IMG/VR virus record: IMGVR_UViG_2896595138_000012
Length of the DNA: 35,503 bases
Origin: a virus
Taxonomy: Duplodnaviria; Heunggongvirae; Uroviricota; Caudoviricetes
Strand: one strand, 5' to 3'
In this document: in pieces, positions 1 to 35,503 of the stretch
Position numbering within the stretch: position 1 is the first letter of the stretch
How the letters are laid out: each line of letters begins with the position of its first letter
Translations under genes and position numbers: made by a program
Notes under the pieces: model-generated
What the model was told of the DNA's origin: nothing
Databases searched by the model: none
Seen by the model: the letters and a program-made list of their open reading frames with translations, nothing else

Positions 1-1002
1 TTACCCTCTATTGTCAAAAGGGTTCAATTCAACAGCAGCCTCTAAATGACCTGGAGCAAAATGCGCATAACGCATAGTCATTTTTATATCGCTATGCCCC
101 AGTATTTTTTGCAACACAAGAATATTTCCGCCCCGCATCATAAAATGACTGGCAAACGTGTGACGTAGCACATGAGTTAATTGCCCATCAGGAAGCTCGA
201 TCTTCGCTCTCTTAATTGCAGCGTCAAAAGCCTCATAACATGGTGAAAATAGCGCTCCTCGTTTTTTAGGAAGCATAGCCTGCAATTGAGGTGAAATCGG
301 TACAGTGCGGTTCTTCTTTCCTTTAGTTTTAACAAATGTGATTCGACCGGGCAGTACTTGAGATTGCTTTAATCCTTCTGCTTCACTCCACCGAGCACCA
401 GTCGCAAGCCCAATACGGACAACAACCCCCAAATCTTTATTCCGTGACTCATCACACGCAATCAGAAGGCGTTCAATCTCATCTACATACAGAAACGCCA
501 GTTCCTTTTCTTCCTCACGAAACTTGCGAATACCAGTCAGGGGGTTTTCACCAGACCACTCCCCAAGGCGCTTCAGTTCGGCAAAAACAGCATGTAGATA
601 TGACTGCTCGCGATTAACGGTTGCTTCACTAAGTTTTTTCTTCCCCTTGGGATTCCATTCTCCTGATAGCCTTCTTTCCCGATAAGTAGCAAACATATTT
701 TTGTCAAACTGAGAAGCAAATGGATCTCCCAGCCTGGAACAAATCGCCTCAAGTTTGACTTTGCGCTCTGCACCAGAGGACAAGGTTTTACCGTACATAT
801 CAAACCAACGAGCAATCAACTCAGAAAGACGAGGACCAGAACCATCTTGAAACTCGTCTCCAACTCTACTATTCATTAAACGGCGCTCATAAGAGAGCGC
901 CTCACTTTTTGTCGCAAACTGTTTACGAATGCGTTTTCCCGATGCCCCGTAGGGATAACATTCGCAAAGCCATTTACCTGATGGAATCTTACGAACCGAC
1001 AT
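1..1002 (-). CDS. int: Tyrosine site-specific integrase (P2-like phage integrase)
   Basis: 333-aa ORF; C-terminal catalytic region HVLRHTFASHF ... MTMRYAHFAP typical of tyrosine recombinases; stop codon at positions 1-3 so attL lies outside the window. Confidence 0.9.
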   Translation of the reverse strand: MSVRKIPSGKWLCECYPYGASGKRIRKQFATKSEALSYERRLMNSRVGDEFQDGSGPRLSELIARWFDMYGKTLSSGAERKVKLEAICSRLGDPFASQFDKNMFATYRERRLSGEWNPKGKKKLSEATVNREQSYLHAVFAELKRLGEWSGENPLTGIRKFREEEKELAFLYVDEIERLLIACDESRNKDLGVVVRIGLATGARWSEAEGLKQSQVLPGRITFVKTKGKKNRTVPISPQLQAMLPKKRGALFSPCYEAFDAAIKRAKIELPDGQLTHVLRHTFASHFMMRGGNILVLQKILGHSDIKMTMRYAHFAPGHLEAAVELNPFDNRG

Positions 1003-1007
1003 TTTAG

Positions 1008-1355
1008 TTACTTATCACATAAATCAAATGCAGCCTTAGTGACATCCCCCAGACTCTTTTTTAACCCTGGGGCGGCATCATTATCTAGCCAAAATGGATT
1101 ATTGTTATCTAACGGTAACGCACCAAATGTTTTACCTTTTATTCGAGCCAAACCTGTAAGCGCATATAACTTATTATCGTCAAAATTCATCACATAAGGA
1201 TTACCATCAAGACACTGTAATTGAACCTCATCAGTATTAAATGGCCATACCCCATTGAAACTCTCACGTTCAATAGTTTTAAAAGGCATTGCGACGGCGG
1301 AAAAAGAAAACATAGATAAAAAAGTAACTAATAGTTGAACCTTTTTTACTTTCAT
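1008..1355 (-). CDS. Secreted small protein, YebY/DUF2511-like
   Basis: 115 aa; N-terminal signal peptide MKVKKVQLLVTFLSMFSFSAVA; two Cys; motif W-x-FN-x-DEV-x-L-x-C-x-GN-x-YV and C-terminal LC resemble the E. coli YebY family (recalled, not searched). Confidence 0.55.
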   Translation of the reverse strand: MKVKKVQLLVTFLSMFSFSAVAMPFKTIERESFNGVWPFNTDEVQLQCLDGNPYVMNFDDNKLYALTGLARIKGKTFGALPLDNNNPFWLDNDAAPGLKKSLGDVTKAAFDLCDK

Positions 1356-1384
1356 ATCATTACCTCAATTTAGCTCAAGTAAGA

Positions 1385-2032
1385 TTACAAATTAAAAAAC
1401 ACCCTAGAAATGGCGCCGCCTACCAAAACCCCTACGCAGATAAAGAATATTATTTCTTTTGGATAAAGTCGGAGTAATTCTGAAGCACGAAGTCGGACTT
1501 CTGGTAAGGTCGAACTCTCTGTGTGGCTTGATGCCGATTGTTGCTCTAACCACGACAATGCAGACTGTAACTGAGAACGAGTAAGATCGTTTAAACGTCC
1601 TGTACCGAAATTGATATGGCAATACCGCAGAAGTTTTTGTCGAAGTCCACAGTCTTCACTGTTACGTAGTAATAAACTTACAAGAGTCTTACAGGCATCA
1701 TGATCTTTACATCGCTCAAGCATTGCATGCAGAAAACTCTCCGCTGTTTTATATTGATTTACTGTCATATCATCAATACCAGCTACACCAATCTCCGCAT
1801 GTACTTTTTGCCAAATAATAAACGCTTCAGTATTGCTAGCTTCTGCAATAGCAGCAACCAAGCTATTTAGCTCCTTACGCTGAGCCTTAAGCAAAGGGCG
1901 ATCATCATCATTATTCGAAGGGATTGCGATATTGACGGTATGAGAACCATCATATCGCTCTATCTGAATATTCTTTTCGTGAAAATCACGCCCAGCAACG
2001 CGATTGTTTGAACCGTTTGAGTTGACGGCCAT
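1385..2032 (-). CDS. Hypothetical protein with C-terminal transmembrane anchor
   Basis: 215 aa; GGAGG Shine-Dalgarno 5 nt upstream of ATG; hydrophobic C-terminal segment IIFFICVGVLVGGAISRVFF; N-terminus carries NNRVAGRDF motif shared with the two adjacent HTH proteins. Confidence 0.6.
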   Translation of the reverse strand: MAVNSNGSNNRVAGRDFHEKNIQIERYDGSHTVNIAIPSNNDDDRPLLKAQRKELNSLVAAIAEASNTEAFIIWQKVHAEIGVAGIDDMTVNQYKTAESFLHAMLERCKDHDACKTLVSLLLRNSEDCGLRQKLLRYCHINFGTGRLNDLTRSQLQSALSWLEQQSASSHTESSTLPEVRLRASELLRLYPKEIIFFICVGVLVGGAISRVFFNL

Positions 2033-2047
2033 GTCACCTCCCTACTA

Positions 2048-2452
2048 TCACCTACCCTTAGTTTCGTTATAGTCACAACCAGCGATACGGTTATTACCGC
2101 CAGAAATATTTAACTCACGTCCTGATGGCTGAGTTTCCTTTTCACTGATCGCACCTTTTAAAGCCCCGATCACCGCGTTTTTCACATCTAACGAAGCTGC
2201 TCGAAAGCGAGTAATCAACTCCTGCTCATCATCGTTATAAGTTTCAGATGAGTGAATTCCCAACACAACATACTGAACATCAAGGCCAAAACGAGACAGC
2301 GCTGCCAAATACGCAGCATCAGGAAAACTATCTCCTTTCTCATATCTAAGCTGAGTTAGCTTTTTGACTCCGCCAATGTCGCTCATAGCAACTTGACTAA
2401 GTCCCAACCTTTCCCTTTCCTCACGCAACCGCTGACCAATATCACTTTTCAT
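2048..2452 (-). CDS. XRE-family helix-turn-helix transcriptional regulator
   Basis: 134 aa; N-terminal HTH (RLREERERLGLSQVAMSDIGGVKKLTQLRYEKG); C-terminal tail NNRIAGCDYNETKGR; paralog of the next gene. Confidence 0.8.
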   Translation of the reverse strand: MKSDIGQRLREERERLGLSQVAMSDIGGVKKLTQLRYEKGDSFPDAAYLAALSRFGLDVQYVVLGIHSSETYNDDEQELITRFRAASLDVKNAVIGALKGAISEKETQPSGRELNISGGNNRIAGCDYNETKGR

Positions 2453-2478
2453 ACAAAAACCTTGACAGGTATCTTTCG

Positions 2479-2904
2479 CTAACCCTTCGTTTCATTATAG
2501 TCACGACCTGCAATACGATGGCCTTTACCTGATACGTTTACCGTATTTGATGCAGAACTACCCGCAGTCAGGGCAGCAAGAGCTGCAGCCTTTACGGCAA
2601 GCGGAGCATTTCTAAAATGCTTGATAATTTCCATCTCATCACGGTTTAGAGCACCCCCGACAGCCTCACCAGTTAGTATGTATTGGACGTTAGCCCCATT
2701 AAGCGCAAATGAGAGCAAAACATCTCCCCCAGGTACCATAGTTCCCCGTTCGTACTTCCCCCAAGATTCTCGCGATACGCCGCAAAGAGCAGCAGCATCA
2801 GCCTGTTTGAGAGATAAACGCTTTCTCTCAGCCTTCAGTCTCGCACCACAAAGAGATGAAAAATTCACTTTTATACCTTGACTAAAGAGATCTATTGATC
2901 TCAT
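2479..2904 (-). CDS. XRE-family HTH regulator, candidate immunity repressor (P2 C / 186 CI position)
   Basis: 141 aa; HTH (ARLKAERKRLSLKQADAAALCGVSRESWGKYERG); first leftward gene at the divergent/face-to-face switch with the early operon; C-terminal tail GHRIAGRDYNETKG. Confidence 0.7.
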   Translation of the reverse strand: MRSIDLFSQGIKVNFSSLCGARLKAERKRLSLKQADAAALCGVSRESWGKYERGTMVPGGDVLLSFALNGANVQYILTGEAVGGALNRDEMEIIKHFRNAPLAVKAAALAALTAGSSASNTVNVSGKGHRIAGRDYNETKG

Positions 2905-2944
2905 AATTAATTAACAAACCATTAGATGATCACAATATACCACT
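2905..2944. promoter_or_regulatory. Lysis-lysogeny switch region between repressor-like gene and early operon
   Basis: Only 40 bp, AT-rich, separate the starts of the leftward repressor-like gene and the rightward early genes; in P2/186-type phages the opposing promoters overlap the gene starts; no operator was identified. Confidence 0.3.
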
Positions 2945-3151
2945 ATGAAACAAGTTCTTCACGATACCAGATCACGCATTCCGCGTAACACCGCCGCAGG
3001 TCCAAGACTGGCACTTCGGCTGTCCATCGAGGAGCGAGCCGTCATTGATGAAATGGCAGCTAAAGAACAACGCTCATCCTCTAACATGGCGCGCATGATC
3101 TTCCTTCGCGGCCTAGAGCTAACCCAGAAAGAACAAAACAAATCTTCCTGA
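2945..3151 (+). CDS. Small early regulatory protein (possible ribbon-helix-helix DNA binder)
   Basis: 68 aa; first gene of rightward early operon; segment RLSIEERAVIDEMAAKEQRSSSNMARMIFLRG is RHH-like; weak RBS. Confidence 0.45.
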   Translation: MKQVLHDTRSRIPRNTAAGPRLALRLSIEERAVIDEMAAKEQRSSSNMARMIFLRGLELTQKEQNKSS

Positions 3152-3167
3152 TCAGGAGGCTAGTGGG

Positions 3168-3371
3168 ATGTCAGGTATAACCATCAATATCAATGTGAAT
3201 GCCCCCTATGTATCCCTGCAGAAATATGCAGAGATAACAGGTATCCCTCTTAATACATGCAAAAAGATGTTGGCTGACGGTCGAATTATTATCCGCCCCA
3301 AACGTGCCAAAATGGAAAAGCCTGAAGTAAACCTTGTGGCGATGTTAAAAGACGCTTTGGCTAACAGCTAA
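3168..3371 (+). CDS. Cox-like excisionase/early regulator
   Basis: 67 aa; AGGAGG RBS; PYVSLQKYAEITGIPLNTCKKMLADGRI resembles P2 Cox N-terminal HTH (PYQEFAKLIGKSTGAVRRMIDKGKL, recalled). Confidence 0.5.
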   Translation: MSGITININVNAPYVSLQKYAEITGIPLNTCKKMLADGRIIIRPKRAKMEKPEVNLVAMLKDALANS

Positions 3372-3392
3372 AACAATGAACAGAGCATCATC

Positions 3393-3743
3393 ATGAAAAA
3401 AAACGCTAATAATCCATACTCCAAATTTCGTAATGGCGTAGAACGCCATGTACACCACGTTGCTACCAGTGCATCACGTAGCAACATCCGCTACAGCCTG
3501 AGCGATACACACGCAACGCCGGATGGCTACCCCGTAAAACAAATCGGCGAGCACGCCTGGCTGATTGAGAAAGCTGGAATCGTAGTCCACAAATACCCAC
3601 GCAATCCGTTTACCGGAAACCGCATTTTTGCTCTGAGCTGCGGCGACAATCAGTTCGGGCAGGATTTCACGTTGTACGAAGCGCTACGCACAGTTGATCG
3701 CCTTCTTTACGGAGAAAATTTTATTAAACAGGCTGAGTTATAA
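3393..3743 (+). CDS. Hypothetical early protein
   Basis: 116-aa ORF in early operon, protein-like composition. Confidence 0.55.
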   Translation: MKKNANNPYSKFRNGVERHVHHVATSASRSNIRYSLSDTHATPDGYPVKQIGEHAWLIEKAGIVVHKYPRNPFTGNRIFALSCGDNQFGQDFTLYEALRTVDRLLYGENFIKQAEL

Positions 3744-3784
3744 CAGCGGGTTTATCACCGGTTATTTTTAACGAGGACTCCGTT

Positions 3785-4027
3785 ATGAGAAAACACACAG
3801 CAGAACAGGTAAACGAATTTCTGCAGGGATATTACTTCGATAACGAAATTAATCCCCGCGCCAGAAAAACACACTTCGAAGTAATGAAGTGCGGAATATT
3901 CAGCGTCCGCAACACCCTGTTTTGTTCAAAAGATACGGGAGCCAGCGAGGACCTTAAAGAACTTAACCGGATGGCGAAACAATTAATGGATGGCATGGTT
4001 CCCGAACCCGCAATAATTACGGAGTAA
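3785..4027 (+). CDS. Hypothetical early protein
   Basis: 80-aa ORF with GAGGA RBS. Confidence 0.55.
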   Translation: MRKHTAEQVNEFLQGYYFDNEINPRARKTHFEVMKCGIFSVRNTLFCSKDTGASEDLKELNRMAKQLMDGMVPEPAIITE

Positions 4028-4032
4028 TCACG

Positions 4033-4218
4033 ATGAATTTCAGTTATTCATTCAGTGTACCGGAGTCGTTATTTGTTATCACACTGATTGCAGCCGCAAT
4101 GTTTTTTGCCATCTGCATACTGACACTTATTGATACATGGCGGGAAATACGCGACAGACGTCGCCAGAAAAAAAACGGGATGCATACAACGCATTCATTC
4201 AGCACAAAGAAGACGTAG
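4033..4218 (+). CDS. Small single-pass membrane protein
   Basis: 61 aa; GGAG RBS; hydrophobic helix VITLIAAAMFFAICILTLI followed by basic tail. Confidence 0.45.
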   Translation: MNFSYSFSVPESLFVITLIAAAMFFAICILTLIDTWREIRDRRRQKKNGMHTTHSFSTKKT

Positions 4219-4315
4219 AGCGTAAAGCACGCCGCCGTCTTTAGTTAATTAACCGGTTTCGTTAATACACCGCTCACGCGGCGGGATTCGCACAATCTGA
4301 ATAAGGGAAATAAAA

Positions 4316-4738
4316 ATGATTAATCCGACACTCACCCTCAAAGATAAAGCCCTTGCGGGCGCAATGTTTTTACGCAACTACGCCGCAATGATGGCTGACA
4401 CTGACAACCCGATTATGGTGCTGTCAGTGGAGCCTCACCTTATCGCCGCAGACGCAATTGAACAGGTGGTACAGGAAAACACCTGTCTGAGAAATCAGCT
4501 TGCCACCCTTCAGACAGCAGCTGACCCGGCAAAGGAAAGTGCTGAACACACCTGCCACACCACATTCATCAAAGGGACCCGCGTATGTCTGAAAAACAGT
4601 CCGCAGCAACGCGGAACGGTCGTTGACACCCGCACCAGTAGCCCCGCCATTGACCGGGTTTTCGTCCGTTTCGATTCCCCCTTCGAGGAAGACCGCCGGG
4701 TAAAGACCAGAAACCTGGAAATAACCCCCGACAAATGA
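4316..4738 (+). CDS. Hypothetical early protein
   Basis: 140-aa ORF; stop overlaps next start. Confidence 0.6.
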   Translation: MINPTLTLKDKALAGAMFLRNYAAMMADTDNPIMVLSVEPHLIAADAIEQVVQENTCLRNQLATLQTAADPAKESAEHTCHTTFIKGTRVCLKNSPQQRGTVVDTRTSSPAIDRVFVRFDSPFEEDRRVKTRNLEITPDK

Positions 4739-4992
4739 AGCTGATTATCCCTGCGCGACACCGCAAAAACCGGATGAAGCCAGGGGGAAAGCCGGAGCGG
4801 GCAGCAAGGGCGGCATACCGTCGCCTGCTGAAGGGGGACCGGTCACACGTGCGACGGCTGGAGCGGGTACCGCCCGCCCGCGTCATCAACGTCATGTACC
4901 GTTACCGGCTGTTAAGTCTGGACGAAGGCCGGACATGGGTACTGCTTAACCATAACGAATACGTGAAGAGGATAAGACGATGTTACAGATGA
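4735..4992 (+). CDS. Hypothetical basic protein
   Basis: 85 aa, arginine-rich; start overlaps upstream stop (operon coupling). Confidence 0.5.
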   Translation: MKLIIPARHRKNRMKPGGKPERAARAAYRRLLKGDRSHVRRLERVPPARVINVMYRYRLLSLDEGRTWVLLNHNEYVKRIRRCYR

Positions 4993-5510
4993 AATTTAAG
5001 CCCTGCTTTATTGACGCATTCCGCAACGGACGCAAGACCACATCCCTTCGCCCGACGGGGTTTGATTGCTACCAGGCGGGCCAGGAGTCAGCAGAATATT
5101 TTCATGAAGACACCCTGACCCGCAACATCGTTCTTCCCGATTACAGCGCCGGCGGTACCCTGGTTTTTGAGGAGGGAACCACATTTACCCGCGCATCAGA
5201 CTTTGCCGGACTCCTGAAAAGACAGCCCTACCGACAGTATGACAACATTCATCTGGTCACAGAAAACAAGAACGGCGAAACCGTGCCGTTCGCCGTGGCC
5301 TTCATTGCCGATATCGGTGTAATACAGGGCCGCCAGATAACCGATGAAGTGGCCGTCAGGGACGGCTTTAACCCTGAAAACCATCCCCGCGACGAACTCT
5401 TTGCATTCATGCGGGACACCTGCCACATAGAAAACCCCAAAAACGAAACCTACTGGCGGTACACCTTCACCCACATCGTGATGTTGTCGCAGTGGAGGGC
5501 TGACGCATGA
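4980..5510 (+). CDS. ASCH-like (PUA-fold) domain protein
   Basis: 176 aa; N-terminal F-x3-F-x2-NGRKTTSLRP pattern resembles ASCH domain start (recalled). Confidence 0.45.
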   Translation: MLQMKFKPCFIDAFRNGRKTTSLRPTGFDCYQAGQESAEYFHEDTLTRNIVLPDYSAGGTLVFEEGTTFTRASDFAGLLKRQPYRQYDNIHLVTENKNGETVPFAVAFIADIGVIQGRQITDEVAVRDGFNPENHPRDELFAFMRDTCHIENPKNETYWRYTFTHIVMLSQWRADA

Positions 5511-5746
5511 AACCCGCCATTATCTGCATTCTGTGCGAGAGCACTGTCACCGGCGGCCATTACCGCATCAGGGAACGCCACATCAACCCTGACCGTTCGC
5601 TGCTGGACAACATCACCGGCCCGAATGATGAACGCGTGATCTGCCTGAACGACGGCTCGCAGTTACGCGTGCGCAATATCCGGCGCGAAATCACGCTCGA
5701 ACCCACCCCATTCACACGCGGGAAAAAACCGGAGAGTGACGCATGA
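5507..5746 (+). CDS. Hypothetical protein
   Basis: 79-aa ORF with overlapping start/stop coupling to neighbours. Confidence 0.5.
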   Translation: MKPAIICILCESTVTGGHYRIRERHINPDRSLLDNITGPNDERVICLNDGSQLRVRNIRREITLEPTPFTRGKKPESDA

Positions 5747-6702
5747 AAGGTATTCTGAACCAGCGCTCACCGCTCAAATGGGCGGGCGGCAAATTCAGTA
5801 TCATGCCGCAGCTGCGCGAATATTTACCCAAAGCCGCCTGCCTGATCGAACCCTTCGTGGGCGGCGGCTCGGTCTTCATGAACACGGATTATGACTATTA
5901 CGTATTGTGTGACAGCAACCCCGCGCTGATTAATTTCTACCAGCAACTGACGACCAACACCACGGAATTAATGGATCGTGCATGGTCACTCTTTAAGGAT
6001 GGCGGCACACCGGAAGCCTACAAACGCCATCGCGGAGCATTTAACACCATCGCGCTGGCCACCGACAGATTACGCGGAGAATCCCTGGAATGGGCAGCGC
6101 TGTTTCTGTACCTGAACCGCCATTGCTTTAACGGCCTGTACCGCACCAACCAAAAAGGCGAATTCAATGTGCCATTCGGCAAACACCGCATGCCTTATTT
6201 CCCCTGCCAGGAAATGCGCCTGTTTGCTGATAAAGCCAACGAGACCCGGACCCGCTTTATTCACGCGGATTTCCGTACAGCCTTCACAATGCCGGCTGAG
6301 ATCCACCGTTTTTCTTCGGTGCACGGCGATATCGCCATTTACTGCGATCCGCCCTACCTGCCACCGAACGGTAAAGAGGCGTTCACTCACTACAACGGCC
6401 GGGCATTTACCCGCAAAGACCACCGTGACCTTGCGGCGCTCATGATGAACGCCTGGCAACGTTACGGTATCCACCCGGTGGTCTCCAACAGTGACACCTC
6501 CGAAACCCGGCAGATCTATTCCTCGTTTGAGCTGCACACCCTGAGCGTTCGCCGCGCTGTGGCTGCCAGCAGCAGTGCACGCCAGCAGGCAAAAGAGGTG
6601 ATTGGTGTTTATCCGCCAGCCCGTGAGGTCCGGATCCGGGATGTCAATGCGGGCTGGCTGTCTCACATTCCCGCTCCACACCCCACCACGGAGATCATGT
6701 AA
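5743..6702 (+). CDS. dam: DNA adenine (N6) methyltransferase, Dam family
   Basis: 319 aa; N-terminal LKWAGGK and catalytic DPPY (IYCDPPYLPP) motifs, strong resemblance to E. coli Dam N-terminus. Confidence 0.9.
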   Translation: MKGILNQRSPLKWAGGKFSIMPQLREYLPKAACLIEPFVGGGSVFMNTDYDYYVLCDSNPALINFYQQLTTNTTELMDRAWSLFKDGGTPEAYKRHRGAFNTIALATDRLRGESLEWAALFLYLNRHCFNGLYRTNQKGEFNVPFGKHRMPYFPCQEMRLFADKANETRTRFIHADFRTAFTMPAEIHRFSSVHGDIAIYCDPPYLPPNGKEAFTHYNGRAFTRKDHRDLAALMMNAWQRYGIHPVVSNSDTSETRQIYSSFELHTLSVRRAVAASSSARQQAKEVIGVYPPAREVRIRDVNAGWLSHIPAPHPTTEIM

Positions 6703-7013
6703 TGGCCATTATCTATATCGCCGGCCCCATGACGGGGAAGCCTGATTTCAACCGCACCGCCTTCACCATGACGGCGACCCGCCTGAGGATGCAGGGTCAT
6801 ACCGTACTCAACCCCGCAACACTCCCTGACGGGCTGAGATACAGGGACTACATGCTTATCGGGAGCGCCATGCTGCACTGTGCCGATGTGATTTACCTGC
6901 TGGATGGCTGGGAGGACTCGCCGGGGGCAAAAGAGGAACACGCCACCGCCCTGAAACTGAATCTGATCATCTCCACACCAGAAAGCCGTAAGGAGGCCAA
7001 ATCATGTTTCTGA
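6702..7013 (+). CDS. DUF4406 / nucleoside 2-deoxyribosyltransferase-like protein
   Basis: 103 aa; N-terminal IYIAGPMTG and later DVIYLLDGWEDSPGAKEE motif typical of this fold (recalled); start overlaps dam stop. Confidence 0.55.
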   Translation: MAIIYIAGPMTGKPDFNRTAFTMTATRLRMQGHTVLNPATLPDGLRYRDYMLIGSAMLHCADVIYLLDGWEDSPGAKEEHATALKLNLIISTPESRKEAKSCF

Positions 7014-7558
7014 AACCAATGGGGGGACCAGGTAAAGCACCGAAGCACGTCAGTGCCTGGACACAACAGGAAGACGAACTGCTTATCTCGCTTTATCAGG
7101 ATCACAGCACATGGCAAATGGCTGAACGACTTCAGCGAACCCGCAGCGCAGTGATGCACCGGATTCTTTTTTTACGTAATCGCGGGTTGATTGGTCGCAA
7201 GAGAAAAGCACCGCTGAGTGCAGAAGCCATCGCCTTTCTCACCAAAAACCGTCACGCAAAAACCGCACGGGAACTGGCCCGGAAGGCGGGATGCAGCGAG
7301 TGCACCGTGAGGTACACACTGCATAAACGGGGTTACAGCCTTAAGAAATGCGGCGAGAGCCACCATTGCACCAGATACAGCGATCGTCTGGCTGAGCTGG
7401 TTACGGAGCTACGCGACAGACGCAACATGACGTTCTGCATAATCGCGAAACACATCAACATCACGATGCAAATGCACATCAGCGATGATACGGCGTTTCA
7501 CCTCTACAACCGCCGGACCGCCGCCGACGCCCTGTTGTACGAACTGCTGCCGAACTGA
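7004..7558 (+). CDS. DNA-binding protein with Myb/SANT-like HTH repeats
   Basis: 184 aa; W-x-EDELL-x-W ... RNRG and further basic HTH-like segments. Confidence 0.5.
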   Translation: MFLKPMGGPGKAPKHVSAWTQQEDELLISLYQDHSTWQMAERLQRTRSAVMHRILFLRNRGLIGRKRKAPLSAEAIAFLTKNRHAKTARELARKAGCSECTVRYTLHKRGYSLKKCGESHHCTRYSDRLAELVTELRDRRNMTFCIIAKHINITMQMHISDDTAFHLYNRRTAADALLYELLPN

Positions 7559-7678
7559 GTGATCATCATGCACACACAAAAAAACCGCTTGCCATGTCGC
7601 AATCAGTCAGGTTACATTTCCGCTGCACCTCATAAAACGGGTGCCGGGATTGAGACCCCGCTGACAAACGTAGCGCAC

Positions 7679-7699
7679 AACCGCGCCAGCGGTTTTTTT
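7679..7699 (+). terminator. Rho-independent terminator-like hairpin
   Basis: AACCGC-GCCA-GCGGTT stem-loop followed by a T7 run, about 120 nt after the 184-aa gene. Confidence 0.45.
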
Positions 7700-7878
7700 G
7701 TGCGTACCGTATCGTCACACCTTTTTCGCATCAGAATTATGGTGGGGCGTACAGGGCCGACTTCGGTCGGGCCGGGTTCTGCGTTTGCCGGTAGTCTCAA
7801 CCCTGTACGTCTCACCACCCCGAGTTTGAGACCTCTGGATGGTGAGTTTTCAAAACTTACACACGTAGAGGCCACACC

Positions 7879-8106
7879 ATGGCAAACCGCAAACAACAGC
7901 GCGCATACGCTGCGCGTCGTCACATCCGGACTGAAATCAACCGCAGACTTTTCCGCGCCTTCCGCGTCGCGCATATCATGCACATCAATATGCTGCATGA
8001 GCGCAGTCACGCACTGTCAAACACCTATTCCGCCGCTGTTTTCAGCTATCTGGCGGATGATCTGCGCGGGCTGCGGGACCTCATTAACCAGCACTACCAC
8101 CACTAA
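7879..8106 (+). CDS. Hypothetical small basic protein
   Basis: 75 aa; AGAGG RBS 7 nt upstream of ATG; preferred over the overlapping 202-aa ORF, which has non-protein-like composition. Confidence 0.4.
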   Translation: MANRKQQRAYAARRHIRTEINRRLFRAFRVAHIMHINMLHERSHALSNTYSAAVFSYLADDLRGLRDLINQHYHH

Positions 8107-8163
8107 TCAACATCCCGCATCCATACGCGGGAGGCTTCCGCACGTCCGTTTCCGGAGGTTCTC

Positions 8164-8577
8164 ATGAAGAGCGTTAAGGGACTTTCAGATATTCAGGATT
8201 TTTTTAACTGGATGTGGGCGGTGGATCCACGCCTCGCTTCCCGTCTCAATGACCTGCACGACTATTACCGCCGCGCCTGTAAACAGGCCGCCAGCAGCGC
8301 CACCACATACGGTGAGTTTTCCTTCACCGTTGACGACCGTTACCGCGTGGACGTCAGAGACCAGAACAACAGCCTGGAGCTGGGCCTGTTCCACATCAAC
8401 GGACTCGACAGCAGTGTTATCAGCTGGTCATCGTCAGAAATGGTGCTCGTTCTGGAAATGACCACCCACAGCGTGGTCGTGAAAGGGATTAAAACGGCAG
8501 AAGACTTTATCGCTGAATACCAGCGTCTTCTTGTGCTGTACCGGGCTGCATTTCAGAAGGCAACAGCAGGGGAGTAA
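8164..8577 (+). CDS. Hypothetical protein upstream of replication gene (position of P2 B)
   Basis: 137 aa; GGAGG RBS 6 nt upstream. Confidence 0.55.
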   Translation: MKSVKGLSDIQDFFNWMWAVDPRLASRLNDLHDYYRRACKQAASSATTYGEFSFTVDDRYRVDVRDQNNSLELGLFHINGLDSSVISWSSSEMVLVLEMTTHSVVVKGIKTAEDFIAEYQRLLVLYRAAFQKATAGE

Positions 8578-8582
8578 GCGGA

Positions 8583-17793: not shown

Positions 17794-18843
17794 ATGGCCG
17801 CACAGATGTTATCACCACAGGCGCAAAAGTTTTTGCGTAATTACGCCATTTCGATGGCAAAAGCCAATGGCGTATTTACAGCACAACAGTTTTTTACCAT
17901 CAGCCCACCACGTGAAACCCTGCTACGCGATGCCCTGATTGAGAATGCCGACCCGTTCATGGGCAAGATCACCGTCATGCTGGTCGAACAGCTTGTCGGC
18001 CAGGTAGTCAGTACCGGAATTCCGGGGCTGTATACCGGGCGCAAGAAAGACGGACGCTTCAATAAAGCGCTGGGGAGTGAAGGCAACGAGTACAAGCTTT
18101 ACGAAGTGGATTCCGGTTCATTCCTGGACTACACCACCCTGACCAACTGGGCAAACGCAGGCACCGAAAACGAGTTCTATAACCGTCTTCAGGCGTTCTT
18201 TTACAAGTCAGTCACCAACGACCTGTTACGCGTGGCACTGAACGGTACGCATGCCGCAGATGAAACCAATCCTGATACCTGCCCGAACGGGGAAGATATT
18301 CACCCGGGATGGCATCAGATTGTTAAAGCGCGCACACCAAAACAGATCATTACTGACAAGGTCGTATTGAACCGTACAGGAACCGGGGCTGATTTTACGT
18401 CTGTTGATGCTATTGCCGCCGATGTAATTAATACCTGCATTCCACCCGAATTCCGTCAACACCCGGATCTGGTTGTACTGGTATCACAGAACATTATCGC
18501 AGCAGATACGGTCAGTATGCTGAACCGCATCGACCGCCCGACAGAAAAAGTCGCCGCCCAGCTTATCAACCGTGAGATCGCCGGACGCAAGTCATTCAGT
18601 CCGCCATTTATGCCGGATAACCGCCTGGTTGTCACCACGCTCTGGAATCTGCATATGTACTTCCAGCGCGGAACACAGCAACGCCGTGCTGAATGGATTG
18701 ATGACCGCAAACGCTTCGAAAACAACTGGCTGCGTATGCAGGGTTGCGCCGTGGAATATGACGCACTCTACGGTTCATTTGACAACATTGAACTGGCGGG
18801 ACTGCCATCACCTGAACATGCGAAACCAAACCAGGTAGCATAA
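17794..18843 (+). CDS. Major capsid protein (P2 gpN-like)
   Basis: 349 aa following scaffold gene; GGAG RBS; P2-type head gene order. Confidence 0.8.
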   Translation: MAAQMLSPQAQKFLRNYAISMAKANGVFTAQQFFTISPPRETLLRDALIENADPFMGKITVMLVEQLVGQVVSTGIPGLYTGRKKDGRFNKALGSEGNEYKLYEVDSGSFLDYTTLTNWANAGTENEFYNRLQAFFYKSVTNDLLRVALNGTHAADETNPDTCPNGEDIHPGWHQIVKARTPKQIITDKVVLNRTGTGADFTSVDAIAADVINTCIPPEFRQHPDLVVLVSQNIIAADTVSMLNRIDRPTEKVAAQLINREIAGRKSFSPPFMPDNRLVVTTLWNLHMYFQRGTQQRRAEWIDDRKRFENNWLRMQGCAVEYDALYGSFDNIELAGLPSPEHAKPNQVA

Positions 18844-18854
18844 CGGTCTGACGT

Positions 18855-19556
18855 ATGCAGACTCCGGCGCAAAAGTTCAGAGCCAGACTGGCCGCGCAGC
18901 AGGCGATGGAACGCCACGAGGCACTGACCGTACGCGACAGTCTTCATCTGCAACTGGCGCAACTGGAAATCGACTGCAGGGCTGTGAGCAGTTGCGCCAC
19001 CAACGCCGATCGTGTGGCATTCAAGCGTGAATCCCTGCTGCCGCGCTGGATGCCGACGATTGAGGCGTGGCTGCAAAGCGGCGAGGAGTACAAATACATC
19101 CCGTTTACCTGGTGCATCGTCTGGCTGTTTGATACCGGCGAAATGGACAAAGCCCTGGAATGGGCCGATATCGCCATCGGGCAGAATCAACCCATGCCAC
19201 CACGCTTTGACCGTGATTTGCCAACGTTCGTTGCCGATGAGGTCATGCAGTGGGCACAGATTCAGTTTGATAAAGGCCTTTCCGTCGAGCCCTATTTCAG
19301 CCGCGTGATGAGCCATATCGAAAAAGACTGGACACTGCACGAAGAGATAGTTGCCAGATGGTACAAATTCGCCGGTCTTAACCTGTTACGGGACAGCGAT
19401 GGCAAACCGACAACCCCGGCCGCCATTTACGACGTGGCGAAACTACGTAGCGCCGATGAGTGGATGGCCCGTGCGCACAGCACCACCCCCAAAGCAGGTG
19501 TTCGCGCCATACGAAACAAAATAGCCGCCCGTCTGCGCGCATTACGGGCGGTATAA
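18855..19556 (+). CDS. Terminase small/endonuclease subunit (P2 gpM-like)
   Basis: 233 aa immediately after capsid gene in O-N-M-L order. Confidence 0.75.
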   Translation: MQTPAQKFRARLAAQQAMERHEALTVRDSLHLQLAQLEIDCRAVSSCATNADRVAFKRESLLPRWMPTIEAWLQSGEEYKYIPFTWCIVWLFDTGEMDKALEWADIAIGQNQPMPPRFDRDLPTFVADEVMQWAQIQFDKGLSVEPYFSRVMSHIEKDWTLHEEIVARWYKFAGLNLLRDSDGKPTTPAAIYDVAKLRSADEWMARAHSTTPKAGVRAIRNKIAARLRALRAV

Positions 19557-19660
19557 CGAAAGCCCCACGGCTTCAGGCGGGCACGGTGAGGATGACACGC
19601 ACAAGCGTCAGTCATGCCGCAGAACCGTTCGCCCGACCTGACCTACACAGAGAATCAGTC

Positions 19661-20131
19661 ATGAACCTGAAACCAGGCTACAGCACAGACCAGAACACAG
19701 ACACTGCTACAGGCATGCTTAAAAATGATGGCTTCTGGCCGGATCTGGTCATGGCTGATTTTCGCAGAAGCCGAACTATCCCACTGGATATCCCTGCATC
19801 ACTGGCAGAACAGGCGTTATTGTCTGCCGTCTTTGAGGTGAACACCGCACTGACCGGTGTGAAATCCCGCTACGTAGTGCAGGGAATAGCGCAGGCGGCG
19901 GACGTGGAAGGCCCGCAACTTAACGGCGAAAGCGCCCTTTGCGCACAGTACAAAAAAGCGGTCTTTGCCCGCGCCAAAGCCGATCTTCTCGGTGAGTTTA
20001 CGGCGGTGAACACCCGCCACGCCGACAGCAATATCGACAGTAATGACACCCGCGAAACCCTGCTTGCTGAAGCGGCCTTTGTGCTGCGTGCTATCCAGGG
20101 CGCAGGCCGTGTGGGAGTGTACATCTTATGA
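19661..20131 (+). CDS. Head completion/stabilisation protein (P2 gpL-like)
   Basis: Start at ATG giving MNLKPGYSTDQ; position after small terminase; stop overlaps next start. Confidence 0.7.
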   Translation: MNLKPGYSTDQNTDTATGMLKNDGFWPDLVMADFRRSRTIPLDIPASLAEQALLSAVFEVNTALTGVKSRYVVQGIAQAADVEGPQLNGESALCAQYKKAVFARAKADLLGEFTAVNTRHADSNIDSNDTRETLLAEAAFVLRAIQGAGRVGVYIL

Positions 20132-20607
20132 GCCAGTTCGACAGCCTTTATGCATATCTGCGGCAGGTGTTTGACATTTCCGTGTTTGACAATACCGGCT
20201 TTGATTCGTGGATGAGTGATATTCGTCTTTTGCCCGCAGAGAAAGACATGGGGCTTGGACAGATAAGAATGGGTATTCGCCAGTACAACGCCGTGTTCGA
20301 CTGGCAGCGCTGGCCATGGCGTCAGGTTGACCCTGATTTGCTGTTATGCGCCCTGCTTGTCTGGCGGGACGAACAGGCTAATGACTACTACAGCCAGCTT
20401 GAGCTTGATGCGCCGGATGTCAACATCGAACCCACGGACGACAACATTGCAGAAGTGACTGTCAGTATGCCGCTCGCTGACCCCATCATTCTGATCCCGG
20501 ACGAGGCCGGTTTTATCATGATGGGCGGCATCCGTTACCGGCTGGATAAGCCAGAGATCTGGGTGGCAGAAAATATCACTGTATCCACCATCAGGGCAGG
20601 GAAATAA
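20128..20607 (+). CDS. Virion structural protein (head-tail joining candidate)
   Basis: 159 aa, translationally coupled within the late operon. Confidence 0.5.
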   Translation: MSQFDSLYAYLRQVFDISVFDNTGFDSWMSDIRLLPAEKDMGLGQIRMGIRQYNAVFDWQRWPWRQVDPDLLLCALLVWRDEQANDYYSQLELDAPDVNIEPTDDNIAEVTVSMPLADPIILIPDEAGFIMMGGIRYRLDKPEIWVAENITVSTIRAGK

Positions 20608-20610
20608 ACA

Positions 20611-21339
20611 ATGGACATCTCCCTGCACGGCGAACTTAACCGGACACAGCTTAAGCAGCTGCAGACAATGCTGGCCAACGGTGAGCTCCCCCCGGCAAAA
20701 CAACAGCGTCTGCTGCAGCGTATCGCAAAACGCGGCGTTATTCCGGCCGCAAAGCGCCATGTTCGCGAACAAAAGAATGTTGATGGCAGCAGTTTTGCAG
20801 AACGCCGCTATGGCAACAGACCGCTGCTGAAGGGGCTCCCTAAATTTCTGAAAGTGCACGACATGCCATCAGCGAAATCGGTGCGTATATACGCAGCAGG
20901 CAGGAGCTATCGCCAGCCCCACAACCACAGGGAAATCAGCGTGGGTGCAGTGGGATATATCCAGAGCCATGGCGTTACGTTCACAGTGAACGCATCGCAG
21001 CTGAAAACCGACGCGATGGAAAAAGCCAGCAAGGAACCCTGCTCCCGCCGTCAGGCGATAAAGCTGCGCAAGCTGGGCTATACGGTGAGCGGCAAAAAAA
21101 GGGGGACGCGCCGCAAACCATCAACGGCAGATATCCGGACGTCGCTCACGAAAGGGCAGGCAGGCGTGATTATCCGCAGCATGGAAGGCATACCATCCAA
21201 AAGCTGCTGGACGATAACCATCCCACCCCGTCAGTTCCTTGGTGTCAGTAACGAGGAATTTGCACGGATACTGTCCCGCCAGTTGCAGGGCATCAATTAT
21301 GGCTGGCAGACAAAGCCGCAGGACATTAAGAGGAAATAA
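20611..21339 (+). CDS. Virion morphogenesis / tail completion protein candidate
   Basis: 242 aa between head and tail sheath genes. Confidence 0.45.
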   Translation: MDISLHGELNRTQLKQLQTMLANGELPPAKQQRLLQRIAKRGVIPAAKRHVREQKNVDGSSFAERRYGNRPLLKGLPKFLKVHDMPSAKSVRIYAAGRSYRQPHNHREISVGAVGYIQSHGVTFTVNASQLKTDAMEKASKEPCSRRQAIKLRKLGYTVSGKKRGTRRKPSTADIRTSLTKGQAGVIIRSMEGIPSKSCWTITIPPRQFLGVSNEEFARILSRQLQGINYGWQTKPQDIKRK

Positions 21340-21342
21340 CCC

Positions 21343-22467
21343 ATGACGTTTCCACAGGTCACAATTAATCAGCTCAACACCCACAGCGGAAGCAAGCGTG
21401 GGATCGCCTGCACCCTGCTGATGGTGGGCGAGCATACAAAAGCCATTCTCCCGACACCGGTTACAGCACAAACCGATCTTGACTCGCTGTTAGGAACAAA
21501 GGATTCATTGTTACGCAGTAACGTGCAGGCGTTTCTGGATAATGCCGGACAAAATGCCATGATCTGGCTGGCAACCGTGCAGACACCCCAGCCTTCTGGT
21601 CAGACCCGAACGTGGGCTGATGTGGTTATGGATGCACAGGCCACCCTCTCGGTGGAAGGCGTTGTCGTTGTTCGCGCTAACGCCTCAGGTAACGATATCG
21701 ACAAAGCGCAGCAACTGCGCAGCGAACTCAATAACACCTTCCAGCGCTGGACATGGTTTATCCTGGCTGTTCGCGGCTGCGGAACAGGCGAGAAGTGGTC
21801 AGAATACGTCACCGTCATGACCGGACTACAGAAAGGCATTGCCGCTTACGCGGTGCAGCTTACCCCGATGCTGTTCGGCAATGAACCGGGGATACTGGCC
21901 GGTCGCCTTTGCAATCCATCAGTGACGATTGCTGATTCCCCCGCCCGTGTTGCAACCGGCGCACTGGTCAATATGGGCCGCAACGATAAACCGCAGGACA
22001 GCGACAAGCGCGAACTGGACATTGCCACCATCAGGGCCCTGAACAGGGCGCGTTTCAGCGTACCAACGTGGTATCCCGACTACGAAGGTTACTACTGGGC
22101 CGACGGCGTCACGCTCGATGTGGACGGTGGCGATTATCAGGCTATCGAATATCTGCGCGTTGCCGATGAAATGGCCCGTCAGGTGCGTTTGCTGGCTATC
22201 CCAAAAATCGCCAATCGCTCACTGAACTCCACCCCGGCAAGTGTGGCCGCGCACCAACAGCTTTTCGCGAAGCCCATGCGCGACGGCGCAAAGAGCCTGA
22301 AAATCAACGGCACGGTATTCCCTGGCCTTTGCATGTCACCGCACGACGGCGACGTAAAAATCTCATGGCCGGAAAAAGACAAAGTGCAGATTGCGATCGT
22401 GGTTCGCCCGTATAACTGCCCGAAAGAAATCACCATCAGCATCATGCTGGACGAAAGCGGAGAGTAA
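21343..22467 (+). CDS. Contractile tail sheath protein (DUF2586-like)
   Basis: 374 aa directly upstream of the tube gene; size and position typical of a tail sheath. Confidence 0.6.
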   Translation: MTFPQVTINQLNTHSGSKRGIACTLLMVGEHTKAILPTPVTAQTDLDSLLGTKDSLLRSNVQAFLDNAGQNAMIWLATVQTPQPSGQTRTWADVVMDAQATLSVEGVVVVRANASGNDIDKAQQLRSELNNTFQRWTWFILAVRGCGTGEKWSEYVTVMTGLQKGIAAYAVQLTPMLFGNEPGILAGRLCNPSVTIADSPARVATGALVNMGRNDKPQDSDKRELDIATIRALNRARFSVPTWYPDYEGYYWADGVTLDVDGGDYQAIEYLRVADEMARQVRLLAIPKIANRSLNSTPASVAAHQQLFAKPMRDGAKSLKINGTVFPGLCMSPHDGDVKISWPEKDKVQIAIVVRPYNCPKEITISIMLDESGE

Positions 22468-22470
22468 CCC

Positions 22471-22932
22471 ATGAACACCGAACGCATCAGTGGTATGAGC
22501 TTTGACACGTCATTTAATGGCCGCATCGTTCACGTAAAAACCGCCACCCTTGATATTACCGACAACACCAAAGCCATTCAGGAGCGCGGTGTACCTGATG
22601 GCTGGGTACGCGGCGACGTGGAAGCCGGCGGTGAAATTGAACTGGATACCGTTAACTTCCAGCTTCTTGGTGAAGCCGCGCGTGAAGCAGGGAGCTGGCG
22701 CGACATCGAAGAAGCCGACTTTCTCTTCTTTGCCCGTGCAGCAAAGACAGAACTCAGGGTGGAAGCCTTTGGTTGCAAACTGCTGATCAGTAACCTGCTG
22801 AATATCGACAGCAAGGGCGGTGACAACATAAGCCATAAAATCAAATTTATGGTGACTTCGCCGGAGTTCGTCAAAATTGACGGTGTTCCGGTTCTCAGCG
22901 CCACCGATGTTCGGGACATCATGAACCAATAG
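22471..22932 (+). CDS. Tail tube protein (DUF2597-like)
   Basis: 153 aa immediately after sheath gene. Confidence 0.6.
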   Translation: MNTERISGMSFDTSFNGRIVHVKTATLDITDNTKAIQERGVPDGWVRGDVEAGGEIELDTVNFQLLGEAAREAGSWRDIEEADFLFFARAAKTELRVEAFGCKLLISNLLNIDSKGGDNISHKIKFMVTSPEFVKIDGVPVLSATDVRDIMNQ

Positions 22933-23026
22933 GAAAGACAATGCAAAGCACCCCCACAACTGGAGCGACTGGCTGGCGATAATCAAAGACTGGTTACGTG
23001 GTGATATCCCTCTTGACAGTCTGCTG

Positions 23027-23278
23027 ATGACTGCCGTCATTGCAGCACTCAGAGTGTTTTACACAGGCCGCAGCTGGCGTCGTCTTTTGCTTGAGGTGCC
23101 GTTGTGTTGCCTGCTGGCCGTGGCGGCATTCACCCTCATTAAGCCGGTCCCCGTCGCATGGCTGACCGAAGACTGGCGCGTCGGTATCGGTGCCGCAATT
23201 GGCCTTATTGGTGTTGAACATATCCGGGCACTGGGTGTGTTCATCACAAAGAAATTTGCAGGGAAAAGTGACGAATGA
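23027..23278 (+). CDS. Holin (N-terminus probably lies upstream at 22941, see findings)
   Basis: 83 aa with two hydrophobic helices and charged C-terminus; stop overlaps lysozyme start. Confidence 0.6.
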   Translation: MTAVIAALRVFYTGRSWRRLLLEVPLCCLLAVAAFTLIKPVPVAWLTEDWRVGIGAAIGLIGVEHIRALGVFITKKFAGKSDE

Positions 23279-23718
23279 AAATTTCAGACAACGGGCTGGC
23301 CGCACTTAAACGCGAAGAAAACTGCAAACTGACCGCTTACCCCGATCCGCGCGGCGTATGGACCATTGGTACAGGTCACACAGGAAAGGTTGATGGTGTC
23401 GCAGTTCACAAAGGCATGACCATCACCCAGGACACCGCCGACAGACTGCTACGCGACGATCTGTCATGGGTGGAGCACTGCATCGCTGAACGGGTAACAG
23501 TTCCGCTGAACCAGAGTCAGTATGACGCGTTGTGTAGCCTGATTTTCAATATCGGCGCTGACGCTTTTATCGGTTCCACCGTTCGCCGTCAGTTAAACGC
23601 CGGCAACTACACCGCCGCCGCTGATGCTTTCCTGAAATGGAGCCGCGCAGGCAGTAACCCGACAATTCTGGCCCCGCGTCGCGGACGTGAGCGGGCAATG
23701 TTTCTGGGACAGAGGTAA
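23275..23718 (+). CDS. Phage lysozyme / endolysin (GH24, T4-lysozyme-like)
   Basis: 147 aa; catalytic E-x9-D-x5-T triad region REENCKLTAYPDPRGVWTIGTGHT. Confidence 0.85.
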   Translation: MKISDNGLAALKREENCKLTAYPDPRGVWTIGTGHTGKVDGVAVHKGMTITQDTADRLLRDDLSWVEHCIAERVTVPLNQSQYDALCSLIFNIGADAFIGSTVRRQLNAGNYTAAADAFLKWSRAGSNPTILAPRRGRERAMFLGQR

Positions 23719-23724
23719 GGCCAC

Positions 23725-24189
23725 ATGAAACGCGCAACACTCGCCTTTATCGTCTTCATGGTCGTCGCCGTGGCCGTGCTCGGCTTCACAGCTGACTACT
23801 GGCACAACCGCTTCACCAGGGCAGAAAAAGCCCGCCAGAAAGCCGTAAATCTTGCCGACACCCGACAGCAGACCATTGACGACATGACACTGCGTCAGCG
23901 CCAGAACGCCGCGCTTGATGCGAAATACACAAAGGAGCTCGCCAATGCAAAAGCTGAATCCGAAAAGTTACGCGCCGATCTTGCTTCTGGCCGTCGCCGG
24001 TTGCAGCTCCACGCCGTCTGTATGCCCGCCGCCACGCGTGATACCACCGCCACCGGCTCAACTGATGCAACCGCCGCCCGACTTACTCCGGACGCTGAAC
24101 GGGATTATCAGCATCTCAGAGCCGAAGCGAAAGCCGTCGTTGCACAAGTGAACGGCCTGCAACAGTACATTACTGAACAATGTCATTAA
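23725..24189 (+). CDS. Rz-like i-spanin
   Basis: 154 aa; N-terminal TM anchor then charged coiled-coil periplasmic domain; follows lysozyme. Confidence 0.7.
   Translation: MKRATLAFIVFMVVAVAVLGFTADYWHNRFTRAEKARQKAVNLADTRQQTIDDMTLRQRQNAALDAKYTKELANAKAESEKLRADLASGRRRLQLHAVCMPAATRDTTATGSTDATAARLTPDAERDYQHLRAEAKAVVAQVNGLQQYITEQCH
23945..24151 (+). CDS. Rz1-like o-spanin lipoprotein (embedded in Rz, +1 frame)
   Basis: AGGAG RBS; signal peptide with lipobox LAVAGC; proline-rich mature part. Confidence 0.7.
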   Translation: MQKLNPKSYAPILLLAVAGCSSTPSVCPPPRVIPPPPAQLMQPPPDLLRTLNGIISISEPKRKPSLHK

Positions 24190-24192
24190 AAA

Positions 24193-24492
24193 ATGGCACC
24201 ACTCACCGGGGAAAATAGCATGAAAGACGAAAATACCACCATCATCACCCTGACCGTCGCAGGCGAGGACATTCGCTTCGCCCCGACCGAAGCTGTCTAC
24301 AACAAGTTCGTGAATGAAATAACGATGGATAACAAGGTGGCGCCAGCCAAAAACTACCTGATGCGCTGTGTACACCCGGAAGACAAAGAGAAACTGGAGA
24401 AGCTCATTCACCGCCCGGGAGCAGCCCTTCAGATGGCAGCAAAACTCAATGAAGATTTTGCCGTCAATCTGGATATCACCGTAAAAAAATAA
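24193..24492 (+). CDS. Tail assembly chaperone (P2 gpE-like); -1 frameshift product would extend to 24680
   Basis: 99 aa ending VKK at an A AAA AAA heptamer directly before the tape measure gene. Confidence 0.65.
   Translation: MAPLTGENSMKDENTTIITLTVAGEDIRFAPTEAVYNKFVNEITMDNKVAPAKNYLMRCVHPEDKEKLEKLIHRPGAALQMAAKLNEDFAVNLDITVKK
24483..24489 (+). other. Programmed -1 ribosomal frameshift slippery heptamer
   Basis: A_AAA_AAA in X_XXY_YYZ register at the last two codons of the chaperone; -1 frame open to a TAA at 24678-24680. Confidence 0.6.
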
Positions 24493-24819
24493 AGGCGGCA
24501 CTGTCCGGCATTGAGCGCAACGGCTACGCGCAATATCTGGTATTACGCCGCCACTGGCTACCGGATGGCGAGGACACACCGGAAGACATTGCCGCTGCGG
24601 TCTGGCTGGACAACCGTTATTTCGAAAACATGAGTATTGCCGTCAATAACGGCATTGCGAGAGCATTTAAAGGTGGGTAATGGCTGCTGAACTTGATTTT
24701 ACGCTAAGTCTGGTTGATAAGCTGACGAGACCCTTAAAACAGGCGCAATCGGCTGTGACCGGATTTGCTGACAAGGCAACAGCCGACTTTAAACGTCTCG
24801 GTTTTGGTGTGGCCGGGTT

Positions 24820-26760
24820 ATGGGGGCTGCTCAGGGAATAAAAGGACTGGTCAACCCCGCCCGCGACATGGAAGCCGCGCTGGCCGAAGTCAGCTCGCTG
24901 GATGTGGCAAATAAAACACTCGATCAGCTGCGTAAAACTTCACAGACGTTTGCCATTAACTACGGCGAAAGCGCCAGCAATTTCGTCCGCAGCGCCTACG
25001 ATATCCAGTCCGCCATCGCAGGACTTCAGGGTGACGAACTGCCAAAATTTACTGAAGCATCCGCCATTCTCGCCAAAGCCACCAAATCAGACACGGCCAC
25101 CATTACTAACTATATGGGCACCATGTACGGTGTTTTTAAAAATACCGCAGAGAAGATGGGGCGCACGCAGTGGGTTGAACAAATTGCCGGGCAGACCGCA
25201 ACCGCCGTTCAGGTGTTCAAAACTACCGGTAATGAAATGTCTGCTGCCTTTACTGCGCTGGGTGCCAACGCGCAGGCAATGAAGGTATCTGCCGCTGAAC
25301 AGTTCGCCGTACTGGGACAGCTCCAGTCCACCATGTCAGGCAGCGAGGCGGGAACCAAATATAAATCATTCCTGGCGGGGATTGGGAATGCGCAAAAAGT
25401 GCTGGGGCTGAACTTTACCAACCGGGACGGCAGTGCCAGAAGCATTACCGGTATCATCGACCTGATTAAAGGAAAGTTTGGCGATCTGTCAAAAGTGGCA
25501 GATGCAGACCTGCTGAAAAAAGCCTTTGGCAGCGATGAAGCGGTGTCCATGATTAAACTACTGACCGGAGATGTTGACGGGCTGAAACGGAACATCAATA
25601 CATTAGGTAACATCAAAGGCATGGATAAAGCCATCGAAATGGCGAAAAAGATGGTTGACCCGTGGGATCAGGTTAATTCTTTACTGGAGCAGGTTCGCGT
25701 CAGCATTGGTCTGCGGCTCGATCCCGTCTTTGCCCCGTTCCTGCAAAAAATCATCACCGGCGGGAAAGCCTTCATGAAATGGCTGGATACGTTCCCCAAT
25801 ATTGCCCGCTGGCTGGGATATATCACTGCAATGACCCTCGCCTTTGCCGCAGCAGGGGCGCTTGCCAGTATCACGATGGGGGCCTTCGGCTTTATCATGA
25901 CCGGGCTCAGCGGAATTGCTGGCGTGCTGAAAGGCGCATGGAAAGGACTAATCTTCACCCTGGATTTATTACGCCCCTCCCTGCTTTCAACCCGTCTTGG
26001 CCTGATGGGGCTATGGATTCAGGAAAAAGCCGTCTGGGTGTGGTCAAAGCTGGTCGCTCTTTGGGCAGGGATCTGTAAAGCAGCGATCGTAGCCTGGAAC
26101 GTAGTGTTACGTGCGGGCGCGGTTGCAATGCGCCTGTGGGGCGTGGCGACGGCATTCGCAGGCGGTGCGCTTCAACTCCTGATAAGTCCCATAACCCTGA
26201 TTATTCTCGCCATTGCCGCACTTGCCGTAGGGATCTGTCTGGCTATCAAATACTGGGACAGTATTAAAGCCGCCATCATGGACACGGAAGCTTTCAGTGC
26301 CCTGCTAAAAGTCATTAACGCTGTGGTGGGCTGGTTTGATGATGCATGGAACAGCATTAAAGCCGGATGGGACAATCTGACGAACTGGTTTAAAAATTTC
26401 TCGCTGGCCGACACATTCGGCAATATCACAGCTGGAATTGGCAAGCTCTTTGACGGCATATGGGATTCCATTAAGAGCGCCTTTACCGGGACATGGAACT
26501 GGATAGCAGAGAAGCTCAACAAAATCCCCGGTGTCAATATCAGCACCGCACAACAGACCGTCGCACCGACACCCGCCCCGGAGCTTATCACTGGCAACCG
26601 TAGCGCCGCCATCCAGGGCGGGCCGGTAAGTCACCAGATAAGCAACAACCGGGGCGACAAAGTCACCAATAACAACGTTAAGCAGGATATCACACTGCAC
26701 GTTGACACCCTGGCGACACCGGGACAACTGGCGGAATACAGCGAACTGGCAGCGGGGTGA
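24820..26760 (+). CDS. Tail tape measure protein (5' end apparently frameshifted; true start probably 24680)
   Basis: 646 aa, Ala/Gly-rich with central hydrophobic segments; follows chaperone pair. Confidence 0.8.
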   Translation: MGAAQGIKGLVNPARDMEAALAEVSSLDVANKTLDQLRKTSQTFAINYGESASNFVRSAYDIQSAIAGLQGDELPKFTEASAILAKATKSDTATITNYMGTMYGVFKNTAEKMGRTQWVEQIAGQTATAVQVFKTTGNEMSAAFTALGANAQAMKVSAAEQFAVLGQLQSTMSGSEAGTKYKSFLAGIGNAQKVLGLNFTNRDGSARSITGIIDLIKGKFGDLSKVADADLLKKAFGSDEAVSMIKLLTGDVDGLKRNINTLGNIKGMDKAIEMAKKMVDPWDQVNSLLEQVRVSIGLRLDPVFAPFLQKIITGGKAFMKWLDTFPNIARWLGYITAMTLAFAAAGALASITMGAFGFIMTGLSGIAGVLKGAWKGLIFTLDLLRPSLLSTRLGLMGLWIQEKAVWVWSKLVALWAGICKAAIVAWNVVLRAGAVAMRLWGVATAFAGGALQLLISPITLIILAIAALAVGICLAIKYWDSIKAAIMDTEAFSALLKVINAVVGWFDDAWNSIKAGWDNLTNWFKNFSLADTFGNITAGIGKLFDGIWDSIKSAFTGTWNWIAEKLNKIPGVNISTAQQTVAPTPAPELITGNRSAAIQGGPVSHQISNNRGDKVTNNNVKQDITLHVDTLATPGQLAEYSELAAG

Positions 26761-26763
26761 CAA

Positions 26764-27102
26764 ATGAGTACGAAATCACTTTATATCGACCTGCTCATTA
26801 CTGACGGCGATCTTACGTTCAACTCCGCCAGTGAGCCGGTCTTGTGTGACAACCGCCAGAGTATTGCTCAGGACATGATTCACGCCCTGATTGAAAGTGG
26901 TCTGCCCTGTCGTCTGATTGCGGAGAACAGCCCCACACTCAGGGCCGACCTGTTCACGCAAATGGTGATACTCCTGGAGGAGGATGAACGCCTCATTCCC
27001 GGCTCCGTATTTATTGACGAAGAGCAACGCGGCCAGCTCCTTGTTACCGCCGATACCTACGATTTTGGTCAGTTAAGCCAGGGGATGCGCTATGCAGAAT
27101 AA
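26764..27102 (+). CDS. Baseplate protein (gp25/GP46-like candidate)
   Basis: 112 aa immediately upstream of the baseplate J-like gene. Confidence 0.45.
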   Translation: MSTKSLYIDLLITDGDLTFNSASEPVLCDNRQSIAQDMIHALIESGLPCRLIAENSPTLRADLFTQMVILLEEDERLIPGSVFIDEEQRGQLLVTADTYDFGQLSQGMRYAE

Positions 27103-28270
27103 TATCGACTTCAAAAACATACTGCGCGAAAGCGGAATGCCGGTTGATGAACAGACCGTACGTGACACCCTGCAACAGGTGGCAGATGATGAAAAACTCA
27201 TCACCAATACGTCGCGCATGTCGCCATTCTGGCGGCTGATTCAGTTGCTGGTTATCACGCCGTATGTGTGGATTGTTGACACACTGGCTGACAATGTACT
27301 GCATAATCTGTTTCTGATGACTGCCAGAGGGCCGTTCGTTGACCTGTTCGCTGCCGCCCTCAAGCTTACCCGCAAGGAAGCCACGCGTGCGATCGGTAAA
27401 ATCATTTTTACCAAAAACAACCAGAATGACAGTGTGACCGTACCGGCTGGCACACTGATTCAGACGGAGCGTATTAACGGTGTGATTTATTCCATGGCGA
27501 CCCGCGAGCAGGTAATTATCCCCGCAGGCACGCAAAGCACCCTTATTGATGTGATCGCCACCGACAGCGGTACGGCATTCAATCTGGCACCAGGCTATTA
27601 CCAGATACTCCCCAAAGCGATTAACGGAATTGCGTCTGTACGTAACGGTGATAACTGGCTGACCATACCGGGCGCAAACCGCGAAAGTGACGACGAACTG
27701 AAAGATCGTTGCCGTAACCAGTTTAACCTTGCCGGCAGTTATCACACTGACGCAGTTTACCGCAGCCTGATAGCTGCACAGGCCGGACTGACCATCGATC
27801 GCATCTTCTTTTTACATGACGCCCCGCGAGGACCTGGTACAACTAATGCCTACCTGCTGCTGGATACCGGGGTTATTTCGCAACCCTGGGTTGACAGCGT
27901 GAATGATTACATCATGGCACAGGGACATCACGGCCACGGCGATGATATGCGTTGTTTTGCCATGCCGGAAACCCGCCACGATCTGGCGGTTACGGTGTAT
28001 GTTGAAAACCTTTCCAATATCAGCAAAAACGATATCGACGCCCTGAAATCAGGCACTGAAAACCTGATTCGTTGTGCATTCCGTGAAAACAGTAACTACG
28101 ACGTAACCCGCACATGGCCATACAGTCGCTTTTCATTCTCGCAACTGGGACGCGAACTGCATGACACCTTTCCTCTGGTGGGATCCGTGACGTTTTCCCT
28201 TGAGGATATCATCAGCGATCTGAACGTACCCCGCCTGAACACACTGACAGTTGAGGTGAAGAATGCCTGA
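27092..28270 (+). CDS. Baseplate J-like protein
   Basis: 392 aa; size, position and translational coupling typical of baseplate J/gp47 family. Confidence 0.65.
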   Translation: MQNNIDFKNILRESGMPVDEQTVRDTLQQVADDEKLITNTSRMSPFWRLIQLLVITPYVWIVDTLADNVLHNLFLMTARGPFVDLFAAALKLTRKEATRAIGKIIFTKNNQNDSVTVPAGTLIQTERINGVIYSMATREQVIIPAGTQSTLIDVIATDSGTAFNLAPGYYQILPKAINGIASVRNGDNWLTIPGANRESDDELKDRCRNQFNLAGSYHTDAVYRSLIAAQAGLTIDRIFFLHDAPRGPGTTNAYLLLDTGVISQPWVDSVNDYIMAQGHHGHGDDMRCFAMPETRHDLAVTVYVENLSNISKNDIDALKSGTENLIRCAFRENSNYDVTRTWPYSRFSFSQLGRELHDTFPLVGSVTFSLEDIISDLNVPRLNTLTVEVKNA

Positions 28271-28835
28271 TAAATCACCGGACATTAAGTTGCCGTCATG
28301 GCTGAATCGCGGCGATGTGCTCCGCCTGAAAAACACCTTTATCCGTTTCTGGGGAAAGGTGCACGACTGGGTAACATGGCCACTGAGCCAGACCGACCCA
28401 CTGACATGTGCGGAATCCATTCTGAACCTGACAGCCTGGCAATATGATATAGCCCGTTTTGACGGCGAACCGCTCACGCTGTACAGAAAGCGTGTCAAAT
28501 ATGCCTTTATCAACGCACAGGACGCGGGCAGCGTGGCGGGATTCAGGGCAATTTTTGAACGACTGGGGATCGGTTATGTGGAGATTCAGGAGCGCCAGCC
28601 AGGCACAGACTGGGATGTTGTTCTTTTGCGCCTGACAGACAACCAGATCTCAGAAAATACAACATTACTCAATCAGATAATTCGCCAGTACGGTCGCACC
28701 TGCCGCCGTTACCATCTTCAGATAATCACATCCACGGATTGTGTTATCGGACACGGATACTGGCATGGCAGCTATCACTATTTTTATGCACCGGAGATGA
28801 AAAATGACCCAGAGCGCTATCACTTCAGCATTTGA
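28263..28835 (+). CDS. Baseplate/tail protein (P2 gpI-like candidate)
   Basis: 190 aa between J-like gene and tail fibre. Confidence 0.5.
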   Translation: MPDKSPDIKLPSWLNRGDVLRLKNTFIRFWGKVHDWVTWPLSQTDPLTCAESILNLTAWQYDIARFDGEPLTLYRKRVKYAFINAQDAGSVAGFRAIFERLGIGYVEIQERQPGTDWDVVLLRLTDNQISENTTLLNQIIRQYGRTCRRYHLQIITSTDCVIGHGYWHGSYHYFYAPEMKNDPERYHFSI

Positions 28836-28997
28836 GCGCCTGAAAGCGCAGGAAGCCGCAGGCGGCAACCGTATCATCATTGATCAGTTTGTATTTGCAA
28901 ATATCCCGGATCTGAACATTGCCGACACGCCGTCTGAAAACGAACCATTGCCCCCGATGCACAGATAGTTCACCGCCAGAACGTTGATCGCAACGGA

Positions 28998-30809
28998 ATG
29001 GTAAATGAGAACACCGTCGCCTACTCCGTTACCCTGCCGGAGTCCACGGGTGATTTTACTTTTAACTGGCTGGGTCTGGTAAGCAGCACCACAAATACAC
29101 TTTGTATGGTGGTATATCTTCACCCTCAGAAAAAAATAAAAACCGCAGACGGCAAACAGGGTAATACCCTGATTTATTCTGAAATTATGGAATACGCCGG
29201 AGCCAGCGCCGCAACCGGCATCACCACGCCAGTAAGCACCTGGCAGATTGATTTTACGGCACGGCTTCACGGCATGGACGAGGCCACCCGCAAAGCGGCG
29301 CTGGATATCTACGGGCCTGGCCTGTTCTTTAATAACGCCTTTAAACTCACCGCTCAGGCTACCGGGCAGGCGACCTTCGCGCCGGGTATTGCCTATCTGC
29401 GCGGATTACGTGTGGAGCTGGATGAACAAGGCACACTGACATACGCCACCGGAATTTCACAAACTGTTTATGTTGACGCGGCATTAACCGGTACCCTGAC
29501 CGGGGAAAATAAAGCCATATTCAGCCTGACGAGTCAGAAAACAGCCGACTATACCGACAGTTCAGGATTTGCCCATTATGTCGAACCCATCGCCACAATA
29601 TCAGACAGTGGCGAGATCACCGATATACGAAAAACCCGCAAACCATTAAATGACCGCCTTGATGGCGAATACCTGACCCGTAACGGGAACCTGAAAGAAA
29701 TTGCTGACAAAGGTGAACAGGCCCAGTCTGATGCCAGAAAGCATATGGGCCTCGGCGACAGCGCCACCCTTAATGTTGGCACCGCGCAGGACACTGTAGC
29801 CGCAGGTGACGACATCCGCATCACAGGAGCGCTGCAAAAAAATCAGAACGGAGCAGATATTCCCGATAAACCGCTGTTTATCCAGAACGTTGGTTTACAG
29901 GAAACGGTAAACAAGGCTGATAACGCTGTCCAAAAGACAGGCGATACCTTGTCCGGTGGACTTACTTTTGAAAACGACTCAACCCTTGCCTGGATTCGAA
30001 ATACTGACTGGGCAAAGATTGGTTTTAAAAATAATGCCGACAGCGATACTGATTCATACATGTGGTTTGAAACAGGTGACAACGGCAATGAGTATTTCAA
30101 ATGGAGACACCGCCTCGCTGGCGGCCGGGTTAAAGACCTGATGAATCTCAAATGGGATACACTAAATATTCTGGTTAATGCCGTCATTAATGGTTGTCTT
30201 GGAATTGGTACGACGAATGCGTTAGGTGGAAGTTCAATCGTTTTAGGAGATAACGATACCGGGTTTAAACAAAATGGCGATGGTCTGCTTGATGTTTATG
30301 CGAATGGACAGCATGTATTTCGTTTTCAGAATGGCGTGGCTATTGCTTTTAAGAATATTCAGGCCGGAACTGCCAGAAAATTCACGTTATCCAGCGCCAA
30401 CAACTCCACGAAAAATGCAGCGTTTTGTTTGTGGGGTAATCCATCCAGGCCTGTTGTTGCAGAGCTTGGTGATGATTCAGGCTGGCATTTTTTCAGCCAG
30501 AGGAATACAGATAACAGCATCACGTTCGCCGTAAACGGACAGGTAATTCCGTTAAATTACGGAAACTTCGATGCCCGCTATAAACATCGAACTGAGGGGG
30601 TACAGGATGTGCGATATGGCCATGAAATGTATTACGGCCCCGGCAGTAACACCGTTTCGTGGACATTTCGCGCACCTTCGGGACACGGGCTGTCAGGGGT
30701 AAAGATATCGGATACCCACCGTAACTCAGCGGATAACGTTGACGGTGTGTATTACCGACCGCTGCAAAAACTGATTAATGGCACCTGGTATAACGTAGCG
30801 AGTATTTAA
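28998..30809 (+). CDS. Tail fibre protein (5' end apparently frameshifted; true start probably 28804)
   Basis: 603 aa; AT-rich, Gly/Asn-rich distal half typical of receptor-binding region; followed by fibre assembly gene. Confidence 0.75.
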
Positions 30810-30810
30810 T

Positions 30811-31338
30811 ATGATGCACTTAAAGAACATAAAAGCGGGTAACACTAAAACGCCGGAACAGTATGAGTTAACAAAGAAGCACAGAGTCATCTGGCTTTAC
30901 GCTGAAGACGGGAAAAACTGGTATGAGGAAGTGAAGAACTTTCAGCCAGATACAATAAAGATTGTTTACGACGAAAATAATATTATTGTTGCCATTACCA
31001 AAGATACCTCAACGCTTAATCCTGAAGGTTTCAGCGTTGTCGAAGTTCCTGATATTACCGCCAACCGACGTGCTGATGACTCCGGGAAGTGGATGTTTAA
31101 GGACGGAGCTGTGGTTAAGCGGATTTATACGGCAGGCGAGCAGCAACAACAGGCCGAATCACAAAAGGCCGCGTTACTTTCCGAAGCTGAATCAGTCATC
31201 CAGCCGCTGGAACGCGCTGTCAGGCTGAATATGGCAACAGACGAGGAACGCACACGACTGGAAGCATGGGAACGCTACAGTGTTCTGGTCAGCCGTGTGG
31301 ACACTGCAAAACCTGAATGGCCACAAAAGCCCGGGTGA
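30811..31338 (+). CDS. Tail fibre assembly chaperone (Tfa-like)
   Basis: 175 aa; C-terminal W-x-Y ... RVD ... PEWPQKP region typical of Tfa proteins. Confidence 0.75.
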
Positions 31339-31474
31339 AAACCAAGGCCCGAACGCCAGGCCTTTTGCGAATACACCGGCATGCCAGAGTGGAAACAAAT
31401 TGCGACGCACCAGTCCGTGCACATTTCTGACCGGGCAGCTATTCCAGAAAACAGCAGACAAGAGAGGTACAGAT

Positions 31475-31597
31475 ATGTGGTTTCCGGCAAAACTGATGCT
31501 TCCGACAGGTAATATCACCCCCATAACATGTTCAGCTATGGCCGTACATCCGTGGGATGTTGAAGCGGGCACATTACGCCAGACGGTGCGTATTTAA
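31475..31597 (+). CDS. Small ORF of unknown function (possible gene remnant or frameshifted 5' end of next gene)
   Basis: 40 aa; AGAGAGG RBS 6 nt upstream of ATG. Confidence 0.3.
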   Translation: MWFPAKLMLPTGNITPITCSAMAVHPWDVEAGTLRQTVRI

Positions 31598-31671
31598 GCC
31601 CCGTCAACGCAATAAACCACCTTAACAGCAAACTCCCGGGCCTGACCGAAAACAGCGATATCGCCATCATA

Positions 31672-32217
31672 ATGGTAACAGGCAGCAATAATAACGATTT
31701 TATTCGTCAACTGTCAGCACTGGCAGACACACTCCCTTTACCCACTCTGACGCAGACGCTAAGACGCGCAAGAACACAGCTCACCCAGGCAATCACCAGA
31801 ATGCAAATCCCGGCGACACCACAGAACGGACTACCCGCTCCGCAACCACTTATTGCCAGCACACTACAGAACAGCATCAGTAACCACACCGCGCTTAACG
31901 CTATGAAGGCCGAAGGGCTGAACTCTGTCGACTCACTGAAAAACGCGTTATCCGGTTTTCAGGCACAACGTCAACGGTTGCAGCAACAGATAATCGCTGA
32001 ACTGGCAGGAGCAGGCGATAAAGTGGCAAAAGCATTTGCGTTCGTGCACACCGGCGACGCCGTTTTAGCCCGCCGGGAAATGATGAAAAATATTCCGCAC
32101 CCCACAGCTTCACTGACATATGCACACCTGTTCGCAGGCGATCTTTCCGGGATGCTGAACTGGATAACGAAGGCAGAAAATGAGCCAGAACACGACAACG
32201 CCACTGCTGGCCCTTAA
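31672..32217 (+). CDS. Tail/baseplate-associated protein candidate
   Basis: 181-aa ORF in late tail operon. Confidence 0.45.
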   Translation: MVTGSNNNDFIRQLSALADTLPLPTLTQTLRRARTQLTQAITRMQIPATPQNGLPAPQPLIASTLQNSISNHTALNAMKAEGLNSVDSLKNALSGFQAQRQRLQQQIIAELAGAGDKVAKAFAFVHTGDAVLARREMMKNIPHPTASLTYAHLFAGDLSGMLNWITKAENEPEHDNATAGP

Positions 32218-32746
32218 TGGTCAGATAATCCCGCTAAAACGCTTAAGTGTCAGCGTGAAGCTGACCATCAAAGACAAAGACGCTTCCGGAAAATCCTCAT
32301 CAACAGCGACTTCAGAACAGGGTGTAAAAGCCAAGGAGCTGCAGATTTCCGGACTGATTCCGTTCACCCAGCCGGAAGCACTCACACGCTTATTTCGTCT
32401 GGCTGAAGCCAGAGCCGCTAACGGTGCACAACAGGTTTACCGCATCGCCAACATGGATGCCAAAGCGGTCAATATGAAGCAAGGGATTTTTTCCGGTGCC
32501 GTGGGCGCAACTCCTGAAACAGGCCTGATGGCATGGAAAGTTGACTTCACTCTGAAAGAAAAACTCAGCAGTGCCGAAAAGGCGACAGGACGCGGCCCGG
32601 CTGGCAGCCAGAGTGCTGAACAGCACGCACAGGCCGTCAAATCAGGTGGCAAAGGCGAAAAAAACGAAGAGCATGGCTGGTTCTGGAAAATGTCAGACAA
32701 ACTCAATAACTGGATAGGCCCGGCAGGCAATGAAACCAATTCGTGA
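32180..32746 (+). CDS. Tail/baseplate-associated protein candidate
   Basis: 188-aa ORF overlapping neighbours on both sides. Confidence 0.45.
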   Translation: MSQNTTTPLLALNGQIIPLKRLSVSVKLTIKDKDASGKSSSTATSEQGVKAKELQISGLIPFTQPEALTRLFRLAEARAANGAQQVYRIANMDAKAVNMKQGIFSGAVGATPETGLMAWKVDFTLKEKLSSAEKATGRGPAGSQSAEQHAQAVKSGGKGEKNEEHGWFWKMSDKLNNWIGPAGNETNS

Positions 32747-34418
32747 TCTCTGCATTAACGGCAGGCGTTATCCTGTCGTGGAAGAAAACATCATGTTGCG
32801 TCTCAACGGCGCGGGAACCGGCTTTATCACCATTAACGCCGCCGACAATACTCCCCCGCTACGCGGCAAACCCGTAGAGCTGTCCATCGGTTACAATGAT
32901 CAGCCTGTAAAGTGGTTTTCGGGATATGTGGAAAGTGACAGTTGTACAGGCAGAGGGCTGCACAAGCTGATGGTGCGCGAAGCTGCTGCTATTCTGCAAT
33001 ACCCGCTCAACATCTCCATGCAGCATCCGACGCTGAAACAGGTCGCAGGACACATTGAAGGCAATACAGGTTTACGCATACAACTCCCGAAGGCAGGCTA
33101 CACCACCACTCCGGTCCCTCATCTGACCCACAATGGCAACGGTTATCAGCTGATGGCCATGCTTGGCCGCATATTCAGTATCCCGGATTACGTCTGGTAT
33201 CCGTCGGTTGACGGCATCATCTACGCCGGAAGCTTTGCTGACTGCCGTTTTGCAAAACGCCCTGCCAGATTGCCGGTCGATATCACCAGAGGTGATCACG
33301 GAGCAAATGGCTGGACAATACAGACGATTCCCATGATGCGCCCCGGCGTGGTCATGAACGATCACCGTATAAATCAGGTACAGCTACAGGGCGACAGCAT
33401 GATCATTAGCTGGAGTGATGGCCGTCAGTCGCCCGTACAACGCCAGATCGAAACCCTTTACCCCGAGATAGGCAACAAAACCCACCTTCCACGCATGGGA
33501 CGCGTGATCTCACCAACTGAAAACACAACCCAGGGGGATTTGCATGATGAATTTCGCCCACGCTACGCCGTCAATGTGCAGTTGCTCGACGAGAACGGCA
33601 CCCCCGATAAGAACACACCGGTATATAACGCCGTCCCCGTTCCTGTGCCAATGGCCGGCAATGAATCCGGGATATTCCAGTACCCGCCCCCAGGAACCAT
33701 AGTTACACTGGCCCACGTTGACGGCAGGCCGGATAAACCCATCATCACCGGCACTCACGCCAGCGGCCAGAGTCTGCCGGGAATAAAGCCCGGCGAACAA
33801 CTACAACAGCAACGCGCAGAGGTATTCCAGCGTGTGCATACAGATGGCACATGGCAGCGTGAAACCGATCAGGTTATTCGTGAGAAATCCACCGACCGCA
33901 TCATCCAGAACACAACGGAAACGCGCACCAGTACCACTCGTAATATTACCGTAAAGGCCAACAACACCATAACGGTGCTCGGCACTCATAAGCTGATGAG
34001 CGGCCACATACAGCACATCGCAGACGGTGACTATGCCGTAGCCGCCACGAAGAAACTGATACAGCACGCCGACAGCGCTGAACTCGACGTTACTCACCAG
34101 TGGCAAACCAGCACAGAAAGCACCACCCACAATGTGGCGAAAACGCTGGAAGAAAAGATTGGCCGGATTAAAAAATCCGTCGCTGGCCAGATGCAACAGA
34201 TCATCGCCCCGCAGGTCTGGTTTGGCAGCAATACCATCAACACACTTAACCTCATGCTGGATCTTTGCGACACCGTTCAGCAACTGGCGCAGCTCACCGC
34301 ACAACACACTCATACCAACAACGGGTCGTCACAGCCCACCAACAGCGGCAGCATAGACACGGTGGCATCAATGGCAGGCAACCTGAAAGCGAAGTACAGT
34401 ACCGTGATTAAGCAGTAA
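32730..34418 (+). CDS. Baseplate hub / late control D-like tail protein candidate
   Basis: 562 aa, last gene of the tail operon. Confidence 0.5.
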   Translation: MKPIRDLCINGRRYPVVEENIMLRLNGAGTGFITINAADNTPPLRGKPVELSIGYNDQPVKWFSGYVESDSCTGRGLHKLMVREAAAILQYPLNISMQHPTLKQVAGHIEGNTGLRIQLPKAGYTTTPVPHLTHNGNGYQLMAMLGRIFSIPDYVWYPSVDGIIYAGSFADCRFAKRPARLPVDITRGDHGANGWTIQTIPMMRPGVVMNDHRINQVQLQGDSMIISWSDGRQSPVQRQIETLYPEIGNKTHLPRMGRVISPTENTTQGDLHDEFRPRYAVNVQLLDENGTPDKNTPVYNAVPVPVPMAGNESGIFQYPPPGTIVTLAHVDGRPDKPIITGTHASGQSLPGIKPGEQLQQQRAEVFQRVHTDGTWQRETDQVIREKSTDRIIQNTTETRTSTTRNITVKANNTITVLGTHKLMSGHIQHIADGDYAVAATKKLIQHADSAELDVTHQWQTSTESTTHNVAKTLEEKIGRIKKSVAGQMQQIIAPQVWFGSNTINTLNLMLDLCDTVQQLAQLTAQHTHTNNGSSQPTNSGSIDTVASMAGNLKAKYSTVIKQ

Positions 34419-34545
34419 GTTTACAGATGAGAAGAGGTGCACAGGCAGCCCGGTTTACCGCTCAAGAATCATGCCACAAAATACAGACAAATAAGCCTTT
34501 CGTGAAATTATTCATATATCAATAAATTTCATTCATCGAACCAGA

Positions 34546-34566
34546 CGAAAGCCCGTCGCGACGGGC
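34546..34566. terminator. Hairpin downstream of tail operon
   Basis: GCCCGTC-GC-GACGGGC perfect 7-bp stem about 130 nt after the last tail gene; weak T tract only. Confidence 0.3.
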
Positions 34567-35362
34567 ATTCCCCCAGAAAAACACCCCCCACCAGACGCGC
34601 TGTATCGCATTCTGCGACATGCTTTAAGCAAATAAACGCGCGAGTCCCCCTGAATTCAGCTCGTAACGCCTGAAAGCGTACACGCACGCTACGTGGATAT
34701 TTCACGGCATGATGAGCCCAACACACGGCACGGGCGCAAGCCCCCCGCGCTTGCACTCTTTACGATAAAAATTTTTTGCCAAATAAATTTGTGCAAAACG
34801 ACACTCCAGACCGCGCCAGCACTGGCGCTTTACAAAAAAGCCATCTGGCACAAAGTGTCAAAGATTGCCAGGCTTTGCCAGATTAACGTTAAAAAAGGAT
34901 CTGACAGGAAAATTAACCATATGAAAAACAAAACCATTTTTTGTTTTCGTCATTTTAAAGGATCTGAATGCCGCCAAAGTGCCACATACAGGAACCACAT
35001 AACACAATGAAATAAAAGGTAAAAATAAAACATTGGACAAGGATCGTTTTGGCGCAGCGTTACACAGTTTCACTGTGTAACTATTTTCAGGCGCAAGCAA
35101 AAACCGCTCACGAAAGCAGCGACAAAAGCGGCAAAATTTTAACTTTCGCGGAGAACCGAACGGGTGACGTGAAACTTTACGTAGCAGAGAAGCGGGAAAT
35201 CAGTAGAATAATCGCGGGTGCCTTTCGGCTGATGGTCGGAGGGAATACCCGAAGGCCGGATGTGGAAAGGCCCCGGAAAACATTTCTGTTTAACCGAGGC
35301 CCTAACATATCTACCTTAAGCAAGTGATAGGTTAGCGCCTCTCCAACAAAGGAGCAAGCGCT

Positions 35363-35503
35363 ATGTCGCAAAAATCGCTTACGGCCATCACGTTCTGCGT
35401 GACGGCAATCCTCATCATCTGGATGCTGCACGGTTCGCTGTGTGAAATACGGATGAGCTTCTGGGGAGCGGAGTTTGCGGCGTTCTTACAGTGTAAACAG
35501 TAA
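35363..35503 (+). CDS. hok: Hok/Gef-family type I toxin-like small membrane protein
   Basis: 46 aa; AGGAG RBS; N-terminal TM helix, then SLCEIR and EFAAF matching the Hok/Gef conserved core (SLCEIR ... EVAAF). Confidence 0.55.
   Translation: MSQKSLTAITFCVTAILIIWMLHGSLCEIRMSFWGAEFAAFLQCKQ

Follow-up and report, generated by a model that had tools for sequence, protein, structure and literature searches.

A membrane-anchored 215-aa protein encoded by a tailed-phage prophage carries at its N-terminus a peptide motif that recurs at the C-termini of two repressor-position helix-turn-helix (HTH) proteins encoded upstream, and this matched-tail pairing suggests that the lysogeny switch is physically connected to the membrane in a way not described before. 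As read from the sequences, we lean, if only slightly, toward direct binding of the two tails, which would couple the repressor to its inner-membrane partner, with the neighboring YebY-like gene as a separate moron. If the tails pair, control of the lysogeny switch would include a widespread layer that has been overlooked, in which a peptide code specific to each lineage physically connects the immunity repressor with a protein of the inner membrane. Such pairing would further extend amyloid-type signaling motifs from cell-death immunity to transcriptional control and would provide a testable candidate for cell-state sensing in prophages with non-SOS-inducible relatives such as P2. No prior description of a link between a repressor and an amyloid motif, or of the gene pair, was found in the literature covered, and this coverage is incomplete, so the absence of a description does not prove novelty.

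Organization of the Locus

The window, i.e., the whole stretch of 35,503 nucleotides that was analyzed, begins with the integrase gene (int), followed by the YebY-like gene and the 215-aa gene, both confirmed as leftward ORFs, and subsequently by the two HTH genes and the rightward early genes. The features are as follows.

1–1002, minus strand: int, tyrosine integrase (Int_N and Phage_integrase), last gene of the leftward block
1008–1355, minus strand: 115-aa YebY/DUF2511 protein, predicted to be secreted, variable cargo (moron) (Pfam DUF2511, 7N0J, variable slot)
1385–2032, minus strand: 215-aa Flk_N-domain protein, predicted to be cytoplasm-facing and C-tail-anchored (phrog_5825, partial Flk match, PF27202 in homologs, AF2)
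1394–1462, minus strand: C-terminal hydrophobic anchor of the 215-aa protein, residues 191–213 (PKEIIFFICVGVLVGGAISRVFF) (hydropathy maximum, AF2 helix)
1526–1900, minus strand: two helical Flk_N-type modules of the 215-aa protein, residues 45–109 and 111–169 (AF2 pLDDT 75–92)
2048–2452, minus strand: HTH1, 134-aa XRE-type repressor-position protein of the O26-prophage type (HTH_31/HTH_19/HTH_3, repressor PHROGs)
2479–2904, minus strand: HTH2, 141-aa putative XRE-type repressor of a second immunity type (HTH_31, 35.1 bits), on a 418-bp insertion
2945–3371, plus strand: rightward early genes, Arc-like (2945–3151) and Cox-like (3168–3371) (phrog_3431, phrog_575)

The preliminary description had placed the two leftward genes between int and repressor-like genes and considered them AT-richer than the phage core. 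Both points hold: the coordinates and neighbors are as claimed, and the GC content is 0.356 in the YebY-like gene, 0.414 in the 215-aa gene, and 0.391 in the region, compared with 0.522 in the window, the region ranking second lowest among 345 sliding 1025-bp windows. The account of the larger product as a 215-aa protein with a single C-terminal transmembrane helix and a strong ribosome-binding site is likewise borne out, as the sole strongly hydrophobic stretch lies at the extreme C-terminus (KD15 maximum of 2.87 at residues 194–208), the AF2 model has a helix at residues 191–213, and a Shine-Dalgarno sequence (GGGAGGTG) stands 4–5 nt ahead of the ATG. Furthermore, the hydrophobic C-terminus is kept across the family. 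That no described system could be recognized agrees with the PADLOC defense models, which matched neither the YebY-like protein nor the 215-aa protein, whereas the Flk_N homology and the motif shared with the repressors had been missed.

HTH1 is the sole HTH gene of the common O26-type prophage, where it lies in a leftward block facing a rightward Cox-like gene, and HTH2 is of the same repressor type as that of locus L007 (86% DNA identity over 2482–3682). Judged by their position and synteny, the HTH proteins are presumably immunity repressors. The Arc-like and Cox-like rightward genes define the switch region, and a promoter-like site is located at 2878–2907 (+). A promoter and terminator scan of the leftward gene block yielded no internal signals above chance except one weak terminator-like site within the anchor-coding part of the 215-aa gene. 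Past int, the next gene in relatives is yecA.

Matched Terminal Motifs of the HTH and Membrane Proteins

The 215-aa gene is neither a P2 core gene nor variable cargo, and it is invariably linked to a repressor-position HTH gene. It is excluded from the P2 core because only one deposited phage has the gene: a tblastn search of 50,697 phage records located the protein in one E. coli phage, together with distant Ralstonia matches. In 98 of 99 related enterobacterial loci, the gene lies directly 3′ of the HTH gene, usually after a gap of 9–15 nt; this linkage spans E. coli, Klebsiella, Erwinia, Hafnia, and Arsenophonus and extends to Ralstonia phages and to prophages whose gene sets are Mu-like. 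The prophage type is present in about 9% of complete E. coli genomes, and the family is abundant in Klebsiella prophages (P0098 on 754 contigs).

The two gene products share a terminal motif, which is located at three sites in the window.

1976–2026, minus strand: N-terminal tail motif of the 215-aa partner, residues 3–19 (VNSNGSNNRVAGRDFHE), inside the low-confidence tail of residues 1–38
2063–2113, minus strand: C-terminal tail motif of HTH1 (LNISGGNNRIAGCDYNE), with Cys in place of an otherwise invariant Arg
2491–2541, minus strand: C-terminal tail motif of HTH2 (VNVSGKGHRIAGRDYNE), in the disordered tail of residues 118–141

The N-terminal segment of the 215-aa protein has its match in the C-terminal tail of each HTH protein encoded upstream, and its residues N10, R11, G14, R15, D16, and E19 are invariant in the alignment (A1). 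The HTH2-type motif forms the terminus of 101 of 120 HTH2 homologs, and the C-terminal motif of the HTH protein and the N-terminal motif of the partner are both present in 98 of the 99 enterobacterial loci. The motif varies by lineage yet agrees inside each HTH/partner pair, as in NNVQIGSV/GNVQIGKV (L101), GDIFGRDL/GDVAGRDI (L105), QQFNGPVGTVTTGDVVN/QQFHGAVEQVAAGDIKN (L106), GDVLGNVIKGDVTM/GDVGNVVSGDVTI (L107), and QVFNAEVGQAIRAKTLKQ/QEFNEPVGQVIQAETVTQ (L109). Compared with shuffles, cognate tails score at z values of 5.4–12.1, and among 720 permutations the real pairing ranks first. In an unbiased test with the C-termini of all ORFs of each locus, the HTH gene ranked top in 12 of 13 loci and, in further loci, in 27 of 28. 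Prospective predictions from repressor tails alone held in all three cases, one of them (Gilliamella) with a multi-transmembrane partner outside the Flk_N family. The exception is a Flk_N-family locus (L108) with no matching HTH neighbor. The tails are modular, in that homologous HTH domains carry different tails, and a third motif gene in L105 likewise has a hydrophobic C-terminal end. Wider pattern scans with two single proteins found nothing.

Neither fission of a fused gene nor gene conversion was accepted as the source of the match. Between HTH1 and its partner, seven of the nine shared residues are encoded by different codons and the nucleotide identity is 55%, which indicates selection at the protein level. 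Gene conversion between the motif copies was rejected on the same kind of evidence, i.e., a nucleotide identity of 55–63% with most shared residues encoded by different codons. Fission of an ancestral HTH-Flk_N fusion was also rejected, since the convergent genes of Ralstonia phage YO027_3 share a different motif; it is further countered by the conservation of the motif at the protein level with different codons. Visual inspection of the first 48 residues of 134 family representatives, a few of which were also scanned with Pfam, revealed no conspicuous fusion of HTH and Flk_N. Separately, a 2754-aa protein (P0247) with nine motif matches was set aside as a chance case because it is a eukaryotic Ig-repeat protein.

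Alternatively, the motif may be a common tag through which another factor, e.g., a protease or adaptor, chaperone, or phage antirepressor, recognizes both proteins; these would be co-regulated or compete as decoy or buffer with no contact between them. Both motifs lie on exposed, disordered termini, as is usual for degrons and short linear motifs, all repressor tails finish in a basic cluster, and for the Mu repressor, control by ClpXP acts via the C-terminal tail. This explanation is nevertheless unlikely: the motif changes completely between lineages while the match inside each pair is kept, so each lineage would need a factor that had changed along with it, whereas the window holds no third motif-bearing or obviously co-varying gene and the host proteases are conserved over these hosts although the motif is not.

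Flexible Tails and the Proposed Coupling to the Membrane

Both tails are predicted to be disordered and are adjacent to domains that are confident in the AF2 models: pLDDT is below 50 at residues 1–27 and 31–38 of the 215-aa protein and at residues 118–141 of HTH2. The matched segments are enriched in Q (2.6-fold), N (2.5-fold), G (2.0-fold), V (1.95-fold), and I (1.5-fold) and depleted of L (0.10-fold), P (0.26-fold), and K (0.54-fold), which is the published bias of bacterial amyloid-signaling (BASS) motifs, rich in Q, N, G, V, and I and poor in K, P, and L. The motif spans approximately 17 residues in enterobacterial pairs and 23–25 in the FHGxVGQ class, compared with approximately 25 typical for BASS. 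Its shortness in the enterobacterial pairs and the fair number of charged residues there (R, R, D, E) count against the proposed pairing. Strands in the AF2 model of the 215-aa protein are confined to short ones, at residues 22–26 and 32–36. A Pfam scan of 10 isolated tails, with E up to 10, returned no described amyloid-motif family (RHIM, HET-s, PP, sigma). Amyloid-signaling systems join a sensor (of the NLR/STAND or another type) to a cell-death effector (Bell, HeLo, TIR, or the like); the partners here are instead an XRE HTH protein and a Flk_N protein.

The coupling that we favor would operate as follows. The 215-aa protein would be a conserved membrane partner of the prophage immunity repressor, facing the cytoplasm and held in the inner membrane through its C-terminal anchor, with a flexible N-terminal tail of approximately 17 residues that repeats the flexible C-terminal tail of the upstream repressor or repressors. 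The tails would pair homotypically, in a β-strand or cross-β manner as in amyloid-signaling motif pairs, and part of the repressor pool would thereby be tied to, or templated by, the membrane-anchored partner, whose state would set repressor activity and thus immunity, induction, or the lysis-lysogeny decision. The physical interaction, its cross-β nature, and the direction of signaling are inferred. A point against the model is that both genes appear to be constitutively co-expressed, so that it requires a trigger. The modular, co-varying tails could additionally serve as orthogonal interaction tags.

A bolder version, which seems rather unlikely, is that temperate phages of several families in Proteobacteria, namely P2-like prophages and prophages with Mu-like gene sets, use prion-like cross-β templating between the membrane partner and the immunity repressor. 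An event at the membrane would convert the N-terminal motif of the partner, and the converted motif would template the C-terminal tail of the repressor, which would be removed (or assembled), providing an SOS-independent route for flipping the lysogeny switch. If true, this would be the first amyloid-signaling pathway to end in a transcription factor and not in a cell-death effector.

The same membrane anchoring might instead belong to an addiction or abortive-infection module, in which a membrane effector with toxic potential is restrained by the repressor tail and, once the repressor is lost or titrated, is freed or templated and damages the membrane. Membrane anchoring, rather than Flk_N, is common to all partners, the Gilliamella partner being a multi-transmembrane protein, and the product of the third motif gene of L105 is likewise hydrophobic at its end; the output controlled by amyloid in HET-S and Bab is a membrane-targeting killer; and an HTH gene next to that of a small membrane protein resembles a toxin-antitoxin layout. 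By contrast, the Flk_N modules form soluble bundles of helices, joined to just one short tail anchor and free of pore-like features, PADLOC returned no match, and the HTH gene occupies the immunity-repressor position both in P2-like prophages and in those with Mu-like gene sets. Moreover, known executioners bear the motif C-terminally, whereas the membrane protein here bears it N-terminally, and such a module is thus distinctly unlikely.

The Int-Proximal Slot and Its YebY-Like Cargo

The 115-aa protein was described beforehand as having a signal peptide and YebY/DUF2511-like motifs, and closer analysis confirms this. It matches Pfam DUF2511 (PF10709) with 28.4 bits, compared with a gathering score of 21, and phrog_2950 (E 9e-40), and it aligns with the solved E. 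coli YebY structure 7N0J (phmmer E 0.0027), its Trp37, Cys48, and Cys113 falling at the YebY disulfide positions (7N0J alignment; PMC8689200). The N-terminus has the features of a Sec signal peptide.

1290–1355, minus strand: predicted Sec signal peptide of the YebY-like protein, residues 1–22 (MKVKKVQLLVTFLSMFSFSAVA) (sequence features, hydropathy)

This segment has a basic n-region, a hydrophobic core at the hydropathy peak, and an A-V-A cleavage-type end. The YebY family is periplasmic, and yebY homologs beside a recombinase and a CI-type HTH gene have already been noted in Enterobacteriaceae (PMC8689200). The phage product would be a small disulfide-bonded periplasmic protein that probably acts at the envelope. 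The copC-copD-yebY (AZY) operon context is absent, the flanks of the gene being int and the Flk_N gene.

Across 91 related loci, the slot that separates int from the membrane-protein gene is filled by members of at least 10 unrelated protein families, and it has no gene in 4 loci; among its occupants are genes for YebY-like, BRCT-domain, and acidic DUF8087 proteins. The YebY-like gene was found by tblastn in a single deposited phage, an E. coli phage, among 50,697 phage records, and in Erwinia it occupies a different position in the operon. Variability of the slot, near-absence from deposited phages, and the moved position in Erwinia together point to moron behavior of the YebY-like gene, which would be independent and exchangeable and is presumably co-transcribed with the repressor operon. 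As a hotspot for cargo, the slot next to int merits mining. A TIR-domain gene lies just downstream in one related locus.

The preliminary description regarded both genes as independent lysogenic-conversion or superinfection-exclusion morons unlinked to the repressor. For the YebY-like gene this stands, given the diversity of the slot; the AT-richness of both genes, their location between repressor and int, and their absence from nearly all deposited P2-like phages are also consistent with it, and the converse prospect, that both are conserved P2 core genes, is contradicted by the detection of each in only one E. coli phage. For the 215-aa gene, however, it fails: the gene is never exchanged (HTH-linked in 98 of 99 loci), follows the HTH gene in unrelated phage types, and encodes a protein that shares a co-varying terminal motif with the HTH protein, which renders two independent morons very improbable.

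Identity of the 215-aa Flk_N Protein

In addition to phrog_5825 (E 1e-102), the 215-aa protein matches the NCBIfam Flk model (NF007987/PRK10715) partially, with an E of 1.7e-15 and 57.2 bits compared with a cutoff of 353, the match spanning residues 39–165 and model positions 23–149 of 339. The Flk_N family (PF27202) is precomputed on P0001, which is 99% identical, and on almost every homolog; its assignment to the window protein rests on these homologs, and the local Pfam scan, from which the model was possibly absent, did not return it. A Foldseek search of the AF2 model found nothing significant in PDB and only a weak ORF6C match in BFVD, and a sequence-profile search of PDB with the family gave no match. 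Weak antirepressor-type links of the Flk_N modules comprise phrog_245 (“anti-repressor Ant”) and the ORF6C protein of BFVD (E 4e-3 and 2e-3, with a low TM-score), and a natural fusion of Phage_pRha with a Flk_N-like module is found in P0225.

The least probable reading is that the protein mimics Flk at the host flagellar type III export gate (FlhA/FlhB) and alters flagellation, as could be proposed from its homology with the N-terminal portion of Flk (E 1.7e-15; PF27202), the same C-tail-anchored topology, and the two-hybrid interaction of Flk with FlhA-C, but its 57 bits are far below the equivalog cutoff of 353, the family is very common in prophages of the classically non-flagellate genus Klebsiella (P0098, 754 contigs), true Flk proteins have no N-terminal motif, and one lineage has a non-Flk_N membrane protein as the partner instead.

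Comparison With Known Systems

Flk (Fluke/RflH), an inhibitor of the flagellar export switch in Salmonella and E. coli, is C-tail-anchored (PMC13344023), interacts with the cytoplasmic domain of FlhA in two-hybrid assays, and has been proposed to hold FlhA-C in one state. The phage protein resembles it in the Flk_N-type helical modules and in a C-terminal, cytoplasm-facing membrane anchor (the single hydrophobic stretch at 191–213), whereas it is only about two-thirds as long (215 compared with 333 aa), scores far under the equivalog level, is encoded by a prophage beside a repressor, and bears an N-terminal motif that is absent from Flk. Rha/Ant-type regulators with ORF6C-like modules share weak sequence and fold similarity with the Flk_N modules; by contrast, these regulators are soluble and have neither the tail motif nor a membrane anchor. 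The 115-aa protein belongs to a common DUF2511 fold family with YebY of the E. coli AZY operon (7N0J) and MlbQ of lantibiotic self-resistance, with which it shares a signal peptide; it retains the conserved Trp37 and Cys48-Cys113 disulfide positions of YebY, although it is only distantly related to E. coli YebY, is not in an operon with copC and copD, and lies in a prophage cargo slot.

With regard to operon structure, genes co-transcribed with the immunity repressor in lysogens are found in lambda cI-rexA-rexB and in P2, where C and int are transcribed from Pc. The present locus similarly has extra genes, including one for a membrane protein, in the repressor operon, with int as the distal gene as in P2, and expression in the lysogen is therefore expected. 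It differs from Rex in that there is no homology and in that the membrane protein here appears matched to the repressor; the Rex proteins are not known to share a motif with CI. Control of a cytoplasmic DNA-binding regulator by tethering to the inner membrane, the outcome proposed here, is exemplified by Mlc-PtsG and RseA-sigmaE, which are of unrelated families and are not known to use identical terminal peptides on both partners.

Close parallels are the amyloid-signaling pairs, i.e., bacterial BASS (Bell/NLR), E. coli Bab/Agp, and fungal HET-S/NWD2. In these, as here, one protein carries a short motif C-terminally and the product of the neighboring gene carries it N-terminally; the motif is family-specific and matched inside pairs, lies on flexible, modular termini, and is rich in Q/N/G/V/I and poor in L/P/K. 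The Bab/Agp pair (BASS11), which signals via a common C-terminal/N-terminal amyloid motif, is also located in an E. coli prophage. Compared with the described amyloid motif families, the tails have no match, and the enterobacterial motif is shorter and more charged. Furthermore, the C-terminal motif is carried by an HTH repressor rather than by a Bell/HeLo membrane executioner, and the N-terminal motif by a small tail-anchored Flk_N protein rather than by an NLR/TPR sensor.

Prophage Setting and Gene Order

The window is a P2-like prophage, in which a leftward block of five genes, including two XRE-type helix-turn-helix (HTH) genes whose repressor role is suggested by position, lies opposite a rightward early block beginning with Arc-like and Cox-like genes.

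2479-2904 (-), HTH2
2048-2452 (-), HTH1
1385-2032 (-), 215-aa protein
1008-1355 (-), YebY-like protein, 115 aa
1-1002 (-), int
2945-3151 (+), Arc-like ORF

The third and fourth genes, regarded in a preliminary description as integrase-proximal cargo, are both present at exactly the coordinates proposed, and their AT-richness is borne out by a GC content of 39.1% vs 52.2% in the window, the second lowest among 345 sliding windows. Phage 520873, classified in Peduoviridae (genus Xuanwuvirus), is 98% identical to window 1-3400 over the aligning part only, and at least 80% of this segment is present in about 505 of 5426 complete E. coli genomes; beyond int, the next gene in relatives is yecA. Scanning of the leftward block for internal promoters and terminators gave no signals above chance. 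In P2, C and int are co-transcribed from Pc; by analogy, the whole leftward block should be expressed during lysogeny. The Arc-like ORF matches PHROGs (E 8e-28), at a place where RefSeq instead has an antisense 45-aa hypothetical protein (5545-5682 in the related locus L001); the Arc-like ORF is probably the genuine gene, overlooked in many E. coli annotations.

The 215-aa Protein and Its Linkage to the HTH Gene

Strong hydrophobicity in the 215-aa protein is confined to a single stretch at the very C-terminus (hydropathy and AF2 model), and the gene is preceded by a strong Shine-Dalgarno sequence, in agreement with the C-terminal transmembrane helix and strong ribosome-binding site described earlier. 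Its family is small, with 134 representatives at 50% identity among 1.84 billion proteins searched, and bears the Pfam Flk_N domain, while the Flk equivalog score is 57 bits vs a cutoff of 353. The gene follows the repressor-position HTH gene in 98/99 enterobacterial loci, typically after a gap of 9-15 nt, and the same arrangement recurs in Ralstonia phages and in prophages with Mu-like gene sets (rve transposase in loci L107 and L111, a DUF3102 gene, and the HTH gene at the Mu-repressor position). The 215-aa gene is therefore not cargo, and the view of it as a pure moron fails. Separately, a 270-aa protein (P0225) carries a Phage_pRha DNA-binding domain fused to an Flk_N-like helical module, a fusion that connects the module with phage regulators of the Rha/Ant type.

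A Terminal Motif Shared by Putative Repressor and Partner

Similar sequences open the 215-aa protein (VNSNGSNNRVAGRDFHE) and close both HTH proteins (LNISGGNNRIAGCDYNE and VNVSGKGHRIAGRDYNE); the motif occurs nowhere else in the window. At 7/9 residues shared by HTH1 and its partner the codons differ, and the two are 55% identical at the nucleotide level, which argues that the similarity is kept at the protein level and not via DNA exchange. In other lineages the motif differs, yet is again common to both members of the pair.

Motif pairs in related loci
L101: NNVQIGSV / GNVQIGKV
L105: GDIFGRDL / GDVAGRDI
L106: QQFNGPVGTVTTGDVVN / QQFHGAVEQVAAGDIKN
L107: GDVLGNVIKGDVTM / GDVGNVVSGDVTI
L109: QVFNAEVGQAIRAKTLKQ / QEFNEPVGQVIQAETVTQ

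Cognate pairs score 5.4 to 12.1 standard deviations over shuffles, and the true pairing of six independent lineages ranks best among 720 permutations. In an unbiased test, which matched the partner's 35 N-terminal residues against the 40 C-terminal residues of all ORFs in each locus, both strands included, the HTH gene was the top match in 12/13 loci and, for another motif class, in 27 of 28 further loci, the lone miss in this second set having its upstream gene truncated at the contig edge. The tails attached to homologous HTH domains differ; for three tails chosen without knowledge of their neighbours, the downstream protein starts with the corresponding motif in all three cases. One of these, in Gilliamella, is a multi-TM protein without the Flk_N domain, so that the features common to partners are the motif and membrane anchoring. 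At L108 (the locus of family protein P0194), no ORF C-terminus in 5.8 kb matches the head of the Flk_N-family protein (2501-3310; G/V-rich motif IAGDVGVVAHGSVTIHGG), and this locus is either an exception to the pairing rule or has its partner encoded elsewhere. At L105 (Ralstonia phage YO107_2), a third consecutive gene product (3226-3705) also opens with the motif of the pair (MNRQDFHGPVGQVAGRDIINI...) and has a C-terminal hydrophobic stretch, suggesting that a single repressor tail may address several membrane partners.

The HTH domain with its two following helices and both Flk_N helical modules are modelled confidently by AF2, and the repressor tail (residues 118-141) and partner head (residues 1-38) with low confidence. 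Across nine lineages the matched segments, found without composition as a criterion, are enriched in Q, N, G, V, and I and depleted in L, P, and K, the same bias as that published for bacterial amyloid-signalling sequences. The matched stretch of the FHGxVGQ class spans 23-25 residues in two units. Every repressor tail ends, directly after the motif, in a K/R-rich cluster (NENKK, KKKGK, NKNTKRK, GVKRKR, GGKKKQ, and others; window 2479-2493 and 2048-2062), which could contact acidic membrane lipids or DNA.

The two tandem repressor-type genes of the window are of different immunity types. HTH2 lies on a 418-bp insertion (2477-2894) relative to the common O26-type prophage, with a junction found in 0/5426 complete E. 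coli genomes and common only to one IMG/VR contig (L021). Between window HTH2 and the O26-prophage HTH1 gene, DNA similarity is limited to the 36 bp that code for the tail motif, where recombination may have occurred. The HTH1 tail (2069-2089) reads RIAGCDY, with Cys for the Arg of nearly all other motif copies; this change was seen only in the two double-repressor loci, and with HTH2 present, HTH1 may thus be becoming uncoupled from the partner. An Arsenophonus locus (L019) likewise has two tail-bearing HTH genes.

The YebY-like Gene as Exchangeable Cargo

The 1008-1355 product matches Pfam DUF2511 (28.4 bits vs a threshold of 21) and phrog_2950, and can be aligned with E. coli YebY of known structure (7N0J). 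Sequence features and hydropathy predict a Sec signal peptide at residues 1-22, so both the secretion signal and the YebY likeness claimed earlier stand. Trp37, Cys48, and Cys113 align with the conserved Trp and disulfide positions described for YebY (PMC8689200). The interval from the 215-aa gene to int was surveyed in 91 related loci and holds at least 10 unrelated protein families.

Occupants of the slot between the 215-aa gene and int
DUF2511: 46/91 loci
BRCT-domain protein: 16/91
Acidic DUF8087 protein: 11/91
Weakly TerB-like protein (under Pfam cutoff): 5/91
No gene: 4/91
Several further families

In Erwinia, the YebY gene instead separates the HTH gene from the 215-aa gene, and among deposited phages a single one carries it. 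For this gene, the moron idea and the cargo variability across related prophages are thus supported. An earlier study had recorded yebY homologs in Enterobacteriaceae with a recombinase gene and a CI-type HTH gene as neighbours (PMC8689200). The most plausible role of the YebY-like protein, proposed at low confidence from the analogy with MlbQ, is periplasmic binding or protection. In Klebsiella/Enterobacter-type prophages, the slot encodes a protein of 288-295 aa that carries a BRCT domain at its N-terminus (L003 5647-6513, L084 6648-7535, and 14 more loci), and at L106, a related locus whose operon shows no integrase gene in the stretch read, a TIR_2 protein is encoded at 3990-4862, two genes downstream of the partner gene; such operons may be hotspots for defence-like cargo.

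Proposed Mechanism and Comparison With Known Systems

Amyloid-signalling pairs were discovered by this signature, a co-varying peptide that ends one protein and begins the product of the neighbouring gene; one such pair, Bab/Agp, is active in a defence island of an E. coli prophage. On this signature and precedent, we propose that repressor tail and partner head associate directly, by cross-beta templating or simpler strand pairing, which would couple the repressor to an inner-membrane protein and might inactivate, stabilise, or localise it. Alternatively, both tails could be recognised by a third factor, which would then need to co-vary in every lineage, or the pair could form an addiction or abortive-infection module with the membrane protein as effector. 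The 215-aa protein shares its helical modules and C-tail-anchored topology with Flk, which is described as tail-anchored and proposed to keep FlhA-C in one state until Flk is removed; however, the reading as an Flk mimic is weakened by the abundance of the family in Klebsiella, the absence of the N-terminal motif from true Flk proteins, and the replacement of the Flk_N partner in one lineage.

The proposed tail-head association resembles amyloid signalling in part. The two tandem motif copies at the N-terminus of P0161, a 290-aa family protein, recall the pseudo-repeats of HET-s-type motifs. The partner domains are unlike those of known pairs and the enterobacterial motif is short and fairly charged. 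None of the described Pfam amyloid-motif families matched the tails, and the pairs are at most candidate members of the amyloid-signalling family. Apart from "less common" regions, a review of P2-like switch regions names no repressors other than the C and CI types, and our literature search, of incomplete coverage, gave no account of the HTH/215-aa pairing or of amyloid-type motifs on phage repressors. Matched-terminus motif pairs are thus already known, and the context of a repressor with a membrane partner is provisionally new; the proposed association is a sharp prediction that is easy to test.

Follow-up and report, generated by a model that had tools for sequence, protein, structure and literature searches.

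The DNA analysed here, a 35,503-nucleotide stretch of a tailed-phage genome, a P2-like prophage, that we refer to as the window, carries a leftward block of genes whose last member is a phage integrase (positions 1..1002, minus strand), identified as an ORF and from the RefSeq annotation of the 99% identical O26 region. Upstream of it, and likewise on the minus strand, lie genes for a DUF2511/YebY-like secreted protein (1008..1355; Pfam DUF2511), for a C-tail-anchored membrane protein of 215 aa with a Flk_N domain (1385..2032), and for two XRE-family repressors, termed HTH_B (2048..2452; 134 aa) and HTH_A (2479..2868). An earlier note on this DNA had placed the last three genes directly next to the integrase, but the DUF2511 gene intervenes; it fills a cargo slot, flanked by int and the membrane-protein gene, whose content varies, other genes being found there in other loci. 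HTH_A, the putative immunity repressor, probably begins at GTG 2868, giving a protein of 129 aa, rather than at ATG 2904, from which the maximal ORF (2479..2904) would encode 141 aa; this start was assigned by alignment with VL40 and O26, in which a GTCAAGGT box is conserved, and agrees with how RefSeq annotates the homologue in VL40. HTH_A belongs to the XRE family by its scores against Pfam HTH_31 (35.1 bits, cutoff 27) and HTH_3 (25.7, cutoff 23); HTH_B stays below both cutoffs (23.2 and 19.0, respectively) and is a full-length homologue of HTH_A (E 2e-27), with 39% identity. Sequence searches returned no relatives of solved structure.

The arrangement around HTH_A is that of a phage immunity region. 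A promoter scan found a sigma-70-like early/lytic promoter directed rightward (TTGACT-18-CATAAT; 2878..2907, plus strand), and inside its spacer lies a palindrome that is unique in the window, GAGATCTATTGATCTC (2887-2902), which is a putative HTH_A operator. The gene sits in the position of P2 C, facing Arc/Cox-like genes, with a type-specific palindrome in the spacer of the early promoter. Homologues are annotated as 'immunity repressor' or 'repressor' in phages Carl1 and Ps59, and in the Fc02 paper a ts mutation identifies the repressor at the equivalent position of a B3-like phage, which, as the protein is a different one, lends positional support only. The comparison with the Peduoviridae switch (P2 C and coliphage 186 CI) is close in layout: there too a leftward gene upstream of int, coding for a repressor that lacks a LexA-like self-cleavage domain, faces the early promoter and Cox/Arc-type genes, whereas the present repressors are of the XRE HTH_31 family and have, as their putative operator, just one palindrome within the spacer of the promoter.

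B-type phages have GGTATCTTTTTTGATACC at the position of the HTH_A palindrome, so that the A and B alleles are each accompanied by a putative palindromic operator of their own, and this B-type palindrome is absent from the whole window. Because its putative operator sits in the early promoter, HTH_A is, on this evidence, the repressor controlling this prophage; HTH_B, whose operator is missing here, appears to be an orphan and would add only immunity against B-type relatives. HTH_B occurs alone at the locus in 505 genomes of related E. coli prophages and HTH_A occurs alone in VL40 and L116-L119. Comparison by blastn with E. coli O26 11368 and phage 520873 further showed that a 444-bp segment (2477..2920), containing HTH_A and the operator region, stands in place of 27 bp of the B-only E. 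coli prophages. The low identity of the two proteins, their separate occurrence elsewhere and their different operators mark them as two hetero-immune repressor alleles joined by recombination. The same observations rule out a local tandem duplication of a repressor gene, which the earlier note had proposed on the strength of the recurring motif and of about 80% DNA identity between the HTH copies over roughly 37 nt. The identity itself was reproduced (2056-2092 versus 2484-2520, 30/37 or 81%), and the two genes share a direct repeat with 80% identity over 45 nt, one copy covering the 3' end of HTH_B and a few bases past its stop (2045..2089) and the other the 3' end of HTH_A (2473..2517). In A-only relatives it is the segment corresponding to 2045..2089 that aligns to both the A and the B tails; it lies where the variable repressor module meets the module of the membrane protein.

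A motif of ~17 residues, [VI]N.SG..NR[VI]AGRD[YF].E, forms the C-terminal tail of both HTH_A and HTH_B and recurs at the N-terminus of the membrane protein, just as had been noticed earlier for the ends of three consecutive leftward genes. HTH_A ends in ...NVSGKGHRIAGRDYNETKG, HTH_B ends in ...NISGGNNRIAGCDYNETKGR, and the membrane protein begins with MAVNSNGSNNRVAGRDFHEK. In HTH_A the motif reads VNVSGKGHRIAGRDYNE (2491..2541, minus strand), 5 residues before the stop; in HTH_B it reads LNISGGNNRIAGCDYNE (2063..2113, minus strand), with a Cys in place of an otherwise near-invariant Arg, a replacement found in all tandem A-B copies; and in the membrane protein it reads VNSNGSNNRVAGRDFHE (1976..2026, minus strand; residues 3-19), with a second strand-like segment, NIQIERYDGSHTVNIAIPS, directly after it. 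The tag is short and fairly charged (R, D, E, K). Across all six frames of the window the strict motif pattern has exactly 3 copies, each at a protein end, and it reveals no further tagged protein beyond these three. Either repressor compared with the membrane protein gives a Smith-Waterman score of 54, which none of 2000 shuffles reached (28.6-29.0 +/- 4.7). These shuffles, the six-frame count and the conservation described below rule out a chance similarity.

The identical motif residues use the same codon in only 2-5 of 9-11 cases, which rules out a recent duplication or gene conversion of the motif. As the codons of identical residues mostly differ, the motif on the membrane protein does not appear to be a recent capture of the repressor 3' end as the 5' end of the next gene, which the earlier note had considered; it is retained in relatives with <50% identity and is, by these comparisons, old. 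The codon differences between identical residues likewise indicate that selection acts on the peptide. A fusion of repressor and membrane protein by read-through or frameshifting was also rejected: in the window the TGA stop of HTH_B is followed by in-frame TAG TAG, making 3 in-frame stops, the relative frames of the two genes vary, and gaps of 0-22 nt separate them elsewhere. In integration-dependent immunity of the mycobacteriophage BPs type, attP lies inside the repressor gene and integration removes a C-terminal degradation tag. This too does not apply here, as the membrane-protein gene, the DUF2511 gene and int separate the repressor from the prophage end adjacent to yecA; the full repressor tail is encoded in the integrated state.

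Conservation of the pair was examined from several directions. Motif-independent patterns retrieved 10 intact loci, from Rosenbergiella, Mixta, Izhakiella, Enterobacter, Erwinia, Kosakonia, Yersinia and Serratia, and in 10 of 10 both the tail of the repressor and the N-terminus of the downstream gene product bear the motif. The motif lies at <=~15 residues from the C-terminus in 102 of 120 repressor homologues. In the viral contigs of IMG/VR, a sample biased on the partner side because it was searched with the motif itself, the last 22 residues of the upstream ORF contain the motif at 71 of 78 loci; in 6 of the 7 exceptions the tagged repressor is located one small gene further upstream or is frameshifted. 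Sampling from the repressor side recovered a tagged downstream partner in all four loci (4/4). In total the analysis gathered roughly 90 cognate pairs. Positions G, R, A, G, R, D and E are near-invariant on both proteins across distant hosts. The module is present in ~10% of complete E. coli genomes (525/5426), as well as in Klebsiella, Salmonella, Serratia, Yersinia, Pectobacterium, Photorhabdus, Pseudomonas phage B3 and Burkholderia phages. The motif pair, earlier thought to be unusual in a P2-type immunity region, is the rule in this lineage, although we found no paper describing it: literature searches combining Flk, tail-anchored proteins or amyloid with prophage repressors or prophage induction, and on Xuanwuvirus, yielded nothing on this pair. 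We know of neither a tagged repressor tail nor a tagged membrane partner in P2 or 186.

Furthermore, other flavours of the motif, such as HGDVGNV..G.VTI and F.G..GQV..GD, are found in Mu-like and Burkholderia P2-like phages, and tail and partner switch together. Thus, in E. coli Mu-like phages the repressor tail ..IHGDVLGNVIKGNVTIG.. faces the partner sequence MSKEKQTVNGDVGNVVSGDVTIH; in other Mu-like phages ..FHGSVGQVIKGDATYEKGVTFNVGG faces MTQSFHGDTGVVAGGDVFNVTL and ..TFHGSVGQSVAGNVT.. faces MSQDFHGDVGQAAAGDI..; and in Burkholderia phages Carl1 and phiE202 the tail ..QNFEGANIGQHVTGDVT.. faces MNQKFDGEIGQVAGGDVK... Among 12 representatives with <50% identity in the partner body, cognate pairs score 49.9 on average versus 31.5 for non-cognate pairs, and 0 of 20000 permutations reach the observed sum. 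No fine-scale co-variation was seen inside the main motif class, for example at the I/V position of R[VI]AG, and the signal consequently rests on a handful of class switches, which could mirror a co-inherited cassette of tail and partner gene rather than co-adaptation. Residues 1-105 of HTH_A are 68% identical to a Mu-like repressor, with the similarity ending exactly before the tail, and the different tail of that relative matches its own partner; HTH_B, for all its divergence from HTH_A, agrees with it in the class of both tail and partner. These comparisons indicate that tail class tracks the partner and not the repressor core. Together, the co-variation and the conservation at both protein ends in phages of Enterobacterales, Pseudomonas and Burkholderia favour the earlier suggestion of a shared functional tag in its form of a partner-binding peptide.

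The conservation also bears on the possibility that the peptide has no function of its own, being either the remnant of a duplication or gene fission long ago, or a recombination linker for the exchange of repressor modules before the membrane-protein gene. The tail does coincide exactly with the homology shared where the variable repressor module adjoins that of the partner, and the 80% direct repeat formed by the A and B tails could mediate deletion. A linker acting at the DNA level would, however, stay conserved as DNA, whereas here the repressor tail and the partner N-terminus are only ~55-63% identical in nucleotides, the peptide is conserved and the synonymous sites have diverged, the near-invariant residues are kept on both proteins in distant hosts, and independent motif classes are each matched within pairs; we regard this explanation as extremely improbable.

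The membrane protein is built, according to its AlphaFold2 model, of a flexible N-terminal region of ~40 aa, a helical Flk_N domain (residues ~45-170) and a TM helix (191-214). Its Flk_N domain (PF27202) is a precomputed assignment, made for the cluster at 99% identity as well as for 119 of 120 listed homologues of the membrane protein, and locus tables give it the name Flk_N; it is strongly conserved, with many invariant residues. Residues 39-165 match NCBIfam Flk (E 1.7e-15), and the protein belongs to PHROG 5825. A search of BFVD with the Flk_N model had no match at E <= 0.001. In Salmonella and E. coli, Flk (Fluke/RflH) acts from its membrane tether as an inhibitor that keeps a cytoplasmic partner, the flagellar type III secretion switch, in its state (PMC13344023). 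The phage protein has in common with it the helical Flk_N domain, the C-terminal membrane anchor and the cytoplasmic bulk. The chromosomal versions are, in contrast, 330-430 aa long, with Pro/Gly-rich N-termini that lack the tag, and the phage protein is not a Flk equivalog (NF007987; 57.2 bits against a cutoff of 353, over 127 of 339 profile positions); nothing ties it to flagella. The model of HTH_B shows the HTH at 1-65, helices at 74-105 and a tail at 106-134; the helices are more likely to form the dimer interface than the tail. Both motif-bearing ends, the HTH_B tail and the N-terminus of the membrane protein, have pLDDT <50 beside confident domains and are, for this reason, probably flexible.

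In every locus that we read the partner is a membrane protein, and its body varies: it may be Flk_N with or without an extracytoplasmic domain, a Zn-ribbon two-TM protein (Photorhabdus, Klebsiella), or ORF20 of phage B3. That the body changes and the anchoring does not argues for a tag working with its twin rather than with the Flk_N domain. The intergenic spacing between repressor and partner is 0-22 nt, sometimes with an ATGA overlap.

We propose that the recurring peptide is a conserved interaction tag coupling the immunity repressor to a co-transcribed membrane protein, a reading to which we assign a probability of roughly one half. The repressor would display the tag on its C-terminal tail, and the membrane protein, encoded directly downstream and apparently in one leftward operon, on its cytoplasmic N-terminus, both ends being probably flexible. 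We think that the two copies pair directly, probably as short beta-strands punctuated by Gly, Asn and Asp. Part of the repressor would then be retained at the inner membrane, and the amount available would vary with the state of the membrane protein. The membrane protein would serve as a membrane-tethered anti-repressor, or as a sensor for the lysogenic switch, the repressors of these phages having no RecA-cleavable domain. We infer the physical pairing of the tags as well as what the coupling does and in which direction it runs; control may pass from the membrane protein to the repressor, or the repressor may instead neutralise its partner.

The nearest analogues of such a pairing tag are the amyloid motif pairs discussed below and the SinR/SinI pair of Bacillus, reportedly described by Lewis et al. 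in J Mol Biol in 1998. In SinR/SinI, and in SlrR/SlrA, the repressor is of XRE type and akin to those of phages, and its antagonist is encoded by the adjacent gene; SinI carries a copy of the C-terminal interaction segment of SinR and forms a heteromer with it, and a shared C-terminal segment is what we see here at the level of sequence. The SinI/SinR segment is a helical hook in a folded heterodimer, whereas the present tag is a Gly/Asn-rich peptide of strand type that AlphaFold2 leaves unfolded, being non-helical with pLDDT <50 in HTH_B and of low confidence in the membrane protein. Moreover, the partner here is membrane-anchored and much larger than SinI, and its interaction with the repressor is put forward from sequence.

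In a rather unlikely alternative, the repressor would act as the antitoxin of an abortive-infection or addiction system: the membrane protein, self-assembling via its N-terminal tag, would be a dormant effector able to damage the membrane or arrest growth, and the repressor tail would cap this tag, so that loss, titration or destruction of the repressor would free the effector. The layout is indeed that of type II toxin-antitoxin systems with HTH-XRE antitoxins (HigA, MqsA, HipB), in that an HTH protein with a predicted-flexible C-terminal tail, here putatively partner-binding, is closely followed, at 0-22 nt in the present loci, by the gene of its partner, and the HTH gives weak matches to antitoxins of the MqsA/HipB type. 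The partners are small membrane proteins of varied body, among them two-TM proteins of 114-120 aa, and Bab/Agp, in which a shared motif controls a membrane-acting effector in E. coli prophages, offers a precedent (bioRxiv 10.1101/2024.11.07.622273). However, the tails of type II antitoxins are not known to duplicate any part of the toxin, and the second gene here codes for a conserved membrane-anchored protein without a known toxin fold. PADLOC gave no match for it, and only HTH-level RmrA matches for the repressors. Its Flk_N domain is strongly conserved, the founding member of that family is a regulatory inhibitor and not a toxin (PMC13344023), and the upstream gene is situated as a phage immunity repressor, with its putative operator in the early promoter.

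Amyloid motif pairs, namely the fungal HET-S/NWD2, the Bell/NLR pairs with BASS1-10 and Bab/Agp with BASS11, likewise have one short motif on the C-terminus and N-terminus of adjacent collinear products, placed in flexible ends, with strand-like segments broken by Gly/Asn and with one partner at the membrane; Bab/Agp is, like the present pair, prophage-borne in E. coli. By analogy with these, clustering of the membrane protein might nucleate a cross-beta fold of its N-terminal tag, which would template the repressor tails into aggregates and turn repression off. The genomic logic is as for BASS/FASS, where a ~20-residue motif ends one protein and begins another whose gene is its collinear neighbour (bioRxiv 10.1101/2020.01.06.895854). 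BASS11 consists of short, glycine-separated beta-strands with disordered flanks, resembling the G/N/D-punctuated tag; the model confidence of both tags is very low in monomer models, and the tandem motif copies in some partners (P0281, P0298) are like the pseudo-repeats of HET-s-type motifs. The known pairs, in contrast, combine an NLR/STAND or TPR sensor with a Bell/HeLo effector, and no NLR/STAND or Bell/HeLo-type domains were detected in the partners; here an XRE repressor is joined to a Flk_N, Zn-ribbon or other membrane-anchored protein. It is here the tagged membrane protein that carries the motif at its N-terminus, and the motif is unrelated in sequence, more charged in its core and only ~17 residues long. 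Plain stoichiometric beta-pairing would account for the sequence facts equally well. We consider it quite improbable that this is a new prion-like signalling motif family linking a membrane-anchored sensor to a prophage immunity repressor, with the lysogeny of SOS-independent P2-like and Mu-like phages switched by templated aggregation of the repressor or its sequestration at the membrane. If this were true, an amyloid-type signalling pair would for the first time be seen to act on a transcription factor and not on a cell-death effector.

Finally, the two tags might not meet at all but be read by another factor, either a host protease (FtsH, ClpXP or Lon), to which the tag would be a degron, or the Flk_N domain, for which the N-terminal tag would be an intramolecular pseudo-ligand in competition with the repressor tail. 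Flexible termini are typical entry sites of proteases, and the repressor tails end in basic clusters (KK, KRK, KKKQ, RKKKRES), which we take to resemble the MuA-type C-motif for ClpX. Yet matched motif classes coexist in one host species, in the P2-like versus Mu-like phages of E. coli, which a single host reader would not predict; the different internally matched flavours thus disfavour the degron version of the tag raised by the earlier note. The tag pair is also kept where the partner is without a Flk_N domain, AlphaFold2 does not dock the N-terminal tag onto Flk_N, and a third tagged protein is absent from the window. Such a third-party reader appears very unlikely.

The repressors of P2-like and Mu-like phages lack a RecA-cleavable domain, and how lysogeny is sensed and released in these phages is, to our knowledge, poorly understood. 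The matched pair of repressor and membrane protein suggests that the lysogeny switch is physically tied to the membrane of the cell, a connection of which we found no description. If the tags pair, this would represent a new wiring of a genetic switch to the membrane, and it would extend the principle of the same motif on adjacent gene products beyond NLR and cell-death systems. The tail joins a variable module for DNA binding to a constant one for the partner, which also explains the exchange of immunity modules and shows how one prophage can hold two repressors. The 17-residue tag offers a testable handle, in that its deletion, mutation or class swap should alter the localisation, stability or induction of the repressor.

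The left end of the window is occupied by five leftward genes: int (1..1002), a gene for a DUF2511/YebY-like secreted protein (1008..1355, minus strand), one for a 215-residue membrane protein (1385..2032), and those for two XRE-family helix-turn-helix repressors, HTH_B (2048..2452; 134 residues) and HTH_A (maximal ORF 2479..2904, the start probably being the GTG at 2868, which gives 129 residues). Facing this block are rightward genes for an Arc-like protein (2945..3151), a Cox-like protein (3168..3371) and DUF4761 proteins. The P2-type replication protein A, portal, terminase, and P2-family capsid and tail genes in the rest of the window, together with the nearest named phage, Escherichia phage 520873 (Peduoviridae, Xuanwuvirus), bear out the earlier description of a P2-type immunity region. 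The trio of peptide-sharing genes is likewise real, but it does not directly adjoin the integrase gene as had been stated, because the DUF2511 gene sits between them. The cargo at this place differs among prophages (compared loci L004, L006, L008, L127, L131 and L132), with VasI-like, AAA_15/AAA_21 or unannotated ORFs elsewhere, and the slot resembles a hotspot for morons or defence genes. In locus L001, the RefSeq annotation has a 45-residue hypothetical ORF on the repressor strand (3046-3183, minus); PHROG 3431 (E 8e-28) and the phage 520873 record favour an Arc-like gene there on the other strand. Inside the prophage, an IS110-family transposase gene (DEDD_Tnp_IS110 and Transposase_20; 12333-13529, plus) separates the replication genes from those for portal and terminase.

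The shared peptide, a tag of about 17 residues with the general form [VI]N.SG..NR[VI]AGRD[YF].E, stands at the three protein ends exactly as first reported. The match of the repressor segments VNVSGKGHRIAGRDYNE and LNISGGNNRIAGCDYNE to the segment VNSNGSNNRVAGRDFHE of the membrane protein scores 54, against about 29 +/- 4.7 for shuffled sequences, none of 2000 reaching 54. The strict pattern occurs three times in six frames of the 35.5 kb, always at a protein end. At the DNA level, 30 of 37 nucleotides are identical between 2056-2092 and 2484-2520, in agreement with the likeness noted earlier, and a direct repeat search of the window gives 80% over 45 nt. Over the 17 aligned codons, identical residues use the same codon in 5/11 cases between HTH_A and HTH_B, 4/9 between HTH_A and the membrane protein, and 2/9 between HTH_B and the membrane protein; by this measure the peptide is conserved and the DNA is not, and the copies do not represent a recent duplication. 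Fusion of repressor and membrane protein by read-through or frameshifting is excluded: at 2042-2050 on the minus strand the HTH_B TGA is directly followed by TAG TAG in frame and then by the GGAGG that serves the membrane-protein gene as ribosome-binding site, and the relative frames of the two genes vary among loci.

Across Enterobacterales, every homologue of the membrane protein starts with M.VNS.G..NR.[AS]GRD[FY].E..IQI..[FY]DG.HT[IV]NIAIPS. A genome scan with patterns independent of the motif ([FY]DG[RS]HT[IV]N[IV] and [YF]C[HN][IV][NHQ]FGTG) recovered 11 loci in nine genera, and in all ten that are intact the HTH protein directly upstream ends in ..N[VI]SG.GNR[VI]AGRD[FY].EN.K and the next gene starts with the matching peptide. 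Of 120 HTH_A homologues, 102 have the motif near their C-terminus. Among 80 IMG/VR contigs, retrieved with the motif itself and hence biased on the partner side, 78 loci could be scored, and at 71 of them it falls within the final 22 residues encoded by the upstream ORF. Six of the seven exceptions have a tagged repressor that is frameshifted or one small gene further upstream, and the exception loci that were scanned in six frames yielded no copies beyond those two positions. As a control from the repressor side, four repressor homologues were examined, and a tagged protein lies downstream of each. Across 45 non-redundant pairs, the G, R, A/G, R, D and E positions are 97-100% conserved on both proteins, except for the partner-side Ala (88%); the motif lies 2-6 residues from the repressor C-terminus and 5-12 from the partner N-terminus, and the genes are 0-22 nt apart. 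These sequence comparisons show the motif to be conserved as part of the gene pair. After the tag, the listed repressor homologues of other phages usually end in a basic cluster (NENKK, NKNTKRK, GGKKKQ, GRKKKRES, RRKRRNDRD), which we take to resemble MuA-type ClpX recognition ends; the HTH_A and HTH_B ends in the window (ETKG, ETKGR) have one or two basic residues only.

The membrane protein belongs to Pfam Flk_N (PF27202), an assignment precomputed for its homologues. Identity with Flk itself was rejected, as the match to NCBIfam Flk is partial (57 bits where the cutoff is 353; E 1.7e-15) and chromosomal Flk proteins are without the tag. In flagellar secretion, Flk keeps the switch in the early state (PMC13344023). 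A search for solved structures related by sequence to the membrane protein found none. AlphaFold2 models it with residues 1-40 at pLDDT <50, a helical domain at about 45-170 (pLDDT ~90) and a terminal transmembrane helix (191-214); it is thus predicted to be tail-anchored, which would place the motif on a cytoplasmic N-terminus. The HTH_B model (66 homologues) comprises a confident HTH domain (1-65), two helices (74-105) and a tail (106-134) with pLDDT <50. In some phage proteins of regulatory or anti-repressor type (P0345, with a weak GemA match as well, P0374, P0376 and P0379), Rha, AntA and Bro-N domains are followed on the C-terminal side by Flk_N-like helical domains, a weak hint of a regulatory role.

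Close relatives of HTH_A are found in Mu-like prophages, beside transposase, MuB-like and Ner-like genes. Their tails differ, and the downstream Flk_N protein begins with the corresponding variant: ..QVIHGDVLGNVIKGNVTIGTGG.. with MSKEKQTVNGDVGNVVSGDVTIH, ..QIFHGSVGQVIKGDATYEKGVTFNVGG.. with MTQSFHGDTGVVAGGDVFNVTL, and ..QTFHGSVGQSVAGNVT..GVTFNVG.. with MSQDFHGDVGQAAAGDINNYGVSISL. The Burkholderia P2-like phages Carl1, whose repressor is annotated as "immunity repressor", and phiE202 present a further matched variant (..QNFEGANIGQHVTGDVT.. with MNQKFDGEIGQVAGGDVK.., and ..QQDFSAASIGQQVSGDVTGPFTINM.. with MDQKFSGEVGQVAGRDVKNSGAQASVNIH). Profile comparison supports homology of the partners (probability 99.5% for Mu-like, 83% for Burkholderia). 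The D12-class N6-adenine DNA methyltransferase encoded in the early region of the window (5743-6702, plus) is of a family that also adjoins Mu-like versions of the module (L016, L125). In 12 representative pairs, chosen with partner bodies <50% identical, cognate tail/N-terminus scores average 49.9 and non-cognate ones 31.5, and none of 20000 permutations reaches the observed cognate sum, a signal that depends on few class switches; fine-scale co-variation was not seen within the main motif class. HTH_A (1-105) is 68% identical to the Mu-like repressor P0185, the likeness stopping exactly where the tail starts, and HTH_B has the tail class of HTH_A despite only 39% full-length identity; tail class therefore tracks the partner and not the DNA-binding core.

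Among 1.84 billion cluster representatives, 141 Flk_N proteins were found; the phage-type members (~180-330 residues) are tagged at the N-terminus, in two or three flavours and in intermediate forms (for example VGDVAGRDIINH), and the tag is absent from the chromosomal Flk proteins of this set. The Mu-like and Burkholderia partners have an added extracytoplasmic C-terminal domain, of about 50-130 residues past the transmembrane helix, with conserved cysteines (e.g. HCEYGG..C) and a one-pass, sensor-like topology (L015 4459-5445; L016 4539-5495; L114 3060-3806; L115 2964-3707). Other tagged partners are without Flk_N (L126 2417-2779; L129 2411-2773; L124 2569-3156), each encoded immediately behind a repressor whose tail matches. 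Those of Photorhabdus and Klebsiella Mu-like prophages are proteins of 114-120 residues in which two hydrophobic helices accompany a zinc ribbon (CPYC..CRHC), and Pseudomonas phage B3 has ORF18 (..ISVTGDGNRTAGRDFHERKE) and, after it, ORF20 (VNIEVTGSNNIVAGRDFIEN..; 195 residues, two transmembrane helices), which has only the tag and first helix in common with the Flk_N proteins. Since the membrane partners occur with and without Flk_N, the constant elements of the module are the repressor tail, the matching N-terminus and a membrane anchor.

The region is found in 525 of 5426 complete E. coli genomes, with query coverage of at most 82% in every one. Window positions 1-2476 are 99% identical to E. 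coli O26 11368; positions 2477-2920, comprising HTH_A and its upstream region, occupy the place of 27 bp in that genome. An A-type (HTH_A-like) repressor stands alone before the membrane-protein gene in E. coli VL40 and several metagenomic contigs; the tail of such relatives is the stretch that aligns to both window tails, where the variable repressor module joins the partner module. An index of public assemblies has the exact HTH_A protein in 125 blocks, and HTH_A, HTH_B and Flk_N are in tandem in four of four arrangements among the matches listed, one of which shows 99.7% identity to the window across 5 kb, so that an assembly accident can be rejected. In the early-promoter spacer (promoter 2878-2907), A-type phages and the window carry the palindrome GAGATCTATTGATCTC (2887-2902) between TTGACT and CATAAT, and phages with HTH_B-like repressors carry GGTATCTTTTTTGATACC at the same position (L001 ~2975-3000), a site found nowhere in the window. 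We infer from these putative operators that HTH_A controls this prophage and that HTH_B is an orphan second repressor, which could do no more than extend immunity to B-type relatives. In all tandem copies (L120-L123) HTH_B has Cys at the near-invariant tag Arg (AGCDY; window codon 2075-2077), and B-only phages (O26, 520873) keep AGRDY; this single event could reflect a relaxed constraint or else selection that keeps the two repressors from competing for the one partner. The proposal of the earlier note that a tandem repressor duplication plus capture of its 3' end produced the three copies is not supported, in view of the low identity of the two repressors, the occurrence of each type alone, their different palindromes and the differing codons.

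Its alternative, a functional tag, is supported by conservation at both protein ends and by their co-variation. A mutual pairing tag fits best, as the same strand-like peptide lies on two ends left unfolded by AlphaFold2, the ends co-vary, and the tag is kept when the cytoplasmic domain of the partner is replaced; the several flavours in phages of one host species speak against any one reader supplied by the host, for instance a protease. By such pairing, the co-transcribed partner would keep the repressor at the membrane or regulate it from there. The partner acting as anti-repressor or sensor is the preferred direction of coupling, given that Flk is known to inhibit while tethered and that the longer partners have a topology like that of sensors, though the repressor could instead cap a membrane effector in the manner of an antitoxin. 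A known defence system and integration-dependent immunity were both rejected for the pair. Mutual pairing recalls SinR/SinI, where the antagonist bears a copy of the repressor's interaction segment; the regulatory logic is alike, but that segment is helical and its partner soluble. The genomic logic also resembles that of amyloid signalling motifs, including Bab/Agp of an E. coli prophage, with different partner domains, and amyloid is here a candidate only. Literature searches found no description of the pair. The feature constitutes a repressor/membrane-protein module that is widespread and undescribed; its principle has precedents, and its components and its target, a lysogeny repressor, are new.

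Follow-up and report, generated by a model that had tools for sequence, protein, structure and literature searches.

Introduction

The phage protein described here resembles enzymes of the nucleoside deoxyribosyltransferase/DNPH1 superfamily. Nucleoside 2'-deoxyribosyltransferases (NDTs), such as T. brucei PDT (TbPDT, PDB 2a0k) and the L. leichmannii NDT, are proteins of 150-160 amino acids which swap bases between deoxynucleosides. DNPH1, also named Rcl, is a 2'-deoxynucleoside 5'-phosphate N-hydrolase with a catalytic Asp. MilB and BlsM of Streptomyces are CMP and hydroxymethyl-CMP (hmCMP) N-glycosidases. MilB is approximately 160 amino acids in length and has Asp78, Phe22, and Arg23 for recognition of the base and ribose. 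Ser97 and Gly99 of MilB hydrogen-bond the 5'-phosphate of hmCMP (PMC4081090). A phage system of this kind, DutZ-DmtZ, has been characterized, in which a dNTP pyrophosphatase feeds an NDT-like dAMP N-hydrolase/deoxyribose-5-phosphate transferase; phage Wayne has the pair as a fusion (PMC12884076). DmtZ is found in Z-genome phages, has the catalytic residues Tyr6, Asn77, and Glu103 with Trp124 as lid, and, by its authors' account, lacks a Pfam model (PMC12884076).

The DNA analyzed here is a stretch of 35,503 nucleotides from IMG/VR record IMGVR_UViG_2896595138_000012, referred to below as the window. A Dam methyltransferase gene in the window is followed directly by the gene of a 103 amino acid DUF4406 protein. 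A first-pass annotation had taken this pairing to suggest a joint role in DNA modification or nucleotide-pool manipulation. The window adds a new member to known families, and the proposed partnership with Dam is unsupported. On balance, we favor two independent accessory genes in a P2-like early operon, one an orphan Dam and the other a DUF4406 nucleotide N-glycosidase.

Prophage and Early Operon

The window is a P2-like (Peduoviridae-type) prophage. An integrase gene is located at 1..1002, and replication gene A (8583..10742) precedes the portal, terminase, and P2-family capsid genes. The Dam and DUF4406 genes belong to the rightward early operon, with the cox/C switch region on one side and gene A on the other. 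The segment from 5000 to 7600 was 99.3% identical to a prophage in five of 5426 complete E. coli genomes. In E. coli CFSAN029787, the one annotated carrier, this prophage adjoins yecA. No sequenced phage in the phage collection matched the segment by megablast. The gene A ORF is 719 amino acids in the window (8583-10742) compared to an 830 amino acid replication endonuclease in the CFSAN029787 prophage (23569-26061 of that locus). Downstream, the CFSAN029787 prophage also contains an IS600 insertion. Beyond the compared 5000-7600 segment, then, the two prophages are not the same.

Five consecutive genes on the plus strand, spanning 4980-7558, overlap at four junctions (5507/5510, 5743/5746, 6702/6702, and 7004/7013). 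The first encodes 176 amino acids (4980..5510, phrog_27392) and its stop overlaps the next start. The second encodes 79 amino acids (5507..5746, phrog_20193) and has an ATGA overlap with the start of Dam (5743..6702). The DUF4406 gene (6702..7013) is followed by a gene for a Myb/HTH-like DNA-binding protein of 184 amino acids (7004..7558, phrog_323), annotated in E. coli genomes as a DNA-binding or SANT/Myb-like protein. The ATG of this last gene precedes the DUF4406 stop by 10 nt and has AAGGAGG 8 nt ahead of it. The HTH family was considered as a recurrent downstream partner of DUF4406 and rejected, pairwise comparison giving E values of only 1.5 and 0.002. No terminator-like sites were found on the plus strand within 5060-7679.

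The Dam-DUF4406 junction reads ATC ATG TAA TGG. The Dam stop TAA occupies 6700-6702 and the DUF4406 ATG 6702-6704, giving a 1-nt overlap (TAATG) at 6702, as the first-pass annotation had recognized. A Shine-Dalgarno sequence (GGAG, 6690-6693, plus strand) was read 8 nt ahead of this ATG. Such an overlap is common in the family. In 47 of the 80 closest IMG/VR loci there is an overlap of 1-10 nt between the start of DUF4406 and the ORF ahead of it, and such an overlap is present in 35 of the 67 loci in that set which have a non-methylase gene upstream. The overlap is real but generic for a compact phage early operon. Dam and DUF4406 probably adjoin because the whole operon is packed in this way, and not as a conserved functional unit.

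What looks like a gap after the HTH gene and ahead of gene A contains two small RNA genes. An isrK Hfq-binding RNA was predicted on the plus strand at 7625-7699 (Rfam, 67.3 bits against a gathering score of 50), flanked by a promoter-like site (7589-7618) and a hairpin resembling a terminator (7679-7694). A C4 antisense RNA of the P1/P7 immunity type was predicted on the plus strand at 7735-7822 (81.8 bits against a gathering score of 45). Small ORFs at 7879..8106 and 8164..8577 come after the two RNA genes. The arrangement resembles a module of the c4/icd/ant or isrK/anrP type, set within the early operon of a P2-like phage. A 202 amino acid ORF with a GTG start (7559-8167, plus strand) overlaps both small RNAs and is probably not a real gene. 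In the identical E. coli prophage only a 77 amino acid ORF is annotated there.

The Dam Methyltransferase

The ORF at 5743 had been called a phage Dam on the basis of LKWAGGK and DPPY motifs, and the profile searches agree. Its product of 319 amino acids, encoded on the plus strand, is an orphan Dam-family N6-adenine DNA methyltransferase. It matched PF02086 of the D12 class (E 1.1e-52), the TIGR00571 dam subfamily (237.6 bits, cut-off 114.85), and the PADLOC orphan methyltransferase model (4.8e-80). Motif I, LKWAGGK, comprises residues 11-17 and the catalytic DPPY residues 202-205 (6346-6357). The TIGR00571 match and both motifs are in common with E. coli Dam and phage orphan Dam methylases. 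The window Dam differs from E. coli Dam in scoring 232 bits on the equivalog model, which has a cut-off of 441, and so is not an equivalog. Past the Pfam domain the protein continues in a C-terminal tail of approximately 30-45 amino acids (residues 273-319). In the identical E. coli prophage the annotation shows no gene for a restriction enzyme beside Dam. The frequency of GATC in the window is unremarkable (113 observed compared to 126 ± 10 expected). This is a routine orphan phage methylase. It would be expected to methylate GATC, keeping the fast-replicating phage DNA fully methylated and protected from restriction.

Family and Fold of the DUF4406 Protein

The 103 amino acid protein (6702..7013, plus strand) contains the motifs IYIAGPMTG and DGWEDSPGAKEE. 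It had been assigned to DUF4406 with a nucleoside 2-deoxyribosyltransferase-like fold, and HMM search and structure prediction support both points. The match to PF14359 had an E value of 8.3e-30 and 103.5 bits (cut-off 22), with residues 4-90 on profile positions 3-89. As 87 of the 91 profile positions are covered this is a full-length domain. The protein also matched phrog_355, labeled nucleoside 2-deoxyribosyltransferase, at 2e-36. No PADLOC or NCBIfam model matched it. An AlphaFold2 model built from a 97-sequence alignment (pLDDT 96.1, pTM 0.88) has four strands alternating with helices and is a minimal domain of the nucleoside deoxyribosyltransferase/DNPH1 superfamily, with its alpha/beta flavodoxin-like fold. 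The model matches NDTs, DNPH1, and MilB, the best Foldseek matches being trypanosomatid NDTs. The domain is approximately 40-60 residues shorter than an NDT or DNPH1 (TM normalized to target of approximately 0.5).

A search of the PDB with the single sequence gave chance matches only and the family profile was needed. With the profile the T. brucei NDT was matched at an E value of 2.6e-5, and the profile aligns to MilB also. DNPH1 gave no sequence-level match to the protein, and identity to it is just 20-25%. PDB 1t1j (APC5043), a hypothetical protein which is itself uncharacterized, is 18% identical. PF09152 (DUF1937) gave a weak match, below cut-off, to a DUF4406 homologue.

DUF4406 is abundant, with 630 phage records and approximately 8,900 clusters in a protein library at 50% identity. 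The first-pass annotation described the family as poorly characterized. This is accurate for the literature searched, in which no experimental characterization of DUF4406 was found and the name occurs in three papers, in each case outside the title and abstract.

Predicted Active Site of the DUF4406 Protein

Five key codons were located on the plus strand of the DUF4406 gene: Tyr5 (6714-6716), Gly54 (6861-6863), Ser73 (6918-6920), Gly75 (6924-6926), and Glu79 (6936-6938). Glu79 is at the nucleophile position after strand 4. Its counterparts in the alignments are the Glu in the GTAFE of TbPDT and E103 of MilB, and it is conserved in 94 of 97 homologues. Tyr5, in the IYIAGP of strand 1, aligns with KIYIAGP of TbPDT. 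This column is Tyr in 81 and Phe in 12 of the 97 and so is not universal. Ser73 (97/97) and Gly75 (95/97) align to the phosphate-binding Ser97 and Gly99 of MilB. A small uncharged Ser/Gly, and not Asp, at the pocket of the 5'-substituent is the mark of the monophosphate N-glycosidase subgroup, which includes DNPH1, MilB, BlsM, and DmtZ, as opposed to the nucleoside transferases, and the DUF4406 protein has it.

The comparison with deoxyribosyltransferases and DNPH1 which the first-pass annotation had suggested thus holds for Glu79 and Tyr5 but fails at the catalytic Asp/Asn site. In two independent profile alignments the position on helix 3 of MilB Asp78, TbPDT Asn53, and DmtZ Asn77 is occupied by Gly54, and the catalytic Asp of DNPH1 has no counterpart either. 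Across the 97 homologues this column is Cys in 40, Asp in 19, Gly in 17, Thr in nine, Ser in six, and Ala in five. From these alignments, two of the three residues of the catalytic triad and the phosphate pocket are in place, and the general acid appears to be absent. As canonical acid catalysis would be lacking the substrate may not be an ordinary dNMP. Residues 36-50 form a family-specific and nearly invariant loop, LNPAxLPDGL...Y, which is DUF4406's own when compared to MilB. This loop may supply the function of the absent acid, with Asp43, Tyr50, and Asn37 as candidate replacements. On the alignments, the protein lacks a defining active-site feature of the enzymes that have been characterized. 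It should not be filed as a nucleoside 2'-deoxyribosyltransferase or as an orthologue of DNPH1 or MilB.

The DutZ-DmtZ system is similar in that a phage enzyme of the NDT superfamily acts on a dNMP and is coupled or fused to a dNTP pyrophosphatase. DUF4406 has an analogous fusion. Protein gp157 of Mycobacterium phage Hannaconda (2516-3235 of the locus examined) has an N-terminal DUF4406 domain and a C-terminal MazG-like NTP pyrophosphohydrolase domain (match to DR2231 in the PDB, E 4.6e-5). The fusion supports a mononucleotide substrate for DUF4406. DmtZ differs in being larger, in having Asn where the DUF4406 protein has Gly, and in its context, the window prophage being without one of the PurZ type.

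The annotation of Hannaconda gp157 is merely nucleotide pyrophosphohydrolase. Other fusions join DUF4406 to DUF6378 (PF19905, E approximately 1e-21), an uncharacterized phage domain, in two loci (2427-3092 in L143 and 3983-4642 in L144). For DUF6378 no solved relative was detectable and no informative paper was found. Ten long DUF4406-containing proteins from the representative library had no second Pfam domain. Arthrobacter phage Kepler gp54 (2480-2848 of its locus, 122 amino acids), labeled deoxycytidylate deaminase, was considered as a deaminase fusion and rejected. It matched DUF4406 and, weakly and below cut-off, the PF05014 NDT model; no deaminase domain was matched and this is a DUF4406-only protein. 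The label is probably wrong. Related proteins of Arthrobacter phage Galaxy and of the Microbacterium phages Percival and Gretchen are labeled in the same way.

The residues in the alignments and the MazG-like fusion make it somewhat probable, in our judgment, that DUF4406 is an N-glycosidase, possibly a phosphodeoxyribosyl transferase, which acts on a 5'-phosphorylated nucleotide and edits the nucleotide pool early in infection. Ser73 and Gly75 would grip the phosphate and Tyr5 would position Glu79. Glu79 would then attack C1' of the 5'-phosphorylated (deoxy)nucleotide, and the base would be released or exchanged. The nucleotide pool could in this way be edited or sanitized as phage replication begins.

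Genomic Neighbors of DUF4406

Approximately 220 related loci were surveyed in three samples. These were the 80 closest viral loci and 80 bacterial loci with one genome per species, both found with a 27-sequence alignment as query, and 59 more distant viral loci for which Vibrio, Arthrobacter, and Mycobacterium phage homologues were the queries. The survey bears on the joint role that had been read from the pairing, and on an alternative in which DUF4406 is a helper of SAM-dependent DNA methyltransferases and removes a by-product. Such a helper would cleave S-adenosylhomocysteine (SAH), relieving product inhibition, or destroy m6dAMP or m5dCMP against re-incorporation. DNPH1 acts on hmdUMP and is an analogy for the destruction of methylated dNMPs.

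Among the 80 closest IMG/VR loci the upstream neighbors include DnaB helicase (10), D12 Dam (nine), and PF05869 Dam (four), and the downstream neighbors include DUF1382 (eight), C5 cytosine methylase (seven), and Ead/Ea22 (five). A DNA or SAM methyltransferase is directly adjacent in 20 of the 80. Four families are represented, the D12 and PF05869 Dams, the C5 methylases (three of them in sandwiches), and generic SAM methyltransferases (three). Rank ±1 accounts for 23 of the 35 methylase ORFs located within 5 kb. SAM or SAH would be the factor common to these classes, which speaks for a helper. The same Dam-DUF4406 overlap in Aeromonas phage 4_4512 does so as well. Against it, the 80 loci are redundant and reduce to approximately five adjacent and approximately seven non-adjacent arrangement types. 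The adjacent types are the P2-like Dam-DUF4406, Dam-DUF4406-Dcm, PF05869-DUF4406, DUF4406-Dcm, and DUF4406 followed by a generic SAM methyltransferase. In the Dam-DUF4406-Dcm sandwiches (L024 3088-5344, L025 3286-5488, and L027 3515-5717) a D12 Dam is upstream with a 1-nt overlap and a C5 methylase downstream with a 4-nt overlap.

The other two samples also argue against a helper. In the distant viral loci at most two of 98 direct neighbors are methylases, and two are dATP/dGTP diphosphohydrolases. The actinophage members had no methylase nearby. In the bacterial loci at least five of 135 direct neighbors, among the families listed, are DNA methylases (two C5, two N6/N4, and one MT-A70). A local D12 HMM found no D12 Dam beside DUF4406 in these 80 loci. 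At rank ±2 there are at least three PF05869 Dams among the families listed, and a local HMM scan placed methylases scattered over ranks -5 to +4.

Dam also occurs without DUF4406. The closest phage Dam (52% identity) is at the same early-operon position in Klebsiella phage 3LV2017, a member of the Peduoviridae (3324-4463 of the locus). No DUF4406 was present in the 7.8-kb locus examined, where approximately 830 nt without annotated genes follow Dam. DUF4406 is most frequent in the phage collection under the genera Mycobacterium (211), Vibrio (124), Arthrobacter (83), and Gordonia (73). For D12 Dam the leading genera are Klebsiella (125), Rheinheimera (115), Synechococcus (54), and Erwinia (49). 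There is no overlap among the leading genera, and just two, Escherichia and Klebsiella, occur in both lists.

Dam-DUF4406 synteny reaches down to approximately 47% Dam and 58-59% DUF4406 identity in two loci (L007 and L008). Apart from P2-like relatives, the adjacency occurs in just one other small group, and it was not conserved across divergent lineages beyond a shared genome region. The synteny is inherited within the P2-like lineage and is not a conserved module. With a generic overlap, a lineage-confined adjacency, and a Dam without DUF4406 in 3LV2017, the joint role drawn from the pairing is not supported. The helper function is an unlikely reading of DUF4406, kept as a minority alternative. 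The modest enrichment of several methylase families beside enterobacterial DUF4406 is compatible with both being accessory genes of the same early or "nin" region. Searches of the literature for a methyltransferase-NDT pairing in prophages gave nothing relevant.

A broader form of the idea holds that in enterobacterial temperate phages DUF4406 was repeatedly recruited beside unrelated methyltransferases (D12 Dam, PF05869 Dam, and C5 Dcm). There it would serve as an acid-less N-glycosidase clearing SAH or methylated dNMPs, or as an anti-defense enzyme on a nucleotide signal. The chance of this is small.

Discussion

The two independent accessory genes, with DUF4406 as a putative nucleotide N-glycosidase, were weighed against three further explanations. 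An anti-defense enzyme would break down an immune signal derived from a nucleotide, or have NAD-type substrates, where the leaving group is cationic and no acid catalyst is needed. This reading is improbable. No PADLOC or NCBIfam model was matched, and known anti-defense genes were not recurrent among the direct neighbors scanned. Similarity to TIR is to be expected of a fold of this class. Mononucleotides are instead the substrates suggested by the invariant Ser/Gly motif for the phosphate and by the fusion to a MazG-like domain.

A genuine nucleoside 2'-deoxyribosyltransferase is the reading of PHROG and of many phage annotations. The phrog_355 label favors it, as do the conserved Tyr and Glu and the trypanosomatid NDTs as best profile and Foldseek matches. 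In the alignment to TbPDT, which is nucleoside-specific, the Asp of the 5'-OH-binding site is replaced by the invariant Ser73, as in the monophosphate hydrolase MilB. The general acid appears to be absent and the PF05014 NDT model matched DUF4406 relatives only below threshold. We consider it unlikely that the protein is such an enzyme.

A decoy or regulator for which catalysis is irrelevant, such as one poisoning host NDT-like retron effectors set off by a phage methylase, is very improbable. In its favor is only the coincidence that retron Ec86 has an NDT-like effector and senses phage methylation. The active-site residues are nearly invariant in the 97 diverse homologues, which indicates that catalysis is under selection, and DUF4406 is widespread in phages of hosts with no known retron link of this kind.

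For the family, the label nucleoside 2-deoxyribosyltransferase on most DUF4406 annotations is probably wrong in detail, the Ser/Gly phosphate binders being present and the canonical Asp absent in most members. DUF4406 is a cheap and well-defined target for enzymology.

Follow-up and report, generated by a model that had tools for sequence, protein, structure and literature searches.

An IsrK-C4 RNA cassette with covarying recognition sites ahead of an epsilon-like gene in the early operon of a P2-like E. coli prophage

The DNA analyzed here, a stretch of 35,503 nucleotides that we call the window, represents a P2-like prophage that is also found, at 99.4% identity, beside yecA/tyrP in E. coli CFSAN029787; ETEC H10407 carries a 92% relative. 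Among isolated phages, P88/Xuanwuvirus (Peduoviridae) and Citrobacter phiSM come closest. The gene content includes an integrase and a divergent HTH repressor, with the prophage repressor encoded at about 2477-2890 on the minus strand. A long early operon occupies the plus strand, and its last gene encodes a replication endonuclease of the P2 gpA type. About 4.4 kb into this operon lies the island studied here. Its left neighbor is the gene for a 184-aa DNA-binding protein (7004-7558), and its right neighbor is a 75-aa ORF (7879-8106), which is followed by ORF137 and gene A (8583-10742). A scan of the window for tRNA and tmRNA genes found none. RefSeq annotates no feature over the interval in the 99.4%-identical E. 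coli chromosome; in other cases it tags the spot of the cassette described below as an "ash family protein" pseudogene. The cassette is widespread, with a match in 1427 of 5426 complete E. coli genomes.

A scan of the whole window against Rfam at gathering thresholds returned two full-length matches only, isrK and C4. The first (RF01394; 7625-7699, plus strand, as are all cassette features given below) scores 67.3 bits against a gathering score of 50 and covers model positions 1-77 of 77. It corresponds to an IsrK small RNA of about 75 nt, the equivalent of seqA in P4 and of the a1/b1 region in P1. After a gap of 35 nt comes a C4 antisense RNA (RF01695; 7735-7822), the equivalent of the P4 CI RNA, which scores 81.8 bits against a gathering score of 45 over model positions 1-87 of 87. 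The initial annotation had offered a small structured RNA or a regulatory site among its readings of the island and had named an Rfam scan as the check; two curated RNAs, with the target sites described below, bear this reading out. A replication-associated site, which it had also listed, found no support, and we reject it because nothing in the analysis speaks for it.

A member of the isrK family would be expected to accumulate as a stable, Hfq-associated small RNA. A sigma-70 promoter is predicted directly before IsrK, inside the cassette (7589-7618), with the hexamers TTGCCA and TACATT separated by an 18-nt spacer. It is the sole promoter-like site within 7300-8200, and its predicted start, at about 7625, is the first base of the Rfam isrK match. 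Both hexamers are invariant among 50 relatives, and the spacer sequence diverges in one clade. Within IsrK, a segment that we call site b1 (7650-7656) occupies the loop of the second hairpin, and site a1 (7665-7673) lies in a linker; both co-vary with C4. A terminator scan predicts an intrinsic terminator at the 3' end of IsrK, with its stem at 7679-7694 followed by a T-run (the U-tract) and a predicted hairpin energy of -8.4 kcal/mol.

C4 is organized around a 17-bp closing stem (7740-7756/7801-7817). This encloses an internal UUCG hairpin, the first of C4 (CCGAC-UUCG-GUCGG, 7757-7770), and two exposed recognition segments, namely, a' in a loop (7777-7787) and b' in a junction (7794-7800). 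The UUCG hairpin had been noticed earlier as a 5-bp stem with a tetraloop at the same positions; in four relatives it is replaced by CCAGC-AUCA-GCUGG, which is a compensatory change. The dyad of GTCTCAA and TTGAGAC that had been recorded alongside it is also real and takes on a meaning here, as GTCTCAA is b' and TTGAGAC is the complementary target site b2 (7826-7832). A second target site, a2 (7860-7870), is complementary to a' and overlaps the Shine-Dalgarno sequence AGAGG (7867-7871), which ends 7 nt before the ATG of the 75-aa ORF at 7879. Both AGAGG and this ATG are nearly invariant in the relatives. Between b2 and a2 lies the palindrome AGTTTTCAAAACT (7845-7857). The initial annotation was right that it is present, but as a hairpin it lacks covariation support, with no double-sided changes and pairing in 79.6% of cells. 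A further candidate hairpin downstream of C4 (7811-7824/7833-7846) likewise gave no double-sided support in the covariation test. A member of the C4 family would be expected to mature from a longer transcript through cleavage by RNase P.

Scanning with the 75-aa protein located relatives of the locus, 80 in a viral collection and 2 in a genome collection. Comparison across related prophages had been proposed earlier as a check on whether the interval is conserved, and all of the collected loci with relatives of the 75-aa protein carry the conserved block. We aligned 50 distinct versions of the locus to look for covariation. Most of the block is near-invariant, and against this background six short hypervariable segments (a1, b1, a', b', b2, and a2) change in concert. 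Segment a' pairs with a1 (7779-7787 with 7665-7673) in 99.3% of cells with 126 double-sided changes and with a2 (over the whole of 7777-7787) in 95.3% with 123; the seven core pairs of b' are paired with b1 in essentially all sequences with 97 double-sided changes and with b2 in 100% of the 50 relatives with 99, although the relatives are close (mean column identity of 89%) and these counts of co-varying cells therefore overstate the number of independent events. In the core of b' and b2, three or four types of base pair occur at four of the positions. For each of the four pairings, none of 500 shuffles matched the observed percentage or covariation score, and the signal collapses if the partner is slid by 1 to 3 columns.

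The recognition segments fall into 14 a' types and 6 b' types, which occur in 24 combinations among the 50 relatives. Because the a and b types reassort freely, pure shared ancestry is disfavored as the source of the covariation. Cognate a2-plus-b2 duplexes have a mean energy of -22.8 kcal/mol, compared to -8.0 kcal/mol for fully non-cognate pairs. The covariation strongly supports an antisense system with many specificities.

The first gene after C4 is the 75-aa ORF (7879-8106), the presumed regulated target. Its product shares 29% identity with P4 epsilon over 66 aa (BLASTP, E = 4e-7) and matches phrog_3688 (2e-40). The score against the Pfam family Derepression (PF25738) is 25.2 bits (E = 1.3e-5), slightly under the cut-off of 27, and the homologue in P88 is annotated as a "derepression protein." Judged by these similarities, the protein is probably homologous to epsilon of P4, which is the helper derepression protein. 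A protein of this type would be expected to bind and inactivate a P2-type C repressor. The gene varies as a protein-coding gene would, with 29, 31, and 56 variable sites at the first, second, and third positions of its 75 codons. The product of the next gene, ORF137, has no similarity to P4 orf151.

A long open frame runs through the whole of the island. This ORF (7559-8167) encodes 202 aa from a GTG at 7559, or 199 aa from a conserved ATG at 7568. The promoter, IsrK, C4, and the target sites all lie within it, as does, in another frame, the whole of the epsilon-like gene. The ORF also matches a protein family. The Pfam model Phage_ASH (PF10554) scores 31.4 bits against a cut-off of 26 over aa 19-111, which is exactly the IsrK-C4 stretch, and several PHROG families of "transcriptional regulator/repressor" match at aa 7-109. 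In P4, the eta ORF matches Phage_ASH with 82.2 bits over seqA-CI, and direct BLASTP comparison of the two ORFs is not significant alone (E of about 0.1). In 60 of 63 variants the frame remains open over about 205 aa with its ATG conserved, and indels in the hypervariable segments are compensated (e.g., +1 in b1 with -1 before b2). Over the epsilon-like gene, the overlapping long frame is open in 54 of 54 distinct versions, compared to about 0.33 under synonymous shuffling. The ends of the frame are also held in place. The stop codon of the upstream gene lies 5 to 15 nt before the ATG in 58 of 76 loci (here, the ATG is 9 nt past that stop), and the stop of the ORF usually overlaps the start of the next gene as ATGA (8164-8167 in the window). 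In one clade, N-terminal extensions of the ORF (to 368-371 aa) look like a chance open frame and not like a domain.

On these grounds one might read the ORF as a genuine regulatory protein of the Ash family, with the RNA family matches secondary to coding conservation. The above-threshold Phage_ASH match, the PHROG matches, the frame open in nearly all relatives, and the occasional RefSeq label would all fit. We regard such a protein as very improbable, as the variation does not behave as that of a coding sequence. Variable columns are spread evenly over the three codon positions (34/85, 36/85, and 37/84). The hypervariable blocks change together at three sites, in a pattern of base pairing and not of codons. 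The third-position excess in the 3' part belongs to the epsilon-like frame; within that region the second codon position of the long ORF is its most variable, and the constraint lies in the epsilon frame. Furthermore, the Ash domain of P4 maps exactly onto seqA and CI, which are treated in the literature as RNAs (PMC3632133, PMC10111431). We thus reject a plain protein gene, which is contradicted by both the substitution pattern and the base-pair covariation. The Pfam and PHROG "protein" families that match here appear to have been built largely on translations of RNA genes, and caution is warranted where protein-family models may reflect translated RNA genes.

The earlier dismissal of the 202-aa ORF for its non-protein composition therefore needs qualification. 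A conserved, expressed protein had been named there as grounds for refutation, and the findings point both ways. It was correct in that the substitution pattern is not protein-like, but it passed over the Phage_ASH match and a frame that is conserved open. Similarly, the island is non-coding in that it holds two RNAs and has no codon periodicity, but an Ash-type frame of about 200 aa spans it. Since the variation has no codon periodicity, any selection must act on the open frame and not on the protein sequence. In P4, translation of the eta ORF reportedly prevents termination of transcripts from the upstream promoter (summarized in PMC10111431). By analogy, the simplest reading is that the frame is kept open so that ribosomes arriving from the upstream gene may shield transcripts of the early promoter.

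We conclude that the island is a well-organized cassette of a known regulatory type in phages and not a new kind of element. The cassette is the same kind of system as P1/P7 immI (a1b1-c4-a2b2-icd/ant) and P4 seqA-CI-seqC. IsrK followed by C4, in the same order, occurs in P4, in the P1-like RCS47 (before ant), and in an Stx2a phage, as well as in the lambdoid PhiR49_2, in P88, and in a Salmonella prophage. IsrK and C4 are treated as homologues of P4 seqA and CI (PMC3632133, PMC10111431), and an "IsrK-C4 immunity system" has been recognized in P4, P1, P7, N15, and some lambdoid prophages (PMC3632133, PMC10111431, PMC4825925). Both a "c4 antisense RNA" and a "c4-a1b1" motif were catalogued by Weinberg et al. 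(PMC2864571). In the P2-like (P88/Xuanwuvirus-type) prophage of E. coli studied here, the interval very probably serves as an RNA-based cassette of secondary immunity or anti-repressor control.

The immunity region of P4 (seqA, CI RNA, and seqC in the eta/kil ORF, then epsilon, orf151, and alpha) is the closest parallel in layout. Both Rfam families are shared and are ordered alike, within a spanning ORF of the same Pfam family (199-202 aa here and 197-214 aa in P4). The promoter lies inside that ORF, with a -35 region similar to the GCTTGCC upstream of P4 seqA, and a probable epsilon homologue and then a replication gene follow downstream. The two systems differ in notable ways, however. Here the cassette resides in a complete P2-like prophage that encodes a protein repressor of its own, so that immunity probably does not depend on the RNA alone, which would be a secondary control. 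The start of the epsilon-like gene lies 57 nt past C4, inside the long ORF and in another frame; in P4, epsilon comes after the ORF, beyond an intervening kil segment. For replication, the prophage has a protein of the P2 gpA type, and P4 has its alpha primase. Finally, the promoter in P4 is not preceded by an inverted copy of the terminator.

The immI region of P1 and P7, reportedly described by Citron and Schuster in 1990, has the order a1 b1, c4, a2 b2, then icd/ant, an arrangement that has since been summarized (PMC12197685). It shares with the cassette an antisense RNA whose two recognition segments match one pair of sites upstream and another pair that lies at the ribosome-binding site of the leading gene in an anti-repressor operon. 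In P1 and P7, a few recognition bases set the specificity, which is the basis of their heteroimmunity. The present system differs in that the regulated gene encodes an epsilon-type derepression protein and not Icd/Ant, and in that the cassette is embedded in an early replication operon. In place of two specificities, it has at least 14 a types and 6 b types. The isrK-orf45-anrP region of Gifsy-1 in Salmonella, where the short IsrK acts in trans on the read-through transcript, offers a third parallel, with an IsrK that is transcribed from a promoter of its own and ends in a leaky terminator, a processed RNA downstream (STnc1160), and RNA pairing that gates translation of an anti-repressor-like gene (PMC4825925). 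Gifsy-1 differs in being lambdoid and in having the AnrP/AntQ cascade as its output; its description mentions no inverted terminator copy farther upstream, and the lambdoid relatives found here have none.

With P1, P4, and Gifsy-1 as guides, a scheme of regulation can be proposed. Transcripts from the IsrK promoter that read through the terminator would be processed to C4, the a' and b' segments of which would pair with a2 and b2 and thereby block translation of the epsilon-like gene. Polarity following this pairing might also limit the genes downstream, including ORF137 and replication gene A. The a1 and b1 sites of IsrK would act as decoy copies of the target and modulate C4. On the model of P4 eta, ribosomes on transcripts from the early promoter farther upstream would translate across IsrK and C4, and the translated frame would keep lytic transcription insensitive to the cassette.

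Our literature search found no description of an IsrK-C4 cassette in P88 or Xuanwuvirus. For this phage group, three aspects appear to be undescribed, namely, that an epsilon-type target immediately follows C4, that the recognition types form a large and reassorting repertoire, and that this lineage has its own inverted copy of the terminator. Recognition of the cassette explains a recurrent gap in P2-like early operons, and an RNA-gated anti-repressor of the epsilon type is a possible route of induction for P2-like prophages. The many reassorting types suggest diversifying selection for mutual immunity or cross-talk among related prophages and satellites, a diversification of specificity at which the P1/P7 pair only hinted.

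An inverted repeat surrounds IsrK and its promoter. The initial annotation had reported a perfect 14-bp repeat, and the repeat is indeed present, although it is one base longer than recorded. In the whole window the 14-mer ACAAAAAAACCGCT matches only twice, once directly (7576-7589) and once as its reverse complement (7688-7701), against an expected number of 0.03. The full 15-bp arms are CACAAAAAAACCGCT on the left (7575-7589), just upstream of the -35 hexamer and at the left edge of the conserved block, and AGCGGTTTTTTTGTG on the right (7688-7702). The right arm makes up the 3' strand of the IsrK terminator stem and the U-tract, consistent with the earlier observation that this copy takes part in a terminator-like hairpin. 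No other inverted repeat of at least 12 bp with arms within 200 nt occurs in the 35.5-kb window, and 14-bp repeats arose at a mean of 0.01 in 200 dinucleotide-preserving shuffles. Beyond the perfect arms, the match continues imperfectly to 34 nt with 76% complementarity. The left arm is nearly invariant among the relatives, with which homology begins at 7564-7576 whatever the upstream gene (at least five different upstream contexts). In alignments it is absent from the P4, P1-like, and lambdoid versions, and a comparable repeat around IsrK was sought in P4, the P1-like RCS47, the Stx2a phage, and PhiR49_2 and found in none of them. Within these comparisons, the left arm is a peculiarity of the P88-type lineage.

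A perfect inverted repeat that flanks about 98 bp, with one arm at a homology breakpoint, recalls a mobile element. A miniature inverted-repeat element was among the options of the initial annotation. Read as a transposable element of this type, or as its footprint, the interval would have the 14-15 bp arms for terminal repeats. We find this extremely improbable. The right arm is integral to the terminator of an RNA gene that occurs independently in many phages, always with this terminator, and conservation runs unbroken past this arm through C4 and the epsilon-like gene, for more than 500 bp. The 14-mer occurs nowhere else in the window, and no direct duplication flanks the arms. We therefore reject such an element, given the single copy in the window, the lack of a target duplication, and the conservation past the right arm.

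Two readings of the left arm deserve closer attention, one at the level of DNA and one at the level of RNA. In the first, the arm is kept for a role in the IsrK promoter, as its UP element or upstream part, or for the binding of a protein, and its complementarity to the terminator is a by-product or the relic of an old inverted duplication. An A7 tract, which would suit a proximal UP element, does immediately precede the -35 hexamer TTGCCA and covers about -38 to -46 relative to the predicted start. The arms never co-vary, a C in the A-run of one clade is an uncompensated mismatch, and the versions in P4 and in P1-like and lambdoid phages do without a repeat of this kind. An UP element would cover the A-run, however, and not the flanking CAC and CCGCT that extend the match to 15 perfect bp. 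A shuffle expectation of only 0.01 also speaks against a by-product, as does the imperfect complementarity to about 34 nt, which is kept with different imperfections in a divergent clade. We consider a promoter element or relic possible, but would not favor it. The covariation test of the repeat is uninformative on this point, as 12 of its 17 pairs never vary.

In the second reading, the arms form a helix in RNA. The left arm lies upstream of the IsrK promoter, so that only transcripts started farther upstream hold both arms. The 14-bp helix has a predicted energy of -18 kcal/mol and the extended 34-nt helix one of -30.5 kcal/mol, and the minimum-free-energy fold of the full-length RNA contains the long-range helix. 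In RNA with both arms, the prediction strongly prefers this helix to the terminator hairpin. In a transcript from 7625 the terminator is paired with a probability of 0.68, compared to 0.00 in RNA of upstream origin once the U-tract is free; these figures come from an equilibrium calculation and do not demonstrate anti-termination on a kinetic scale. When termination is decided, the RNA:DNA hybrid still contains the U-tract, which would leave no more than about 5 bp of the left arm to compete.

Our best guess, and the least certain of our proposals, is that the long-range helix helps transcripts of the early operon to escape or reshape the IsrK terminator. In such transcripts it might act through bypass of the terminator, through processing by RNase III, or through occlusion of the start of the ORF. 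We hold an RNA helix to be a tentative reading of the repeat, short of an even chance and about as likely as a promoter element or relic. With similar reserve, we suggest that the left arm might sense the promoter from which a transcript originates and that, with its reassorting 14 by 6 types, the cassette could work as a combinatorial switch between self and non-self, an idea that we would sooner doubt than accept. If it were true, a helix of -18 to -30 kcal/mol would replace the terminator hairpin in early-lytic transcripts and bury the start of the ORF. Read-through or RNase III cleavage would then differ between transcripts of early origin and those of the internal promoter, and the switch would operate among co-resident P2-like prophages.

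The left arm falls within codons 3-7 of the long ORF, a position at which ribosomes and the helix would be mutually exclusive.

In one relative that carries the IsrK-C4 cassette (L042, positions 74-404; IMGVR_UViG_2582580934_000004), the C4 antisense RNA contains a 17-nt insertion that is a second copy of the a' hairpin. This C4 would carry a tandem pair of differing a' loops, one of the CTTTGCTCT type and one of the CTTGTGTAG type, and looks from its sequence like a recombinant of two specificity types. In another relative (L050, positions 172-485), the C4 has b' GTTGAGAA and a' CTTTGCTCT. The downstream sites a2 and b2 of this locus fit that C4, but its IsrK sites b1 (TTTCCAC) and a1 (CAAACGAAG) are mismatched to it, and for the cognate a1+b1 duplex the computed energy reaches only -6.0 kcal/mol. 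Judged by these pairings, the locus is a natural hybrid, with an IsrK heterologous to its C4.

Complementarity to the IsrK terminator's 3' strand (7687-7694) is found, too, at the 3' end of the 184-aa gene upstream (7541-7549, GAACUGCUG), in a pairing peculiar to the window's own upstream context. In the predicted fold of the truncated transcript, the terminator hairpin is displaced by this gene end and not by the left arm (7575-7589), the inverted copy of the terminator tail. Where the surroundings are of the P88 type (phage P88 itself: L002, positions 4915-4977), the upstream gene is separated from the left arm by a strong hairpin (CCGGCCAG...CTGGCCGG) with a T-run, ATTTTTT, after it, so that in such phages the cassette may be partly shielded from transcription arriving from upstream.

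The GTG of the 202-aa Phage_ASH frame (7559-8167, plus strand) abuts the stop of the 184-aa gene (TGAGTG, 7556-7561), and its own stop overlaps the ATG of the following gene, ORF137 (ATGA, 8164-8167). Such junctions suggest a chain of translational coupling that skips the epsilon-like gene (7879-8106). The IsrK and C4 genes are annotated inconsistently between databases (7559-8167 in the window; L089, 1510-1770; L002, 5033-5221): RefSeq either shows no feature or calls a pseudogene of an "ash family protein", a hypothetical CDS on the minus strand stands in the P88 record, and PHROGs labels the stretch "transcriptional repressor." The Pfam family Phage_ASH itself appears to be a model of translated seqA/CI RNAs, the P4 names of IsrK and C4.

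The Stx2a phage locus holds, about 2 kb away from IsrK and C4, an unrelated frameshift element of the IS3 family, the ALIL pseudoknot (RF01497; L087, positions 4566-4682). The enterobacterial P2-like cassette described here also occurs, at 89% identity, on a contig assigned to the Gram-positive Vagococcus (NZ_JBQPOM010000071.1, titled Vagococcus sp. WN89Y), where it is likely an assembly contaminant.

Follow-up and report, generated by a model that had tools for sequence, protein, structure and literature searches.

The analyzed stretch of DNA (35,503 nt; hereafter, the window) is 100% identical to positions 4749150-4784652 of CP026845.1 (GCA_002950375.1) and carries a prophage that combines P2-type head genes with HP1-type tail genes. 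In the window, as in its relatives, the genes are arranged in the order sheath, tube, holin, lysozyme and Rz. A blastn search in 'distant' mode with positions 22850-23350 yielded no match in the phage collection, and the element is thus known only as a prophage. The companion 230-kb plasmid (CP026844.1) carries ipaC/ipaD/ipaA, ospC and ipaH-like genes, a gene content that points to a host of the Shigella or enteroinvasive E. coli (EIEC) type.

The lysis cassette and the split holin gene

The holin is preceded by a 153-aa gene of the HP1 Orf24 family, probably encoding the tail tube (22471-22932, plus strand; PF10772, E = 2e-54). Downstream, all on the plus strand, are the genes for a 147-aa endolysin of the phage lysozyme family (23275-23718; PF00959, E = 1.8e-39), a 154-aa Rz-type inner-membrane spanin (23725-24189; PF03245, E = 8e-33) and, embedded within Rz in the +1 frame, a 68-aa Rz1-type outer-membrane lipoprotein spanin, which is proline-rich and has the lipobox LAVAGC (23945-24151). 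The stop codon of the holin and the start codon of the lysozyme overlap in an ATGA (23275-23278). The holin occupies the position typical of a lysis cassette, with the lysozyme and then Rz with its embedded Rz1 downstream, and the predicted cassette, consisting of a holin, a soluble lysozyme, Rz and Rz1, is complete and canonical. Because the endolysin sequence contains no N-terminal hydrophobic signal-anchor, the enzyme is expected to be holin-dependent: by analogy, the holin would gather in the inner membrane, trigger and form holes through which the soluble endolysin would reach the cell wall. In the RefSeq relatives, Rz1 is not annotated and only a 'lysis protein' is listed.

Read directly from the sequence, the tube gene ends with a TAG (22930-22932), which is followed after 8 nt by an ATG (22941-22943). 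The ribosome-binding site for this start is AGGAAA (22931-22936, plus strand), with its AGGA core 6 nt before the ATG. The codons from 22941 are ATG CAA AGC ACC CCC ACA ACT GGA GCG ACT GGC TGG CGA TAA, that is, a 13-codon open reading frame (ORF; MQSTPTTGATGWR*, 22941-22982, plus strand) terminated by the TAA at 22980-22982. As recorded, the holin gene is out of frame past codon 5, where a run of five C residues (C5) is located (22951-22955, plus strand, corresponding to CP026845.1:4772100-4772104). The holin frame itself is open from 22925, following the TGA at 22922-22924, and its first ATG, GTG or TTG codon is the ATG at 23027, upstream of which this frame holds only the near-cognate codons CTG, ATA and ATC. 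This ATG, equivalent to M30 of the holin, opens the 83-aa remnant present in the ORF list (23027-23278, plus strand), and no purine-rich ribosome-binding site precedes it in the sequence atccctcttgacagtctgctgATG. The AGGAAA site, the 8-nt spacing, the short ORF, the frame open from 22925 and the missing ribosome-binding site at 23027 all agree with a preliminary description of this DNA, which proposed 22941 as the holin start, placed the break at the C5 run and predicted a 112-aa protein upon addition of one C.

The repaired 112-aa form matches TIGR01594 over positions 2-106 of the 107 in the profile (60.7 bits, cut-off 55.05), PF05106 (58 bits) and the holin/anti-holin family PHROG 126. The 83-aa ORF receives 47.6 bits with TIGR01594, under the cut-off, and covers only profile positions 29-106, whereas with PF05106 it attains 43.8 bits against a threshold of 23.8; full-length family matches are obtained with the 112-aa form only. 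Kyte-Doolittle analysis delineates three hydrophobic segments (approximately 28-41, 49-68 and 79-96) and a C-terminal tail, KKFAGKSDE. An AlphaFold2 model of low confidence (pLDDT 55.7), which gives rough limits only, contains helices at 8-19, 25-42, 46-67 and 79-107. In BLASTP, residues 34-109 of the holin align with residues 29-97 of lambda S at 26% identity. Judging from these profile and hydropathy matches, the gene belongs to the lambda S family and encodes an ordinary, probably class I holin, for which three membrane helices are predicted.

Intact relatives and the start of the holin gene

We compared positions 22850-23350 with 5,426 complete E. coli genomes using megablast. Six genomes matched, with the 501 query bases aligned to 502, and the sole difference over the entire segment was C6 in place of C5. 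In all six, a 339-nt CDS annotated as 'phage holin, lambda family' begins at the ATG equivalent to 22941 and is translated as MQSTPHNWSDWLAIIKDWLRGDIPLDSLLMTAV... (112 aa, WP_001192103.1); the relatives carrying this protein include CFSAN029787, FDAARGOS_943 and VL40. C6 was also present in six IMG/VR contigs, so that all the near-identical relatives, 12 loci in total, have the longer run, and the AGGAAA site is unchanged in them. Given that near-identical genomes contain exactly one more C and an unbroken 112-aa CDS from the same ATG, the reading of these two ORFs as a holin split at C5 goes beyond chance. The proposed interruption was thus borne out by the twelve C6 loci, and so was its repair by a single C, which yields an exact match to WP_001192103.1.

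At the protein level, the search returned 99 relatives, nearly all of 111-112 aa. The identical 112-aa protein is encoded on 222 contigs, the exact 83-aa protein on only 2 contigs of the collection, and the 83-aa ORF was found in none of the short-read (Logan) assemblies. A scan of GTDB species representatives identified a single locus, in Citrobacter braakii, and a scan of metagenomes for C4-C7 alleles found none. The set compared at the DNA level consisted of 31 related loci, namely, 30 IMG/VR contigs and the C. braakii locus. In 31/31 of these, the start is the ATG equivalent to 22941, located behind a GGA/GGAG-type site in the same position, as the preliminary description had anticipated, and the products are 109-113 aa long; no homologue in the alignment starts at the residue equivalent to 23027. 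Pro5-His6 is kept through synonymous codons (CCG CAC, CCA CAT, CCC CAC), and the C-run varies from 2 to 6 nt (2-5 nt in 25 of the 31), always in frame. Thus, the C-run is not a conserved element. For codons 2-29, the ratio pN/pS equals 0.35 in the holin frame, versus 0.99 and 1.9 in the other two frames, which argues that these codons are translated and constrained by purifying selection. These comparisons show that the true gene, as predicted from its homologues, extends over 22941-23278 (plus strand), starts at 22941 and encodes 112 aa.

Of all the readings considered, the least probable, and close to negligible, is that the 83-aa ORF from the ATG at 23027 is a real functional holin, with the 29 codons upstream lying outside the gene. 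This ORF still passes the PF05106 threshold, and M30 is kept in most relatives. However, codons 2-29 are conserved as protein and match family profile positions 2-28, the ORF is below the TIGR01594 cut-off, 23027 is without a ribosome-binding site, and M30 is replaced by Ile in two related loci (L041 and L042). Two homologues called at 99 aa (P0084 and P0093) were considered as recurrent N-terminal frameshifts, an interpretation that was rejected because the DNA contains an open 112-aa frame; their length results from the gene caller's choice of a start codon within that frame.

Two other copies of the holin do contain frameshifts: in Shigella boydii WP_134807756.1 (P0009) and E. coli UJY48676.1 (P0096), the changes are a compensated double frameshift (LRGDIPL to YVVISLF) or a shift of frame beyond residue 68, which suggests that indel errors or mutations have struck this gene repeatedly, in other assemblies as well.

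The same set of loci bears on regulated expression through the C-run, either as a phase-variable lysis switch or through -1 ribosomal or transcriptional slippage that would restore the full-length holin. A -1 shift at CCC, from 22953-22955 to 22952-22954, would re-pair the tRNA-Pro perfectly and bring back the frame, and C5 is recorded in two unrelated assemblies (see below). Nevertheless, such regulation is extremely improbable: the run is only 2-5 nt in most of the related loci, with Pro-His kept and every relative in frame, the zero-frame ACC CCC ACA holds no X XXY YYZ heptamer, and the run differs in length only in assemblies that contain many further homopolymer errors. Known contingency tracts and transcriptional-slippage sites are far longer than 5-6 nt. 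A programmed -1 frameshift site was rejected given the in-frame gene in the 31 related loci and 222 contigs and the lack of a slippery heptamer, and a phase-variable tract was rejected given C6 in the 12 near-identical loci, C5 in two error-rich assemblies only and a tract of 5-6 nt.

G/C runs in the window and in the surrounding chromosome

The late region of the prophage (13555-35503) is 99.97% identical to VL40, whereas the adjacent chromosome (L007:13833-20546) is about 1% divergent from it, with 68 substitutions in 6.7 kb, and the early region (1-12105) shows 88-92% identity to VL40 and 98.6% to FDAARGOS_943. These differences in identity among the late region, the early region and the flanks indicate that the prophage is a mosaic, with a late module that appears to have been recently exchanged. 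Between the ogr-like late activator and the portal genes, the window carries an ISEc20 insertion (IS110 family; 12106-13554) with an intact 398-aa transposase. It is missing from the same site in six related prophages; the source assembly contains six copies of the exact transposase, which is otherwise absent from the collection. The copy in the window has no indels relative to the others, an observation that is uninformative on errors either way.

Over the late region (21,953 bp), the window differs from VL40, its nearest relative there, by only 2 substitutions and 4 deletions of one base, each deletion being located in a G/C run. Besides the holin run (C6 to C5, 22951-22955), the contracted runs are located in the tape measure gene (G6 to G5, 24822-24826), the tail fibre gene (C6 to C5, 28951-28955) and a hypothetical gene (G4 to G3, 31567-31569). 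The latter three contractions hold relative to six near-identical prophages and are probably artefactual in the same way as the C5 of the holin. As recorded, the tape measure is split into 53 + 646 aa, the tail fibre into 54 + 603 aa and the hypothetical gene into 40 + 181 aa, instead of 693, 668 and 240 aa, respectively, in the near-identical prophages. An audit of all runs in the late region found 3/7 of the G/C runs of six contracted and the sole C9 garbled, with 0/17 G/C runs of five and 0/20 A/T runs of at least six changed. At position 14387, in the region of the minus-strand portal gene, an A breaks the C9 run of VL40 (CCACCCCCC vs CCCCCCCCC), which may be another homopolymer miscall.

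The same pattern extends beyond the prophage. In 13 kb of flanking chromosome, the only G6 run, which is intergenic (L009:15647), reads G5 here, whereas four other genomes have G6. Another 19.7 kb of core chromosome contains a single G/C run of at least six, a C7 in kup that reads CCCCCT here, and in this segment 10/10 G/C runs of five are intact. Over the approximately 55 kb audited, 6/10 G/C runs of at least six were shortened or garbled across prophage, intergenic and housekeeping DNA, those outside the prophage being a small sample of 3 runs, and no indels were found in G/C runs of five or in A/T runs of at least six. Contraction of 4/8 G/C runs of six versus indels in 0/46 A/T runs of at least six, the latter count being the one at the time of the test, gives a Fisher P = 2e-4. 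Relative to VL40, the chromosomal flank has 68 substitutions and 1 indel, compared with 2 and 4 in the late region (Fisher P = 6e-5), although in this comparison core genes are purged of indels by selection.

In E. coli lines deficient in mismatch repair, substitutions outnumber small indels by about 7 to 1 (6.02 vs 0.85 per CDS; PMC8510543, Table 3). Even under this ratio, the probability of at least 4 indels among 6 differences is P = 0.003, and a mutator history as the cause of the indels was rejected, the substitutions being far too few. In long-read assemblies, homopolymer indels are a typical residual error that creates false pseudogenes (PMC12007338).

Additional disruptions were noted elsewhere in the source genome. 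Within the early region, one-base deletions relative to FDAARGOS_943 are located at 10641 (G4 to G3), 11199 (G4 to G3) and 11391 (C3 to C2), affecting a gpA-type replication endonuclease (719 aa here vs 838 aa) and the next gene; this comparison, at 98.6% identity, is less clean than that of the late region. In the chromosome, rbsC and kup are frameshifted at or beside C-runs (L052:17019 and L052:21095-21100, CP026845.1). Many genes, including fecI/fecR/fecD, comM and the rha genes as well as ipaD and ipaA on the plasmid (L054), are called in pieces; these may include both true Shigella pseudogenes and errors of the assembly.

Given the specificity of the deletions for G/C runs, the scarcity of substitutions and the same pattern outside the prophage, we conclude that, with good probability, the real gene is intact and the C5 arose as an under-call in the consensus or assembly. 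The locus is the holin of a P2/HP1-like prophage lysis cassette in a Shigella/EIEC-type chromosome, with its real start at the ATG at 22941 and a real product of 112 aa. Loss of one C from a C6 in the record, at 22951-22955, would have produced the 13-codon ORF and the 83-aa remnant, and the missing C would be one of many G/C homopolymer under-calls in this assembly, with the holin probably intact in the real DNA. The interruption is most likely non-biological.

Only one other assembly contains C5, namely PSSR01000002.1. In this sequence, eleven further one-base homopolymer deletions are found within approximately 1.9 kb just upstream of the shared C5, and the C5 itself sits in approximately 4 kb that is otherwise indel-free relative to the window. 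Over 6.2 kb, 13 substitutions separate PSSR01000002.1 (L005) from the window, compared with a single one for the C6 genome CFSAN029787. The C6 genomes are thus closer to the window than this assembly is, implying that C5 appeared twice independently, which suits a site-specific calling error.

The main alternative is a genuine pseudogene, in which a real slippage deletion in C6 inactivated the holin of a prophage that is decaying in its Shigella/EIEC host. Genomes of this type truly accumulate pseudogenes, and the host has both an invasion-type plasmid and many IS copies; the ISEc20 insertion in the prophage is real, and integrases are IS-disrupted in relatives too. Furthermore, long G/C runs are also favoured by natural slippage, and the surroundings of the C5 in the second assembly are locally clean. 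In this scenario, the prophage would be lysis-defective, its endolysin needing the holin, and the 83-aa remnant, devoid of the N-terminal 29 residues and of part of the first helix, would be non-functional or at most antiholin-like; the N-terminal membrane domain of lambda S is cited as being required for holin activity and dispensable for antiholin activity (White et al. 2010, J Bacteriol 192:725, as cited in bioRxiv 10.1101/2023.09.08.556860). However, we consider this scenario unlikely: four G/C-run deletions against two substitutions in 22 kb would be exceptional (P ~0.003) even for mismatch-repair-deficient lines, 6/10 G/C runs of at least six are affected, in prophage, intergenic and housekeeping DNA alike, whereas G/C5 runs and A/T runs of at least six are spared, the two C5 assemblies are not each other's closest relatives, and the 83-aa ORF is in no Logan short-read assembly while the intact protein is on 222 contigs. 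Very unlikely, too, is a genuine C5 that arose independently in two strains, with the C-run acting as a slippage-prone lysis-off switch or with a trickle of full-length holin produced through -1 slippage at CCC. If true, recurrent loss of a C at this site would offer a Shigella/EIEC host a simple route to domestication of the prophage, with the tail genes retained.

Consequences for annotation and comparison with known holins

With an under-called C as the preferred reading, the finding is an ordinary one and its biological importance is small. Its useful outcome is a corrected annotation of the holin together with a warning on G/C-homopolymer under-calls in the CP026845.1 assembly. The annotation of the gene should begin at 22941 and describe a 112-aa holin that is frameshifted or probably intact, rather than an 83-aa protein. 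In CP026845.1, under-calling of G/C runs of at least six appears to be systematic; hence, at least three further late-gene frameshifts, in the tape measure, tail fibre and hypothetical genes, are suspect, as is the frameshift in kup, outside the prophage. Without read-level checks, neither the numbers of pseudogenes nor the 'defective prophage' calls of this genome should be relied upon. The preliminary description did not raise the possibility that the interruption itself is an assembly artefact, which it probably is.

The preliminary description also suggested a dual start, formed by M1 and the internal Met at 23027, like that of lambda S. This suggestion did not hold. M1 and M30 are the sole Met codons and lie 29 codons apart, whereas the lambda S starts, at 45186 and 45192, are separated by 2 codons, and the longer lambda product has one extra positive charge (PMC9636201). 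M30 is without a ribosome-binding site in every relative and corresponds to ATC in the two loci in which it is replaced by Ile. It also falls inside the first membrane helix predicted from hydropathy, with which the low-confidence AlphaFold2 model (pLDDT 55.7) agrees. [quoted passage not shown] A lambda-type dual start was therefore rejected, given the 29-codon gap, the missing ribosome-binding site, the Ile in L041 and L042 and the position within the helix.

The pattern of errors resembles that of the false pseudogenes in long-read assemblies for which the Kastor tool was described (PMC12007338), where one-base homopolymer deletions fragment conserved genes; it differs in that the errors here are in G/C runs only, whereas the nanopore data of that study contain more errors in A/T runs.

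The holin itself is like lambda S (S105/S107) in matching PF05106 and TIGR01594, in showing three hydrophobic segments by hydropathy and a charged C-terminal tail, and in being encoded immediately upstream of the endolysin and Rz/Rz1. Unlike lambda S, it has neither the Met-Lys-Met dual start nor a second Met near M1, and it extends a few residues further at the N-terminus. The cassette has a T4-type lysozyme (PF00959) as its endolysin, whereas the lambda R enzyme is a transglycosylase. Furthermore, the cassette is located between the tail tube and tail chaperone genes, in a prophage that is P2/HP1-like and not lambdoid. The closest counterparts are the prophages encoding WP_001192103.1, which have the same DNA over 22850-23350 save one C, the same ribosome-binding site, the same start codon and the same gene order, whereas in the window C5 splits the CDS into the 13-codon and 83-aa ORFs. 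The 112-aa protein is already known and is present in RefSeq as a lambda-family holin.

Follow-up and report, generated by a model that had tools for sequence, protein, structure and literature searches.

A predicted lambda-family embedded spanin, Rz/Rz1, in the lysis cassette of an HP1-like Escherichia coli prophage

The DNA analysed here, a stretch of 35,503 nucleotides referred to below as the window, carries on its plus strand a gene pair that almost certainly encodes a lambda-family embedded two-component spanin, Rz/Rz1, forming the last step of a holin-soluble endolysin-spanin cassette in an HP1-like E. coli prophage. The o-spanin gene (23945-24151) lies inside the i-spanin gene (23725-24189), an arrangement that an earlier sequence-only reading of this DNA had claimed and that is now supported by matches to PF03245, PF06085 and PHROG families and by identity to the lambda proteins. 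The open reading frames and their relative frame, the Shine-Dalgarno sequence, the lipobox, the transmembrane segment, the cysteine positions, the family assignment, the selection on two frames and the gene order are all directly visible in the window and in its alignments.

The Rz and Rz1 genes and their products

The Rz open reading frame (23725-24189, plus strand), as read from the sequence, comprises 154 codons from ATG to TAA. The 154-aa product is assigned to the i-spanins by Pfam PF03245 (E=8.3e-33; 113.7 bits against a cutoff of 25.4), by PHROG 13 ('Rz-like spanin'), which matches over the full length with E=7e-46, and by alignment with lambda Rz, to which it is 41% identical over 153 aa with one gap. 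Its closest relatives in the phage collection are those of lambdoid phages, at 45-50% identity. No NCBIfam model matches either Rz or Rz1. The protein begins with MKRA, which precedes a hydrophobic segment, TLAFIVFMVVAVAVLGFTA, predicted to be membrane-spanning at about residues 5-23 (23737-23793, plus strand). In a Kyte-Doolittle analysis with a 19-residue window the hydropathy peaks at 2.57 over residues 4-22, and the rest of the protein does not exceed 1.6. This profile suggests a single N-terminal transmembrane anchor, with the remainder forming a periplasmic helical domain, and thus a type II topology. The two cysteines of Rz, Cys99 and Cys153, have C99 and C152 of lambda Rz as their counterparts in the alignment.

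The Rz1 open reading frame (23945-24151) runs on the same strand for 68 codons from ATG to stop. Its start lies 220 nt into Rz (23945-23725), hence in the +1 frame, and the Rz stop follows 38 nt after that of Rz1, so that the whole of Rz1 is contained within Rz. Expressed in gene length L of Rz, its ends fall at 0.47 L and 0.92 L. In the survey by Kongari et al. 2018 (PMC6139136), some 70% of embedded o-spanins have their start at 0.4-0.5 L and their end at 0.9-1 L, and the positions found here fit this modal class. The predicted product, a 68-aa lipoprotein precursor, scores 40.2 bits with PF06085 (cutoff 27.9), is matched by PHROG 3198 ('Rz-like spanin') with E=3e-18, and aligns with lambda Rz1 at 52% identity.

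The precursor consists of MQKLNPKSYAPILLLAVAGC followed by SSTPSVCPPPRVIPPPPAQLMQPPPDLLRTLNGIISISEPKRKPSLHK, the mature part beginning SSTPSVC. Lys3 and Lys7 lie in the n-region of the signal and the h-region is devoid of charged residues. The lipobox L-A-V-A-G-C is encoded at 23987-24004 on the plus strand, with the TGC codon of Cys20 at 24002-24004 followed by two serine codons; the PROSITE pattern PS51257 matches APILLLAVAG with the cysteine at position 20. Residue +2 is Ser and not Asp. In the mature protein 13 of the 49 residues (27%) are proline. Both the LAVAGC lipobox and the proline-rich character had been noted from the sequence alone, and both hold; the check for a signal peptide and lipobox, features whose absence would have counted against the embedded gene, found the Cys20 lipobox in place. 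Cys27 aligns with C29 of lambda Rz1, and in an alignment of eight sequences the invariant positions comprise G19-C20 of the lipobox, PPA-MQPPPD and LNGIIS-S.

Coding evidence for the embedded frame

The +1 open reading frame could in principle be a non-coding by-product of Rz: on this view a gene rich in Ala, Arg and Gln would tend to stay open in that frame, and only Rz would be real. This possibility was addressed by a recoding control in which the Rz protein was kept fixed, its codons were recoded synonymously, and +1 ATG-ORFs of at least 68 aa were counted. Such an ORF was kept in 18% of the recodings when codons were resampled by usage and in 45% when they were shuffled within the gene, and 12-29% of the recodings contained some lipobox-like ORF. 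An ORF this long is therefore common given the Rz protein, and its length was rejected as evidence for Rz1. Because length is uninformative, the case for Rz1 must rest on content and conservation. That Rz1 is left uncalled by automatic annotation also agrees with a by-product.

The content of the frame is far from what recoding produces. An independent Rz1 HMM, representing 25 other loci, gave the observed +1 frame 64.4 bits, whereas none of 2000 synonymous recodings exceeded 24.0 bits. Conservation was assessed with 55 distinct Rz homologues that were 33-54% identical to the Rz of the window, collected from 80 genomic loci and three phage records (lambda and two lambdoid phages). In the scan of genome contigs, which covered one genome per species, the best matches were only 49-54% identical and none was a close relative; many of the matches there are lambda DNA contaminants, and once duplicates had been removed the set served solely for comparison at the family level. 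An embedded +1 lipobox ORF with the same motifs is retained in 48 of these 55 diverged homologues. The remaining seven comprise two indel-ridden lambda copies and five that were missed by the search pattern.

The synonymous sites of Rz give a further signal. When 41 non-redundant Rz genes are aligned by codon, synonymous-codon identity reaches 0.81-0.84 in codons 101-130, which encode the conserved mature part of Rz1, and 0.52 in the non-overlapping codons 1-73. Suppression of synonymous change precisely over the conserved part of Rz1 is the signature of purifying selection on both the Rz and the Rz1 frame, and is not what a by-product of Rz would leave. In addition, lambda Rz1, to which the product is 52% identical, is treated in the literature as an essential lysis gene (PMC6139136). 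We regard homology, synonymous-site suppression and conservation of the lipobox ORF as decisive for Rz1 being a gene under selection, as judged from these alignments, and consider the chance that the frame is non-coding to be negligible. On the minus strand, ORFs run across the same region at 23813-24070 and 24058-24579; both plus-strand frames are already accounted for.

Translation start of Rz1

A Shine-Dalgarno sequence, AAGGAG, is present at 23931-23936 on the plus strand, 8 nt upstream of the ATG at 23945. It coincides with the codons for Lys-Glu in YTKEL, a conserved motif of Rz, and together with the ATG it is invariant in an alignment of the window, lambda and two related contigs. Two further in-frame start codons, ATG at 23918 and TTG at 23915, lie upstream of this start and 5' of the Shine-Dalgarno sequence.

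Translation might begin at ATG 23918 instead, which would give a 77-aa precursor beginning MRNTQRSSPMQKL. This codon is in frame and the reading frame is open from it, an equivalent extension (MRNTQR/MPNT...) is open in several homologues, and the lipobox cysteine, then at position 29, still lies in the range allowed by PS51257. However, the AAGGAG sequence lies downstream of ATG 23918 and 8 nt 5' of 23945, and no SD-like sequence was found when the region upstream of 23918 was checked. The annotated start of lambda Rz1 aligns with 23945, and LDAKYTKEL, a conserved motif of Rz, accounts for the ATG at 23918 when read in the +1 frame. Initiation at 23918 thus appears improbable, and 23945, the lambda-equivalent codon, is taken as the start of Rz1. 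The mature lipoprotein would be identical with either start.

The lysis cassette and its position in the prophage

The lysis cassette that the sequence-only reading saw confirmed by the spanin pair is indeed present: a lambda-family holin gene and a PF00959 lysozyme gene are followed by Rz/Rz1. The endolysin gene (23275-23718, plus strand) encodes a 147-aa protein of the lysozyme family (Pfam PF00959, E=1.8e-39; PHROG 7, endolysin). Its translation contains E15-x8-D24-x5-T30, which we take to be the catalytic triad, as in T4-type lysozymes. An N-terminal hydrophobic (SAR) segment is absent, so that the enzyme is expected to be soluble and to need a hole-forming holin. The holin gene (22941-23278, plus strand) belongs to the lambda family (class I, S-like) as judged by TIGR01594 on its intact version; in the window the loss of one C near 22951 (C6 to C5) shifts its reading frame after codon 5. 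The longest ORF left over (23027-23278, 83 aa) matches only positions 26-92 of PF05106. The intact 112-aa holin encoded in NZ_CP011416.1 scores 60.7 bits with TIGR01594 (holin_lambda), against a cutoff of 55.05.

A promoter scan of 22300-24900 found no promoter-like (sigma-70-like) site, and a terminator scan of the same interval gave a single terminator-like hit, which is on the minus strand and below shuffle expectation, and none on the coding strand. With neither kind of site of its own on the coding strand, the cassette is probably transcribed within the late tail operon.

The surrounding genes are those of a P2-family prophage. The window encodes an integrase, a GPA replication protein, an ogr-like gene product, a portal protein, terminase, a P2-type capsid protein and a gpR-like tail completion protein. 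Upstream of the cassette are the tail sheath gene (21343-22467, plus strand; DUF2586/HP1 orf23 family, PF10758, E=9.5e-114), whose product is 50-53% identical to the annotated sheaths of HP1 and ESSI2_ev239, and, directly 5' of the cassette, the tail tube gene (22471-22932, plus strand; HP1 Orf24 family, PF10772, E=2e-54), with 50-52% identity to the counterparts in HP1, ev239 and SI7. Directly 3' of Rz is the tail assembly chaperone gene (24193-24492, plus strand; PF10963, E=4.5e-31), 45-57% identical to the HP1, ev239 and SI7 chaperones; in the homologous RefSeq gene the start chosen by PGAP corresponds to window position 24220. It is followed by the tape measure gene (24680-26760, plus strand; Pfam PF10145), which is split by a G6-to-G5 deletion near 24822 and is intact, with 693 aa, in L001.

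The resulting order, sheath, tube, holin, endolysin, Rz/Rz1, tail chaperone, tape measure, is the same in HP1, ESSI2_ev239 and SI7. In P2, Y-K-lysA-lysB-lysC follow L/X, and FI-FII-E-T lie far downstream. The claim that the cassette sits between the tail tube (PF10772) and tail chaperone (PF10963) genes, unlike that of P2, is therefore correct. The proposed synteny comparison with P2 and its relatives also shows that a cassette between tube and chaperone is the norm among HP1-like Peduoviridae and no peculiarity of this prophage.

Over 13555-35503 the window has 99.7% identity to a prophage that E. coli CFSAN029787 carries beside its tRNA-Leu/Cys/Gly-pgsA-uvrC region. Among 5426 complete E. 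coli genomes, the cassette is present in six. A megablast search of the phage collection with the cassette gave no match. A tblastn search of phages with Rz1 was also empty, a result that says nothing on absence, as lambda Rz1 is 52% identical in direct comparison; we suspect that the low-complexity filter masked the proline-rich query.

State of the cassette in this copy

Rz and Rz1 are themselves intact in the window. Relative to the CFSAN029787 prophage (NZ_CP011416.1), however, the window has four 1-base deletions, each of which breaks an ORF. They affect the holin (about 22951), the tape measure (about 24822), a tail fibre (about 28951) and a hypothetical gene (about 31567). All four shorten G/C homopolymers (C6 to C5, G6 to G5, C6 to C5 and G4 to G3).

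If these frameshifts were real, the prophage would be decaying, the cassette would be dead in this copy, and Rz/Rz1 would be relics that are not yet degraded. Besides the four broken ORFs, an IS110-family transposase between the ogr-like and portal genes, found in the window only, points in this direction. Against it, every one of the changes shortens a G or C run, which is a signature of read or assembly error, and four independent frameshifts would be unexpected where the rest of the prophage matches its relative at 99.7% identity. Furthermore, the six RefSeq copies align across the full 1701-base cassette query at 99.9% identity, and NZ_CP011416.1, the one copy inspected base by base, has the C6 run and an intact holin. 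A dead cassette is accordingly considered unlikely, and the four homopolymer deletions are probably read or assembly errors. The function of the spanin in this copy is predicted from its genes; should the holin frameshift be real, the spanin could not be triggered.

Proposed lysis mechanism

The route from lipidation and sorting to complex formation, disulfide linkage and membrane fusion is proposed here for Rz/Rz1 by homology to lambda. Rz would be a type II inner-membrane protein with a helical domain that spans the periplasm. Rz1 would be translated from its own Shine-Dalgarno sequence and ATG within Rz, in the +1 frame, after which the precursor would be exported, lipidated at Cys20 and processed by signal peptidase II. 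The serine at +2 is expected to direct the lipoprotein to the inner leaflet of the outer membrane. Rz and Rz1 would then bind each other through their C-terminal parts. Kongari et al. 2018 (PMC6139136) describe C99 and C152 of lambda Rz and C29 of lambda Rz1 as the positions at which homotypic intermolecular disulfides form, and the periplasmic cysteines found here, C99 and C153 of Rz and C27 of Rz1, may likewise link homodimers covalently. The complex would be restrained by the murein mesh until the holin releases the endolysin and the wall is degraded, whereupon the complexes would bring about fusion of the inner with the outer membrane, and the cell would burst. This mechanism is textbook biology that is already known, and no new mechanism is proposed.

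Annotation and significance

Rz1 is left unannotated by PGAP in NZ_CP011416.1, and in the other five near-identical E. coli RefSeq prophages the name spanin or Rz1 does not occur under the match. In a collection of 5.8 billion clusters, no more than eight relatives were called as proteins. The gap is an example of the systematic blind spot that gene callers have for embedded genes. The only additions to what is known are the cassette swap discussed below, this annotation gap and the probable homopolymer errors, and beyond the correct annotation of Rz/Rz1 the importance of the finding is slight.

Comparison with known spanins

Three types of known system were compared with the pair. A unimolecular spanin of the T1 gp11 type likewise serves to disrupt the outer membrane as lysis is completed (PMC6139136). 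It is, however, one protein carrying an N-terminal lipobox and a C-terminal transmembrane segment, and in the window these features are split over Rz and Rz1. The transmembrane segment of Rz is N-terminal and Rz lacks a lipobox, and Rz1 lacks a C-terminal hydrophobic segment; this type was rejected.

The closest known systems are lambda Rz/Rz1 and, among other lambdoid phages, P22 gp15/Rz1. As in the window, the lambda o-spanin is fully embedded in the +1 frame, starts 220 nt into Rz and is preceded by an AAGGAG Shine-Dalgarno sequence. The proteins are of similar size (153 and 60 aa in lambda, 154 and 68 aa in the window). They share the N-terminal transmembrane segment of Rz and, in Rz1, the lipobox Cys20, a residue other than Asp at +2, a proline-rich mature part and the motifs PPPPAxxMQPPPD and LNGIIS, the cysteine positions being conserved as well. 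The identity to lambda is, on the other hand, only 41% for Rz and 52% for Rz1, and Rz1 of the window has a basic C-terminal extension of about 9 residues (EPKRKPSLHK). The endolysin is a lysozyme of the T4/P22 type, and a BLASTP comparison with the lambda R protein gave no match. Moreover, the host element is an HP1-like, myovirus-type prophage and not a lambdoid one, and the cassette lies inside its tail gene block.

The spanins of P2 (LysB/LysC), HP1, ESSI2_ev239 and SI7 have the same function, and in the HP1-like phages they occupy the same slot, after holin and endolysin and between tube and chaperone. The sheath, tube and chaperone of HP1, ev239 and SI7 are 45-57% identical to those of the window. 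The architecture differs in that the o-spanins of P2 and the HP1-like phages extend beyond the i-spanin stop and are overlapped rather than embedded. The o-spanins of P2, HP1 and ev239 match PF23793 (LysC), whereas Rz1 of the window matches only PF06085 and ends inside Rz; a spanin of the P2 LysB/LysC type was rejected on these grounds. A BLASTP comparison of Rz with the i-spanins of HP1, ev239 and SI7 gave no match, and comparison of the holin, Rz and Rz1 of the window with the genes of these three phages gave no meaningful match. The holins of the HP1-like relatives fall in PF16080 or PF04550, and among the three relatives ev239 and SI7 encode an endolysin of 112-113 aa, which in ev239 is an M15 peptidase.

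Since the spanin is of the embedded lambda type and not an overlapped LysB/LysC pair, the holin and spanin genes have an origin different from those of the relatives, and the presence of a lambda-family holin and Rz/Rz1 in an HP1-type slot is interpreted as a module exchange. According to Kongari et al. 2018 (PMC6139136), embedded and overlapped architectures do not occur together in any one spanin family, and the window is consistent with replacement, not conversion, of its spanin genes. Two metagenome-derived contigs bear on how such genes move. One of them, L090, begins at an Rz1 that is 74% identical to that of the window and lies directly upstream of an 86%-identical chaperone, hence in the HP1-type slot, and any holin gene 5' of it would be outside the contig. 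In the other, the Peduoviridae-like L089, it is the P2-type slot after gpL/gpX that contains the holin and Rz1, which are 80% and 79% identical, respectively, to those of the window. A methyltransferase gene is found inside the lysis cassette of L089. It is thus fairly likely that lysis genes move as modules within the Peduoviridae, independent of the site of the cassette. The lambda-family holin and spanin in an HP1-type slot would be one more clean example of lysis-cassette mosaicism, and, if the modular movement is real, such natural combinations of backbone and cassette could be used to ask whether the type of spanin must match other features of the phage.

Annotation of Rz1 and Rz homologues in public sequences

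The o-spanin gene Rz1 (window 23945-24151) is embedded in the +1 frame of the i-spanin gene Rz. In the prophage of E. coli CFSAN029787, the sole PGAP annotation at 20827-21291 of the RefSeq locus, the segment that corresponds to window 23725-24189, is 'lysis protein', and Rz1 is absent from the annotation of the RefSeq record examined (NZ_CP011416.1). Neither a spanin nor an Rz1 name is listed at the match in the other five near-identical E. coli prophages. Among 5.8 billion clusters only eight relatives of the window Rz1 have been called as proteins, and its exact sequence is not among the called proteins.

Homologues of Rz found in the scan of genome contigs include dozens with exactly 41% identity (loci L022-L045, L053, L084-L087 and similar ones). 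These are located on short contigs, many of about 3.5 kb, assigned to unrelated source organisms such as Kitasatospora, Brevibacillus, Oceanobacillus, Pedobacter and Arcanobacterium. Because they encode the lambda Rz1 verbatim, these contigs seem to represent lambda control DNA that has contaminated public assemblies. Despite its name, 'lysis system i-spanin subunit Rz', a Shigella boydii protein of 88 aa (P0005) carries both the Rz (PF03245) and the Rz1 (PF06085) domain; apparently a frameshift has joined the N-terminal part of Rz to the Rz1 frame.

Comparison with the CFSAN029787 prophage

Alignment with the prophage in NZ_CP011416.1 (99.7% identity) shows four single-base deletions in the window, all of which lie in G/C homopolymers. 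Those at about 22951 (C6 to C5), 24822 (G6 to G5), 28951 (C6 to C5) and 31567 (G4 to G3) break the ORFs of the holin, the tape measure protein, the tail fibre and a hypothetical gene, respectively. They seem to be errors of long-read sequencing or of assembly, not signs of a decaying prophage.

The late genes of the window are 99.7% identical to those of the CFSAN029787 prophage, whereas the stretches 8072-9771 and 9771-11761, around the GPA replication gene, are just 84% identical or not alignable, which places a recombination boundary within the early region. The early region of the prophage also holds adjoining Rfam matches to the Hfq-binding RNA isrK (7625-7699, plus strand, 67.3 bits) and to C4 antisense RNA (7735-7822, plus strand, 81.8 bits), both above the gathering score.

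An IS110-family transposase ORF with PF01548 and PF02371 (12333-13529, plus strand) is flanked by an ogr-like gene (11825-12100) on one side and the portal gene (13601-14677) on the other, both on the minus strand. This insertion is not present in the CFSAN029787 copy, which instead has IS600 elsewhere and HTH and PIN genes. At the right end, the last base of the window is the exact end of a gene (35363-35503, plus strand) homologous to the one annotated as a Hok/Gef family toxin at 32468-32608 of the RefSeq locus. Since the window stops exactly there, the prophage region is suggested to be bounded on its right by a hok-type module.

Relation to a P2-type lysis slot

The metagenome-derived Peduoviridae-like contig L089 (Logan SRR12633975, region 3851-6245) has a P2-type backbone (gpO-N-M-L-X). 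Its Rz gene is broken up into two ORFs, and an N6/N4 methyltransferase gene lies between this gene and that of the endolysin. The holin and Rz1 in the P2 slot of this contig are 80% and 79% identical to those of the window, respectively, but its endolysin (137 aa) differs from the window endolysin.

Follow-up and report, generated by a model that had tools for sequence, protein, structure and literature searches.

The 35,503-nucleotide stretch of viral DNA analysed here (the window) very probably carries, at positions 24483–24489, a programmed −1 ribosomal frameshift site of the tail-assembly-chaperone type. The observation made in the initial annotation was confirmed as correct, and it concerns an ordinary, well-understood feature that had previously gone unannotated here. 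The elements of the site and its surroundings are as follows.

24220–24492, plus strand: chaperone open reading frame in the zero frame, 90 amino acids, matching Pfam Phage_TAC_10.
24483–24489, plus strand: slippery heptamer A_AAA_AAA (X_XXY_YYZ), formed by the third base of a GTA codon and two AAA lysine codons.
24490–24492, plus strand: zero-frame TAA stop directly 3' of the heptamer, ending the short product.
24489–24680, plus strand: −1 extension (IKAALSG...AFKGG), 63 sense codons and a TAA, matching Pfam DUF6890 and phrog_7050.
24669–24677, plus strand: AAAGGTGGG, a putative Shine-Dalgarno-like element ahead of the tape measure ATG and within the last −1 codons.
24680–24682, plus strand: tape measure ATG, overlapping the −1 TAA as TAATG.
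24680–26760, plus strand: tape measure gene (Pfam PhageMin_Tail), split into 24680–24841 and 24820–26760.

The majority of ribosomes translating the chaperone gene would read its last codons as ...V K K, stop at the TAA at 24490–24492 and release the 90-amino-acid chaperone. A minority would slip one base back on A_AAA_AAA in a classical tandem slip, tRNA-Lys finding a perfect match again in the −1 frame, and would then take AUA as the next codon, continuing as ...VKK-IKAALSG... for 63 codons through DUF6890 to a stop that overlaps the tape measure ATG. The predicted fusion of 153 amino acids would carry the same N-terminal chaperone domain as the short product. By analogy with lambda and P2, the domain common to both products would serve to coat the tape measure protein and the extension to recruit the tube protein, and the frequency of slipping would set a fixed ratio between the two products.

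The chaperone reading frame ends ...ATC ACC GTA AAA AAA TAA on the plus strand, and the region holds one A7 run only, at 24483–24489. With codon starts at positions ≡ 1 mod 3 in this frame, the run divides into A_AAA_AAA, and the claim that the chaperone ends on this heptamer in the X_XXY_YYZ register held when checked against the codon phase. Upstream of the heptamer, where an internal Shine-Dalgarno-like stimulator would lie about 10–14 nt away, inspection by eye showed only a weak GGA in CTGGATATCACCGT.

An in-frame ATG at 24193, upstream of the one at 24220, would lengthen the chaperone to 99 amino acids. Residues 18–99 of this longer form match Phage_TAC_10 across the whole profile (E 4.5e-31, 107.3 bits against a cut-off of 25.7). 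Database homologues of the protein have 89–91 amino acids and begin with MKDEN or MKQEN, which makes the ATG at 24220 a likelier start than the one at 24193, and PGAP called the 90-amino-acid form in the near-identical prophage of CFSAN029787. Judged by these sequences, translation of the chaperone most likely begins at 24220.

The genes on either side place the chaperone within a contractile-tail module of the HP1 type, in which the order is sheath, tube, lysis cassette, chaperone and then the tape measure gene (PhageMin_Tail) from 24680.

21343–22467: sheath gene (DUF2586) of the tail module.
22471–22932: tube gene (HP1 Orf24-type) of the tail module.
Between the tube gene and the chaperone: a cassette of holin, lysozyme (endolysin) and spanin genes.
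Past the tape measure gene: genes for DUF2590, Baseplate_J and P2 gpI-like proteins, in the same HP1-type contractile-tail module.

With a Phage_TAC_10 chaperone directly 5' of the tape measure gene and a DUF2586 sheath and an HP1 Orf24-type tube nearby, the assignment of this region to a tail module was upheld.

Translation of the −1 frame from 24489 gives IKAALSGIERNGYAQYLVLRRHWLPDGEDTPEDIAAAVWLDNRYFENMSIAVNNGIARAFKGG, followed by the TAA at 24678–24680. The initial annotation had described this frame as open for 62 codons; the open frame is there, but we counted 63 sense codons. Joined to the chaperone, the extension would yield the predicted junction peptide ...NLDITVKKIKAALSGIE within the 153-amino-acid fusion, or within one of 162 amino acids if translation began at the upstream ATG. 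The −1 peptide matches DUF6890 (E 6e-24, 84 bits against a cut-off of 23.6) and phrog_7050, a family of 'unknown function' (E 4.9e-24). Phage_TAC_10 and DUF6890 are thus both found above their curated cut-offs in adjacent frames, and the same two-frame pair occurs in HP1, HP2, K139 and others. A search of the protein database for homologues fused in a single frame returned none except one 96-amino-acid deletion product.

Structure prediction gave no information on the extension. A single-sequence AlphaFold model showed no confident fold for the extension (pLDDT 62 overall, <50 for the extension), and Foldseek searches with this model gave no match at E ≤ 1e-3. Among the weaker Foldseek matches were the HK97 tail assembly chaperone 2ob9 (E 2.1) and BFVD models named 'tail assembly chaperone' (E 0.05–0.4), and the modelled chaperone domain may thus weakly recall tail-assembly-chaperone folds. 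A sequence search of the PDB found no relevant solved structure.

Taken by itself, the window gives modest evidence beyond chance. Runs of seven A's are not enriched in it (17 observed, 10 ± 4 expected), and in this compact stretch 37% of plus-strand reading frames end where the −1 frame is open for 63 codons or more; of shuffled versions of the −1 stretch, 5% stay open. An open −1 frame is weak evidence when considered alone. No other in-register X_XXY_YYZ heptamer in the window, however, lies directly against a stop codon as the one at 24483–24489 does. These background rates are what an explanation by coincidence would draw on, in which an A7 run happens to lie at the end of a gene with the −1 frame open behind it, or in which the junction belongs to a decaying pseudogene; the adjacent tape measure gene does carry a frameshift mutation. 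Such an origin is extremely improbable given the strength of the DUF6890 match and the comparative data, which exclude it by showing the arrangement conserved, with coding periodicity, at every related locus examined. Protein-family and comparative data are accordingly the decisive evidence for the putative frameshift site.

For this comparison, relatives were gathered by alignment of chaperone homologues, which contributed 80 IMG/VR loci and 18 loci from GTDB genomes, the hosts of the latter including Buttiauxella, Erwinia, Enterobacter, Kluyvera, Salmonella, Morganella, Rahnella, Ewingella, Brenneria and Pectobacterium. The full set comprised 110 related loci, 93 of them non-redundant, and included HP1, K139, phiO18P, F108, phi3, ACA1 and enterobacterial prophages. 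Conservation of the −1 frame in related phages was one of the points on which the initial annotation had staked its reading, and the position of the heptamer together with the open −1 frame was kept in 110 of 110 loci. The heptamer itself was A_AAA_AAC in 85 of the non-redundant sequences, A_AAA_AAA in seven and A_AAA_AAG in one. A stop codon abuts it in 91 of the 93, the exceptions being ACA1 and phi3, where the zero frame runs on for 7 codons.

All 101 enterobacterial loci have A_AAA_AAA or A_AAA_AAC next to a stop codon, a conserved −1 reading frame of 63–64 codons, and an overlap between the −1 stop and the start of the next gene (ATGA, TAATG or GTGA), an overlap also seen in most relatives. 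Their chaperones end in [GC]TA AAA AAA TAA in the clade of the window or in [GC]TA AAA AAC followed by TGA, TAA or TAG in the other enterobacterial loci, and their extensions share the consensus ...RRHYLP...AAxWLDNRxWENMxIAxANGIxxAFKG. When the fused product was searched by tblastn against 50,697 phage records, 76 records matched, each in two pieces. Nine more distant phages were read individually, and all switch by exactly −1 with a heptamer at the junction. Heptamers in named phages are as follows.

A_AAA_AAC: HP1, K139, phiO18P, F108, YenM_324 and SI7.
A_AAA_AAA: ACA1 and yong1.
A_AAA_AAG: phi3.

In the extension, pairwise comparison of the 93 non-redundant sequences gave mean divergences of 0.23, 0.17 and 0.49 at the first, second and third codon positions of the −1 frame. 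Over the same stretch the other sense frames carry stops (1–5 in the zero frame), and nearly all 93 sequences have stops in each of the three antisense frames. The −1 frame opens only 3–13 codons ahead of the point at which the new frame begins (3 codons in most relatives), and no start codon is conserved within it: the reading frame lacks an ATG altogether in 30 of 93 relatives, an ATG occurs most often at codon 47 of 63, and the position of the first ATG, GTG or TTG is scattered. These are the signatures of a segment that evolves like coding sequence and would be reachable only by a −1 frame change at the heptamer.

The same features bear on the idea that DUF6890 is an independent small gene with its own internal start and that the heptamer is incidental. 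Gene callers have in effect proposed this: PGAP/RefSeq lists a separate 30-amino-acid 'DUF6890 family protein' in CFSAN029787, several phage records carry a small hypothetical reading frame at this place, and database entries range from 37 to 59 amino acids. The annotated N-termini differ between these entries, however, and conservation covers the first ~18 residues of the extension, which lie 5' of every candidate start. In the window the −1 frame reaches back no further than 12 codons 5' of the point where the new frame begins, and because it is shut so shortly 5' of the heptamer, there is no room for a long independent gene. The scattered or missing start codons, the narrow opening of the frame ahead of the junction in relatives and the fixed position of the heptamer in phages of hosts from Haemophilus to Pseudoalteromonas all speak against a separate gene as well. 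The 'GpE family' entries of P2 are the same annotation artefact, and the P2 record itself annotates E+E' as a −1 frameshift product. We consider an independent gene very unlikely.

A change of frame could also arise mainly during transcription, with RNA polymerase adding one A in the A7 run and the chaperone and DUF6890 thereby coming to lie in one frame. An A8 transcript would encode the identical ...VKKIKAALS... product, and the clade of the window did go from A6C to A7 and is without the hairpin of its relatives. Yet 86 of the 93 non-redundant relatives have six A's only (85 A6C, 1 A6G), whereas efficient polymerase slippage typically needs about 9 or more identical bases; the run here is of 7 A, and transcriptional slippage sites are recognized by runs of at least 9 that are conserved in length rather than in register. 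E. coli genes contain AAAAAAA less often than expected whichever the frame, an avoidance that may reflect slippage of this kind (Sharma et al., PMC4066793). At the loci compared here the codon register is strictly conserved, which ribosomal slippage requires and transcriptional slippage does not. Six-A runs in a strictly kept codon register, which are classical heptamers for tandem slippage, therefore indicate the ribosome. We infer that the slippage is ribosomal and regard a mainly transcriptional mechanism as unlikely, though polymerase slippage on A7 may contribute in the clade of the window.

How often ribosomes would slip can be gauged from work on other phages. A review that describes the conserved G-T frameshift ranks A_AAA_AAG as far more shift-prone in E. 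coli than either A_AAA_AAA or A_AAA_AAC (PMC5009743), and the efficiency of slipping is for this reason probably low in the window. The ratio of G to GT is ~30:1 in lambda, and frameshifting in P2 is 2–3-fold higher (PMC5009743). A weak heptamer fits the low-level frameshifting that is typical of this gene pair.

The initial annotation had also suggested looking downstream of the heptamer for a stimulatory structure, which at sites of the dnaX, IS911 or IS3 type is a stable hairpin or pseudoknot that begins about 5–9 nt 3' of the heptamer, and none was supported in the window by folding z-scores, Rfam or RNAalifold. The sequence 3' of the heptamer folds no better than its shuffles (z +0.16 for 45 nt, −1.37 for 70 nt and −0.51 for 81 nt), Rfam gave no match in 24300–24900, and RNAalifold found no consensus structure among 26 diverse relatives. 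One candidate stem, GGCGGC/GCCGCC (24494–24499 with 24547–24552), was rejected on the ground that it did no better than shuffled sequence.

Structures are present in other lineages. In many A_AAA_AAC relatives, which form an ESSI-2-like clade, an 8-bp hairpin starts 8 nt past the heptamer. All 8 pairs form in 39 of 60 non-redundant sequences, with compensatory changes from CCG/CGG to CCA/UGG, and 69% of alignment cells are paired compared with at most 48% when the partners are slid. The hairpin is absent from the clade of the window, where 1 of its 8 pairs is formed. Other strong hairpins were found in yong1 (14 bp) and, further downstream, in F108. Stimulators of frameshifting thus appear, from these sequences, to be clade-specific. 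Phages from those of Haemophilus to those of Pseudoalteromonas all keep the heptamer, and the downstream RNA structures come and go by clade.

The zero-frame stop that abuts the heptamer could itself contribute. So-called 'shifty stops' have reportedly been described in E. coli (Weiss et al. 1987; Horsfield et al. 1995), and slow termination at such a stop could favour slippage in the window through a 'shifty stop' pause. More tentatively, the clade of the window may have swapped one frameshift signal for another, losing the 8-bp hairpin and changing its heptamer to A_AAA_AAA beside UAA, with the product ratio then set by a structure-independent 'shifty stop' slip and perhaps also by RNA polymerase slippage on A7. 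We hold this to be a rather doubtful scenario; if true, it would be a case of natural stimulator turnover within one homologous frameshift site.

Downstream, the proposal that the −1 TAA at 24678–24680 overlaps the start of the tape measure gene proved right, the last A of the stop being shared with the ATG at 24680. This ATG is also the annotated start in near-identical E. coli prophages (PGAP, CFSAN029787), and the overlap with the −1 stop recurs in most relatives, both of which support 24680 as the tape measure start. The intact tape measure protein of these near-identical prophages has 693 amino acids. In the window, the gene is interrupted after 47 codons by a 1-nt deletion, and the reading frame from 24680 reaches a stop after 53 codons, with the remainder of the gene (24820–26760) in the −1 frame. 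Alignment located the difference to a run of G's at 24822–24826, which is G5 in the window and G6 in CFSAN029787. None of the nine close relatives has the deletion: CFSAN029787 and six IMG/VR copies have G6, and two others have GGGGTG. The G5 run is thus a unique homopolymer deletion, either a sequencing error or an inactivating mutation. If the deletion is real, the prophage would not build normal tails, and it may make no tails at all. The chaperone frameshift site is unaffected by this deletion.

By analogy, the predicted zero-frame product corresponds to lambda gpG and P2 gpE, and the −1 segment to the T segment of lambda and the E' segment of P2. The initial annotation had matched the locus to lambda G/GT and P2 E/E+E'; this match stands for the arrangement only, without detectable homology, and the window has TAC_10 and DUF6890 where P2 has TAC_7 and Phage_P2_GpE. 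With P2, the window shares membership of the Peduoviridae, a contractile tail, a chaperone of ~90 amino acids directly 5' of the tape measure gene, and a homopolymeric heptamer, close to the 3' end of the chaperone gene, as the site of the −1 shift. In both, the extension is ~57–63 codons long and its end overlaps the start of the tape measure gene (T in P2), and in both, gene callers list the extension as a stand-alone small protein ('GpE family phage tail protein'). The E+E' frameshift product of P2 was reportedly shown experimentally by Christie et al. in 2002.

P2 differs from the window in several respects. Its heptamer is T_TTT_TTG and its zero frame runs 6 codons beyond it; its proteins belong to Pfam Phage_TAC_7 and Phage_P2_GpE, whereas those of the window match only TAC_10 and DUF6890; and its chaperone directly follows the tube gene, whereas in the window the holin/endolysin/spanin cassette lies between the two. 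Remote homology to P2 was sought and rejected, with profile–profile comparison by hhalign giving a probability of 0.3% for DUF6890 against GpE' and for TAC_10 against gpE, and BLASTP giving an E value of 0.2. An HW-P...W motif considered as a sign of homology to P2 was not significant.

Lambda shares with the window two products with a common N-terminal domain, made by a low-level −1 shift near the end of a gene that lies just 5' of the tape measure gene. It differs in having a non-contractile tail and in that the function of its two proteins has been demonstrated experimentally, whereas a function in the window is proposed by analogy. The lambda slip site is G_GGA_AAG. Work on lambda gpG and gpGT (Levin et al. 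1993; Xu et al. 2004, 2013, 2014) is summarised in PMC5009743, and neither G nor GT is present in mature lambda virions (PMC5009743).

Closer counterparts are found in orf26 of HP1, orf30 of K139 and gp36/gp36a of Pseudoalteromonas phage ACA1, which share with the window the TAC_10 and DUF6890 families, the position of the heptamer, the −1 extension and the gene order, at identities of 35–47% in the chaperone part and 30–43% in the extension. ACA1, like phi3, differs in the 7 zero-frame codons past its heptamer. Sequence comparison thus identifies the locus as the HP1-type counterpart of lambda G/GT and P2 E/E+E', with the HP1-like phages as its true relatives.

Among the GenBank records examined, the frameshift is annotated in one only, OR438928 of phage ACA1, where gp36a is entered as a joined coding sequence with a projected programmed frameshift, citing the P2 paper (Christie et al. 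2002, PMID 12426340), to which PMC5009743 also refers. It is absent from the annotation of HP1, K139, phiO18P, F108, phi3, SI7, YenM_324 and ESSI-2-like records and from that of RefSeq E. coli prophages. Literature searches on DUF6890 and Phage_TAC_10 and on a frameshift in the HP1 chaperone found no paper, and the paper on ACA1 does not discuss a chaperone frameshift.

The site adds nothing new in principle, as conserved chaperone frameshifts were already known, from 1993 in lambda, from 2002 in P2 and from 2004 in long-tailed phages at large. Its main value lies in annotation, in a two-frame chaperone that RefSeq and most GenBank phage records have missed. Recognizing it would correct gene models across HP1-like Peduoviridae, and it confirms the map of the tail module and the tape measure start in the window. 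If DUF6890 is taken to be the −1 extension of Phage_TAC_10 chaperones, the DUF6890/phrog_7050 family also gains a probable role.

The final 30 codons of the −1 extension (window 24588–24680; 3989–4081 in the related locus L002) are annotated in RefSeq by PGAP as a "DUF6890 family protein" in its own right. DUF6890 database entries range from 37 to 59 aa in length and have arbitrary N-termini. The most fitting interpretation of Pfam DUF6890 and of phrog_7050 ("unknown function") is that they represent the segment added to Phage_TAC_10 chaperones by the frameshift, and the "GpE family phage tail protein" entries of P2 represent the same annotation artefact. The sole database protein carrying PF10963 and PF21830 in one frame is P0030, a 96 aa protein from Salmonella enterica serovar Montevideo. 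It appears to have an internal deletion that joins the chaperone sequence ...KNYL to the extension sequence RRHWLP..., and looks like the product of a deletion, not a fusion that arose naturally in frame.

Taken at its longest, the chaperone ORF begins at 24193, whereas homologues and the PGAP annotation use ATG 24220 (MKDENTT...). This second ATG is preceded by GGGGAAAATAGC, so the probable lengths are 90 aa for the chaperone and 153 aa for the fusion. The lysis genes lie upstream:

22940–24189, lysis cassette: lambda-family holin, lysozyme (23275–23718) and Rz-like protein (23725–24189)

As in HP1, this cassette separates the tube gene from the chaperone. Nested in the Rz-like gene in another frame is an ORF (23915–24151) with a lipobox-like LLLAVAGCSS motif, which looks like an Rz1-type o-spanin.

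Besides the chaperone site, the only in-register X_XXY_YYZ heptamer ≤40 nt from the end of a + strand ORF in the window is A_AAT_TTT at 3716–3722, located 18 nt ahead of the stop of the + strand ORF 3393–3743, and it is probably incidental. The gene downstream of the chaperone is interrupted in the window:

24680–26760, + strand, tape measure gene, split by a 1-nt deletion into two ORFs (24680–24841 and 24820–26760)

The G run at 24822–24826 is G5 in the window, compared to G6 or GGGGTG in nine close relatives; uninterrupted, the gene encodes a protein of 693 aa. The deletion is either an error made in sequencing the homopolymer or a mutation that inactivates the gene. A −1 slip of tRNA-Gly on this G run would regain the wild-type ...LWGAAQG... 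sequence, but there is no sign that such a slip is programmed.

Many relatives have a hairpin that starts 8 nt 3' of the A_AAA_AAC heptamer and is marked by compensatory changes:

3201–3231 of the related locus L001, with equivalents in ESSI-2-like loci: 8-bp hairpin pairing columns 16–23 with 39–46 of A3, the alignment of relatives

This 8-bp hairpin is missing from the window's own A_AAA_AAA clade, and the more distant phages yong1 and F108 have strong hairpins that are unlike it. This pattern suggests that frameshift stimulators turn over within one homologous site.

Follow-up and report, generated by a model that had tools for sequence, protein, structure and literature searches.

The tape measure gene of this prophage is split in the analysed record by a single missing G, and the loss is probably an error of the deposited consensus. 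The window, i.e. the whole 35,503-nucleotide stretch of DNA that was analysed, is part of the Shigella boydii chromosome CP026845.1 (assembly GCA_002950375.1). Positions 24680-26760 represent one ordinary tape measure gene, with its true start at the ATG at 24680, in a prophage whose head is of P2 type and whose tail is of HP1 type. The reading frame breaks after codon 49, where the record has GGGGG while the real sequence is most likely GGGGGG, and the missing G would result from a homopolymer under-call in a long-read assembly consensus rather than from biology. The gene region contains the following features, all on the + strand:

24670-24677, + strand: Shine-Dalgarno-like sequence AAGGTGGG upstream of the ATG at 24680, as read from the sequence
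24680-24841, + strand: 53-codon ORF of the ORF listing (MAAELDFTLSLVDKLTRPLKQAQSAVTGFADKATADFKRLGFGVAGLWGLLRE), with its stop codon at 24839-24841
24820-26760, + strand: 646-codon ORF with the remainder of the tape measure gene, corresponding to residues 49-693 of the intact protein (ORF listing, tblastn)
24822-24826, + strand: G5 run (GGGGG) within the overlap of the 53-codon and 646-codon ORFs (alignment, difference lists)
24680-26760, + strand: whole tape measure gene, 2082 nt and 693 aa long after addition of the missing G (relatives have the intact CDS WP_000718630.1 here)

As found by tblastn, the authentic part of the 53-codon ORF consists of its first 49 codons (24680-24826; query residues 1-49, 100% identity), the out-of-frame part being limited to its last four codons (LLRE). 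The 646-codon ORF lies one base behind the frame of the 53-codon ORF (-1). In assemblies with an intact gene, the position of the run at 24822 has six G's and reads TGG GGG GCT (W-G-A). The initial annotation had described the ATG at 24680 as overlapping the stop codon of the frameshifted chaperone (TAATG) and as opening a 53-codon frame that ends at 24839-24841, and had placed the main 646-aa frame at 24820 and a G5 run at 24822-24826. All of this is borne out by the sequence and the ORF listing, and the single added G which it had invoked to fuse both frames yields exactly the 693-aa tape measure protein that is intact in other assemblies. It had also pointed to a comparison with related prophages, in which homologues starting at the equivalent of 24820 would have spoken against a fused gene. 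When this comparison was made, the homologues proved to be single ORFs that start at the equivalent of 24680, and none with a start equivalent to 24820 was found among the homologues examined.

The same prophage occurs with at least 99.5% identity in six complete E. coli genomes (CFSAN029787, FDAARGOS_943, RMDEC332, RMDEC364, VL40, VL46). In these genomes, a sixth G lengthens the region by one base, and a single 2082-nt CDS codes for a 693-aa 'phage tail tape measure protein'. The intact 693-aa protein is found in these six genomes, in six IMG/VR contigs and in a dozen further assemblies, and 23 contigs examined encode the window's own allele in intact form (P0124, with KLLTGD). A protein search with the intact protein returned 3843 relatives. 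The best 120 of these 3843 reach down to 59% identity; almost all of them have 688-724 aa and are matched over 100% of the query, the shorter entries being partial sequences, and their N-termini follow the pattern MAAELDFTLSLVDKLT(K/R)PLKQAQSA.TGFADK...GLWG. In all homologues examined, the start codon either overlaps the stop codon of the frameshifted chaperone product or follows it directly, and distant E. coli homologues keep the same order of chaperone, DUF6890 extension and a tape measure start at or overlapping that stop. The INPHARED phage collection gave no match by megablast, and a pattern accepting either G5 or G6 had no match in the GTDB representative genomes or in the JGI metagenomes, so that GTDB and JGI contribute no population data.

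The frame break is more than a chance arrangement of two ORFs, because the 49 residues ahead of it match the N-terminus of the 693-aa protein from near-identical prophages at 100% identity and are conserved in homologues down to 59% identity. A single continuous full-length ORF is present in 23 of 23 G6 loci and is lacking in this record, where the frame is broken after codon 49; the failure thus belongs to the sequence record and not to the gene family.

The intact protein of about 690 aa has a long hydrophobic central part and matches PhageMin_Tail (PF10145) with 101.2 bits for the 646-aa part and 100.3 bits for the restored 693 aa, at a cut-off of 33.2; among the NCBIfam models none matched the tape measure protein. 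The Shine-Dalgarno-like sequence ahead of the ATG at 24680 is retained as AAAGGTGGNTAA in Salmonella homologues (P0077, P0118), and its place is taken by AAGGGATCGTAA and AAAGGCACGGAATGA in divergent homologues from E. coli. No convincing ribosome-binding site was seen in the sequence before the ATG at 24820, the best candidate being a GGTG located 11 nt upstream. The ATG at 24820 is an internal, out-of-frame ATG and not a start codon, and there is nothing new about the gene itself, which is a standard member of the PhageMin_Tail family.

The position within the prophage is also the one expected for a tape measure gene, directly downstream of the chaperone pair and followed by genes for DUF2590, baseplate J and tail fibre proteins. 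The chaperone pair is organised as follows:

24193-24492, + strand: 0-frame ORF of the tail assembly chaperone with 99 aa, or 90 aa from the alternative start ATG at 24220 (PF10963 Phage_TAC_10, 105.5 bits); relatives carry the annotation 'putative phage tail assembly chaperone'
24483-24489, + strand: A7 slippery run (GTA AAA AAA TAA; A AAA AAA T), the conserved site of the chaperone -1 frameshift
24489-24680, + strand: -1 frame extension of the chaperone with 63 aa and the stop TAA at 24678-24680 (PF21830 DUF6890, 81.3 bits); a DUF6890 family protein in relatives

Translation with a -1 slip at the A7 run gives a continuous product of 162 aa, in which Phage_TAC_10 is joined to DUF6890 and which ends at 24678-24680. 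This TAA is the first part of the TAATG at 24678-24682 and overlaps the ATG of the tape measure gene.

The prophage as a whole combines P2-type head genes (gpO, gpN, gpM, gpL and gpR families) with HP1-type tail genes (Phage_HP1_Orf24, HP1_ORF34). Its complete lysis cassette (22941-24189) is flanked by the genes for the tail tube and the tail chaperone, while P2 has its lysis genes before the tail genes. The cassette consists of the holin gene, a lysozyme gene (23275-23718) and an Rz-like gene (23725-24189) with an embedded ORF in the +1 frame (23915-24151), which contains LLLAVAGCSS, a lipobox-like motif. Between the ogr-like and portal genes there is a 1.45-kb insertion (12106-13554) with an ORF (12333-13529) for an IS110-family transposase (PF01548 and PF02371). 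The identical 398-aa transposase is found at three other chromosomal sites and at two sites on CP026844.1 of the same assembly, and in no other assembly upon exact look-up. CP026844.1, the companion replicon, is invasion-plasmid-like and encodes IpaC, IpaA-like, OspC and IpaH-type proteins. At position 8110, the window lacks an 11-bp sequence (CATCCCGAAGC), one unit of a short direct repeat, which is present in all relatives compared. Two adjacent ORFs on the - strand (2048-2452 and 2479-2904) each share about 45-55% identity with a helix-turn-helix repressor-like gene that is single in the relatives and, judged by this similarity, look like a tandem pair of repressor paralogues.

The short G-run is not an isolated case in the window. 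Positions 14681-35503 were compared with GCA_012816475.1 and GCA_900450175.1 and show zero substitutions over 20.8 kb. The only window-specific differences are at four G/C homopolymers, at each of which the window is one base short; GCA_900450175.1 has one further insertion in an A-run, which is its own. With three deficits further upstream, where the window differs from every relative examined, the list reads:

10641: G3 in the window, G4 in relatives; gene for the gpA-like replication endonuclease broken
11199: G3 in the window, G4 in relatives
11391: C2 in the window, C3 in relatives
22951: C5 in the window, C6 in the comparators; holin gene broken
24822: G5 in the window, G6 in the comparators; tape measure gene broken
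28951: C5 in the window, C6 in the comparators; tail fibre gene broken
31567: G3 in the window, G4 in the comparators; hypothetical gene broken

The replication endonuclease gene (8583-11098) codes for only 719 aa here compared to 838 aa in relatives, and the deficits at 11199 and 11391 both lie in the next gene (11095-11521), which is broken as well. In the holin gene (22941-23278), the C-run at 22951-22955, which is C6 in all relatives, is close to the start, and a remnant of 83 aa is left instead of 112 aa. One-base deficits also split the tail fibre gene (28804-30809; C-run at 28951-28955), which codes for 668 aa in relatives, and the hypothetical gene (31496-32217; G-run at 31567) for a protein of 240-247 aa. 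Relative to the zero-substitution reference, shortening affects three of the six G/C runs of length 6 and none of the 19 A/T runs with a length of at least 6 (Fisher p = 0.009), and one of the 73 G/C runs of length 4. The total of seven one-base deficits across the window, all in G/C runs and including short G4 and C3 runs, in combination with zero substitutions does not resemble natural decay and, by its pattern in the sequence, has the appearance of homopolymer under-calling in a long-read consensus. Outside the prophage, a 9.9-kb region of the same genome with the rbs operon and kup (locus L040, positions 11300-21197) was compared with E. coli STEC388. Two one-base deficits break rbsC and kup, and neither deficit is a clean homopolymer deletion; with 71 background substitutions, either error or genuine decay in Shigella could account for them, and the region was left out of the evidence.

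When all retrieved loci were tallied, G6 was found in 23 loci from about 20 assemblies and G5 in 7 loci from 3 assemblies. The G5 allele, with the exact 53-aa ORF, is restricted to three S. boydii assemblies and one Logan contig of 1.2 kb (SRR17645348), and it is linked to assemblies with long-read-type errors: none of the retrieved loci from assemblies free of such errors has G5, and none of these shows a G5/G6 polymorphism. The second G5 assembly, GCA_002968245.1, contains three copies of the same prophage region of about 20 kb, all located at contig ends and 0-1 substitutions apart. The copies at the end and at the start of PSSR01000001.1 have G5, while that at the end of PSSR01000002.1 has G6 and an unbroken tape measure gene (product P0125). 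Dozens of further indels, almost all of which are deletions, occur in the low-quality copies. The three copies are untrimmed redundant contig ends which differ in consensus quality. The draft assembly GCA_015341345.1 has the identical allele, and over 15.4 kb its sole difference from the best copy of GCA_002968245.1 is G6 versus G5. The third G5 assembly, GCA_019551055.2 (CP091384.1), has about 55 indels in 17 kb. In it, CCGG is systematically converted to CTTAAG, CTTGG or CCTAG, a motif-specific artefact of base-calling that may be related to methylation, and many short homopolymers are lengthened. The Logan contig has a similar error at CCGG sites together with an A6-to-A5 error.

We considered whether G5 might be an S. 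boydii allele that is shared by descent. The window has zero substitutions against the G6 sequences of GCA_012816475.1 and GCA_900450175.1 and 88 substitutions in 20 kb against the G5 prophage at the end of PSSR01000001.1. G5 is therefore not shared by descent, and this possibility was rejected.

With descent set aside, the G5 run could still be a real mutation, namely a one-base slippage deletion in the G6 run that has inactivated the tape measure gene of a decaying S. boydii prophage and made it a genuine pseudogene. The run might then be a mutational hot spot that was hit independently in a second S. boydii lineage. G5 does occur in three S. boydii assemblies with two prophage variants, the prophage carries an IS110-family insertion and so is not under full purifying selection, Shigella genomes contain many real pseudogenes and decaying prophages, and G/C mononucleotide runs are known slippage hot spots. 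We nevertheless consider this reading unlikely. In natural decay, substitutions far exceed indels, whereas four one-base deletions and zero substitutions are found over 20.8 kb, and all deficits are deletions in G/C runs, even in short G4 and C3 runs. Furthermore, one and the same locus is called as G5 and as G6 within GCA_002968245.1, draft assemblies that carry exactly these two alleles (P0124 and P0125) have an intact gene, and G5 is confined to assemblies with long-read-type errors. It is still less probable, and in our opinion quite improbable, that the G6 tract is genuinely hypermutable, so that a G was lost independently in two S. boydii prophage lineages or that cultures are mixtures of G5 and G6. 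If true, the tract would act as a switch by which a P2/HP1-like prophage turns its tail assembly on and off.

Programmed use of the run was weighed in the same way. It could be a functional slippery site for -1 ribosomal frameshifting or for transcriptional slippage, or changes in its length could turn tail production on or off. The frame would indeed be restored by a -1 shift in the G-run, and the gene just upstream uses a -1 frameshift at its A7 run. However, the two-frame layout is not conserved, as homologues of 59% to 99% identity are single ORFs, and neither is the G-run, which is replaced by TGG GGT GTG in Salmonella and by TGG GGA GTG in one E. coli homologue and is absent from another. 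G GGG GCT does not fit the canonical -1 slippery heptamer X XXY YYZ, and five G's are a short run for transcriptional slippage. For the RNA at 24815-24900, folded without pseudoknots, the minimum free energy is no better than that of shuffled sequence (z = +0.37). Programmed frameshifting at the G-run was rejected, as there is no conserved slippery site and no downstream structure. A phase-variable locus is contradicted by the constant run length outside of the three G5 assemblies with long-read-type errors, drafts of the identical alleles having G6. The functional slippery site or switch is thus highly improbable, and the chance of any programmed or phase-variable behaviour of the run is very slim. 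It is barely credible that the two ORFs are two real genes, one for a 53-aa protein and the other for a shorter tape measure protein of 646 aa starting at 24820, even if both ORFs have been annotated by gene callers, in this record as well as in GCA_002968245.1 (WP_284521020.1, WP_284521042.1). The start at 24820 is used by none of the homologues examined and is not preceded by a convincing ribosome-binding site, the 49 N-terminal residues are conserved within the long protein in every homologue examined, and the 53-aa ORF matches no Pfam family.

We consider it probable that the strain itself has G6 and that the record is wrong at this position due to a homopolymer under-call in the deposited consensus. 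The length difference is confined to a homopolymer within 20.8 kb of otherwise identical sequence, and the same type of error recurs elsewhere, as seven deficits in the window and as the discordant G5, G5 and G6 calls within GCA_002968245.1. CP026832, an accession neighbouring CP026845, is described as PacBio-sequenced, within a set of 59 historical Shigella strains (PMC10132075), and the proximity of the accessions suggests that CP026845 belongs to the same set. There is, however, the counterpoint that three assemblies share this short G-run, in two prophage variants which are 88 substitutions apart in 20 kb, and that in GCA_002968245.1 it alone distinguishes the best copy from a draft over 15.4 kb. 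Under purely random errors, such a coincidence is only moderately likely. Thus, either under-calling happens especially easily at this site, or the run is a true hot spot.

The biological significance of the frame break is small, and the main use of this analysis is a caution about the record and the fragment 'proteins' derived from it. With about one homopolymer deficit per 5 kb, this region of CP026845.1 contains probably false pseudogenes for the replication endonuclease, the holin, the tape measure protein, the tail fibre protein and others. It would mislead judgements on the intactness and inducibility of the prophage as well as counts of Shigella pseudogenes. RefSeq already holds 'proteins' that match the two tape measure fragments.

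The textbook analogue of the tape measure protein is gpT of P2. In that phage, the chaperone pair E/E+E' is made by a -1 frameshift, and T follows. The gene described here shares with the tape measure proteins of P2/HP1-like myoviruses (PF10145) the domain, the position and an intact length of about 690 aa, and there is no difference in kind; the frame break after codon 49 is specific to the record (G5 versus G6). The -1 frameshift mechanism of lambda G/GT and of P2 E/E+E' is present one gene upstream, at the A7 run at 24483-24489, but the break in the tape measure gene has neither a conserved slippery site nor a conserved two-frame layout and so is not a second case of chaperone-type frameshifting. 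The errors described for long-read assemblies are mostly short homopolymer indels that fragment genes (PMC12007338). That nanopore study found more A/T-associated deletions, whereas all runs affected here are G/C, and the recurrence at the same G6 run in three assemblies is another difference from the long-read error pattern. The likeness extends to single-base deletions in homopolymers, to several such deletions within a small region, to zero substitutions, to the splitting of genes and to run lengths that disagree between redundant copies within one assembly (GCA_002968245.1). The frame break in the tape measure gene is best classed with these gene-fragmenting homopolymer errors of long-read assemblies.

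Follow-up and report, generated by a model that had tools for sequence, protein, structure and literature searches.

The stretch of DNA analyzed here, 35,503 nucleotides in length and referred to below as the window, contains a complete prophage whose replication and head genes are of P2 type and whose tail module is like that of HP1. An integrase gene (positions 1-1002) lies at the left end and hok/gef at the right, and the prophage is integrated between yecA and a tRNA-Leu/Cys/Gly cluster. Several insertion sequences are present: an IS110-family element sits inside the prophage at approximately 12106-13554, IS1 adjoins the integrase, and an IS3-family insertion and an interrupted araF are found in the host region. 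The host looks like a Shigella-type genome rich in insertion sequences, a background in which real pseudogenes are common. The tail module also holds a programmed -1 frameshift signal, A AAA AAA, at 24483-89, and the corresponding -1 ORF ends at the start of the tape measure gene.

The tail fiber gene follows a gpI-like baseplate gene and precedes tfa, after which come three more baseplate-type genes (Table 1). As it stands in the window, the fiber gene is in two pieces. The first begins with an ATG at 28804-06, inside the end of the gpI-like gene (28263-28835), so that the two genes overlap by 32 nt. The ORF list and the translation agree that it is a 54-codon ORF, MTQSAITSAFERLKAQEAAGGNRIIIDQFVFANIPDLNIADTPSENEPLPPMHR, closed by a TAG at 28966-68. 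The second piece lies in the -1 frame, which is open from 28938 and shares 31 nt with the first. The frame is set by the length of a single cytosine tract, C6 giving one protein of 668 aa and C5 giving ORFs of 54 and 603 aa. This layout is as the original prediction described it, including the positions of the ATG, the stop, the C5 run (28951-55), and the -1 frame, and the overlap of the ATG with an upstream baseplate gene.

Table 1. Features of the tail fiber locus and sites of one-base deficits in the window
Feature	Coordinates	Strand	Remarks
gpI-like baseplate gene (Tail_P2_I)	28263..28835	+	Pfam and annotation of relatives
N-terminal fiber fragment	28804..28968	+	First 50 codons authentic, last 4 out of frame, closed by TAG
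Rest of fiber gene, -1 frame	28938..30809	+	First ATG at 28998, giving a 603-aa ORF
C5 run, site of one-base deficit in fiber gene	28951..28955		C6 in every other full-length copy examined
Tail fiber assembly protein gene tfa (Caudo_TAP), intact	30811..31338	+	Pfam
Holin, C5 (C6 in relatives)	22951..22955		Codons 4-6 of holin (ATG 22942)
Tape measure, G5 (G6 in relatives)	24822..24826		Alignment to related prophages
Hypothetical gene after tfa, G3 (G4 in relatives)	31567..31569		Alignment to related prophages
Replication endonuclease, three further one-base deficits	10642..11393	+	Gene cut into three ORFs

When the sixth C is supplied, residues 4-158 of the resulting 668-aa protein match PF12571, the tail-collar fiber N-terminal domain, with a score of 97.2 bits against a gathering cut-off of 23, and its neighbors match Tail_P2_I and Caudo_TAP. 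In the window this domain is split, the 54-aa ORF covering profile positions 6-48 and the 603-aa ORF positions 68-149. Besides the remainder of PF12571, the 603-aa part includes a Gp34_trimer domain and a receptor-binding end like those of P2 H and Mu S. At the DNA level, the 3' part of the fiber gene together with tfa is 83-90% identical to P2 H/G, Mu S/U, and SfMu. Since each piece matches one half of a single PF12571 domain, the structural part of the original prediction, namely that an N-terminal portion is out of frame with the rest of the fiber, is correct; the portion concerned is the first 50 codons. With the repair, this is an unremarkable tail fiber gene of the P2/Mu type, one that is already annotated as intact in many E. 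coli genomes.

A megablast search with positions 28500-29500 against 5,426 complete E. coli genomes returned six genomes at 99.9% identity, in which the matching segment is 1002 bases long, compared to 1001 in the window. All six of these RefSeq matches have C6 and a single CDS of 2007 nt (668 aa) that starts at the same ATG as the one at 28804 in the window, annotated as “phage tail-collar fiber domain-containing protein.” Across 220 flanking nt the window is 100% identical to the six copies, the sole difference being the one extra C, and the 54-aa ORF begins exactly as their intact 668-aa CDS does. The proposal that one extra C would give a continuous fiber is thus borne out by these relatives, in which C6 goes with an intact 668-aa gene.

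More distant homologs are consistent with this. Fourteen of them, from Salmonella, Klebsiella, Yersinia, Xenorhabdus, and Photorhabdus, have the same N-terminus and run uninterrupted across the site. They come from a protein search with the N-terminal 186 aa, whose matches are mostly partial proteins and are suited to judging conservation but not to counting alleles. All 14 homologs retain P50 and the IVHxQ motif after it. At the protein level, about half of them have A, E, or T in place of the second proline, so that there is no conserved C tract. Every homolog and other copy examined has a single ORF, and a two-ORF fiber layout was seen in none of them. The original prediction had named homologs beginning at the internal ATG at 28998 among its grounds for refutation; no homolog examined begins there, and all start upstream and read through.

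The length of the tract was tabulated across genomes and contigs. It is C6 in 16 of 16 other genomes, and C5 is limited to the source record of the window (CP026845.1) and two short Logan contigs, from SRR17645348 and SRR23545695. In a public collection, 3 contigs carry the 54-aa frameshift product, compared to 420 blocks listed for the neighboring gpI-like protein. Among ten of those 420 blocks that were listed with the exact gpI-like protein, the 668-aa fiber is called intact in seven; two others still have C6, these being CP091384.1, which is riddled with indels, and CP046676.1, in which no fiber gene was called. The SRR17645348 fiber contig matches the window exactly, yet it carries further homopolymer deficits unique to it, as does the tape-measure contig from the same run, and so its C5 fits noisy reads. 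Over 1.66 kb, the SRR23545695 contig, also with C5, shows three transitions but is free of any further indel, and it is the one hint in these sequences that a real C5 allele could exist somewhere. An exact scan for the tract pattern at lengths C4 to C9 gave 0 matches in GTDB species-representative genomes and 0 in JGI metagenomes, and we found no mention of CP026845, the assembly identifiers, or the SRR identifiers in the papers searched in full text.

The fiber gene is not alone in lacking one base (Table 1). Owing to the deficit at 22951-55, the holin is called from an internal ATG at 23027, as 83 aa rather than 112. The tape measure is split into ORFs at 24680-24841 (53 aa) and 24820-26760 (646 aa), compared to a single gene of 693 aa, and the hypothetical gene into 31475-31597 (40 aa) and 31672-32217 (181 aa), compared to one of 226-247 aa. 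The three deficits in the replication endonuclease (G3 at 10642-44, G3 at 11200-02, and CC at 11392-93) are less certain, as the references there are only 84-99% identical. A difference of A5 versus A6 at 17786-90 was rejected as a deficit of the window because it is peculiar to FDAARGOS_943. For the left arm, L030 was rejected as a reference of the same lineage, its identity being only 98.5%.

We compared the 22-kb late block of the window with two related prophages and found that every true indel is a one-base deficit of the window inside a homopolymer. Against E. coli VL40, block 13555-35503 shows 2 substitutions in 21,949 bases and 4 one-base deficits. The four deficits, in the holin, tape measure, fiber, and hypothetical genes, are all in G/C runs, and each splits its gene. 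Against GCA_900450175.1 and GCA_012816475.1 there are 0 substitutions over approximately 14.7 kb of prophage and the identical four deficits. The adjoining chromosome differs from those two genomes by 62 substitutions in 5.8 kb. With the prophage identical and its flanks about 1% apart, these are evidently copies of one phage in different hosts, acquired very recently. In mutation-accumulation data for E. coli, substitutions are about tenfold commoner than 1-bp indels. Given that ratio and the zero to two substitutions seen, four real frameshifts are implausible, with a probability of about 10^-4 to 10^-2. Neither nonsense mutations nor +1 events were seen in the comparison of the window with its references.

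The deficits also depend on the type of run. The reference for the late block has seven G/C 6-mers, three of which are one base short in the window, and none of its 20 A/T runs of 6 or more is changed. The left chromosomal flank has one G/C 6-mer, an intergenic run that four other genomes have as G6 and the source record has as G5; the right flank is without any. Over the 51 kb examined overall, 4 of 8 G/C 6-mers are one base short, compared to none of the A/T runs of at least 6 bases, about 50 in all. Since half of the G/C 6-mers are short, whether coding or not and whether in prophage or chromosome, the pattern points to a systematic consensus error rather than to selection for a fiber switch.

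Other assemblies show what can happen at the same tracts. In GCA_002968245.1, from another strain, the locus is present three times at contig ends, in copies that are 0-1 substitutions but 20-44 indels apart. The three copies disagree at the holin tract (C6, C6, and C5) and at the tape-measure tract (G5, G5, and G6). A single physical sequence is thus rendered with differing run lengths, which makes these two tracts demonstrated hot spots of assembly error. The fiber tract is C6 in all three. CP091384.1 is riddled with indels in the manner of the GCA_002968245.1 copies, and the tape measure and holin frameshift peptides are also found in a few other assemblies. As to the sequencing platform, the ShigaPass paper (PMC10132075), citing Kim et al., describes CP026832, from S. 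dysenteriae ATCC 49346, as sequenced with PacBio and as one of a set of 59 historical Shigella strains. The source record CP026845.1 (GCA_002950375.1) stands thirteen accessions from CP026832 in the same series, and from accession adjacency alone we infer that it came from the same PacBio batch.

Because the same record is short at other G/C runs and otherwise-identical copies are intact, the C5 at 28951-55 is most likely an error: in all likelihood the DNA has C6 and the assembly consensus lost one C. The under-called tract would then split an intact 668-aa gene into 54-aa and 603-aa ORFs on paper only, through homopolymer under-calling in long reads, probably PacBio. The real DNA would encode one ordinary fiber protein, with translation starting at the ATG at 28804. 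That protein would attach to the baseplate through its PF12571 domain and to the receptor through its P2 H/Mu S-like C-terminus, the latter folded with the help of the Tfa chaperone encoded downstream. The two-ORF fiber is real in the record and, judging from the sequence comparisons, most probably not real in the DNA. The caveat in the original prediction that the site might be a base-calling error is therefore the explanation that the evidence favors. Three points stand against an artifact. A PacBio assembly that has been polished well would be expected to have fewer than the roughly four errors per 22 kb counted here. Two independent Logan assemblies also show C5, and the allele in one of them, SRR23545695, could be real. 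Finally, the apparent Shigella-type host is one in which real pseudogenes would not be surprising.

The alternative that keeps the most force is a genuine fixed mutation. The prophage would be decaying in its Shigella-type host, with slipped-strand deletions in G/C runs having inactivated the fiber, the tape measure, the holin, and other genes, and the fiber would be a pseudogene without any switch. Homopolymers are real mutational hot spots, and the IS110-family insertion in the prophage, the IS1 and IS3-family insertions in the host region, and the occurrence of C5 in SRR23545695 on a slightly different haplotype without another indel would all suit such a history. However, decay would have produced four frameshifts against no substitution in 14.7 kb (two in 22 kb), with no nonsense mutation and no +1 event, and would have struck half of the G/C 6-mers, including the intergenic one in the chromosome, and spared the A/T runs. 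Moreover, one assembly of another strain by itself gives both lengths at the holin and tape-measure tracts. We regard the mutational reading as unlikely, both for the fiber as a fixed pseudogene and for the wider decay of the phage.

The original prediction had raised the idea of a phase-variation switch. On this reading, slipped-strand changes would turn the fiber ON (C6) or OFF (C5) in populations of lysogens or phages, and attachment of the fiber to the baseplate would be shut off at an appreciable rate. C5 in CP026845.1, SRR23545695, and SRR17645348 would then represent independent OFF variants of a slip-prone, phase-variable prophage fiber. The frames do follow from the tract length as such a switch requires, and C5 does occur in three independent data sets. 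The idea is nevertheless unsupported. The tract is merely 5-6 nt long, and known contingency loci have roughly 7 or more G/C. It is C6 in all 16 other genomes, and just 3 contigs have the frameshift peptide, compared to 420 blocks with the product of the adjacent gene. The codon for the second proline gives A, E, or T in about half of the homologs, so the tract is not conserved, and identical deficits occur in unrelated genes and in intergenic DNA of the same record. A virion without fiber attachment also has no obvious selective value. A switch at this tract is highly improbable, and we give the same low weight to the three C5 sequences being independent OFF variants.

Joining of the two ORFs by a programmed -1 ribosomal frameshift or by transcriptional slippage at the C run is scarcely credible: the second ORF does lie in the -1 frame and overlaps the first by 31 nt, but there is no X XXY YYZ heptamer, the G CCC CCG present disallows P-site re-pairing, the downstream 80 nt fold like shuffled sequence (z = 0.13), the two-ORF layout is found in no homolog, and C5 is far too short for slippage by RNA polymerase. 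Switching and recoding would remain very unlikely even when taken together. A Mu-like invertible segment was also considered and rejected, as the fiber is without an invertase or an alternative fiber end and its 17-nt inverted repeat is in a single orientation.

At least the holin, tape measure, fiber, and hypothetical genes probably look broken for one reason, and the replication endonuclease probably does so as well. For that reason the prophage may be wrongly scored as defective. Runs of about six G or C in this and similar long-read-only assemblies need read support, and frameshifts at such runs should not be taken as pseudogenes, recoding, or phase variation unless reads support them. Were the frameshift real, a freshly acquired phage would have been disabled within a very short time; an interesting fiber switch would be at hand only if the length of the tract varied within a population. 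As biology, the C5 observation matters little.

Among known systems, the fiber itself is closest to the P2 gpH type with its Tfa partner (P2 gpG, Mu U), which it resembles in PF12571, the Gp34_trimer domain, the C-terminus, and the presence of tfa. As in P2, the fiber gene comes after a gpJ/gpI-like pair of baseplate genes. Its N-terminal domain belongs to another sub-lineage, with 82% identity to Salmonella and approximately 57% to other E. coli copies, and the module around it is HP1-like rather than P2-like, with three extra baseplate-type genes after tfa.

Several phages are known to vary fibers of this gene class, namely Mu with Gin and the G segment, P1 with Cin and the C segment, and Bordetella phage BPP-1 with its diversity-generating retroelement. 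Mu S/U is homologous to the receptor-binding end of the fiber in the window. Unlike those systems, the fiber here has no invertase, alternative fiber end, or reverse transcriptase near it, and the only notable repeat nearby is a conserved 17-nt inverted pair that is in one orientation throughout. The poly-G/C contingency loci of Neisseria, Haemophilus, and Campylobacter are like the window in that a homopolymer early in a surface-recognition gene sets its frame; they differ in that the tract here is too short, invariant as C6 in 16 other genomes, and unconserved, and is accompanied by deficits elsewhere in the record. Tail assembly chaperones made by -1 frameshifting, such as lambda G/GT and P2 E/E+E', do have a counterpart in the window, but it belongs to another gene and lies 4.4 kb upstream of the fiber site, which itself has neither a slippery heptamer nor a conserved two-ORF layout.

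The best likeness is to the homopolymer errors of long-read-only assemblies. At about 1 per 5 kb, with half of all G/C 6-mers affected, the deficits here are somewhat denser than polishing would normally leave. The window resembles that class in several respects: the single-base deficits are confined to homopolymers, several unrelated genes are hit, the ratio of indels to substitutions is inverted, and, in another assembly, redundant copies of the same locus disagree with one another.

The holin, the tape measure and the hypothetical gene that follows the tail fibre assembly gene (tfa) are each split by a G or C run one base shorter than in the twin prophages, the near-identical copies in other genomes. 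All three are the same type of event as the frameshift that splits the tail-collar fibre gene. Single-base deficits at three sites likewise break the gpA-like replication endonuclease (window 8583-11769) into three ORFs; its relatives have a single protein of 824-838 aa. Because the references over this gene are only 84-99% identical, it is less certain here whether the deficits are real or errors. At 14385-14393 the window reads CCACCCCCC and the related prophage of E. coli VL40 reads C9. This is one of just two sites at which they differ by a "substitution" over 22 kb, and VL40 itself may carry a homopolymer-related error here.

Coordinates and properties of the features discussed
Feature	Window position	Description
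Replication endonuclease deficits (vs references)	10642-44; 11200-02; 11392-93	G3; G3; CC
IS110-family insertion sequence	~12106-13554; ORF 12333-13529	398 aa; DEDD_Tnp_IS110 / Transposase_20
Holin run	22951-22955	C5 vs C6 in twin prophages; holin split
Chaperone-region ORFs	24193-24492; 24489-24680	
Tape measure run	24822-24826	G5 vs G6 in twin prophages; tape measure split
Inverted repeat GCCATATTCAGCCTGAC	29514-29530 (+); 31219-31235 (-)	17 nt, perfect; arms in fibre gene / tfa gene
Hypothetical post-tfa gene run	31567-31569	G3 vs G4 in twin prophages; gene split
Post-tfa gene 1		Hypothetical, 226-247 aa
Post-tfa gene 2		HP1_ORF34 "baseplate complex", 188 aa
Post-tfa gene 3		562 aa; Vgr-family by annotation in one relative

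Across the late region (13555-35503), three prophage copies in other genomes (L044, L046 and L027) show 0-2 substitutions in 15-22 kb, whereas the adjacent host chromosome differs by ~1%; its spread among E. coli and Shigella lineages must therefore be very recent. Integration in these hosts is always at yecA/tRNA-Leu. The IS110-family element lies within the prophage, with replication-side genes on one side and ogr/portal on the other. It is absent from the FDAARGOS_943 and VL40 prophages, and at the same junction CFSAN029787 carries IS600 and extra genes.

On the chromosome to the left of the prophage in the source genome (locus L029, 17625-19232 and 19653-21002), an IS3-family element truncates araF, araG/araH are absent, and otsB-otsA is called as a single 630-aa product with both domains. 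The state of these ara and ots genes may reflect either real decay of the Shigella type or a further frameshift artefact.

The Phage_TAC_10 ORF has at its end the sequence A AAA AAA (24483-24489), a canonical -1 frameshift signal of the tail-assembly-chaperone type. Beyond it the -1 frame continues for 63 more codons, corresponding to the DUF6890 ORF that is annotated separately in relatives, and terminates at TAATG, overlapping the tape measure start at 24680.

For the perfect inverted repeat spanning the fibre and tfa genes, ~0.01 matches per window are expected by chance. The pair is kept in ~30 related loci, one of them 96% identical, and its orientation is never reversed; no invertase was found near the repeat in the fibre/tfa region.

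Three further structural genes (31539-34418) lie downstream of the fibre gene and tfa rather than upstream, which is not the usual arrangement in P2-like tail modules.

Follow-up and report, generated by a model that had tools for sequence, protein, structure and literature searches.

In the paradigm of the hok/mok/sok (parB) system of plasmid R1, the antisense RNA Sok blocks translation of mok, and translation of the toxin gene hok is coupled to that of mok. In loci of this type the mRNA is activated by slow processing at its 3′ end, and RNase III cleaves its duplex with Sok. Saturation mutagenesis in R1 showed that mok has to be translated up to the hok Shine–Dalgarno (SD) sequence, and mutations of the mok start as well as upstream nonsense mutations abolished toxicity (PMC9841398). 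The aapA/IsoA system of Helicobacter pylori is mentioned in the same paper. On the Stx2 prophage Sp5, hokW-sokW functions as a type I toxin–antitoxin (TA) system and assists the release of phage (Takada et al. 2021, PMC8621323). The toxin family itself has been catalogued by Escalera-Maurer et al., who listed 6290 Hok homologues from IMG/VR; their study covers the coding sequence only and leaves aside Mok, Sok and mRNA structure, for the stated reason that Mok prediction is ambiguous (bioRxiv 10.1101/2025.08.07.668861).

Here we analysed a hok locus at positions 34419–35503 of a 35,503-nt viral DNA (IMGVR_UViG_2896595138_000012), hereafter called the window. Our main reading, to which we give a probability of about 0.7, is that this locus is a hok/sok-type type I TA module without mok, in which the hok SD would be controlled by refolding of the mRNA.

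The 46-aa open reading frame (ORF) at 35363–35503 (+ strand; translation MSQKSLTAITFCVTAILIIWMLHGSLCEIRMSFWGAEFAAFLQCKQ) follows the SD sequence AAGGAG (35349–35354, + strand) with a gap of 8 nt to the ATG, and its stop codon forms the last bases of the window. The initial annotation had assigned this ORF, with its AGGAG ribosome-binding site (RBS), to the Hok/Gef family and had suggested a search with family models. The assignment is borne out by a profile search of the 46-aa ORF, which gave a match to Pfam PF01848 (HOK_GEF) at 29.9 bits (E 4.1e-7), above the curated gathering cut-off of 22 bits, with peptide residues 7–44 aligned to profile positions 5–42 of 42. Seven residues are conserved at more than 80% across 1264 Hok peptides (M1, C16, T18, L30, C31, E32 and E41 in the numbering of the published logo; bioRxiv 10.1101/2025.08.07.668861), and all seven are present here as M1, C12, T14, L26, C27, E28 and E37. 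Members of the family have about 50 aa and a single hydrophobic helix near the N-terminus; the hydrophobic stretch of the window peptide is LTAITFCVTAILIIWML. The genome of E. coli VL40, which is 100% identical to the window over the whole 34419–35503 region, carries the same ORF under the RefSeq label 'Hok/Gef family protein'. Against its relatives the coding sequence has pN/pS values of 0.11–0.39, a substitution pattern that indicates purifying selection.

The toxicity of the peptide, which the initial annotation had left to an induction experiment, has already been reported. The 46-aa Hok is an exact match to peptide 72_1621 of Escalera-Maurer et al., and the Hok variant of Stx phages is their 72_1589; both were in the toxicity test set as members of a 'high abundance cluster' (bioRxiv 10.1101/2025.08.07.668861). 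Among the 45 Hok homologues assayed there, only 19_179, 60_1482 and 69_1540 were non-toxic, and overexpressed 72_1621 was toxic, the promoter and SD in the assay being foreign (bioRxiv 10.1101/2025.08.07.668861). The ORF is short (46 aa), as might be expected of a chance open frame in ordinary intergenic DNA by the end of a prophage. However, that reading is refuted by the family matches, to Pfam and to a hok-leader RNA model, and the conservation of the module in up to 1750 genomes and the published toxicity of the identical peptide likewise argue against it; we give it a practically negligible probability. On its family match, ORF 35363–35503 is a genuine Hok/Gef membrane toxin gene. The hok gene itself and the toxicity of its peptide are already known, and the following analysis is concerned with the RNA around it, where the features below are found or predicted.

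35204–35209, + strand: predicted −10 element (TAGAAT) of the hok promoter, placed by sequence alignment with the P88 and Stx-phage copies.
35216–35362, + strand: 5′ leader of the hok mRNA, 147 nt, placed by the RF01794 match, with a predicted start at about 35216.
35216–35230, + strand: tac, GGGUGCCUUUCGGCU, partner of fbi in the full-length mRNA and of ucb after 3′ processing.
35266–35274, + strand: ucb, AAAGGCCCC, partner of the GAGG region (closed) or of tac (open).
35258–35321, − strand: predicted Sok RNA of about 64 nt, placed by homology to R1 Sok and sokW, which also gives its presumed ends.
35329–35357, − strand: putative Sok promoter (TTGCTC, 17 nt, TAACCT), conserved in nearly all related loci.
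35296–35341 (nt 81–126), + strand: Sok-target hairpin, in which GAGGC (35296–35300) pairs with GCCUC (35337–35341).
35317 (TAA), 35325 (TGA), 35328 (TAG) and 35333 (TAG), + strand: stop cluster closing three frames upstream of the hok SD.
35333–35363 (nt 118–148), + strand: anti-SD hairpin, in which GGAG of the hok SD pairs with CUCC; it includes the A of the ATG.

The widely conserved part of the locus comprises 35204–35503 plus about 115 nt past the window. Of 5426 complete E. coli genomes, 1750 (about one third) have a match to this module when weak matches of 60–80% identity are counted, mostly in P88-like and Stx prophages; 240 of the 1760 matching E. coli records reach only this level of identity. 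Up to nine copies occur per genome. It is also present in phage P88, other Xuanwuvirus phages, one Citrobacter phage and many Stx phages, and the stretch from the −10 element to fbi is conserved in P88-like and Stx phages. The conserved module starts between the −35 and −10 elements of hok, and for this reason the −35 element has been replaced: TTGCCG of the relatives reads TAGCAG in the window copy. Owing to this loss the expression level of the window copy is uncertain, and a stringent promoter scan did not detect the hok promoter.

The hok/sok RNA model search proposed earlier returned a mixed result. Rfam RF01794 ('sok') matched 35216–35373 on the + strand with an E value of 1.6e-8, at a score (44.8 bits) under the gathering score of 59 bits. 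The Stx-phage relative scored 42.1 bits, K-12 hokC 118.3 bits and a HokW-like locus 114.1 bits. In K-12, where hokC, mokC and sokC are annotated, RF01794 aligns with the sense strand of hok, beginning at the 5′ end of the mRNA and ending where hok starts, and because of this sense-strand match we treat it as a hok-leader model. By this measure the window leader is a divergent member of the hok leaders. Since the leader lies under the Rfam gathering score, RNA-model annotation misses the subfamily. The predicted hok mRNA is about 405 nt long and runs from about 35216 to an intrinsic terminator about 115 nt past the window end. fbi and the terminator lie at 50–115 nt beyond the window end, fbi just upstream of the terminator, and a protective stem-loop (positions 5094–5117 of locus L001) precedes fbi.

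Between the last tail/baseplate gene (Vgr-like), which ends at 34418, and the hok module lies DNA of a different kind, with the following features.

34419–35203 (785 bp), no strand assigned: rare spacer from the Vgr-like gene to the hok module, without recognisable gene.
34894–34904 and 34957–34967, no strand assigned: exact 11-mer pair AAAGGATCTGA, flanking an A/T hairpin at 34925–34947.
35059–35081, + strand: terminator-like hairpin with a 10-bp stem and a 3-nt loop, followed by TATTTTC (L001 4641–4663).

Only six of the 5426 complete E. coli genomes contain the spacer, together with two IMG/VR contigs, and these carriers all belong to one prophage lineage. No homologues were found in phage records, nor any match among the 172 other hok loci compared with it. 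No gene was recognised in the spacer: its five ORFs of 35–105 aa have no Pfam or PHROG match, RefSeq annotates nothing there, and an Rfam scan of the spacer gave chance-level matches only. The spacer is separate from the hok module. The region upstream of hok had been described as roughly 900 bp of AT-rich, non-coding DNA. Its AT-richness holds for about 34800–35200 (GC 0.37–0.43) but not for 34419–34800 (GC 0.46–0.50), and the empty RefSeq annotation and unmatched ORFs agree with a non-coding spacer, except that the last 147 nt upstream of hok are the hok mRNA leader. The duplicated AAAGGATCTGA motif exists in two copies, at the positions listed above and not at 34885 and 34949. About 0.17 exact 11-mer pairs are expected by chance within 1.2 kb by our own arithmetic, so the pair is weakly significant. 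The hairpin formerly placed at 35058–35080 with a 9-bp stem lies at 35059–35081 and has a 10-bp stem. Further terminator-like hairpins occur in the spacer on the minus strand, at 34551–34566 and 35103–35120.

The window opens with the stop codon of a phage integrase and closes with that of hok. Many IMG/VR provirus contigs stop at precisely the base of this 3′ end, so the boundary derives from gene calls and not from biology. Trimming of proviruses at gene boundaries removes fbi and the terminator, and analyses based on such contigs will therefore misjudge the locus. In VL40 the element is flanked by a 121-bp direct repeat, of which one copy adjoins the integrase and a second overlaps the 3′ end of the tRNA-Leu gene leuZ. 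The leuZ copy is some 950 bp downstream of the last base of the window, which puts attR outside 34419–35503; the earlier suggestion that the upstream region could hold the right attachment site is not upheld, and the AT-rich spacer was rejected as its location by the repeat copies beside the integrase and at leuZ. The interval between hok and attR in VL40 contains a 93-aa gene of unknown function (phrog_27544) and the remnant of a deleted second hok. An ISEc20 copy lies within the window, and the VL40 copy has IS1 in its integrase. At the DNA level no close phage relative of the whole prophage was found, the best matches being to the ISEc20 copy. In our main reading, the prophage is one of E. 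coli that has inserted at tRNA-Leu (leuZ) and carries the module near its right end as an accessory gene. The module may serve to retain the prophage, to exclude other phages or to help in lysis, the last having been reported for hokW.

That no mok-like frame overlaps hok had been noted in the initial annotation, and this is confirmed for the window copy. No ORF with an ATG, GTG or TTG start runs across the hok start there. All three frames are closed by the stop cluster 28–46 nt upstream of the hok ATG (the hok frame at 35333–35335), and the canonical position of the mok start, 7 nt past GAGG and in R1-type loci about 57 nt upstream of hok, where R1 and HokC-type loci have an ATG, reads AUA (35308). 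The frame open from 35320 to 35445, previously described as free of ATG, GTG and TTG, has no start from which an ORF would span the hok start but does contain one GTG, as its final codon.

As a control for 88 related loci drawn from IMG/VR and GTDB genomes, we used 78 HokC/W-like prophage loci. A start codon lies 4–11 nt after GAGG in one of the 46 unique subfamily leaders, whereas an ATG at −56 to −59 is found in 47 of the 49 unique leaders of the control. A spanning ORF is absent from 30 of 62 unique subfamily sequences versus 0 of 49 in the control, and from 15 of the 21 more divergent members. In 24/46 unique subfamily leaders every frame is interrupted by a stop between −60 and −15. The Hok peptide is unchanged between leaders with and without a long spanning ORF. 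Because of the leader counts, the purifying selection and the identity of the peptide across both leader types, we regard the absence of mok as clade-wide; it characterises the Hok subfamily (cluster 72) as a whole and is no accident of the window copy. A literature search found no description of a mok-less hok clade (older hok papers, outside the search, may have one), and a regulatory variant without mok is probably undescribed.

The subfamily might be mok-dependent after all if mok were displaced, starting from an ATG at −130/−131 or −103, and if the window copy were a frameshift or nonsense variant. Such ORFs do exist: 32 of the 62 unique relatives have one running from the ATG at −130 or −103, or from a TTG at −46, to +80 or +131, and one common form has exactly 70 codons, like R1 mok. 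The ATGs at 35232 and 35260 are also nearly invariant. However, the distance from the upstream ATG to hok (101–105 nt) takes all values modulo 3, so that no frame is preserved, and neither ATG has a recognisable SD. Both lie within conserved helices, which explains why they are conserved, and the −103 ATG is gone in several divergent members (GGAAAGACG in L177, L206 and L207). We therefore consider a displaced mok improbable, by about nine to one in words of betting, and continue with a module that lacks mok.

The position of Sok in the leader was placed partly by the layout of R1 Sok, which we take to apply here. The predicted Sok is complementary to leader positions 43–106 and comprises an unpaired 5′ tail, a stem-loop and UUUCC (fold −25.2 kcal/mol, z = −3.1). 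Its putative −10 element TAACCT is the complement of 35329–35334 and its −35 element TTGCTC that of 35352–35357, with a spacer of 17 nt, and the −35 element overlaps the hok SD. Stringent promoter and terminator scans did not list the Sok promoter or terminator. In the study of sokW, the primers for the promoter-less mutant rewrite the site of the same TAACCT hexamer (PMC8621323). The initial annotation had suggested that the roughly 900-bp upstream region could hold the antisense RNA. The predicted Sok is indeed upstream of hok, but in the 147-nt leader and not in the spacer; the AT-rich spacer was rejected as its source, since the predicted Sok maps within the hok leader.

The RNA elements known from R1 were then sought in the transcript. 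fbi (GGCUGAAGUGGCACCC), the partner of the first 15 nt, lies outside the window. When a stretch of 406–410 nt spanning the mRNA of about 405 nt was folded (L001 4798–5207), the minimum-free-energy structure of the genomic copy paired nt 1–15 with nt 337–352 (z = −8.8). The long-range tac/fbi pairing for which folding had been proposed is thus present, with fbi beyond the window, and because of that position folding the window alone cannot reveal it. Across 29 variants, standard pairs filled 92% of cells in tac–fbi (slid controls 30–42%) and 98.5% in tac–ucb (slid controls for both structures 30–53%), and 85.5% of cells were paired in the Sok-target hairpin of the processed structure. Two-sided changes in these 29 variants exceeded shuffled controls only modestly for the processed structure, and not at all for the full-length one; with relatives this close, covariation is sparse. 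Compensatory changes were found at ucb in L207 and L208. In L207 the change is three-way, with C to U in ucb, G to A in GAGG and C to U in the anti-SD arm, and by this coordinated change both alternative helices are preserved.

The Sok-target and anti-SD hairpins have GCCUC in common and a predicted stability of −13.4 kcal/mol each, and GAGGC, which closes the base of the former, is homologous to the mok SD. Folding of the full-length RNA pairs GAGGC with ucb and leaves the anti-SD hairpin closed. When tac–ucb pairing was enforced on the 3′-truncated RNA, the Sok-target hairpin formed and the SD became nearly unpaired, at 2 kcal/mol above the minimum. From these folds we tentatively propose, at clearly less than even odds, that in cluster 72, which has no mok ORF, a three-state RNA switch acts directly on the RBS of the toxin. 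In this model, tac–fbi pairing would keep the full-length mRNA closed. After 3′ processing, tac would pair with ucb, and this would free GAGGC to pair with GCCUC and so form the Sok-target hairpin. The latter would take the 5′ arm from the anti-SD hairpin, exposing the hok SD directly. Binding of Sok would release GCCUC, the anti-SD hairpin would return and translation would be blocked; the Sok–mRNA duplex would probably also be cut by RNase III. Sok would thus act by releasing the anti-SD strand, not by blocking a leader peptide.

Local folding gave a mean probability of 0.23 that GGAG is unpaired in the open state, falling to 0.00 once the Sok target is sequestered (42/42 variants). In the HokC/W control the corresponding values were 0.67 and 0.66, independent of the state of the Sok target; the measure is crude, because it does not reproduce the canonical dependence on mok and predicts the SD there to be largely unpaired. 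Without constraints, the SD stayed closed in every fold, whether of full-length, truncated or Sok-bound RNA. The switch is still hypothetical, because the open form appears only when tac–ucb is enforced.

The closed SD also fits an opposite interpretation, namely that the locus is a translationally dead relic of a mok-dependent ancestor, kept by hitch-hiking, or solely because its Sok would neutralise the mRNAs of related hok loci in the same cell. Translation of mok up to the hok SD is mandatory in R1, and by analogy with R1, where stops in mok upstream of hok abolish Hok production, the window copy could be silent. Minimum-free-energy folding leaves the anti-SD hairpin closed whether the RNA is full-length or processed, the hok −35 element has been replaced, the prophage looks degraded (ISEc20 in the window, IS1 in the VL40 integrase) and some genomes carry up to nine copies. 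However, a relic would not be expected to look as this locus does: the Hok coding sequence is intact with pN/pS of 0.11–0.39, the peptide is the same with or without a spanning ORF in the leader, and the SD of hok is a strong one that has been conserved. Conservation extends to tac, ucb, fbi and the putative Sok promoter, and the canonical mok start is missing from 45 of the 46 unique leaders and not just from the window copy. We regard a relic as unlikely, less so than a displaced mok, and favour a TA module whose SD would be controlled by refolding.

If this is true, an abundant mok-less Hok clade with a peptide reported to be toxic would mean that coupling to mok is not universal. Such a clade would also provide a simple comparative system for the antisense control of a toxin by mRNA refolding alone.

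The mechanism proposed here, as modelled from the folds, resembles that of aapA/IsoA of H. pylori and of other type I systems that lack a leader ORF, in which the toxin SD is hidden and released by alternative folds and 3′ processing and the antisense RNA works without a coupled leader peptide. The likeness is to the proposed mechanism only, the toxin and RNA sequences being unrelated.

Among the closer systems, hokW-sokW of Sp5 and K-12 hokC share with the window locus the TAACCT −10 hexamer, which is putative for the window Sok, and a similar leader plan, and hokW-sokW, like it, is prophage-borne. HokW belongs to a different subfamily (51 aa, MKQQKAM...), and the window peptide is 28% identical to K-12 HokC. 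Identity of the locus with hokW of Sp5 was considered and ruled out, as the primers and the peptide given in PMC8621323 show a HokC-type Hok. Where RefSeq phage records speak of 'MokW-like host killing', they merely label the Hok ORF. HokC/W-type leaders differ from those of cluster 72 in that 47/49 have an ORF across the hok start along with an ATG at −56 to −59, and in RF01794 scores of 114–118 bits.

The general plan of the locus is that of R1 hok/mok/sok. Both have a small Hok/Gef toxin and an mRNA of about 400 nt, in which tac can pair with fbi or alternatively with ucb, GAGG is part of the Sok-target hairpin, and a protective 3′ stem-loop is followed by fbi. To the R1 antisense RNA corresponds, in the window locus, the predicted Sok of about 64 nt, with a putative promoter that likewise overlaps the region of the hok SD. 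In contrast to R1, the window locus has a 46-aa Hok that ends in FLQCKQ (52 aa and AYESGK in R1) and a leader under the Rfam gathering score (45 versus 59 bits). It has no mok ORF, no start after GAGG and stops in three frames, and its hok SD lies in a strong predicted local hairpin whose 5′ arm is common to the Sok-target hairpin.

The stop codon of hok coincides exactly with the end of many IMG/VR provirus contigs (L008, L010 and L014, which carry related hok loci, and others; length 1341), and likewise with the end of the window (35503). Trimming of contigs at gene boundaries removes the hok 3' UTR, including the terminator and fbi, the 3' element that can pair with the 5' tac of hok mRNA. 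The true prophage end is attR at leuZ, ~1 kb beyond the window end. Two features lie between hok and attR in L001, a stretch of the E. coli VL40 genome that covers the hok region and continues past the window:

L001 5274-5555, minus strand: 93-aa gene just past the window end, matching phrog_27544
L001 5838-5945: degenerate second hok remnant, ~475-580 nt past the window end

The product of the 93-aa gene matched phrog_27544, a family of unknown function (E 7e-58), and weakly matched a 'membrane associated protein' moron family; the gene may be another accessory gene. In the remnant, a stretch resembling a Sok-target leader, ggaaaaatcccaaaaaaatttttgtttaacagaggtcct, is joined directly to hok codons 24-30 (GSLCEIR). 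Judged from its sequence, the remnant looks like the product of an internal deletion that took away the transmembrane part together with the start codon and SD ahead of it.

The window carries the following insertion sequence:

12102-13559: ISEc20 (IS110 family) stretch inside the prophage, 99.7% identity

For the remainder of the 24-kb structural region, none of 50,697 phage records was closely related at the DNA level. An IS1A element that is absent from the window interrupts the integrase gene of the prophage in E. coli VL40 (L092 13128-13825); at least the VL40 copy is probably unable to excise.

The rare spacer between the last tail gene and the hok module (34419-35203) contains repeats and hairpins:

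34894-34967: exact repeat pair AAAGGATCTGA, 63 nt apart
34551-34566 and 35103-35120, minus strand: two leftward terminator-like hairpins

The two AAAGGATCTGA copies, each with a GATC site, flank a AAAACAAAA/TTTTGTTTT hairpin, and the pair may have arisen by chance. No minus-strand gene was recognisable between the two terminator-like hairpins.

Within the hok module, variation is strongly concentrated in one segment of the Sok-target hairpin, its loop plus 5' arm (35306-35328 and the corresponding columns of alignments A3 and A5); no other part varies nearly as much, and the flanks are nearly invariant. The same segment is predicted to form the 5' tail of Sok, and its variability would be consistent with diversified Sok-hok recognition between co-resident copies, of which there are at most nine per genome.

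Rfam RF01794 ('sok antitoxin') matched both the window (35216-35373) and the K-12 hokC locus (L003 602-754). The model aligns to the hok mRNA leader (157 nt) in the sense orientation, opposite to the strand on which sokC is annotated, and RF01794 matches should therefore be read as hok leaders.
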